From positions 1-31,439 of the IMG/VR virus record IMGVR_UViG_3300037515_000678: a stretch of DNA of 31,439 bases. One strand, given 5' to 3'. A program made the translations under genes and the position numbers. The stretch is from a virus (Duplodnaviria > Caudoviricetes). Each line of letters opens with the position of its first letter. Position 1 is the stretch's first letter. The notes beneath the pieces were generated by a model. The model was not told where the DNA came from. It saw nothing but the letters and a program-made list of their open reading frames with translations, and did no database searches. Below, in pieces: positions 1-31,439 of this stretch.

Positions 1-132
1 GCCGGTCGGGAAGGCGTCCAGCGGCGCGCCGGGCTCACCGCCGAGCGGCGGCGACTGAGCGACCGCGAGCGGGCCAGGGAGGTTCCGCAGTCGGCCCCAA
101 CCGGCGACTCGGGCCGGGACCCGGCTCCTCAC
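1..132 (-). CDS. Minor tail protein, N-terminal fragment (runs off the window)
   Basis: GTG at 132 after AGGTG; open to the window edge (MRSRVPARVAGWGRLRNLPGPLAVAQSPPLGGEPGAPLDAFPTG); lies downstream of the tape measure gene. Confidence 0.55.
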   Translation of the reverse strand, partial: MRSRVPARVAGWGRLRNLPGPLAVAQSPPLGGEPGAPLDAFPTG

Positions 133-163
133 GGCGCTACTTCACCTGTCGCGGTAGTGGGAA

Positions 164-679
164 TTACTCATCCCAGGTGATTCGGCAGCGAAGGTCCACG
201 GCTGTCGTGGGCGTGGTGGCACGCACCCGCAGGAACTTCGACACGGCAATGATCGGCCGCTCGTCCGGCATCCACACCCGCTCGTACGTCAGCGGCGACT
301 CGCCGGAACCAGAGGACAGGCTCACCACGTCGAAGACGCGGGTCGCGGTGGTGGAGCCCTCCGCGGTCGCGGTGTACCCGGTGTTGGCGGTGCCGAGGAT
401 CAGCAGCGACGGCGGCGCACTCGGGTCGAGCGGCTGCACGCCAGCGGCCACGTGGGCCGACACGGTCGCTGCTACGTCGGTCTGTAGCAACTCGATCACG
501 CCGTCGGCACCGGGCGGGTCGTCGAGCGAGAATGCGTACGAGATCAGTTGGATCTGCCTCGTGCTGGGGGTGCTCAGCACGAGCATGGTACGTATGGCTG
601 TGGTGGTCGTGACCGCCTGCTGCGCGGCCGTGGTCGGCATCGGACCATTCCACGCCGAATAGCGGTGCGTCGGACTCAC
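164..679 (-). CDS. Putative virion/minor tail protein (start GTG 679 or ACG 670)
   Basis: Thr/Ala-rich, beta-strand-like sequence (HRYSAWNGPMPTTAAQ...CRITWDE); sits in the tail module. Confidence 0.75.
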   Translation of the reverse strand: MSPTHRYSAWNGPMPTTAAQQAVTTTTAIRTMLVLSTPSTRQIQLISYAFSLDDPPGADGVIELLQTDVAATVSAHVAAGVQPLDPSAPPSLLILGTANTGYTATAEGSTTATRVFDVVSLSSGSGESPLTYERVWMPDERPIIAVSKFLRVRATTPTTAVDLRCRITWDE

Positions 680-1299
680 ACCCTCTCAGTGTCGAATTGC
701 TTGTGGCACCGCCTACACAACGGCAGATAGTGAGTCGGGTCGAGGCTGTACCGCAGATTCGCTACGCCCCCATGAGATCCGACCTTTTCATCCGAGTCGG
801 TGTGGTCGTAAGCCCAGTCGGTAGCCGGAGCACCGCAGTGGCCGCAGGCGAACGTCGCCGCCGGTCCGCGAGCGGCGCGGACGCGGGCGTGCCCACCGGC
901 GTAGGAGACGTCATCACCCAGCCAGCGGCTGTTCCTGGCCCCCGTCGCGGCTTCCACTACATCGGGCGACCCGTGCTTCCTCCACCGTAGGAGATGCGTG
1001 CTGCACCAGCCGCGCGCCCAGTAGGGACGGGTGCAGCCGTCGACCGTGCACTCGTCCGGCGCTCGGGGCTTGTCCTCGGTGGTGCCGCAGTGCCGGAGCC
1101 GCTGAAGGTGCTTGTCGCAGAGGCCGCGCCCCTTGTGCCGCTGCTCGCAACCTTCGACCGAGCAGATCCTCTGGACTTGGGCAGGGCGTAACGCGGCTTT
1201 CGCACGGCGGTACCACCGGTGGTAGTGCATCTCGCACCAGCCGCGGCACACGGTCAGCCGCTCGCAGCCGTCGATGGAACAGGTCCGGGTAGCCTCCAC
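676..1299 (-). CDS. HNH-like endonuclease with three N-terminal CxxxGC..GxCxxH Zn-finger repeats
   Basis: Repeats CSIDGC..RGWCEMHY, CSVEGC..RGLCDKH and CTVDGC..RGWCSTH; C-terminal CGHC..DWAYDH..YLPLCRRCH; GAGGAGG RBS. Confidence 0.8.
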   Translation of the reverse strand: MEATRTCSIDGCERLTVCRGWCEMHYHRWYRRAKAALRPAQVQRICSVEGCEQRHKGRGLCDKHLQRLRHCGTTEDKPRAPDECTVDGCTRPYWARGWCSTHLLRWRKHGSPDVVEAATGARNSRWLGDDVSYAGGHARVRAARGPAATFACGHCGAPATDWAYDHTDSDEKVGSHGGVANLRYSLDPTHYLPLCRRCHKQFDTERV

Positions 1300-1387
1300 G
1301 GCTAGCCCCTCCTCGGTGTAGTCGAGCGAGTGGGTCAGAGGCCTCGCGGTGTTCCACCACCGCGGGGCCTCGCTGCTGTCTATTCTC
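1300..1387 (-). promoter_or_regulatory. Structured leader of the HNH gene: -10-like GAGAAT, 14-bp hairpin, RBS-occluding hairpin
   Basis: Hairpin GAGGCCCCGCGGTG-gtggaa-CACCGCGAGGCCTC (1338-1371); CTCgCTCG can pair with CGAGGAG over the SD. Confidence 0.55.
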
Positions 1388-1655
1388 CCATGCCGGGGGG
1401 CAATGCCTTGCCATTCGCCGCGACCGGCACCGCTGCCGGCGCCGGGACGATGAGCCCGGTGCGGGCCCGGCGGGCGGCCTGCAACCAGTGCTCGGCCATC
1501 CGCTCGGCGTCCTCCGGCGAGGAGAACAGCCGCTGCACGCCGGTGACCGAGTGGACCTCGACCATGACCAGGGCCTTGCCGTCACCGGTCCTGGCCTCGG
1601 CCACGAGGAACGTGAACGGGGTCGGTCCGGGGGTGATCGGGGCAGGCTGTGTCAT
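1380..1655 (-). CDS. Hypothetical protein, 91 aa
   Basis: ATG preceded by GAAGGG; high-GC3 codon use; co-oriented with neighbours. Confidence 0.65.
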   Translation of the reverse strand: MTQPAPITPGPTPFTFLVAEARTGDGKALVMVEVHSVTGVQRLFSSPEDAERMAEHWLQAARRARTGLIVPAPAAVPVAANGKALPPGMGE

Positions 1656-1688
1656 CAGGCCCTTCCGGGGTGGTGGTGGTCTGGCGGG

Positions 1689-3878
1689 TCAGCGGCCGGT
1701 CCGGCCGAGCGCGGCCTGGACGTTGCCGCCGGAGATGTCGCGGATCGACTTGCGGAGCACCTCGACGAGCAGGTCGTCCAGCCGGGTGCCGCCCGAGCGG
1801 ACCTCGATCACGACGGTCCCGCCGCCGCCGGAGCCGGCGAGCATCCGTCGGGTGTCCGGGTTCGAGCGCACCGTCGACCCCGGCGCCAGGTCGACCAGTT
1901 CCGGGCCGTGCTCACCGACCAGCGTGGTGCGAGACCTCGGGCCGCCGCCGGCCGCACCGGTGATCCCGCCATGGGCCTGCGCCCGCGGGCCGACACCGAC
2001 CCGGCCGACCTGGATCGCGACGACCTTGCCGGTGATGGAGTTGATCTCCCGCTGGACCCGCTGCACACCGGCGGAGGTCACCTGGATGGTGACCCGCTTG
2101 TTCGCCGGGGTTTTCGACAGCGCCGCACGGACCCGGGCGGCCGCCGCCGTGGCGTTCTCCCAGGCCCGGATCGCGATGTCCTTGTCGCGGAGGGCCTGCA
2201 CCCTTCTGCGCAGCGCCTCAATGGCGGGGGAGGTCTTGTTGAAGATCGTGTCCCCGAGCCGGGACGCGTCGCCGGCCTGCTTGTTCAGCCCGCTCGCCTG
2301 CCGCCACAGCTTGTCGCCGGTGGCGATGTCAGCTTTCGCGTATGCGGCGGCACCGGCGGCGTACAGCAGCGCCGCGCCGACCTTCAGGCCGATCGCGGCG
2401 ACCCCGGCCATCGGCTGGATGATCGAGAGCGCGCTCTCGGCGACCGCGAGGAGGCCGTCGGCGATGTCCCACCGGTGCTCGTTGAACCAGGCGAACGCCT
2501 GGACCAGCCAGGACTGGACCTTCAGCTCCATGGTCCGCTTCAGCGCTGTGAGCTTCGCCTGGGGGGTGGTGAGGTCCTCACCCATCCGGGCGGCCGCGCC
2601 GCCGACCTGGCCGAGCGCCGCCACGGCCGTGGAGGGGTCCATCGCGAACAGGGCGGCGCCGAGGTCCTCGGCCTGGGTGCCGAACAGGGCGACCGCGGCC
2701 TGGCCGCGTTTCACCGGGTCCTCGATCTTCCGGAGCCGGTCGAGGGTGATGTCGAGCCCGTCGGCGGCGGACTTGCCGCCGGAGGCGATCCGGCCGGCCA
2801 TGTCCTTGGCATTCAGGCCGATCATCTTGAAGCCGTCCGCGGTGAGCTTCGAGCCGTCGACCGCGCGGATCGAGAACTCCTTGATCGAGTCGGCGACGAT
2901 GTCGGAGTCCCGGGCGCCGGCCCGCAGCCCCTGGGAGATCAGGCCCATCGCCTGAGCGCCCGTCAGCCCGACCTTCCGCCACTGGGTGCCGTACTCGTTG
3001 ACGGTCTCCAGCAGGTCCTCGGCCTTGTCGTCGCCGGTCTGGAACCCGCGGGTGAGGATGTCGAGCGCTTCCCCGCCGTCCTTCACCAAGCCGGAGCGGA
3101 TCATCTGGCCGACGGCGCGGGTGGTGCCACCCAAGTCCTGCTCGAACGTGTTGGCGAGGTTCAGGACCTTGCCGGCGACGTCCTGCAGGTCGCGGGACGC
3201 GGTGCCGTGCAGGACGGCGCCGCTCTGGATGACGGATCGGATCGCGGTGTTGACCTGGGCCATGTTCTGGCCGTACGCCTGGGTGTAGAGCTTCCCGGCG
3301 ACCGCGCCGACGCGCTGGGACTCCACGGCGGTCAGCCCCAGCTGGACTTTCAGCTTCGCGGTGGCGTCCTGCGCGTTCAGGGTGCTCTTGATCCCGGCGA
3401 TGATCCCGCCGCCGACCACGACGCCGGCCGCTAGTCCGGCGCCGGCAAGGCCTTTCGCGGCCGAGGCGAGTCCGCCCCGCAGTTTCCCGAGGCTCCCTTC
3501 CAGCCGGGCGTAGCCGCGGGTGGAGGACTCCGCTTCCTTGCCGGCTTTCCCCAGGTCCTTGACGAGGTCCTTGGCGCTGTCGCCGGTGGCGTCCATGCTG
3601 GCCTGCGCGGCGCGGTGCGCCGCGGCGAGCTTGGAGGTGGCCGACTCCTGGTCGTACTCGGCTCTCGCGAGTCGCGCGGAGGCGTCCCGGGCCTGCAGCG
3701 ACTCGGCCCCGTACTTCTCCAGCGCCGCAGTCGCCGTGCGCTGCGCCTTCGCGGCCCGGACCTGCGCGGCCTCCAGGTCGAGCGCGGCCTTCCGGACACC
3801 GCCGATGCCTTTCGCGGCGGAGTCGAGTCCGGGCTTGGTCAGGTCTTTGCTGCCTACCCGGATCTCGACTTCATTCAC
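1689..3878 (-). CDS. Tape measure protein
   Basis: 729 aa, Ala/Gly-rich and helical; TMP core (DLLETVNEY...ADSIKEFSIRAVDGS..ALFGTQAEDLG); C-terminal VGEHGPELV motif; follows the chaperone genes. Confidence 0.93.
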   Translation of the reverse strand: MNEVEIRVGSKDLTKPGLDSAAKGIGGVRKAALDLEAAQVRAAKAQRTATAALEKYGAESLQARDASARLARAEYDQESATSKLAAAHRAAQASMDATGDSAKDLVKDLGKAGKEAESSTRGYARLEGSLGKLRGGLASAAKGLAGAGLAAGVVVGGGIIAGIKSTLNAQDATAKLKVQLGLTAVESQRVGAVAGKLYTQAYGQNMAQVNTAIRSVIQSGAVLHGTASRDLQDVAGKVLNLANTFEQDLGGTTRAVGQMIRSGLVKDGGEALDILTRGFQTGDDKAEDLLETVNEYGTQWRKVGLTGAQAMGLISQGLRAGARDSDIVADSIKEFSIRAVDGSKLTADGFKMIGLNAKDMAGRIASGGKSAADGLDITLDRLRKIEDPVKRGQAAVALFGTQAEDLGAALFAMDPSTAVAALGQVGGAAARMGEDLTTPQAKLTALKRTMELKVQSWLVQAFAWFNEHRWDIADGLLAVAESALSIIQPMAGVAAIGLKVGAALLYAAGAAAYAKADIATGDKLWRQASGLNKQAGDASRLGDTIFNKTSPAIEALRRRVQALRDKDIAIRAWENATAAAARVRAALSKTPANKRVTIQVTSAGVQRVQREINSITGKVVAIQVGRVGVGPRAQAHGGITGAAGGGPRSRTTLVGEHGPELVDLAPGSTVRSNPDTRRMLAGSGGGGTVVIEVRSGGTRLDDLLVEVLRKSIRDISGGNVQAALGRTGR

Positions 3879-4403
3879 CGCTGGTCACCCCCGCCCGGTC
3901 CACGATCCGGATCATCCGCAGCAGATCGGCGTCCTCGGCGAGCAGCTGGCTGGGCAGGCAGCCGAACCGCTCGCACAGCGTCAGGACAAGCTCGGCCTCC
4001 TCTAGCTCGCCCGGTTTTCGGGTAATGGCACCATCGGCATCGACGCCTCCAGCGACGGCTCGCCACCGGTCGAGCTCCCGCCCAAAGGGGGCGACACGCC
4101 AGCCGCCGCCGCCGTCCAGGCGCCGATCATCTCCAACACGAAGTCGTTGTCCTGGTCCAGCACGCCATCGAGGGTGGGCGGCACGGGCTCGCCGGTGTCC
4201 TCGTCCTCCAGGTTCCAGGACACGAGCTTGCTGGCGAACAGGGCGACCGCGGAATCGTCGGTCAGGTCGGAATCCTCATCCGGCCGTCTCAGGTTCAGCA
4301 TTTCCCTCATGCTGAGCGACCGGATGCGGACCACGAGTCCGTGGCTCTCGTGGTCCTCCGGCCAGACCAGCCGGTAGGTCTTCTTCTTCCGCTTATGGCC
4401 CAC
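3871..4403 (-). CDS. Tail assembly chaperone, -1 frameshifted long form (gpGT-like)
   Basis: Slippery C CCT TTG at 4089-4083; the -1 frame is open (FGRELDRWRAVAGG...LCERFGCLPSQLLAEDADLLRMIRIV..GE*) to TGA at 3873-3871. Confidence 0.8.
4002..4403 (-). CDS. Tail assembly chaperone (gpG-like)
   Basis: LVSWNLEDEDTGEPVPPTLDG motif; lies between the tail tube and tape measure genes. Confidence 0.88.
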   Translation of the reverse strand: MGHKRKKKTYRLVWPEDHESHGLVVRIRSLSMREMLNLRRPDEDSDLTDDSAVALFASKLVSWNLEDEDTGEPVPPTLDGVLDQDNDFVLEMIGAWTAAAAGVSPPLGGSSTGGEPSLEASMPMVPLPENRAS

Positions 4404-4406
4404 GGT

Positions 4407-4820
4407 TCACCCGGACCAGGTTGGGACGGCGCCGTTTGAGAGCACGCCGGGCACCGCGAAGACCAGTTCACCCGAGTCCGACCGGGACAGCGGGTAATCG
4501 GTGAACAGCACGGTCGGGGCGAGCGTCTTCGCGGCGACCACCATCGTCACCAGCCGTGCGACCGAAGTGGACGGGACGGTCTTGAAGACGTCGTGCGCGC
4601 CGGTGGTCGCGGTGTCGTTGAAGACGCCGTTCAGCGTGATGCTGAAATCGGCGAGGAGGAGAAGCCGCTCCATCGCGAGCTTGTCGATGCCCGTCACGTC
4701 CTGGACGGCTCTCGGCGTGCTGAATTGCAGGTTGGTGATGTCGTTCTTGATTGCCCTCTGAACGCTGCCGCTATCGTCTACGGATAACGTCGTCCACCCA
4801 ATGCCCGAGGTCTTCGCGAT
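4407..4820 (-). CDS. Tail tube/major tail protein, probable ATC start
   Basis: (M)AKTSGIGWTTLSVDD..DVTGIDKLAMERLLLLADFSITLNGVF; SD GAGGGG 9 nt before ATC; immediately upstream of the chaperone. Confidence 0.8.
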   Translation of the reverse strand: MAKTSGIGWTTLSVDDSGSVQRAIKNDITNLQFSTPRAVQDVTGIDKLAMERLLLLADFSITLNGVFNDTATTGAHDVFKTVPSTSVARLVTMVVAAKTLAPTVLFTDYPLSRSDSGELVFAVPGVLSNGAVPTWSG

Positions 4821-4825
4821 GAGAC

Positions 4826-5296
4826 TCAGCCCCTCTCGATCAGCCGGCCGAGCCGGTCCTGGTTGGTCTGGAAGTCGTCGAGCCAAGGGTCCGGGCCGGA
4901 ATGCCGGACAGGCTCGGTGCCGCGCGGATTTCCGCGCCAGTCGCCGCCGCGGACGACGTACAGCTCCGGCCGCTCCAGCGGCACCTTGTGCGGCGAAGCG
5001 AAGCACCGCTGCCCGGCGGCGAACGTGAACGTGGTGACCGTGCCGCCGGTCCGGTCCTCGGTGTAGCCGCGGCGGGCGACGTTGCGGATGTAGTGCGCCT
5101 GCCGCGCGCCGAGGTCGGTGGCCTCGTCGACGGCGGTCGCCCAGCCGCGCAGGTAGGCCGCGCAGTCGGCTTCCTCGCAGGTGCCGTCCCGCCAGTGGGT
5201 GGCCAGCGGGGACGCGACCTGGAAGGTGCGGTAGCTCTCAGCCGGGAGGTTCGGCGCGATCCGCTGGCCGTCCGGGCTGGGCACGGTGCCGGCCAT
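4826..5296 (-). CDS. Conserved tail-region protein, 156 aa
   Basis: ATG coupled by TGATG; CEEADC..C..H cluster; lies between tube-like genes. Confidence 0.8.
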   Translation of the reverse strand: MAGTVPSPDGQRIAPNLPAESYRTFQVASPLATHWRDGTCEEADCAAYLRGWATAVDEATDLGARQAHYIRNVARRGYTEDRTGGTVTTFTFAAGQRCFASPHKVPLERPELYVVRGGDWRGNPRGTEPVRHSGPDPWLDDFQTNQDRLGRLIERG

Positions 5297-5733
5297 CAGA
5301 AGGCCGTGGCGAGCACATCTCGGTGGGTAAGCAAGTAGGCCGCCGCTGCCATCAGGCGGTCCACGTCCTCGCCGAGTGCGCCGATGCCGGTATTGCAGCC
5401 GTGGCAGAGCAGCGCCCGCACGACTCCCGTCTCGTGGTCATGGTCGACGTGCCACGCACCCTTGCCGCCAGGGTCGGTGCTATGGCAGATCGCGCAGCGT
5501 CCACCCTGCCTGGCCAGGAGCGCGTCAAACTCGGCCAGGCTGAGGCCGTACTTGCTGCGCAGGTGCCCGGTGCGGCCGTGCAGCGGATCGGCAAGGCGCT
5601 TGTCGCGTTGATATTCGCGAGACCTTGCACGTTCGCAGTCTGCGCAGTGGCCGTAATAACCATCTCGACCTGCGGGGTGCCGATAGAACAGGTCGAGAGC
5701 CTTGGCCGCACCGCATTTGCTGCATGTCCTCAC
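5296..5733 (-). CDS. Endonuclease VII-family free-standing nuclease
   Basis: N-terminal CSKC..CADC; KYGL..QGGRCAIC..HVDHDHETGVVRALLCHGCNTGIG Endo VII signature; lower GC than neighbours. Confidence 0.9.
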   Translation of the reverse strand: MRTCSKCGAAKALDLFYRHPAGRDGYYGHCADCERARSREYQRDKRLADPLHGRTGHLRSKYGLSLAEFDALLARQGGRCAICHSTDPGGKGAWHVDHDHETGVVRALLCHGCNTGIGALGEDVDRLMAAAAYLLTHRDVLATAF

Positions 5734-5746
5734 ATCACACCTCCGG

Positions 5747-6490
5747 CTAAAAGATTGTGGCCGTCAGGTTCCGGGCCACGACGACCGAGAAAACGGCGTC
5801 CGTGAATACGCCGGTGGTCGTCACCCGCAGGTAGCGCTCGACGGACAGCGTCGGGGACGTGGCGATCCGCTCCGACGTGATCCCGGTGGCCGCGGCGAAG
5901 CCGCCGCCGGCCACGTCGGTGTAGGCGTCGGCGCCGTTGTCGGACGACTCCTGCAACTTCACCGTGACCGTGCCGCTGCCGACCGAGAACACGTGCAGGT
6001 ACGCCTGGAGTCCGAAGGCCAGGCCCACCGCGCCGTAGTCGACCGGGGTCCCGTTGGCCGCGGACGCGTCGGTCCGCTTCCCCGCGGTGTGCTGCTGCCC
6101 CCACTCCAGCCCGTAGCCGTTCGCCTGGGCCTGGACAGCGAAGGTGAACCCGCCGTCGTCGCCGCGGGTGCCGGCGTAGTCGATCTGCTTCGCCACGCAC
6201 GCGGCGGCCGGCGAGCCGAGCGCGGTGCCGCGACAGTAGGTGACGATCTGGTCAGTGGTGGGCAGCGCGGAGAGGCGGGGGTGCGCCTGGTCGCTGGCGG
6301 GGTTGAAGAACGCGGTGAAGTCGATCCCGCCGTCCCGGCGGCCACCGACACGCTCCATCGCGGACTTGTCAATCCCGGTGACGTCCAGAGTGGACGGCCC
6401 GCCGGCGATCTTGCCGAGGGAGCCGATGTCGCCGCTGAGGTCGTATCCGGCCGCAAAAAGTGCGTCCCCGAGCCCCGACTGTTTGACCAT
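5747..6490 (-). CDS. Tail tube-like structural protein, 247 aa
   Basis: KQSGLG..LDVTGIDKSAMERVGG..FTAFFNP; shares DVTGIDKxAMER with 4407..4820; has an extra C-terminal beta domain. Confidence 0.8.
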   Translation of the reverse strand: MVKQSGLGDALFAAGYDLSGDIGSLGKIAGGPSTLDVTGIDKSAMERVGGRRDGGIDFTAFFNPASDQAHPRLSALPTTDQIVTYCRGTALGSPAAACVAKQIDYAGTRGDDGGFTFAVQAQANGYGLEWGQQHTAGKRTDASAANGTPVDYGAVGLAFGLQAYLHVFSVGSGTVTVKLQESSDNGADAYTDVAGGGFAAATGITSERIATSPTLSVERYLRVTTTGVFTDAVFSVVVARNLTATIF

Positions 6491-6789
6491 CAGCCGGCCT
6501 CACCGGGTGCGATCGGCACGAGCGGACCGGCGCCGAGGTTCTCCACCCGGTGAGTGGCCAGCCGGCGGAGGTCCGCGTTCCGGTCGCCGGCCAGCTCCTC
6601 GTACGCCGCCCGGGCAGCGTCGAGCCAGTCGGTGGGGATGTCGGACAGGTACGTCTCGTGGACGGCGACGCCGTTGCGGCTGGCCGACAGCGCCGGCCGG
6701 TGGTTCTCCGCCGCGCGGGTGTCGCGGTGCCAGCGGACGACCTGGCCGTCCATGATCGTGACGTTGCAGGTGATCACCGGGTCAGGCAC
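6490..6789 (-). CDS. Hypothetical moron-like protein, 99 aa
   Basis: GTG after GAGGGGAG; MPDPVITCNVTIMDG...; stop overlaps the next ATG; has its own ~97-nt leader. Confidence 0.65.
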   Translation of the reverse strand: MPDPVITCNVTIMDGQVVRWHRDTRAAENHRPALSASRNGVAVHETYLSDIPTDWLDAARAAYEELAGDRNADLRRLATHRVENLGAGPLVPIAPGEAG

Positions 6790-6886
6790 GGCACTCCCCT
6801 CTTCGTCGAGCCGGTCGCGTGTGGACGACCGAACGCCCGGCTCCGGAAAGACCACTGTGGACGGTCCCGCAAGGCAAACGGGCAGG

Positions 6887-8098
6887 TCACGGCGCCTGCG
6901 TGAAGATGTCGTTGACCAGGGCGGGCAGCGTGATGTCCATGACGCGGTACTCCCGGTCGTCCTGCCGCAGATAACCGGCCCGCGCGGACAGCGGCACCCC
7001 AGCCGAGCCGAGCAGGTCCACATGCCGGACGTGCTGGCCCAAATCGAAGTCGCCGGAATATGCGGCCATCAGCGTGCTCACCGCGCCCAGCATCGCCGGG
7101 TCGATCGCGTCCGGCGGCTCGCTGGTCATGTTGCTGTAGAGCCGCACGGTCAGTTCCAGCCGGCCCGACGTCGCCGCCAGCCCGGACGACCGGACCGGGG
7201 CGAGGGCCTGCACCCACACCGCCGCGGTCAGACCGCTGCCCGGCGCCGAGGCCGGCTCGTGCCCGTTGACCGCGCCGAACAGCCCGGAGGCGAGCGCGTG
7301 GGACACGACCGCGTCGAGGACCGCGACCACGTCCAGGCCGGCCGCCGGGGCAATCAGATTCGCGGCGGCCGCGTGGTAGTCCGACAGGGACGTGGAGTCG
7401 GTGACCCGGGCGAGCAGCCCGTACAACCCGCCCGCGGCATAGGTGTGGACCATCGTCGCCACCGCGCCGGAGGAGGACTGCCCGTCGCCCCACTCGATGG
7501 CGTACGTGGCGCCGGCCAGGCCCTCCGGGTCGGTCGCGGCGATGGTCACGGTGACCGTCAGCCCGGCGACGACGACCGTGACACCGGTGATCGTCGGCGC
7601 GTTCGCGCCCGGCAGGCCGACGTTGTACTCGACGTCGATGCCGTAGAAGGTGCTGCCGAACGTCGAGGTGGGGAACGAGGTCGGGGTGGCGTTGAAGACG
7701 CCGTTGCCGTTGGTTGCCGTCGCGGAGGACAGCGCCCGCACGTTGCCGTCGGCGGAGTTGACGTTCCCGGCGAGGGCGCCGGAGATGTTGCCGTACCGGC
7801 CGCCCGTCGAGTAGCTGACGATCCAGCGGGTGCCGGCCGCCCGGGCGATCGGCACGTCGAGGTCGTACGACGACCAGCCGGACGGCAGCGTGGACGGCAT
7901 CGTCGCGGTGCCGAGCAACGCGCCGGCCGTGGACCAGATCCGGCCGAGCCGTGGGGTGTAGCCCTCCTCGGTGCCGTCGGTCCACACCCGGACCTTGGTG
8001 AGGGTCACGTCGGCGACGGCGAGGTACTCGGTGCCGAGCTCGTAGTCGTCCGGGTCGGCTTGGACGGTGGGGTCGGCGCCGCCCCATCCGACGGCCAT
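6887..8098 (-). CDS. Tail terminator-like protein with N-terminal DUF4082-like and PKD/Ig-like domains
   Basis: N-terminal ELGTEY..KVRVW..GRIWSTAGALL..SGW..VSY; middle YAIEWGDG..HTYAAGGLY..VTD; C-terminal LASGLFGAVNGHEP..RLYSNM..DITLPALVND. Confidence 0.75.
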   Translation of the reverse strand: MAVGWGGADPTVQADPDDYELGTEYLAVADVTLTKVRVWTDGTEEGYTPRLGRIWSTAGALLGTATMPSTLPSGWSSYDLDVPIARAAGTRWIVSYSTGGRYGNISGALAGNVNSADGNVRALSSATATNGNGVFNATPTSFPTSTFGSTFYGIDVEYNVGLPGANAPTITGVTVVVAGLTVTVTIAATDPEGLAGATYAIEWGDGQSSSGAVATMVHTYAAGGLYGLLARVTDSTSLSDYHAAAANLIAPAAGLDVVAVLDAVVSHALASGLFGAVNGHEPASAPGSGLTAAVWVQALAPVRSSGLAATSGRLELTVRLYSNMTSEPPDAIDPAMLGAVSTLMAAYSGDFDLGQHVRHVDLLGSAGVPLSARAGYLRQDDREYRVMDITLPALVNDIFTQAP

Positions 8099-8469
8099 CA
8101 GCCGAGCCTTGCCACGTGCCGCCGCAGAGCCGGCTCGACCAGGGCCGGCACCTTCCGCTCCAGCTCCTGGCGGGCGCGGCGGAACGAGTGGTAGCCGGCG
8201 AAGATGGCGGACCGGCTGCCACCATTTTCGAGCCAGGGCCCGTACACAATCCCGCGGTCGTGGACGACGACGTCGGACGCGAGCCGCTGCACGGTCAGCT
8301 GCGTCTCGTAGTACGGCGTGGGGTGCCGGATCGAGGCGTCGAGCAGGCGGTGGACGTCGGCGAGACCCTGCGCGCCGACCGCCATCTGGGCGTCCTCGAG
8401 GAAGTCCTGGATGATCCCCGGCGCGCGGCCGTCGAAGAGCGGGCCTGACGCGCGCACCTCCACGCTCAT
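8098..8469 (-). CDS. Neck/tail completion protein (HK97 gp10-like)
   Basis: MSVEVRASGPLFDG..YGPWLENG..FAGYHSFRRA; ATGA overlap; synteny. Confidence 0.75.
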   Translation of the reverse strand: MSVEVRASGPLFDGRAPGIIQDFLEDAQMAVGAQGLADVHRLLDASIRHPTPYYETQLTVQRLASDVVVHDRGIVYGPWLENGGSRSAIFAGYHSFRRARQELERKVPALVEPALRRHVARLG

Positions 8470-9515
8470 ACCGCCCTCACCCTCGCTTTCCTGCCGAACC
8501 GCTGGTAGCAGTCCGCCTCGATCGCGGCCACGCCGCGGCCGGTGAACTCCCGCACGTTCTCCCCGCTGCCGGCGACCCGGGCGTAGCCGGCGGTCTCCTG
8601 CAGGAGCTGGTTGACGCTGTACGCCAGCGCCAGGTCCCGGACCAGCGCGGGCGGGACGTGGCGGGTGATCGAAGCGGCGGTGGAGTGCGTCGCGGCGGTG
8701 GTCCCCGCGGCGCCACGCACGACGGTGAGGGTCCGCGGGGCGTAGATGGTGGACCCGGTGTGCGCGGCCAGCACGCTGCCGTCGTAGGCCCGGCGCACGG
8801 TCAGGTTGTTGCCGCTGATGTCCTGGATCAGCATCCGCTCCGAGTCGAGCAGGATCGTCTCCCCCGCCGCGAACGCCGACCCGGTGGTCACCGCCACGGT
8901 GGTGCTCGCCGCCGACGCGGTCAGCGCGGTCTGCAGCGTCTGCCCCGTAGTCAGCATGCTCTTCCCGGTCACGAGCATCCGCTCGTCGTCGACCCGGATC
9001 AGGTGCCCGATCCCGACCGCGGCGGAGTCGGTCACGTCGACCGCGGTCTCGCTGGCGTCCAGCGCCTCGGCGAGCGCGCCGGCCGGCGCGCTGTCCGCAC
9101 TGTGCCCGAACACGCCGGTGATGGCGACCGCGCGCTGCCGGGTGTCGCCGGCCGCGAACGCCGAACTCGAGGACAGGTCGATCTCGATGCTCGTGAACGG
9201 CGGCCCGCTGTTGGCCGGCTCCAGGAAGTAGTCTGCCGGCGGGATGGTCACCCCGCCGGCCACGAGCGCGGAGACGGACACCAGCTCGTCGGCGTCGAGC
9301 CACAGCCGCCACGGCGTGCCGTACGCCGAGTCCGGCCACGTCTTGTACCGGGTCCCGCTCTGCGGCCAGAAACGCCGGTGGCACAGGCCGTCCACGTTGT
9401 CCGCGGCCGCCTCAATGGCACGGTCCACCCGGGCTGCCGCGTAGGCGGTCGCGGCCACGTCGAGCGCGCCTGTGACCTCCTCGCGGCTGCTGTAGCAGGC
9501 CCGGGCGACGGCCAT
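8466..9515 (-). CDS. Head-to-tail adaptor with inserted repeated beta domains
   Basis: N-terminal YSSREEV..DRAIEAA..VDGLCHRRF; C-terminal PALVRDLAL; two internal repeats ending ERML. Confidence 0.75.
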   Translation of the reverse strand: MAVARACYSSREEVTGALDVAATAYAAARVDRAIEAAADNVDGLCHRRFWPQSGTRYKTWPDSAYGTPWRLWLDADELVSVSALVAGGVTIPPADYFLEPANSGPPFTSIEIDLSSSSAFAAGDTRQRAVAITGVFGHSADSAPAGALAEALDASETAVDVTDSAAVGIGHLIRVDDERMLVTGKSMLTTGQTLQTALTASAASTTVAVTTGSAFAAGETILLDSERMLIQDISGNNLTVRRAYDGSVLAAHTGSTIYAPRTLTVVRGAAGTTAATHSTAASITRHVPPALVRDLALAYSVNQLLQETAGYARVAGSGENVREFTGRGVAAIEADCYQRFGRKARVRAV

Positions 9516-9518
9516 CAG

Positions 9519-10049
9519 TTATGTGCCCGGGTTGAGCTCGTTACGGAAGGACATGCGTCGGTCCTCCTCAGTCCCGATCTCTCGGACTAGATAGGGGTCC
9601 TGGCCGAAACCATGACTGGGCGCGTACGGCCGTTCGACGCGCACCTGCGGCGGGCTGTCGCCGTGGTGGTCGGTGCCGCGCTCGCAGGTGCAGGGCACGA
9701 CGGTGTCGTTGTCGTACGCTGCCCGATGCTCAGGTCCGGCTGGTACCTGCACCTGGAACCACTCGCAGCGCTCGTGCGTGTCGACATCCCCGAGCCGGTC
9801 GAACAGCCACCGGCGCCACGACCTGTAGTCGTAGGCGGCCGGCGGGACCGGGAACAGGTGGTTGACGCTAATCGTCCGGTCGGGGTGGTAGCTGTCCGGG
9901 CCGGTAATGGTGATGATCAGCGTCAGGCCCTTGCTGCCCTGCCCGCGGTCGTAGTCCGGGGAGGTTAGGAAGACACGCTGGCCAGGCTTGGGACGGTAGT
10001 TCTTGACCAGCCCGATCAGCGGCTCCGGGTCGGGCGCTTCCTGCCTCAT
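9519..10049 (-). CDS. Hypothetical protein, 176 aa
   Basis: ATG after GAGGG; fills the gap between the depolymerase and the adaptor. Confidence 0.7.
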   Translation of the reverse strand: MRQEAPDPEPLIGLVKNYRPKPGQRVFLTSPDYDRGQGSKGLTLIITITGPDSYHPDRTISVNHLFPVPPAAYDYRSWRRWLFDRLGDVDTHERCEWFQVQVPAGPEHRAAYDNDTVVPCTCERGTDHHGDSPPQVRVERPYAPSHGFGQDPYLVREIGTEEDRRMSFRNELNPGT

Positions 10050-10064
10050 CCCACGCCCTCCCTG

Positions 10065-11630
10065 TCAGCCCTGCGAGGTGACCGCGTAGTCGAAGCCCAG
10101 CACCGCATCGCCCACCGCGGCGACGGAGCTGGACACGGTGAACGCCGTAGCCGACTTCGCGCTCACGTACAGCCCGGCAGCAGCAGCGGCCGCAGTGGTC
10201 GGGGTGATGACGACCGCCGCGGGGGCCCGGCCGAGACCGGACCCGAACGTCACCACGGCCACCGCACCCGCGGCCGGGACGGCGACGGCAGTTGCGGACA
10301 CCGCGCCCGCGTGGTCGGTCGGCGACGTCGAGGCGATCGACTGCGTCTGCGCGCCCGCAGCGACCGTGGCGACGGTGCCGAGGTCCACGGTGGCGTCCAC
10401 ATTCCACGTGGTCCCGACCGTGCCGAGGATCTTGTTGTTCCGACCCCAGACCCGCAACGTCCCGGACGCCCGATTGAGCCGGTACGCGGTGTAGACGCTG
10501 GACCCGGAGACCGCTTCCTGGCTGACGCAGTTGTCGTGGAAGAGGACCGTCGCCACATTGCTGGCGTCGGTGTGGACGTTGAATGCGCGGTACGCGAACC
10601 CCTGCTGGTTGATGCTGTTGTTCGCGACCACGTTGTCATGAACGAAGCTGGGCCTCGTGCCGCCGGTCAGGAACATCAACAGCCCGACGTACGCGGCGAC
10701 CAGAAGCGGCTGCCACGCCGTCGGGCTCGACGACGGGGTGTTCCCCAGGTTGCTGTCGATCAGTGAGTAGTAGGCCACCCCGCCGGACAGGACCGGCGCG
10801 TACCGGTCGTACGTGGTCCCGGCCGCGTAGGCGATGCTGCCGCTGCCCGTGACCCTGCCGAACGACTCCAGGTAGTTGTCGTGGATCCGGGTGGCGTGGG
10901 CGCCGCGAGTGGTGATGTGGTTGTGCCCGGTCGCGTAAACGTGGCAGCCCGAGATCTCCCACCCGACCGAGGTTTCCAGGTGAATGCCGTCCATGCCGCT
11001 GAAACCGACGACGCAGTCCCGCAGGAATCCGTCGGACACCGCGGACGCGCCGGCACCATTCCTGATCCAGATGCCGTGCATTCCCGGCGCGTCGACCAGC
11101 ACCCGATCCAGCCGGCATTCGAAGCCGGGCCCGGCCAGGTCCCCGCCGTTGCGGCGCTCGTCGGTCAGGATCAGGCCGGCGCCGCGGGGGTTGATGATGT
11201 TCAGGTCGTGGGCGTTGCCCCGGAAGTTCGCCATCACCAGGCCGTGGCCGGCGCCCGCGGTCTGCGCCGACTTGTTCCCGTCGATGATCAGGTGGTCGAC
11301 CTCGATCGGCGCGTCCAGCTGGGTGGCGGTGGTCGAGTCGTACGCCTCCGCCACCAGCATCGCGTCCAGGTTCGCGGCGGCCGCCTGCTGGAGGATCGCG
11401 CCGCCGAGCGCCGTCGTACTGGACGTCGGCGACGTCCGCGACCCGTTGCTGGGGTGGGTGGAGGTGTACCGCCGGTTCGGCTTGAGGACCACCGTGGAAC
11501 TGATCGAGTAGACGCCGTTCGGGAAGACGACCTCGTCGCCCGGGACCGACGAATCGATGGCCGCCTGGATCGCCGACGAGGTGAGCCCCCCGACGAGCAC
11601 AGGCGGCCGGTAGCGCTGCAGGACGCTCAC
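10065..11630 (-). CDS. Right-handed beta-helix (pectate-lyase-3-like) glycan depolymerase/spike
   Basis: SSAIQAAIDS..VVFPNGVY start motif; IDGNK; repeated GIxL/I..HDN rungs; C-terminal beta domain. Confidence 0.8.
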   Translation of the reverse strand: MSVLQRYRPPVLVGGLTSSAIQAAIDSSVPGDEVVFPNGVYSISSTVVLKPNRRYTSTHPSNGSRTSPTSSTTALGGAILQQAAAANLDAMLVAEAYDSTTATQLDAPIEVDHLIIDGNKSAQTAGAGHGLVMANFRGNAHDLNIINPRGAGLILTDERRNGGDLAGPGFECRLDRVLVDAPGMHGIWIRNGAGASAVSDGFLRDCVVGFSGMDGIHLETSVGWEISGCHVYATGHNHITTRGAHATRIHDNYLESFGRVTGSGSIAYAAGTTYDRYAPVLSGGVAYYSLIDSNLGNTPSSSPTAWQPLLVAAYVGLLMFLTGGTRPSFVHDNVVANNSINQQGFAYRAFNVHTDASNVATVLFHDNCVSQEAVSGSSVYTAYRLNRASGTLRVWGRNNKILGTVGTTWNVDATVDLGTVATVAAGAQTQSIASTSPTDHAGAVSATAVAVPAAGAVAVVTFGSGLGRAPAAVVITPTTAAAAAAGLYVSAKSATAFTVSSSVAAVGDAVLGFDYAVTSQG

Positions 11631-12061
11631 GTCCGGGCGTCAGCCCGCCTGGTCGGAGCGCCACCCGTCGAACTTGCAGTGGAGGACCCCGCCCGGGCCG
11701 GCTTCGAGCGGCTCCCCGTCGTTCGGGCACGCTTCGGGGGGTCGGTCGCGGGCGGCTCGCCGCTCGGCGGCTGCCTCGCGGGCGATGTCGACGAGCTGCT
11801 CCCACGAGATGGCCGCTCACCCTCTTCCTCATCGTCGGCGTAGACCGGCTCGGACGTCAGGTCGGCGACGGTGCCGACCGTCACCTCGGCCGGCGGGATG
11901 TAGCCGACCTCACCCGGCCCGGCATCGGCGTTCGTCGGTCCGCCGTGCACCGTGATCTTCGGCACCGTCATCTCCTCTCCCAGACCGGGTGTGCCGCAGG
12001 CACGGCACCGGGACAGCCGCACGCTGTACCCGGTCCCGCACCCGCGGCACACCCACACCAT
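11627..12061 (-). CDS. Zn-ribbon protein with a disordered Ser/Thr-rich tail
   Basis: ATG 12061 by TGATG overlap; CRGC..CRAC followed by PKITVHGGPTN; stop coupled to the next gene. Confidence 0.7.
   Translation of the reverse strand: MVWVCRGCGTGYSVRLSRCRACGTPGLGEEMTVPKITVHGGPTNADAGPGEVGYIPPAEVTVGTVADLTSEPVYADDEEEGERPSRGSSSSTSPARQPPSGEPPATDPPKRARTTGSRSKPARAGSSTASSTGGAPTRRADART
11640..11810 (-). CDS. Nested 56-aa Zn-binding protein, ATC start (absent from the ORF track)
   Basis: (M)SWEQLVDIAREAAAERRAARDRPPEACPNDGEPLEAGPGGVLHCKFDGWRSDQAG; in-frame TGA three codons upstream; SD GAAGAGGG 9 nt before ATC. Confidence 0.7.
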   Translation of the reverse strand: MSWEQLVDIAREAAAERRAARDRPPEACPNDGEPLEAGPGGVLHCKFDGWRSDQAG

Positions 12062-12546
12062 CAGGCGACCGTGGCGCCGTCGTCGAGGGGGACGTAGAGC
12101 ATGGTCCACTTCGTGGCGCCGGTGGTGTCCGTGCCGGTGGTCTGGAGCTGCGTCACGCCCGCCGGCAGGACGAACCCGCCGCCGACCGGGGTCTTCGCGG
12201 TCACGTGGGTCGGGACCTCCGTGCCGCCCTCCTTCTGCGTGCCGAGCAGGGCCGCCTGGATGCCGTGCACGGTGTAGAGGGTCCCGGCGGCGTCGGAGGT
12301 GCAGACGGTCGCCCCGCTGATGTCGCCGACCGCGCCCACGGTCGGATCGTGGACCACGTTCAGCGAGTTCACGGTGCCGTCGAACACGACGGTCACCTCG
12401 CCGACCAGCGCGGTGACCAGGATGCGGCCACCGGCGACGGTGAAGAGGGTCTGGAGGCCGGCGGCCGGGAGGATCGCGGACGCCTTCTCGGCCTTGAGCC
12501 CGAACAGGGCCTTCCGGAACGCCGATGAGTCGAGGAGAACACTCAT
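12061..12546 (-). CDS. Putative head decoration/virion protein, 161 aa
   Basis: Beta-rich; ends YVPLDDGATVA; second gene after the capsid. Confidence 0.75.
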   Translation of the reverse strand: MSVLLDSSAFRKALFGLKAEKASAILPAAGLQTLFTVAGGRILVTALVGEVTVVFDGTVNSLNVVHDPTVGAVGDISGATVCTSDAAGTLYTVHGIQAALLGTQKEGGTEVPTHVTAKTPVGGGFVLPAGVTQLQTTGTDTTGATKWTMLYVPLDDGATVA

Positions 12547-12561
12547 TCAGTCCAGCCCCCC

Positions 12562-12975
12562 TCAGACCACGTTCCGGCGCAGGTTCGCCGGTTTCCGCTG
12601 CGCGACCAGGTCGTGCAGGACCGCGATGAGGATCCCGCCGTCCACGGTGACCTCGACGCAGTTGAACCCGGCGGACAGCTGGGTGCCGTCGACCGTGAAC
12701 ACCATGCAGTCGTTCGTCGCGTCCGTGCCGAGGGCGAGGGTGTCGTCCTGCTCGGCCATCGCCGTCCAGGTCCCGCCGACGCCGGGGGCCTTGTGCGGGT
12801 AGACGTCGCAGTCGAGGGCCTGCTCCGACGCCCCCATGATCGATTCCTTGATGGTGGCGATGGTCGTTCCGTCGTCCTCGAACGTCACGAACGAGACGGC
12901 GGACGCGTCCCGGAGCGGGATGTGGATCCCGCTCGCGGCCGGGATCACGTTGAAGACCCTGCCGAGTCCCTTCAC
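12562..12975 (-). CDS. Putative head accessory protein, 137 aa
   Basis: GTG after GAGGA; KGLGRVFNVIP..LHDLVAQRKPANL; directly after the capsid gene. Confidence 0.8.
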   Translation of the reverse strand: MKGLGRVFNVIPAASGIHIPLRDASAVSFVTFEDDGTTIATIKESIMGASEQALDCDVYPHKAPGVGGTWTAMAEQDDTLALGTDATNDCMVFTVDGTQLSAGFNCVEVTVDGGILIAVLHDLVAQRKPANLRRNVV

Positions 12976-12990
12976 TGTTCCTCACTTCTC

Positions 12991-13054
12991 GCAGCGGGGC
13001 GTTACTGCCGCTGCATGGTGGAGTCCCCGCCCGGGGTTTCGGTGCCGGGCGGGG
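12991..13054 (-). promoter_or_regulatory. Two tandem hairpins with related loops after the capsid gene
   Basis: CCCCGCCCGG-caccgaaacc-CCGGGCGGGG and GCAGCGG-cagtaacgcc-CCGCTGC; no U-tract. Confidence 0.55.
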
Positions 13055-13096
13055 CCGTCGTGGTGCCTTGCGGGTCAGGCGTCCGGGGTGACTGTC

Positions 13097-14584
13097 CTAT
13101 GCGCGGGCTTCGAGCTCGACGAACGGGCTCAGTGTCGGGCCGCCGTTTTGCGGGGTGACCGCGTTCTGAATCCAGGGCCGCCCGTCGACGCGCTGGATGA
13201 TGCGGTAGGCGGTCTGGTCGTTCCCGAACTTCCAGTCGGTGCTGCTCGTGGCGGTCATGGTCTGCCGGTCGCCGATGAGGTAGTAGCTGAGGTCGACGAA
13301 CGCGAGGTCACTGCGGTCACCGAGCCGGCCCGCCTTCTCCGACAGGACCAGCGGCCGCCCGAAAATGGTGACGGGCGCCGGGCCGGCGACATTGGACATC
13401 ATGACCGGGCCGCCGCCGGTACCGACACTCAACGCCATCGTGAACAGCTCCGGCAGCACCTCCGGGCTGGCGATCCATATGCCCCGCGCCAGCGAGGACG
13501 GCAGCATCCTGGAGTACATCTTGATGATGTTTTCCAGGACGATGGTGTCTGCGCTCTGGCCGGTCTCCTTCGTCTGAGCGATGGCCGCGCTGTTGCCGGC
13601 GCCGAGGAACCCGAGCGGCTCCCCGACCCCCGTGCCGACCATGAACGCGGCGTCCTCGAAGAACGCGAGCGCCATCGGCCACAGCCGCTCGATCAGCGCC
13701 GCGAACGAGAGCAGGGAGTCCTGCAGCAGCTCGTTCGGAACGACGGACAGGCCGGTGAGCTTCTTCGCGTCGAGGGTGACCCGCCCGAACTTCGCCGAGG
13801 AGTCGGTCAGCGCCGCGGACTCCTCGCCCCAGTAGGCGACCATCCCACCGAACACACTGCCGGCGTTGGTTGTGGAGTCGATCATGGGGAACTCCACCCG
13901 CGCCGCCTCCATCGGGACGACGGTCGCCCGGGCCCGGACCACGGCCAGCTCCAGCGCCAGTTCGAGGAGCGTGGAGCGGAAGGCCTCGGGGACCAGGAAC
14001 CCGCCGTCGGCGGGGATGGTGGAGCCGAAGGCGTTCCGGACCTCCCGGGAGACCCGGGCCATCTTGGCCTGGGTCTCGGGGTCGGTGTTCAGGTGCCAGG
14101 CGTCGCGGAAGAAGTTCGCCATGCCGGCGAACTCCTTGTCGAGCATCGCGCCGGGCGCCGCCCCGTTGTACGCGGTGCCCTGCTTGTGGGAGGTGCGCAT
14201 GCCCTCGGGGCGGGTCTGCGGGTCCAGGTTCAGCCGCTTGATGCCGTCGCCGCCGAGGTCGATCTCGTTGTCGCGGAGCATCTGCGCGAGGACACGCTGC
14301 GTCTCCTCGGCGACCGCCCGGGACAGGTCGGTGTCCGGGCCCTGCGCCTGGTCCGCGTAGGACTGGATGAAGTCCTTCAGCGCGCCGGGGGTGACGAGGA
14401 CGTCGCGCGCCCGGTCCGGGTCGGCGAGCATCTCGGCGAGCTCGTCGCTCGTCTTCGGGACCGGCACGTTCTTCGGCGCGACGGGCGGGGCGTCGGCGCG
14501 GTTGATGATCCGGCCGATGTCGGCCAGGTCGACGCCGTGCGCGGCCAGGTACGCCCGCTGCCCCAGGCTCAGGTTGCGGATCAC
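13097..14584 (-). CDS. Major capsid protein, HK97 fold
   Basis: GTG after GAGGAGG; DGGFLVPE, WGEE, AKKL..PNELLQDS, GTGVGEPLG, IFGRP and RVDG motifs. Confidence 0.95.
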   Translation of the reverse strand: MIRNLSLGQRAYLAAHGVDLADIGRIINRADAPPVAPKNVPVPKTSDELAEMLADPDRARDVLVTPGALKDFIQSYADQAQGPDTDLSRAVAEETQRVLAQMLRDNEIDLGGDGIKRLNLDPQTRPEGMRTSHKQGTAYNGAAPGAMLDKEFAGMANFFRDAWHLNTDPETQAKMARVSREVRNAFGSTIPADGGFLVPEAFRSTLLELALELAVVRARATVVPMEAARVEFPMIDSTTNAGSVFGGMVAYWGEESAALTDSSAKFGRVTLDAKKLTGLSVVPNELLQDSLLSFAALIERLWPMALAFFEDAAFMVGTGVGEPLGFLGAGNSAAIAQTKETGQSADTIVLENIIKMYSRMLPSSLARGIWIASPEVLPELFTMALSVGTGGGPVMMSNVAGPAPVTIFGRPLVLSEKAGRLGDRSDLAFVDLSYYLIGDRQTMTATSSTDWKFGNDQTAYRIIQRVDGRPWIQNAVTPQNGGPTLSPFVELEARA

Positions 14585-15891
14585 GACAGTTGCCTCCTCA
14601 GGGCAGCGAGCGCGTCCTGAGTGGACGGCGCGGGGATCGTCAGGTGGGCGACGGTGTCGCCCCATGCGGGTGCGGTGGTGAGGTGCGCGGTGGCGCCCGC
14701 CCAGCCGTCGGCGGTCTCGCCGTTGGTCTCGTCCTCGTCGGCGGCGTCTTCGTCTTCGTCGTCCTCGGCGGCGGGCTGATCCGGCTCGACCGGGGTCGGC
14801 CCGGGCTCGGGTGCCGGCTCCTCGGCTACGGCCGGCGGACCCGGCGGGTCTGGCTCGGCCGGCTCGGGCTCGGGCTCGGGCTGGACGGTCGGCTCCCCGC
14901 CGGCCGGCGGGTCGGGCGTGCCGGCGGGCGCCGGCCGTGGTTCCGGCTGCGCCGGCTCGGTGGCCTCCGGATCGAGATGCTCCGGCGTCGCAGGATCCGG
15001 CGCGGCCGCGGCGGTGGGAGCGGGAGCGTGCTCGCGGCCGGCGTGCCGGAACACGCTCAGGTCCCACGTCGCCGCGGCGGCCGGCTGGTCCTTCTTCGCC
15101 GGCAGCGGCGCCACCTCGTCCGCCAGACCGGCATCGACGGCCTCCTGCGCGGAGTACCACGTCTCGGCGAGCATCGCCGTGCGCCACTTCTTCGCGCCGC
15201 CGCCGGCCCGGTCGGCGTACACCGACGCGATGTTGGCGGAGATCTTGTCGAGCAGGGCCCGCATCTGCTCCATATCGACGGCCTGACCGATGCACAGCCC
15301 GGACGCATCGTGGATCATCATCTGCGCCTGCCGCTGCATCACGATCCGGTCGCCGGCCTGCGCGATGAAGCTGGCGGCCGACGCGGCGAGCCCGTCGACC
15401 TGCACAGTCACCGCCGCCGGGTGCGACCGGAGCGCGTTCAGGATCGCGATCCCGTCGAACACGTCCCCGCCCGGCGAGTTGAGCCGCACGGTGATCTCCT
15501 CGGCGTCGACCTCCGCGAGCTCCCGCGCGAAGTCGTCGGCCGTGACACCCCAGTAGCCGATCTCGTCGTAGATCCACACCTCGACCGGCTCGCCGGCGTC
15601 GTGGTTCTCGATGCGATACCAGGACCGGTCGGCCCGGACGGAGGGTCGGTGCGCCTGCGGCCGGCGGGCCAGCAGCTCCGCGAGCTCGGCGCCGCCGACC
15701 GGGGGACGGACGGCGTTGACGATCCGCGGGCGGTCGCCCACCTGCTTGACCGTGACCGACGGCAGTAACCCGGGCACCAGGGCGACGGCCCCACCCGGGA
15801 CCACCGCCGACGGCGCCTGCGCGGCCTGCGGCCGGGACGCGGCCAGCTGCGCCAGGGCCTCGCTGCTGATACTCGACCGCCTACGGCTCAC
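14581..15891 (-). CDS. ClpP-type prohead maturation protease with Pro/Glu-rich C-terminal extension
   Basis: IYDEIGYWG, RLNSPGGDVFDG, DGLAASAAS, MMIHDA and ETWYSAQEAVDAGLAD motifs. Confidence 0.93.
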   Translation of the reverse strand: MSRRRSSISSEALAQLAASRPQAAQAPSAVVPGGAVALVPGLLPSVTVKQVGDRPRIVNAVRPPVGGAELAELLARRPQAHRPSVRADRSWYRIENHDAGEPVEVWIYDEIGYWGVTADDFARELAEVDAEEITVRLNSPGGDVFDGIAILNALRSHPAAVTVQVDGLAASAASFIAQAGDRIVMQRQAQMMIHDASGLCIGQAVDMEQMRALLDKISANIASVYADRAGGGAKKWRTAMLAETWYSAQEAVDAGLADEVAPLPAKKDQPAAAATWDLSVFRHAGREHAPAPTAAAAPDPATPEHLDPEATEPAQPEPRPAPAGTPDPPAGGEPTVQPEPEPEPAEPDPPGPPAVAEEPAPEPGPTPVEPDQPAAEDDEDEDAADEDETNGETADGWAGATAHLTTAPAWGDTVAHLTIPAPSTQDALAALRRQLS

Positions 15892-15907
15892 TGTGCGTCT
15901 CCCGTCG

Positions 15908-17986
15908 TCACTGCTGCCCCGAGCCGCCCGTCTGCGCTGGCCGCCAAACCCCTGTGACCGTGCCTCTGCAGCGCTCCCGGCCGAGGCAGTCGACGTACGC
16001 GCCGTACGCCCCGCCCGGGTAGGACTTCTCGACCTGGTCCATCTGCGAGATGTTGCCGAGCCAGCGGCCATTCACTGCCAAACATGGGCCACAAGTATGA
16101 GAATCGTTCTTTTCTGACGCATATAGGGCGCCTTCCGGCGCCGCCCGCAACGTCTCGATTCGGCCCGCGTTCTGCGCGCCGGTCAACGCCCCGCCCAGCT
16201 GCCGGCGCGGTTCGGCGTCGGTCAGCGAGTCGAGGTGCTCGGCCACGGCATCCGCGATCTGCCCGGCGGACACCCCCGGCCCGTTCGCTCTCATCGCCGC
16301 GCCCGCCGCCGAGAGGACCAGCCCGGCGGCGAGCATCCGGGCGACCACCGTCGCCACCTCGGCCAGGTCGCCCGGCTGCTTCGGCGCCACGGTCACGTCC
16401 TGCGCGGCGGCCTCCGCGACGACCCGCCGAGCGGCCAGGTCAGCGACGTCGGCCATCGCCGCTTCGAGCGCCGCCGCCGCCTCGGCCGAGTCAACGGTCA
16501 GCCCGGTCAGGTCCGTCAACGTCCCCGACGTGGCGATCCGCTTCACCTCAGCCACGAGCGTCGCCTTCTGCGCCGCGGACAGGTCCTCCCAGCGGGCCAG
16601 CAGCCGCGCCAGCGCCCGCTCCCACTGGCCCTGCAGCGGGGTCACGTCGGGCAGGTCGTCCGGGTCCAGGTCGGCGGCGTTGCGGGGGCCGGCCAGCGCC
16701 AGCGGCGCGCGGTGGGACGCGACCGCGAACGGGACCCGCCGGGCGGCAACCGCAGCCGGCGCCGGCTCGGGGGCGACAACCGGCCCTGCGGCGACCGCGA
16801 TGTCCGGCAGACCCACCGCGGTCAGCACCCCGCCCCGGTCGTACCCGGCCTCGACCAGCGCCTTCGCCGCACCCGACCGGGCGGTCAGCTCGGCGTTGTC
16901 CGCCTCACGGTCAGCGGCCACCGGGGAGTCGAAGTCCCATTCCAGGCCGACCGCGGTCGCACCGAACAGCGGCAGGAAATCGTTGTTCAGCGCGCCCTTG
17001 ATGCGCTCCAGGCGGGGCACGGTGATCTGCTCGGCGAACCACGCCTTCGACGCCTCGGCGGTCGCCCGGTTCACATCTGCGACGTCACCGACCGCGAACT
17101 TCGGCATCCCGAACGCCTCGCGGATCGTGTCCTTGCTGACTGCCCGCAGCTCAGCGAACTGCATGTCCCTCTGCGTGAACTTCCTATCCACCCACTTGCC
17201 GTGCTCCAAGATGGCGACCCGGTGAGCATTCGCCACGCCCTGGTGCTGCTCCCGCCAGCGGGAAGTCATCTCGTCGAACTCGGTGTCTTCCAGCCGGCGG
17301 TCGACCTCGATGATCCCGCCCGGCTCAGCCGAGTTGCGAAAGAAGCTCCGGTTCCACTCGGCGGTGTACTTCTCCGCGTCGAGGTCGACGAGGATCGCCT
17401 GCACCGGACCCATCCCCCGGTACGGGTCCAGCGGGTTCGGCATCCGGATCTGGATGACCTCGTCGAGCGCGAGCGGCACCTGCTCCCCGTCGGGCGAGGT
17501 GTAGACGTAGCCGGCGAGGAACTTCTCCCGGTGCGGCACCGGGGTCATCCGGTCCGGGCGGACCGGCCACAGTTCCAGCGGGATCGACCGCAGGGCCGGG
17601 TTGCGGGCGACGACCCACCAGCCCTCACCGGTCAGGTCGACGTGCTGCTGGAAGGTCTCGACGAACTCCTGCCGGGGCATGAACGGGTTCGGCTTCGTCC
17701 AGATGTCGAGCGCCAGGTGGCGGGTCTTCTCGACCCGGTCCTCCGGCTTCCCGGAGGCTGCCTTCTGCCACAGCCGCCAGTTCACCGCAGCGGCAGCGGT
17801 GCTGGTCCGGTTGACGATCGCGAACAGCGTGCCCACCGCGCCCATGGCCCGCATCTGCGCCTCGGCGCCGCCACCGCCCAGGCCGAACGGGAGCCGGCGG
17901 ACCTCACCGCGGCCGGAGTACGGCACCGGCGACTCGTTGCGTGGCCGGCGGACGACGTCGACCGCGCCGCCGATCAACGACCTCAC
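15908..17986 (-). CDS. Portal protein (HK97 family) fused to a head-morphogenesis (MuF-like) domain
   Basis: LWPVRPDRM, NPLDPYRGMGP and FFRNSAEPGG motifs; C-terminal ASEKND..TCGPC..C.GRERCRG. Confidence 0.92.
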   Translation of the reverse strand: MRSLIGGAVDVVRRPRNESPVPYSGRGEVRRLPFGLGGGGAEAQMRAMGAVGTLFAIVNRTSTAAAAVNWRLWQKAASGKPEDRVEKTRHLALDIWTKPNPFMPRQEFVETFQQHVDLTGEGWWVVARNPALRSIPLELWPVRPDRMTPVPHREKFLAGYVYTSPDGEQVPLALDEVIQIRMPNPLDPYRGMGPVQAILVDLDAEKYTAEWNRSFFRNSAEPGGIIEVDRRLEDTEFDEMTSRWREQHQGVANAHRVAILEHGKWVDRKFTQRDMQFAELRAVSKDTIREAFGMPKFAVGDVADVNRATAEASKAWFAEQITVPRLERIKGALNNDFLPLFGATAVGLEWDFDSPVAADREADNAELTARSGAAKALVEAGYDRGGVLTAVGLPDIAVAAGPVVAPEPAPAAVAARRVPFAVASHRAPLALAGPRNAADLDPDDLPDVTPLQGQWERALARLLARWEDLSAAQKATLVAEVKRIATSGTLTDLTGLTVDSAEAAAALEAAMADVADLAARRVVAEAAAQDVTVAPKQPGDLAEVATVVARMLAAGLVLSAAGAAMRANGPGVSAGQIADAVAEHLDSLTDAEPRRQLGGALTGAQNAGRIETLRAAPEGALYASEKNDSHTCGPCLAVNGRWLGNISQMDQVEKSYPGGAYGAYVDCLGRERCRGTVTGVWRPAQTGGSGQQ

Positions 17987-18243
17987 CCGTGGACGCGCCA
18001 TTCGAGGAGCAAGCACGCGGTGCCGGCCGCGAGGAAACCGGCCCAGGCGGCGACGGTGGCCGCGGCGGCGACGCCGAAGCCGAGCCCGACGGTGACCAGC
18101 GCGACCGGCTTGACCGCAGCCCACCCGCGGGCCAGCCCACGGCCGACGGCGGCGAGACGGCGGCGCGGCTGCCCAACCCGGGCGGCCCGGCCGATCAGGG
18201 ACGGAGCGTGGCCGTTCGACGGCGGGGCGAGAGTGGCGGTCAT
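17983..18243 (-). CDS. Small membrane protein preceding the portal
   Basis: Hydrophobic C-terminal half (VALVTVGLGFGVAAAATVAAWAGFLAAGTACLLLEW); GAGGAGG RBS. Confidence 0.7.
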   Translation of the reverse strand: MTATLAPPSNGHAPSLIGRAARVGQPRRRLAAVGRGLARGWAAVKPVALVTVGLGFGVAAAATVAAWAGFLAAGTACLLLEWRVHG

Positions 18244-18257
18244 CGTCTTGGGCCTCC

Positions 18258-18446
18258 TCAGCCGTCGAAGTCGGTCGGTGGGTGCTGCGCGTCCACGGGG
18301 TACGGCACGCTGACCACCGGCACGCTGACCACCTCGACCAGCCCGCCGGTCGACGGCGGCACGTAGCCGTTCGGGAGGCCACGGGTGCGGAGCACGAAGG
18401 TCTCCCCACGGCGGACCGGCGAGCCGGGCAGGAAGCACCACCTCAC
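18258..18446 (-). CDS. Hypothetical protein, 62 aa
   Basis: GTGA overlap with the upstream stop. Confidence 0.45.
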   Translation of the reverse strand: MRWCFLPGSPVRRGETFVLRTRGLPNGYVPPSTGGLVEVVSVPVVSVPYPVDAQHPPTDFDG

Positions 18447-18718
18447 CGGACCACCCCGATCTGCTCGGCCGCGACCACCAGCACCCGACCCCGCAGAGGC
18501 GTCTCCTCGATCGCCTCCTGGACGTGGTCCAGCTCGGCCGACGACGTGTCGGGCCGGCACCGGATCACCAGGGTGTCCCCCGGACCCACGACCAGCGCGG
18601 ACTCCACCACGGCCGGCGGCAACGGGACGTGCACCGGCCCGGCCGCCGCAGGCACGACCCGCTCGTCGTCGTCGTACGGCCCCGCGTCCTCACCCCGGGT
18701 CGTTCCGCCGCCGACCAT
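18443..18718 (-). CDS. Hypothetical protein, 91 aa
   Basis: TGATG coupling to TerL; LVVGPGDTLVIR. Confidence 0.65.
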   Translation of the reverse strand: MVGGGTTRGEDAGPYDDDERVVPAAAGPVHVPLPPAVVESALVVGPGDTLVIRCRPDTSSAELDHVQEAIEETPLRGRVLVVAAEQIGVVR

Positions 18719-20085
18719 CAGCCGAGCACCCGGATCCTCGGCCGCGCACCCAGGTCACGCTCGGCGCAGAGATAGCGGATCCCGTCGGCCCCATGATCAT
18801 CCTGCTTCACCGGCGCCTCCTTCAGCTTCTTCCCCCCACCCGTGTCCCAGATGTAGCCCGGGACCTCCTCCGCCGTGCACGCCGGCTTCCCCGCGTCCAC
18901 CAACTCCTGGTCCCGCTCCAGCAGCGCGTCCCGCATCAGCACCAGCCGCGGCCTGCCGTCACCCGCCGGCCGGAGCCGGGCCTGAACCGCCTGGATGCCG
19001 TCGGACACGCTCTTCCTCGCGGCGACGGTGCCCATGCCAAGGTGCCGCTCCAGCGTCGCCCGGTCCTCCGCGTCGTGATCGCAGATGACGGCCCGCGGCC
19101 GCGGCTCGATCCACGTGCAGTCGCGGTGCCGCTCCGCCGGGTCGGCCGCCGACTGATCGCAGGTCCCGCCGTGGACCGCGGCGAGGATCGTCCGGGCGTG
19201 GTCCTCCACCAGCCGCCGCGAGTGGTAGATCTCCCTGACGAGGTAAAGCCGGCCGTCGCCGTCCTCGGCCCAATCCTGCCAACAGAAAGGCGCGGTGTAA
19301 CCGAAGTCGACCGCCCACCAGCGGGTCCAGTCCGGCGGCACGTCGAACCGGTCGACCAGGTGGATCGACTCGTCCCACGATTCGTAAATCTGGCCTTCCG
19401 CGGCAACCCATCTCCCCCACCGCATCCGCTGGTACCGCGGGCCGGAGAGGCCGTCGAGCCGGTCCAGGTACGTCCGGCCGTACTCCGTCCACTCGCCGTT
19501 CTGGTAGAGGCGGGGGTTGTCCTCGTGGCGGCTGTACAGCATGGTGCAGCGCCCGGAGTCCGCCCTGACCTTCAGGTGGTGGGTAGGCGGCCCGGGGTTG
19601 GTCGCGAGGATCAATTGCTGGTAGGAAGCCAGCCGCCCATTCCGGAGACGGGTAGTGATCATGTCGAGATCTTCGGGCGTGGTCTCAATTGCTTCGTCCA
19701 CGAAAGAGATATCATATTCGGTACTCAACAAACGCGAGGCACGGTCAAGTCCCCCAACGACAATGACCGAGCCATTAATGTAGCGGAAGCTCGCCGGCTC
19801 CTGGGCAGAACCTCCGTAGAAGCTCAAGAGCCCGGCGGCCAGAGCCTCGCCCGCGACCTTCTGCCGGAACGTCACCAGGGTGGACGCGGTGAGCGAGGCA
19901 TGTGTCTTGCGGACGATGAGCGTTCGGACTTTCGGTGTAGCCAGGCACGCGAGGTGGACTTTCATCAAGGCGCCCACCGATTTTCCAGTACCAGCGCCGC
20001 CGCTCAGCAGGACTTCATTCTGCTTGTTCCTGAAAAGCTCAAGCACGGCGCCTCTGGGCTCATACCTGACGACGGTGTCACCCAC
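18718..20085 (-). CDS. terL: Terminase large subunit
   Basis: Walker A GGAGTGKS; Walker B ISFVDEA; ATNP; nuclease motifs AVDFGY and [10 protein letters not shown]; GTG 20085 after GGAG. Confidence 0.95.
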
Positions 20086-21085
20086 GGTGGTTCTCCAGGT
20101 AGGCCGCCGCCGCACGGAGGCGTTCAGGGGCGTCTTCAAACTTCCCTAGCCCCTGGTTGCATGCCATGCACAGGAAGCCCCGCACGCAACGTCCGCACGA
20201 GGTGCCCGGGTCGGGACAGCACGTGTGGTCATGGTCTACCGCCAGTAGGCGTCCCGAACTGCACTGACCCCCGCAGATGGCGCACCCGCCGCCCTGAGCG
20301 GTTAGCCGCTCCTGGTACTGGTCCCAGGTGATTCCATAGTTGGCCAGCCGGTGCTTGTCCCTGTTGCACTTCCTGCACATGTAGGCCAGCCCATCAGGGT
20401 GCCTACCATTCCGGCCAAACTCGACTTCCGGAAGCCAGATAAGACAGAAGCGGCACAGCTTCCGCCCCTGGTCGTCCCGCTTCAGGTGTGATCGCCATGC
20501 GCGGATCTCGGTCAGGGGCTTTCCGTCGGCCCTCTGCCTGTTATGCGCCTCGCACAGCCCATAAGCGGCCACGTACCGACCACAGTCAATGGAGGCGCAG
20601 ACACTCCGGGGCTTGACGATGACCTTCCCCGGGTCTCCGTGCTTCTTCCACCGGACGTAGTGCATGTCGCACCAGCCACGCTTCAGCGCGGGCTTGTCGC
20701 AAAGCGCAACCGCGCATCGGGAGCGCCCGGTCCCCTCGTCGCGCTGCCACTGGTTGTAGTGCCTACTGCACCATCCGCGGGCAACGTGGGAGCCGTTGCA
20801 TCCGCCGACCTGGCACACGCCGCCGGGGCGCACGGACATGGAGATGCCAGGATCGCCGTGCTTCTGCATTCGCTGGTAGTGCATGCCGCAGAGGCCCTTG
20901 GCCGCCGGGACGTGACCACAGTCCTCGACGATGCACTCAGTGTGCGCTCCGGGCGCGGCCTGTTCCTTAATCTCGGCGGGCCCCGGGTCGCCTGTCTTCT
21001 TCCAGCGTCGATAGTGGGTCCCGCAGTACCCCTTGCAGGAGTGGGGTCGATCGCATCCGGACACAGCACAGGTACGCTGCGACAC
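20078..21085 (-). CDS. Endonuclease VII-family nuclease with five N-terminal Zn-finger repeats
   Basis: Five C-x4-C-x7-GxCxxH repeats, then CRFC..CRKC, then [29 protein letters not shown]; inserted between terS and terL. Confidence 0.9.
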
Positions 21086-21162
21086 GAGGGCACCTCTTCG
21101 CTAGGTGTTCTCCACGCCCCGGGCCGGTTCCAGCCGGCGCCGGGGTTTACTCGCTCATTCTA
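21086..21162 (-). promoter_or_regulatory. Structured leader of the Endo VII gene: TAGAAT -10, hairpin, RBS-occluding hairpin
   Basis: TAGAAT (21162-21157); CCCCGGcGCCGG-ctggaa-CCGGCCCGGGG (21145-21117); CACCT-agcgaag-AGGTG covering the SD. Confidence 0.6.
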
Positions 21163-21163
21163 T

Positions 21164-21640
21164 CTATTTCAGGGCATCCATGTCGGTGCCCACGATCTCG
21201 TACCGCACGGTCCCCGCGGTCGTCGCGTCCAACCTCTGCGGCGCGTCCAGCCCCAGCAGCCGCGCCCGCCGCTGCTCGATGTCGATCAACCGCGCCACCG
21301 CCGCCAGCTCCGGCCCGTCATCCCGCAACGGCTTCCCGTCGTCGTCGCGGATGATCCGCCCGTGGGACACGACGACGTGCAGCCGCTCCAGCACGGTCAC
21401 CGTCGCCCGGGACAGCGCGTCGAGCCGTTCCAACGCCAGCGCCCGGTGATGCTCCGTCGTCTCCGCCAGCTCGGCCCGGTTCGCGTCCAGCGCCCTCGTG
21501 ACGTCCTTGTGGGCGGCGGCCCGGTCCGCGTACCCGAGGGCGTCGGCGATGGCCTGCCACGTCTGACCCTGCGACCGGAGCGCGACCGCCTTGGCCCGGC
21601 GGGCAGCGACCTCGGCCCGCCTTGCCGTGGGTGTGCTCAT
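21164..21640 (-). CDS. terS: Terminase small subunit
   Basis: N-terminal HTH (GQTWQAIADALGY); LERLDAL and RRARLLGLDAP motifs; upstream of TerL. Confidence 0.85.
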   Translation of the reverse strand: MSTPTARRAEVAARRAKAVALRSQGQTWQAIADALGYADRAAAHKDVTRALDANRAELAETTEHHRALALERLDALSRATVTVLERLHVVVSHGRIIRDDDGKPLRDDGPELAAVARLIDIEQRRARLLGLDAPQRLDATTAGTVRYEIVGTDMDALK

Positions 21641-21671
21641 GTTGGCCGGCCTTCTGTGTTGGCCAGAAGTT

Positions 21672-22085
21672 CTATCCCAGCCTGAGCGTGATCCCGCTCG
21701 TCACGTCAGTGAGCGTCACACCCGAGAACCGCAGCGTCATCGGCGGGGAGCAGGACGGCTTGAGGACCGGCGTCAGCGTCAGCGCGCCGACGGCGTGACC
21801 ATTCTGGACCGGAAACGTCCCGGCCACCGAGACGGTCCGCTTGTTGTCGGCCTGCGGGTCGTTGCCGCCCGGGTTGACGCACTGCACCGACGCAGCCAGC
21901 ACGACGTGGACCTGGTCCTCGTCGCCCAACCCGGCTTCCTTGAACGCGACCGTCAGCGACGTGCCGGTGGTGGCGGTGACGCCGGTGGCGGACGCGATGA
22001 AGTGCGGGGAACCGGCCGACGCGGTGGGCACCGTGCCGAGGGACAGCGCCAGGGCGGCGGCGAGGACGGTGAGCAGCTTGCGCAT
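21672..22085 (-). CDS. Secreted protein with a Sec signal peptide, 137 aa
   Basis: MRKLLTVLAAALALSLGTVPTASA; beta-rich mature part containing two Cys. Confidence 0.8.
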   Translation of the reverse strand: MRKLLTVLAAALALSLGTVPTASAGSPHFIASATGVTATTGTSLTVAFKEAGLGDEDQVHVVLAASVQCVNPGGNDPQADNKRTVSVAGTFPVQNGHAVGALTLTPVLKPSCSPPMTLRFSGVTLTDVTSGITLRLG

Positions 22086-22120
22086 GAGGGATCCCCTACG
22101 TCGGGCCTTGCCTGCTGTAG

Positions 22121-22194
22121 TAGCGCCGGTCAGATTTGAACTGACGACCTCTGGATTATGAGCCCAGCGAGCTACCGAACTGCTCCACGGCGCG
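22121..22194 (-). tRNA. tRNA-Met(CAT), initiator (fMet) type; CCA not encoded
   Basis: Cloverleaf CGCGCCG TG GAGC AGTTCGGTA GCTC G CTGGG CTCATAA TCCAG AGGTC GTCAG TTCAAAT CTGAC CGGCGCT A; C1xU72 mismatch; A11-U24 pair. Confidence 0.93.
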
Positions 22195-22232
22195 ACGGGT
22201 GCTGCGGGGACACCACGAGCACCATCGCACGG

Positions 22233-22262
22233 ATCTTCGGTCACGCCGCTGACCTGCGTCAA
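22233..22262 (-). promoter_or_regulatory. Candidate late-operon promoter
   Basis: TTGACG-18 nt-GAAGAT in the gap before the tRNA and packaging genes. Confidence 0.4.
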
Positions 22263-22300
22263 CAAGGCGCAACGCGACACGCCGATGACGCCTGCCGTGT

Positions 22301-23209
22301 TCATGCCGGAACGCCCTCGGTGTGCCCGTCCGGGCGAAGTCGCCGCAGGGTCCGCTCCGCATCCACCACCGAGTAGCGGGCCGGCCGGCCACCGTCGGAC
22401 ACCCAGCGGTCGGCCTGCGCCCACCGGCGGATCGTGCGGGCCGGGACACCCCAGAGCCCGGACAGCTCGGAGTCGGTGAGCCGGACGTCCTTGTCGACCA
22501 GCCGGAGCCACCGCACCGGCGGCACCTCACGGCCGCACTCGTCGCAGGTGGCGTCGGAGAGGTGGTCGAGCCCGTCGCCGGGGAGGGTGACCACGAGCGT
22601 GCCGGGGCAGCGGTACACGGCGCGGGTGGCGACGTCGCACCACAGCGACAGGCCGCACGGAGCGACGGGCCGGCGCCGGTCACCACCCGGGTGCGCGACC
22701 CGGAACGCGTCCCAGTGGACGGCGTCGATGCCGGCGTGGAAATCGCCCACCCAGGTCTGCTCGCAGATCCAGTCGAGCATGGCGCCGCGCCGGCCCAGCA
22801 GGGAGCCGGCCATGGCCGGGACGGTGTCGTCCGGCAGGGCGAACCCTCGGTCCTCGGCGACCGCGCGGCACCAGGTGGAGAGCATGGTGCGGATCTCGGC
22901 GCGGGCGTTGGCGGGCTGGTCGCGCAGGTCGAGGCCGGCGTGTCCACCGGTCGAGATCTCGTTGCGGCCGCCGGCGGCGGCGTGGGCCTCGACGAGCCGC
23001 TCGTCGAGGCCGGGCAGCTCGATCAGGTCCAGGGCCATGGCCTTCCGGCAGCCGGCGCAGACCAGCGTCCCGTCCAGCACCCGCCGGGGCCGGCACGGGG
23101 CGCGACGGTGCTCGATGACGCAGCGGTACCTGCCCGGGATCCGGGACTGCACGTCCAGGCAGGGGGCGCGGTCGCAGTCCGGGCAGGTCTCGCCGTCCAG
23201 GCCCGTCAC
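22301..23209 (-). CDS. Zn-finger/HTH DNA-binding protein, putative late transcription regulator
   Basis: Multiple CxxC motifs; C-terminal HTH LTDSELSGLWGVPARTIRRWAQ; last gene before the late operon. Confidence 0.7.
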   Translation of the reverse strand: MTGLDGETCPDCDRAPCLDVQSRIPGRYRCVIEHRRAPCRPRRVLDGTLVCAGCRKAMALDLIELPGLDERLVEAHAAAGGRNEISTGGHAGLDLRDQPANARAEIRTMLSTWCRAVAEDRGFALPDDTVPAMAGSLLGRRGAMLDWICEQTWVGDFHAGIDAVHWDAFRVAHPGGDRRRPVAPCGLSLWCDVATRAVYRCPGTLVVTLPGDGLDHLSDATCDECGREVPPVRWLRLVDKDVRLTDSELSGLWGVPARTIRRWAQADRWVSDGGRPARYSVVDAERTLRRLRPDGHTEGVPA

Positions 23210-23415
23210 CGTCGCCTCCCGCTGGGAGTCCGGGTCTTCGGGGCCTTCCGCCGCGGCGTGCGGTGCCCGACGTGCCAGTGCGACCCGCACGGGTACACCT
23301 TGAGCCGGTGTCCGCGGGGGTCGCCGGCCTTGCGCAGTCCGGCGCGGTGCCGCAAGGCGTCGGCCTCGGTGGGGTGGGCGAGCTTGCCGTTCTCGCACTC
23401 GTACGGCGGCGTCAC
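23206..23415 (-). CDS. Small Zn-binding protein, 69 aa
   Basis: C..GK..H..EADA..VYPC.SHWHVGH; coupled on both sides. Confidence 0.7.
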   Translation of the reverse strand: MTPPYECENGKLAHPTEADALRHRAGLRKAGDPRGHRLKVYPCGSHWHVGHRTPRRKAPKTRTPSGRRR

Positions 23416-23474
23416 GGCCGGCCGGCCTTCCTGCGGTCACCGGCGGAACCGCGAGCCACGACGACGGGCTTCAC
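23412..23474 (-). CDS. 20-aa micro-ORF
   Basis: MKPVVVARGSAGDRRKAGRP; GTGA overlaps at both ends. Confidence 0.4.
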   Translation of the reverse strand: MKPVVVARGSAGDRRKAGRP

Positions 23475-23719
23475 GGCGCACCGGCCGGCAGCGAGTCCAG
23501 CCAGTCCCGGCCATCGGGCCCGTTGCACCAGGCGCGGACGTCGGCGTGCGTCCGGAAACCCTCCACGCCGGTGCCGCGGTGGGTGACCGACCAGCCGCGG
23601 TCGTAGTAGCGGCTGTGGCGGACCAGTACCGGCGGGGTCCAGCGTTGCTTGCCGCGGGTGACCTGCCACTCGCCGTCGTACCGGCGCAGCGTCACCGGCG
23701 AGTACATCGCGGCGGTCAC
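23471..23719 (-). CDS. Hypothetical protein, 82 aa
   Basis: GTGA coupling; MTAAMYSPVTLRRYDGEW... Confidence 0.6.
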   Translation of the reverse strand: MTAAMYSPVTLRRYDGEWQVTRGKQRWTPPVLVRHSRYYDRGWSVTHRGTGVEGFRTHADVRAWCNGPDGRDWLDSLPAGAP

Positions 23720-23943
23720 GGCAGCCGCTCCCGCTGCGGCTGGGCGTCGGAGTACCCGGCGACCGCGGCACGCCAGCGACGACGGGCGTTGCCCACCCAG
23801 GCGCATGCGCCGAGCGTGGCGAGCGCTCCCCAAGCGGCGGCCGGGTAGCGGCCGGCCAGCGCGTCGGCGCACATGCCCAGCGTGGTGACGAGCACGCAGA
23901 ACACCGCCCAGGCGGTGACCGCGGTCCACAGGATGACCTTCAT
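23716..23943 (-). CDS. Small membrane protein with two TM segments
   Basis: MKVILWTAVTAWAVFCVLVTTLG..AAWGALATLGACAWV; ATGA coupling. Confidence 0.65.
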   Translation of the reverse strand: MKVILWTAVTAWAVFCVLVTTLGMCADALAGRYPAAAWGALATLGACAWVGNARRRWRAAVAGYSDAQPQRERLP

Positions 23944-24185
23944 CGCCGGACCACCGTCCGCTGAGTAATCCGCGGCCCGTCCGGGGTCGCGGTGATGACG
24001 ATGTCGACGAGCTGCCCGTCGAGTTCCGGGTCCGCGTCCTCGTCGTGCACCAGGACGTCGACGCAGCGCGGGTAGCGGGACGGTCGGGTGGTCTCGGTGA
24101 AGACGACCCTGAGCGGCTTGGTCCAGTCGGCGCGGCCGGCCCAGAAGTGCTCGCTGACGGCGACCCAGTACGACACGGCAGTCAC
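23940..24185 (-). CDS. Hypothetical protein, 81 aa
   Basis: GTGA coupling; GGCGG-like RBS. Confidence 0.65.
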   Translation of the reverse strand: MTAVSYWVAVSEHFWAGRADWTKPLRVVFTETTRPSRYPRCVDVLVHDEDADPELDGQLVDIVITATPDGPRITQRTVVRR

Positions 24186-24436
24186 TTGTAGCCGCCGATC
24201 CACGCCCGGTCCTCGCAGACGCCGTCGGAGTGACCACGGCGCTTGTCGCAGGACAGCGCGAGCCCGGCGGCCGGGCGAGCGGCTCGGCAGTGCGTACCGG
24301 CCAACCGGCGCAGCACCCCGGGGATGCCGTGCAATCGCTCACCGATGCTGCGGCCCTTGCGCCACCTCCAGCGTCGCGAATCGACGGTGAGCCGCGGGTT
24401 GCCGTGCGCTTCCATGAACGGAATCTCCTCGCTCAC
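24182..24436 (-). CDS. Hypothetical protein, 84 aa
   Basis: GTGA coupling; C..C..H..C cluster. Confidence 0.6.
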   Translation of the reverse strand: MSEEIPFMEAHGNPRLTVDSRRWRWRKGRSIGERLHGIPGVLRRLAGTHCRAARPAAGLALSCDKRRGHSDGVCEDRAWIGGYK

Positions 24437-24750
24437 AGCACGCTGCCTCTCGGTTCGATGGTGCGGACTGGACGGTGCCGGCTGGCCTCGGCGGAGCCGA
24501 CGTCGTCGAGCACCGCGATGTCGTACTCGATGCCGCAGCCGACGGCCTCGCAGCGAAGGATCCACGCGGCGTCGGCGAGCGGACGCCACTGGCACAGCTC
24601 GGGGCGGGCGCACGGCACGTCCGCCGGGCGGGGCAGGACCGGGTCCTGGTCGGTCCAGTCGGTGACGGGTCCCCACGGCTCCCAGTCCTCGTCGTCGTAC
24701 GGCTCGGCCGGCTCGGCGGACTCCGGGTCGAGCGGTTCGGGGGTGGTCAT
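24433..24750 (-). CDS. Acidic hypothetical protein, 105 aa
   Basis: ATGA coupling; GAGGT RBS; four Cys. Confidence 0.6.
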   Translation of the reverse strand: MTTPEPLDPESAEPAEPYDDEDWEPWGPVTDWTDQDPVLPRPADVPCARPELCQWRPLADAAWILRCEAVGCGIEYDIAVLDDVGSAEASRHRPVRTIEPRGSVL

Positions 24751-24998
24751 GCGGGCACCTCGTCCAGGTCCCAGACTGCGACGACGAACGGTCGGCTCGT
24801 CTCGCCGCAGTCGGGGCATTCGGTCGCCCGGACCCACTCCGGGTCGGTCGCTCTGACCCGTGCGGTGCACTCGACGCAGGACGCGGCCAGGCTGGTCCCG
24901 TCGCCGTTCGGTGGGTGGCCGCAGGGCCGCAGGATCAGCACTTGGTAGGCGGCGTCGGCGTCGTGGTCGAACGGCGCCCAGGCGCACTTGGCGGTCAT
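24747..24998 (-). CDS. Cys-rich hypothetical protein, 83 aa
   Basis: C..H, CGH, CVEC and CPDC motifs; GGAGG RBS. Confidence 0.7.
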   Translation of the reverse strand: MTAKCAWAPFDHDADAAYQVLILRPCGHPPNGDGTSLAASCVECTARVRATDPEWVRATECPDCGETSRPFVVAVWDLDEVPA

Positions 24999-25099
24999 CG
25001 GCGGCCTCCCGGCAGCACGGTGATGGCGAGCCGCTCACGGTCAGCGGCGACGGTGCTGGCGCGGACCGCGGCGGTGAGCTGCCAGTGCGCGCCGGTCAC
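24995..25099 (-). CDS. 34-aa micro-ORF
   Basis: MTGAHWQLTAAVRASTVAADRERLAITVLPGGRR; coupled at both ends. Confidence 0.45.
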   Translation of the reverse strand: MTGAHWQLTAAVRASTVAADRERLAITVLPGGRR

Positions 25100-25782
25100 G
25101 GGGCGTCACCGAGCACGAGTCGCAGCGTGGGCCGCACGCCGACCGGCGGCGGGTCGACCACCCGGCCCGGCGTCCGGGTCCACCCGGGGTGCGCCCACGC
25201 GTACACCGCGTCGGTGTCCAGGTCGGGGAACACCAGGTCCAGGAACCCGCCGCGGTTCGGCGGCGGCTCCGGGCACGACGCCTGGACGGCGGCGGCGCGG
25301 GGGCGGTGCAGGTCGCACACGTCCCGCCACTCCCAGTCGCCGGTCTCGGAGTTCGTCACCCAGCGTGTGCGTCGCCGGCCCCGTTCGTTGCACTTCCCGC
25401 CGCGGGACCCGGGGATCGGGCAGCGACCGCCTTCGTCGGCCTGGTACTGGGGCCGGTCGAGCGCGACGACGTCCCGCATCGGGGTGGCGTCGGTCGCGGC
25501 CGGCCACACCGCCTGGACCACGGGGCCCGCCTTGAGCCGGCCGGGTGGCAGGCGCCGGCCGTCCCTCGGGTCGAGCCGGAGGTCGACAGCGAGAGCGAGC
25601 GCCAGCGCGAACGAGACGATGTGCCCGTACGGCGTGCGGTAGACGTACCGGTCGGCCCGGGCCGGCTGGACCGTGGGGAAGGCGCGGCTGATGTGCGCGA
25701 CCCGCCGGGCGTGCGCGACGACGGCGGCGTGGTCGACGGTCAGCGGGAGGTCGAACTCGCGCACCTCGTGGAGCCGGGTCAC
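25096..25782 (-). CDS. Hypothetical protein (alternative in-frame start at 25899)
   Basis: AGGAGG before GTG 25782; C..C..C..H cluster and PNRGG motif. Confidence 0.65.
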   Translation of the reverse strand: MTRLHEVREFDLPLTVDHAAVVAHARRVAHISRAFPTVQPARADRYVYRTPYGHIVSFALALALAVDLRLDPRDGRRLPPGRLKAGPVVQAVWPAATDATPMRDVVALDRPQYQADEGGRCPIPGSRGGKCNERGRRRTRWVTNSETGDWEWRDVCDLHRPRAAAVQASCPEPPPNRGGFLDLVFPDLDTDAVYAWAHPGWTRTPGRVVDPPPVGVRPTLRLVLGDAP

Positions 25783-25895
25783 CGGCGGCCTCCTGAGACG
25801 GGTCTGGGAGCTTCCGCGGGTCCGCGAACACCGACCGACCCGGGTTCGTGGGCCCACGGCCCGCTGAGCCACCGGGAACGCGGTGCCGGGCGCGA

Positions 25896-26441
25896 TCACC
25901 GGCGGCCTCCGAGAGCGCGTGCGGCGACAGCGACCGGGTCACAGGGCCGTATCCAGACCAGCGATGCCAGCCCGCGGGTGTGCTCCGGCGGCAGCTGCAC
26001 GAGCGGCTGACCGAGCGCGGCGTGGCCGGCGGCGGCGGCCCAGCTGGCGTCCGCTTCGTCGGGCCCGCTGATGCGGTTTCCCAGGTGGTAGCGGGCGGCG
26101 GCGACCACCTCGTCCTTGCTGGCGTTGCCGTTCCCGGTCGCGAGCATCTTCAGGCTGGCCGGCGGGATCACCGCGATCCCGGCCGTCGTCACGGCTTCGA
26201 GGCGCTCCACGACGAGCCACCAGCAGCCCGCCCGCTCGTGGGACTTGCCGAACCGGCTGCCGAACGACGGCCCCTCCAGGACGATCGCGTCCGCACCCCG
26301 GCACGCGGTCTCCACGCCGCGGCGGACCACCCGCAACCTGCGGAGCATCGGCCAGTCCTCGGACGTGCGGATCCGGTGCGAGTCGTGGGACGTGGCCACC
26401 CCGGTGCTCGACAAAGACAAATCCAGGCCAACGCACCTCAC
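25896..26441 (-). CDS. ruvC: RuvC-like Holliday junction resolvase
   Basis: VGLDLSLSSTGVA, IVLEG, PASLK..ATGNGNASKDEV and DEADA catalytic motifs. Confidence 0.9.
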   Translation of the reverse strand: MRCVGLDLSLSSTGVATSHDSHRIRTSEDWPMLRRLRVVRRGVETACRGADAIVLEGPSFGSRFGKSHERAGCWWLVVERLEAVTTAGIAVIPPASLKMLATGNGNASKDEVVAAARYHLGNRISGPDEADASWAAAAGHAALGQPLVQLPPEHTRGLASLVWIRPCDPVAVAARALGGRR

Positions 26442-26635
26442 CGGGCACCCCTCGCCCACCGCTGCAGGACGGCCGCCAGACCGTCGCCGTGCTGGCACGG
26501 GTGCGACCGCTGCCACCGCCAGCGGCGCGCGTCGGCGAGCCCGTCGTACGGCCGCAGCCAGTAGCCGAATCTGACGACGACCAGGTGCCGGAGTCGGGTG
26601 CGCAGCCACAGCCGGCGCCAGCGTGAGGCCGTCAC
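26438..26635 (-). CDS. Basic Trp/Arg-rich hypothetical protein, 65 aa
   Basis: GTGA-coupled at both ends. Confidence 0.5.
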   Translation of the reverse strand: MTASRWRRLWLRTRLRHLVVVRFGYWLRPYDGLADARRWRWQRSHPCQHGDGLAAVLQRWARGAR

Positions 26636-26874
26636 AGCTCGACCCCCCGCGCCCGCTCGGTGGCGTCGGCCAGCTGCTCGGCCTGCTCCCGGCTGCGAAG
26701 CGTTTCGCTCGCCGGTGGGCCGGCGGAGGCGAGCATCAGGGCCCGGAACTCCTCCACGTGAGCGCCGTCATGGCAGGCCGGCAGCCACCACGTCATGGTG
26801 TGCATCTGGTCGTCGGCCGTGCGGACGGCCAGGCTGACGACCGCGTGGCTGCGGCGGGTATCGGGGGTGGTCAC
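26632..26874 (-). CDS. Hypothetical protein, 80 aa
   Basis: GTGA coupling; AGGAG RBS. Confidence 0.6.
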   Translation of the reverse strand: MTTPDTRRSHAVVSLAVRTADDQMHTMTWWLPACHDGAHVEEFRALMLASAGPPASETLRSREQAEQLADATERARGVEL

Positions 26875-27089
26875 AGCAGCGTCTCCTGTCCGGCCGGCAC
26901 GCAGGAGTGCTCGGCGTGGCCCCAGCCGTCGCGCCCGGCCGGGTCGGCGGGCACAGCGGTCCGCCCGTCGGGCTGCGGCTGCCACCGGCCGCCGGGGACG
27001 GCCTCGGCGTCGAGGACGATCCGCGCCCCGCCGGGGCGGGCCAGCTGGTAGACCCAGGCGCCACAATGGTGGTACGCGACGGCGGGCAT
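26871..27089 (-). CDS. Small Zn-binding protein, 72 aa
   Basis: HHCGA..LDAE..GRW..H..HSC; TGATG coupling; GGAGG RBS. Confidence 0.65.
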   Translation of the reverse strand: MPAVAYHHCGAWVYQLARPGGARIVLDAEAVPGGRWQPQPDGRTAVPADPAGRDGWGHAEHSCVPAGQETLL

Positions 27090-27760
27090 CAGCCGGCCTC
27101 CGTCCGCTCGGTGGGGGCGCACCGTCCACAGTGGAGCGGCGGTGACTCGGCCGACGCCGGGTCCCAGCCGTCCGGGGCCGGGATGTCGACGGCGCAGCGG
27201 TGGCAGATGGTGACGGGCTTCCCGGCGTCGGCGCGCTGTGCGTCGGTCTTGCCGTCGACCACCCGGTCACCACGGTCGCGCTGGCCCTTGCCCAGCCTCT
27301 TGGACGTCTCGCCAGCGGACCGGCCGGTGGGCTGGCCGCGGCGGCGGACGTAGCCGGTGGGTGCCGCTTCGGCCCAGGCCTGCGCGGCGGTGAGAGCTTC
27401 CCGGCCGGACCGAGGCGCCGGGCCGTCGAGGGCCGGTACGGGGGTGTCGCGGTCGGCAGCGAGGCGGTCGCCGGGTCCGCGTTCGGCGGCGGCGAGCGCT
27501 TCGGCGACGGGTCGGTAGCCGGGGTGCCGTTCGGGTTCGACGCCGATCTGCTCGACAAGCTGGGTGATGTGGGCGGGCATCAGCGTGTCGGTGGAGGTGC
27601 GGTAGTGCCGTTCGACGGCGGCGAGGACCCGCTGCGGGTCGAGGCCGTCGAGGACACGGGCCCAGGTGCGGATGACGAACGGGTCGGGCTCGCGGACTTT
27701 CGGGTCGATCCCTGATGCGGCGGCGAGGACGGCGCGGGCGAGCTGTTCGGCGGGGGTCAC
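27089..27760 (-). CDS. Helicase loader/inhibitor-like protein
   Basis: N-terminal TWARVL..VLAAVERHY..LMPAHI pattern; directly after the replication initiator; C-terminal CxxC pairs. Confidence 0.6.
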   Translation of the reverse strand: MTPAEQLARAVLAAASGIDPKVREPDPFVIRTWARVLDGLDPQRVLAAVERHYRTSTDTLMPAHITQLVEQIGVEPERHPGYRPVAEALAAAERGPGDRLAADRDTPVPALDGPAPRSGREALTAAQAWAEAAPTGYVRRRGQPTGRSAGETSKRLGKGQRDRGDRVVDGKTDAQRADAGKPVTICHRCAVDIPAPDGWDPASAESPPLHCGRCAPTERTEAG

Positions 27761-28713
27761 GACGCGCCTCCGGTGATCGCTCGCAGGTGTGGTTGGTCGT
27801 CGTCGAGGCCGACGGTGAGCCAGGCCTGGGCTTTCTCGGTGGCGGTGCGGCGTCTGCCGGGTTGCTGGCCGGCGGGTTGCGGGTCGCCTGCGTGGATGGC
27901 GATGCGGAGTGCGTCGGGCGTGCAGGTGCGCTGCTCGGCGATGAGCCGGCCGACTCCCCGGCGGACGGCGTCGGGGGGGTGCGTTTCCAGCGCTCTGGCG
28001 ATCACGACCAGGGCTTTGCCGTGGTTGGACAGCGGGACTCCGGCGGCGTAGAGCGCGGTGAGCTCACCGGCTGGTGAGTGATCGTGCTCCCGCGCGTCAA
28101 CAGACGCGACGAGCGGGTTCAGGTTGAGTTCCTGGTGAGGTGTAGTGCCGTTACGTGCCGTGCCGTCGGCTGTGCGCGCGTCTGCGCGCGGACCCACGTA
28201 CGCGTCTACGCGAGGCGGAATCCCGTCGGACTCCGGTTGGATTCCGGTTGGCGTCCGCTCGGATTCCGGTTCGTGTCCGGGTGGATTCCGGCCGGCGTCC
28301 GGGTGGACACGGGGCGGACGCGGGGGGGGTGTCGGGTCGTCCTCCTCGGACTTGGACCGTGCGGCCTTCTTCCGGTCGCGGTCCTTCGCGCGCTCCCGGC
28401 CGAGGTCCTCGCTGCTCTTGTTCCACTTCAGCCACGCGCGGACCTGCACGCCACCCGCGACCCGCTCCAGCGGCCCGAGGTCGAGGAGTTCCTCCAGCAG
28501 CGCCTTGACCTTCTTCTCGCTGCCGAGCTTCCGGCCGGCGACGGTGAGGACCTGGCGGTCGGTGAGGTAGCCGTCGGACGGTGAGCGGCCAGCGAGCGCG
28601 AGGCAGCGGACGAACAGCAGCTCCGCGAGGGGGGTCGCTTCGACGAGGGCAGGGTCTTCGTCATAGCGGACGTGCAGGGGCACGTATTCGCCGTTGCGCC
28701 GTGAGGGCACCAC
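27757..28713 (-). CDS. Phage replication initiator-like protein
   Basis: N-terminal YDEDPAL..AELLFVRCLA..SDGYL..WLKWN..RDRKK pattern; low-complexity linker holding the repeats; GGAGG RBS. Confidence 0.75.
   Translation of the reverse strand: MVPSRRNGEYVPLHVRYDEDPALVEATPLAELLFVRCLALAGRSPSDGYLTDRQVLTVAGRKLGSEKKVKALLEELLDLGPLERVAGGVQVRAWLKWNKSSEDLGRERAKDRDRKKAARSKSEEDDPTPPPRPPRVHPDAGRNPPGHEPESERTPTGIQPESDGIPPRVDAYVGPRADARTADGTARNGTTPHQELNLNPLVASVDAREHDHSPAGELTALYAAGVPLSNHGKALVVIARALETHPPDAVRRGVGRLIAEQRTCTPDALRIAIHAGDPQPAGQQPGRRRTATEKAQAWLTVGLDDDQPHLRAITGGAS
28216..28325. repeat. Ten tandem degenerate 11-bp repeats (YGGATTCCGGK), putative origin iterons
   Basis: cggaatcccgt/cggactccggt/tggattccggt/tggcgtccgct/cggattccggt/tcgtgtccggg/tggattccggc/cggcgtccggg/tggacacgggg/cggacgcgggg. 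Confidence 0.75.
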
Positions 28714-28821
28714 GTCAGACCTCCGTCACTTGAGGACGCAAGGCCGGTACGCTGGGCCTTGTTTGAGTCGATGCGGGCCAGGTCTCCTGGCATGGAAATG
28801 CCTGGCCCGCTTCACATTCTT
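28714..28821 (-). promoter_or_regulatory. Structured leader of the replication gene
   Basis: AAGAAT; perfect 10-bp stem GCGGGCCAGG/CCTGGCCCGC (28810-28773); 7-bp stem CAAGGCC/GGCCTTG; GGAGG. Confidence 0.5.
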
Positions 28822-28905
28822 TCACGGCGAACCCCCCACTATCCACTTCGGACCGCCTTGTCCTGTAGGTGTTTCGGTCGTTCGGGACGGTGTCGCACGG
28901 GTCGG

Positions 28906-29457
28906 TCATGCCTCGCCTCCGAGGAGGAGTTGTTGCGGGGTCGGCGCCGGGCCGGCAACCGACCACACGGCGAGGCAGCAGCCAAACGGTGGCCGCTCGT
29001 TCGGCTGTATCCGGCGTTGCCCGGTGGCGAGGAAGCGCAGTCGGCCCGGGAGGAACTCAACCGTCAGCGGCGAGCCGGGGCGGTCGCGGTAGGGCTCGAT
29101 AAGTTGCTGCCACCAGTTCTGCTCGGCACGGTTGGCCGGCAGTAGCAGGACGATCCCGCGGGCGGTGGCGTGCTCGGCCCATGCCTTGGCGGCCCACGGC
29201 CGGAGCCGCGAGTACGGCGGATTGCACCAGACGGTCTCGCCGGCCCAGGACTGGGCGAGACCGTCGTCCGCGGCCGTGAAGTACTTCGGGCACCGGGCGT
29301 TCTGCGGCGTGGCCGCAGCGTCGAGGGTGAACCTGAACCGGGTGGCCAGCGGGGCGAAGTCCTCCAGCGTGATGGCGCGGTCGTCGATGTCGCGGTCAGC
29401 GCCGCTGGCGTCGACCTGCTGCGGATGGTTCCGGGCTCGGAACCCGACGAGGCTCAT
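28906..29457 (-). CDS. Phage DNA N6-adenine methyltransferase (Dam-like)
   Basis: FTLDAAA..NA, DDGLAQSW, VWCNPPYS, LLLPA and FLPGRLRF motifs. Confidence 0.9.
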   Translation of the reverse strand: MSLVGFRARNHPQQVDASGADRDIDDRAITLEDFAPLATRFRFTLDAAATPQNARCPKYFTAADDGLAQSWAGETVWCNPPYSRLRPWAAKAWAEHATARGIVLLLPANRAEQNWWQQLIEPYRDRPGSPLTVEFLPGRLRFLATGQRRIQPNERPPFGCCLAVWSVAGPAPTPQQLLLGGEA

Positions 29458-29729
29458 GCCTCGCCTCCGAGCGGTAGCTGTGTGGGTCGCCCGCCCCGCG
29501 GGGCGGCCTTGCGGGCCGGTACGCAGGTCGGCGCGTGGGGGTCGTACCGGCGGGTGGCCGAGCTGGACACGGCGGCGCCGGGGAGGATGGTGAGGTCGCC
29601 GAGGACGACGACCCTGTAGCGGCCGTCGGCCGCGGGCCAGGGTTCGAGCGGGACCCAGCCGCCGTTGGGGGCGCGGGCGAGCACGACGGCGGCGCCGCAC
29701 TGGGGGCAGATCTTCTGGCGGGGGGTCAC
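29454..29729 (-). CDS. Small Zn-binding protein, 91 aa
   Basis: CPQCGA..VPLEP..GRY..HAPTC; coupled at both ends. Confidence 0.7.
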   Translation of the reverse strand: MTPRQKICPQCGAAVVLARAPNGGWVPLEPWPAADGRYRVVVLGDLTILPGAAVSSSATRRYDPHAPTCVPARKAAPRGGRPTQLPLGGEA

Positions 29730-29818
29730 GACGCCCACCACGCCCGGGCGTAGCGGATCCAGTCGGTCAGCCGGGCCCGCTTCCCGCAGAATCCACAGGC
29801 GGTCGGTGGACTGGTCAT
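29726..29818 (-). CDS. 30-aa micro-ORF with CxxC
   Basis: MTSPPTACGFCGKRARLTDWIRYARAWWAS; ATGA and GTGA overlaps. Confidence 0.5.
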   Translation of the reverse strand: MTSPPTACGFCGKRARLTDWIRYARAWWAS

Positions 29819-31439
29819 GACGCGGCCGCCATCCGCGCGCCGAGGAGCTCACCGAGGACGGCGGCGGCGAGGGCGGGCGGTACGGCGTCGCCGACCTGGC
29901 CGTACTGCTGGGTGCGGTTGCCCTGCCAGGGGTAGTCCGGCGGGAACGACTGGAGCACCCCGGCTTGCCACGCCTCGATGCGGAGGGCGTCGGTGCCGGC
30001 TCGGTCGCCGTACCGGCCGGATGCCTGCTCGGCGGGGGTGCTGGCCTTGTGGCCGGGTGGCCAGATCCGGGCGTCGCCCTGGACGGTGGTGGCCGGCCGG
30101 GTCAGCGCCCAGCTGGCGAGTGTCGGTGCCGGCTCGTCCGGGGTGCGGCCGAGGGTGCGGTCCTCCGGCATCGATGAGTTCGGCCGGAGCACCCACCCGC
30201 CGTTGAGGCGCCGCCCGAAGTACACCGTCGGTGCCGGTTGGTCCGCTGTGCGTTCGGCGGCGTTCGCCGAGGTGTTGTTCCGCAGGACCCATCCCGACGC
30301 GCCGCTGCCGGAGGTGGCCAGCACGGTCGGGGCGGGGTTGGTGGACGGGTCGATCCGCTGCCTGCCGTCCGGCGTCGCATGGCCGGTTCCGCGACCGGTC
30401 TCCAGGAGCGCGCGCGCCTCCTGCGGGGTGACGCGGTGGGCGCCGGCCGCGGCTGCGGTCCACTTCGCGGCCTTGCTGTCGACGGTCGGTGCTGGCGCGT
30501 CGACCGGCCGCTCGTAGGGCACCATGTCGGCCGTCTCGCGGCTGTCCCGCATCGTGTTGGTGCTGGTGCGCACGGTCCAGCCGGTGTCGTAGGAGCGGTC
30601 GCCCTCGCCATAGAGCCAGCGAGGGCTCCGCTGGCCGCAGATGGTGCGCCCGGGCCGGTCGCTGACCAGCGCAGCCCACCGCTCGTCGTACGCGCCAAGC
30701 GCCTCGGCCATGGACACCCATCGCTCGCGGCCCGGGCCGAGGAGGGTCGGCTCCTCGGTGGCCCTCGCGTGCGTCGCCGCCGGAAGCCGGGCGGCCTGCC
30801 CGTCGCGGCGGGCGACGAGGATCGCCCGCTCCCGGGTCTGCGGGACGCCGTAGTCGGCGGCGTTGAGCTTCCCCACCGCGACGGAGTAGCCGAGCGTCCG
30901 GAGGTGGTGCGCGTACACCTTCCACAGCGGCAGGACCGGGACGACCTGCTCCAGTGCGACCGCGCGGGGGTTGAGCGCGTGGATCAGCCGGGCGGGCTGG
31001 ACGACCTGCAGCGCCTGCTGCACCTGCTCAGCCGCCCACCGGTGCCGCCGGTCCCGCGGCCAGCGGGACCGCGGGTTCGAGGGGTCCAGCAGGTCCCGGG
31101 CCATGATGCGGTGGCAGCGGCGACGGCTCCGGGCGACCCATGGCCGGCCGGCCAGTGCGCCGGCGATCGCGTCCGCGAGGACGGCGAGGAGCCGACGGCC
31201 GATCCCGGAGCCGGCGAGGGAGAACGTCGGGCACGGCGGGGAGCCGACGAGGAGGTCCACCGGGCCGGCCAGGGTTTCCGGCCGCCAGCGGGACACGTCG
31301 ACCTGCGACCGTAGGTGCCCCGCGGCGGAGGCGGTCGCGCACGCGGCCTCGTTCCATTCCAGCCCGAGGACGTTCGTCCGGCCGAGCCAGCGGAGCCCCT
31401 CGTCCCAGCCGCCCGCGCCCGCGTAGGCGTCGAGCGTGA
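29815..31439 (-). CDS. DNA cytosine-C5 methyltransferase (5' end outside the window)
   Basis: Frame open to the edge: motif I DAYAGAGG, II GLEWN, IV GSPPCPTFS, VI LEQV, VIII GVPQTRER, IX LQSFP, X QVGDAVPP. Confidence 0.93.
   Translation of the reverse strand, partial: TLDAYAGAGGWDEGLRWLGRTNVLGLEWNEAACATASAAGHLRSQVDVSRWRPETLAGPVDLLVGSPPCPTFSLAGSGIGRRLLAVLADAIAGALAGRPWVARSRRRCHRIMARDLLDPSNPRSRWPRDRRHRWAAEQVQQALQVVQPARLIHALNPRAVALEQVVPVLPLWKVYAHHLRTLGYSVAVGKLNAADYGVPQTRERAILVARRDGQAARLPAATHARATEEPTLLGPGRERWVSMAEALGAYDERWAALVSDRPGRTICGQRSPRWLYGEGDRSYDTGWTVRTSTNTMRDSRETADMVPYERPVDAPAPTVDSKAAKWTAAAAGAHRVTPQEARALLETGRGTGHATPDGRQRIDPSTNPAPTVLATSGSGASGWVLRNNTSANAAERTADQPAPTVYFGRRLNGGWVLRPNSSMPEDRTLGRTPDEPAPTLASWALTRPATTVQGDARIWPPGHKASTPAEQASGRYGDRAGTDALRIEAWQAGVLQSFPPDYPWQGNRTQQYGQVGDAVPPALAAAVLGELLGARMAAAS

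Follow-up and report, generated by a model that had tools for sequence, protein, structure and literature searches.

Does an initiator tRNA carried by an actinobacterial virus, in which the third of the three hallmark G-C pairs of the anticodon stem is replaced by G31.U39, serve a purpose of its own? The window, i.e. the whole stretch of DNA analysed here, covers the whole of a virus record of 31,439 nt with about 71% GC. A first-pass annotation of its tRNA gene had offered two roles, a partner of the non-AUG starts of virion genes or a nuclease-resistant replacement for the host initiator tRNA.

Genomic context of the tRNA gene

The minus-strand genes of this 31-kb contig begin with DNA methyltransferases, a replication initiator and RuvC, followed by a phrog_908 gene. 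Next in order are the tRNA gene, a 137-aa ORF, a terminase small subunit-like gene, an HNH gene, terL, and genes for the portal, a ClpP-type protease, the capsid and the tail. The region around the tRNA contains the following features:

22301..23209, minus strand: phrog_908 gene (phrog_908, E 1.6e-12) with a weak C-terminal HTH (HTH_23, E 0.0024, below the cut-off)
22233..22262, minus strand: candidate promoter (TTGACG, 18 nt, GAAGAT), read by eye and below the scan threshold
22121..22194, minus strand: initiator-type tRNA-Met(CAU) gene with C1xU72, G2-C71, C3-G70, A11-U24, G29-C41, G30-C40 and G31.U39
22155, minus strand: U39, pairing with G31 (22163)
21672..22085, minus strand: 137-aa orphan ORF between the tRNA and terminase genes, with a signal-peptide-like N-terminus by eye
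21164..21640, minus strand: HTH protein, phrog_645 (PHROG label 'Rnase E'), directly upstream of terL in relatives
20078-21085, minus strand: HNH/endonuclease VII gene
18718-20085, minus strand: terminase large subunit gene with a GTG start

Relatives of the capsid protein in named genomes (56-65% identity) derive mostly from Streptomyces and Kitasatospora prophages, and the host is therefore likely an actinomycete. The virus is an actinobacterial siphophage with the tRNA sitting between the phrog_908 gene and the terminase genes. The placement of the tRNA as first element of a late operon, as proposed in the first-pass annotation, fits the gene order of the late region; operon status is itself deduced from that order. 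A promoter scan upstream of the tRNA found no site above the threshold, and repeats around the gene look like chance. The phrog_908 gene likely encodes a late regulator, as its position suggests, and a search for relatives through its protein confirmed none. The 137-aa ORF belongs to no family and has no homolog in the loci of the fetched relatives, while the HTH protein encoded at 21164..21640 is the likely terminase small subunit. Neither the tRNA nor the 137-aa ORF occurs in the relatives examined, so both appear to be accessory cargo. Among the structural genes of the window, three HNH or endonuclease VII genes are inserted (676-1299, 5296-5733 and 20078-21085, all on the minus strand).

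Identity and structure of the tRNA

ARAGORN called a tRNA-Met(cat) at 22120-22194 (minus strand) and Rfam RF00005 matched 22121-22194 with 59.7 bits (E 1e-10), both in agreement with a cloverleaf carrying a CAU anticodon. The 1:72 mismatch is accompanied by G2-C71, C3-G70 and A73, and the D stem (GAGC/GCTC) contains A11-U24; the initiator determinants C1xU72 and A11-U24 named in the first-pass annotation are thus borne out by the sequence. CCA is not encoded. The anticodon loop is CTCATAA and the stem CTGGG/TCCAG, which was likewise read correctly, including the G-U at base 22155. Strictly defined initiators have three consecutive G-C pairs (29-41, 30-40 and 31-39). In the phage tRNA the third of these is G.U, and it therefore counts not as the canonical form but as a variant with initiator-like function. 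The middle pair G30-C40, described as essential in PMC5389676, is kept.

The exceptional status that had been attributed to G31-U39 was overstated. According to PMC5389676, G30 is the essential base of the E. coli initiator stem, the GC/GC/gu stem occurs naturally in mycoplasmas, and the '3rd GU' tRNA-fMet keeps E. coli alive as its sole initiator and is absent from the cold- or minimal-medium-defective mutants listed there. These mycoplasma and E. coli metY variants have an anticodon-stem variant identical to that of the phage tRNA. The phage gene differs from them in being an accessory copy, supplementing a host tRNA that is presumably canonical, in a phylum where the variant was found in 1 of 365 cellular genomes (see below).

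Compared with the initiator tRNA of Streptomyces (L250), used as a stand-in for that of the host, 61 of 74 bases are identical and 13 differ. Both share C1xU72, G2-C71, C3-G70, A11-U24, the CAU anticodon, G29-C41 and G30-C40; the phage tRNA is distinguished by G31.U39, by its location on a phage and by five acceptor- and T-stem pairs with compensated changes, which account for 10 of the 13 differences. One further difference lies in the D loop, one strengthens a pair by converting G49.U65 to G-C, and U39 is the sole pair-weakening one. Five compensated pairs with U39 alone as a weakening change point to selection acting on the structure of the tRNA. In an RNA fold model of the unmodified molecule, which takes in neither modifications nor tertiary contacts, a mispaired fold is favoured over the U39 cloverleaf (-26.1 kcal/mol) by 1.1 kcal/mol. 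The C39 version folds best as a cloverleaf, with -28.9 kcal/mol, so that U39 costs 2.8 kcal/mol. The recognition elements of MetRS and formylase, as listed in PMC7949028, are present in the phage tRNA sequence. Taken at the level of sequence, the phage initiator-type tRNA likely works. A contig from run X1 (2,499 nt, depth 7.5) spans 21000-22185, base 22155 among them, and agrees at every letter; as this run is perhaps the source sample, its support for U39 is not independent.

Distribution of anticodon-stem variants

In IMG/VR, a search with a GCTCG-NN-arm pattern, which represents one D-arm motif, retrieved 40 stretches with G31.U39 (38 tRNAs, 34 distinct, 36 without a strong 1-72 pair), 40 with G30.U40 (39 tRNAs, 33 distinct) and 56 with A31-U39 (55 tRNAs, 48 distinct). 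For G29.U41 a single stretch was retrieved, which is not a tRNA. Canonical stretches number about 1300, an estimate from part of the collection that probably includes host-derived att copies. Roughly 9 in 10 motif-bearing viral tRNAs keep C39 and about 1 in 11 alters the second or third G-C pair. Since G30.U40 and A31-U39 are equally common in viruses, U39 does not stand alone: several changes recurrently replace one of the three G-C pairs. The initiator-bodied viral tRNAs with G30.U40 or A31-U39 are found at IMG/VR loci L308-L403.

Among 401 Actinomycetota genomes (including 12 flagged as unpublished, which are counted in totals only), an initiator-type arm is present in 365; among the 150 matches listed out of 416, 149 are canonical, and one genome of the 365 combines G31.U39 with an initiator body. 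Judged from these arms, the cellular initiator tRNAs of actinobacteria appear almost invariant. The U39 share is about 2.7% in viruses versus 0.3% in cells (Fisher p = 0.002, relatedness ignored), and the three variants together reach about 9% in viruses, although neither the viral nor the cultured-phage counts are phylogenetically independent. An origin of U39 as a trait of the host lineage was considered and rejected: the corresponding 13-mer occurs in 28 of the 401 genomes, but 27 of its 29 matches are not tRNAs according to ARAGORN, and of the remaining two one is initiator-type and the other is not. A follow-up of these 28 genomes that left out the unpublished ones covered 26 of them. The sole genome with a G31.U39 initiator (L304, G392:C43) is possibly incomplete; no canonical copy was found in it, and the neighbouring genes look cellular. 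A metagenome scan with a 35-base actinobacterial U39 motif yielded 5 loci, whose small number and mostly short length preclude classification.

Among cultured phages, 58 records were matched by the phage tRNA and 19 were inspected, one of which was dropped as apparently elongator-type. In the resulting set, chosen by likeness to the phage tRNA, 13 of 18 initiator-like tRNAs are not GGG/CCC and all 18 keep G30-C40. G31.U39 is present in phage Naboo and in the four Gilsonviruses Gilson, Phredrick, MeganTheeKilla and Kenrey, whereas the sister Streptomyces phages Sham and TunaTartare have C39 at the same locus as the Gilsonviruses. Gilsonvirus tRNA-Met shares G31.U39, the 1:72 mismatch, G2-C71 and C3-G70 with the phage tRNA. 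It differs in its location within a large tRNA cluster of 128-130 kb phages and in having U11-A24 instead of A11-U24, and is therefore initiator-like without being fully typical. The Streptomyces Loccivirinae (L409, L418-L422) include C39/U39 sisters with U11-A24 that form a natural test pair.

A lone tRNA-Met or tRNA-fMet in the same pre-terminase slot was identified in phiLM21, Nocardia phage P3.1, Clavibacter phage CN1A and an actinobacterial prophage (L010). The first three have their own stem variant or the canonical stem, and only L010 shares G31.U39; as in the window phage, its tRNA follows a phrog_908 gene. In three unrelated high-GC viral contigs, a phrog_1128 gene without a Pfam match lies at most 2 kb from a U39 initiator tRNA:

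L003:5057-5593: phrog_1128 gene
L014:7854-8399: phrog_1128 gene
L025:6064-6624: phrog_1128 gene

Non-AUG starts in the phage and its relatives

The proposed partnership between the tRNA and ATC- or ACG-started virion genes concerns three genes of the window, which were compared across 87 loci fetched around capsid relatives with flanks of up to 10 kb:

11640..11810, minus strand: 56-aa Cys/His ORF with an ATC start after a Shine-Dalgarno sequence, inside ORF 12061-11627 in an alternate frame
4407..4820, minus strand: tail-region gene with an ATC start that is particular to the window phage
164..679, minus strand: gene with an uncertain start, either ACG at 670 (aligned with the ATG of relatives) or GTG at 679, which overlaps the stop codon of the HNH gene

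Homologs of the 56-aa ORF were identified in 73 of the 87 loci, with 60 distinct sequences at the start site (ATC 47, GTG 4, ATG 2, other 7). Nine of the 12 homologous proteins inspected begin with Met at the start column, and ATC at 11810 is thus most likely the true start. For the gene starting at 4820, the 43 distinct sites of relatives have ATG (36), GTG (4) or ATT (2), with one unaligned; three weak 'IAK' matches (L070, L095, L121) belong to the paralogous major tail gene. An ACG start at 670 is not established: a GTG forming part of a GTGA overlap stands three codons upstream, and in each of 15 distinct relatives a canonical codon is found between -4 and +3 codons. The premise of non-AUG starts therefore stands for 11810 and 4820, where ATC is supported by homologs, and is doubtful for ACG at 670. 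Sporadic ATT, ATC or ACG codons occur at the start columns of the 4820 and 670 genes, in the window and in L065, L081, L089 and L102; in many cases a TGA precedes them by 5-6 nt and a GTG by three codons.

No tRNA-Met was found by ARAGORN in any of the 87 related loci. Of the 52 loci with the small terminase gene, 44 extend at least 2 kb upstream of it; none of these has a tRNA there, and 37 of them have the ATC start. Likewise, 12 of 16 related virus records that are at least 90% complete have ATC, with 0 initiator-type arms. A search of 35 whole virus records for a purine-pyrimidine CAU arm returned one match, the 3' part of an Ile2-type tRNA; this pattern is blind to pyrimidines at positions 29-31, and the pre-terminase slot is covered by the ARAGORN scan. 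Co-occurrence of the tRNA with non-AUG starts is thus absent in the related phages examined. As most relatives have ATC without the tRNA, the ATC start is independent of it, which, as far as the relatives go, is what the first-pass annotation itself had set as refuting the partnership. In addition, native E. coli tRNA-fMet initiates at AUC with 352/7314 and 631/7838 of the AUG level (5-8%) and at ACG with about 1% of AUG, as given in PMC3643588; no special tRNA is therefore needed for ATC starts.

In a weaker form of the proposal, the U39 initiator would not be required but would boost ATC initiation late in infection. The yeast C39U change increases the UUG:AUG ratio about 2.5-fold (PMC3950347), and the second ATC of the window, at 4820, stands where 36 distinct relatives have ATG. 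Like C39U in yeast, G31.U39 might accordingly make bacterial initiation less accurate and, once acquired late, raise the output of the ancestral ATC-started gene in the head region and let the ATC of the tail gene be tolerated. If this were true, it would be the first viral tRNA retuning start-codon choice. Against it stand the 47 relatives' sites with ATC and no tRNA, the related locus L081 with two non-canonical starts and no initiator arm, the use of AUC by the native E. coli tRNA (PMC3643588), and the observation in PMC3950347 that the related yeast change A31:U39 gave no help to AUA or ACG. We consider both the late boost and the proposed loss of fidelity improbable.

Possible roles of the variant tRNA

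We tentatively favour, with slightly less than even confidence, a working spare initiator tRNA that is likely made late and whose loosened third pair would likely render it a poorer nuclease substrate. The tRNA would be transcribed with the late genes, receive its CCA, be charged by the host MetRS and subsequently formylated, and the resulting additional fMet-tRNA would be used at ordinary AUG and GUG starts. G31.U39 would make it less readily cut by those host nucleases whose cleavage site in the host's own initiator is beside position 39. Enterobacterial VapC had been said to cleave tRNA-fMet at the 38/39 junction, and PMC4105405 indeed places the enteric VapC cut between A38 and C39. VapC recognition depends on both sequence and structure (PMC7180214), and cleavage of T5 tRNA-Lys by AriB is abolished by a single change at position 39 (PMC12409363). 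That phage tRNAs in general serve to escape nucleases has been put forward as a hypothesis in PMC10264068. As in the nuclease-evading tRNAs of these studies, among them T5 tRNA-Lys facing PARIS AriB, the change in the phage-encoded tRNA studied here is at position 39, by an anticodon-arm cut site; unlike T5 tRNA-Lys it is an initiator and not an elongator, and evasion is a candidate role. C39U falls at the enteric VapC cut site, in a comparison with a Streptomyces stand-in for the host. To judge from its title, a paper cited in PMC10264068 deals with fMet-inactivating VapCs of an actinobacterium. Our literature searches did not find initiator tRNA discussed in print as a target of antiphage nucleases in actinomycetes.

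The excess of the variant in viruses over actinobacterial cells agrees with this candidate role, as does the U39 initiator in the same pre-terminase slot of the unrelated prophage L010; the viral excess is equally expected from relaxed selection on an accessory copy. The majority of viral motif tRNAs that keep C39, including the lone pre-terminase copy of Nocardia phage P3.1, count against escape, and so does the folding cost of U39 in the model. According to PMC10264068, phages of enteric hosts generally avoid encoding tRNA-fMet, and a C1 mycobacteriophage tRNA-fMet in its supplement keeps C39. A lesser but substantial possibility is that the phage carries a plain late-phase initiator supplement, in an accessory copy of which C39U is near-neutral. 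Initiator supply could be limiting, as most actinobacterial genomes sampled have a single initiator arm. The variant is functional in E. coli and found naturally in mycoplasmas (PMC5389676), phage initiator tRNAs vary at many positions, and the sister phages Sham and TunaTartare (C39) and Gilson, Phredrick, MeganTheeKilla and Kenrey (U39) differ at the same locus, all of which is consistent with drift. Drift accounts less well for the uncompensated U39 amid otherwise compensated stem changes, and for the frequency of G30.U40, which is costly in E. coli (PMC5389676) and nonetheless as common in viruses as G31.U39 (39 versus 38 tRNAs). The lack of a G29.U41 tRNA likewise gives an uneven pattern unlike equal C-to-U drift, although functional constraint could produce such unevenness as well. 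The leading reading is a functional spare initiator tRNA that host tRNA nucleases have likely shaped; tolerated drift follows closely. The sister Streptomyces phages that differ exactly at C39/U39 offer a ready natural pair for the nuclease-target question. Taken singly, the tRNA gene is the usual kind of phage cargo, and its stem variant is already known to be tolerated; the wider pattern is more useful.

Three further explanations fit the data less well. The phage might integrate into the host initiator gene, leave it unrestored and replace it with its own copy, the stem change blocking targeting by the integrase. Such tRNA-dependent lysogeny is known for actinophages from PMC10865867, the main text of which does not contain 'fMet', and many hosts have one initiator gene. 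It nevertheless appears unlikely here, since the 31-kb contig has no integrase, att site or second partial tRNA copy, the gene lies in the packaging region, the lytic Gilsonviruses also carry U39, and the tRNA-derived att-like stretch of one relative comes from an Ile2-type tRNA. This stretch (L261, in record G044, which is shared with L117) consists of the 3' part of the tRNA beginning at the anticodon arm. A decaying or misfolded gene of little function, for which the non-cloverleaf lowest-energy fold of the model and the absence of the gene from all relatives examined could be cited, is hard to reconcile with five compensated pairs and the retention of all identity elements; moreover, the gap to the cloverleaf is just 1.1 kcal/mol, in a model that leaves out modifications and tertiary contacts, and we regard decay as very unlikely. 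A shift to Ile2 identity, in which U39 and C5-G68 would make the tRNA a substrate of TilS that reads AUA, is the least probable. C5-G68 is a TilS element, and it is common to the Streptomyces Ile2-type tRNA and the phage tRNA, as is U39. However, C5 is no commoner among viral U39 tRNAs (3/32) than among canonical ones (6/69, p = 1.0), AUA makes up 2 of 5418 codons in 18 window genes, and the body is initiator-type, lacking the paired 1-72 and the pyrimidine 11-purine 24 of Ile2-type tRNAs. On the counts of C5 and the rarity of AUA, this shift was rejected.

A nested ATC-started gene

The 56-aa ORF starting at 11810 lies wholly within the part of the upstream ORF (11627-12061, minus strand) that encodes its Ser/Thr-rich tail, and the nested ATC-started ORF is conserved across a large family of actinomycete siphophages (L041-L125). 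It is probably a more novel feature of the contig than the tRNA. Neither profile nor sequence searches with the nested protein found a cultured-phage match or a family, and no literature on an ATC-started nested gene was found by title or abstract start. In 47 of the 51 distinct ATC cases (the window included), the outer frame has no stop along the nested ORF and mostly ends 4-28 nt beyond it. Of the 56-codon stretches in 12 other genes of the window, 28% are open in this way, a contrast that is inflated by the relatedness of the sequences. An origin of the ORF as a frameshift product was also considered and is disfavoured, as many relatives have an in-frame TGA two codons upstream; moreover, ATG or GTG occupies the same column in 6 relatives, and Met begins 9 of the 12 proteins inspected. 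An ATC start may keep a minor protein low, and the nested gene offers a second line of inquiry, into how non-AUG starts control proteins of the virion region. In those cases in which the next base is A, the use of ATC has a simple explanation, since an ATG would create a TGA in the outer frame.
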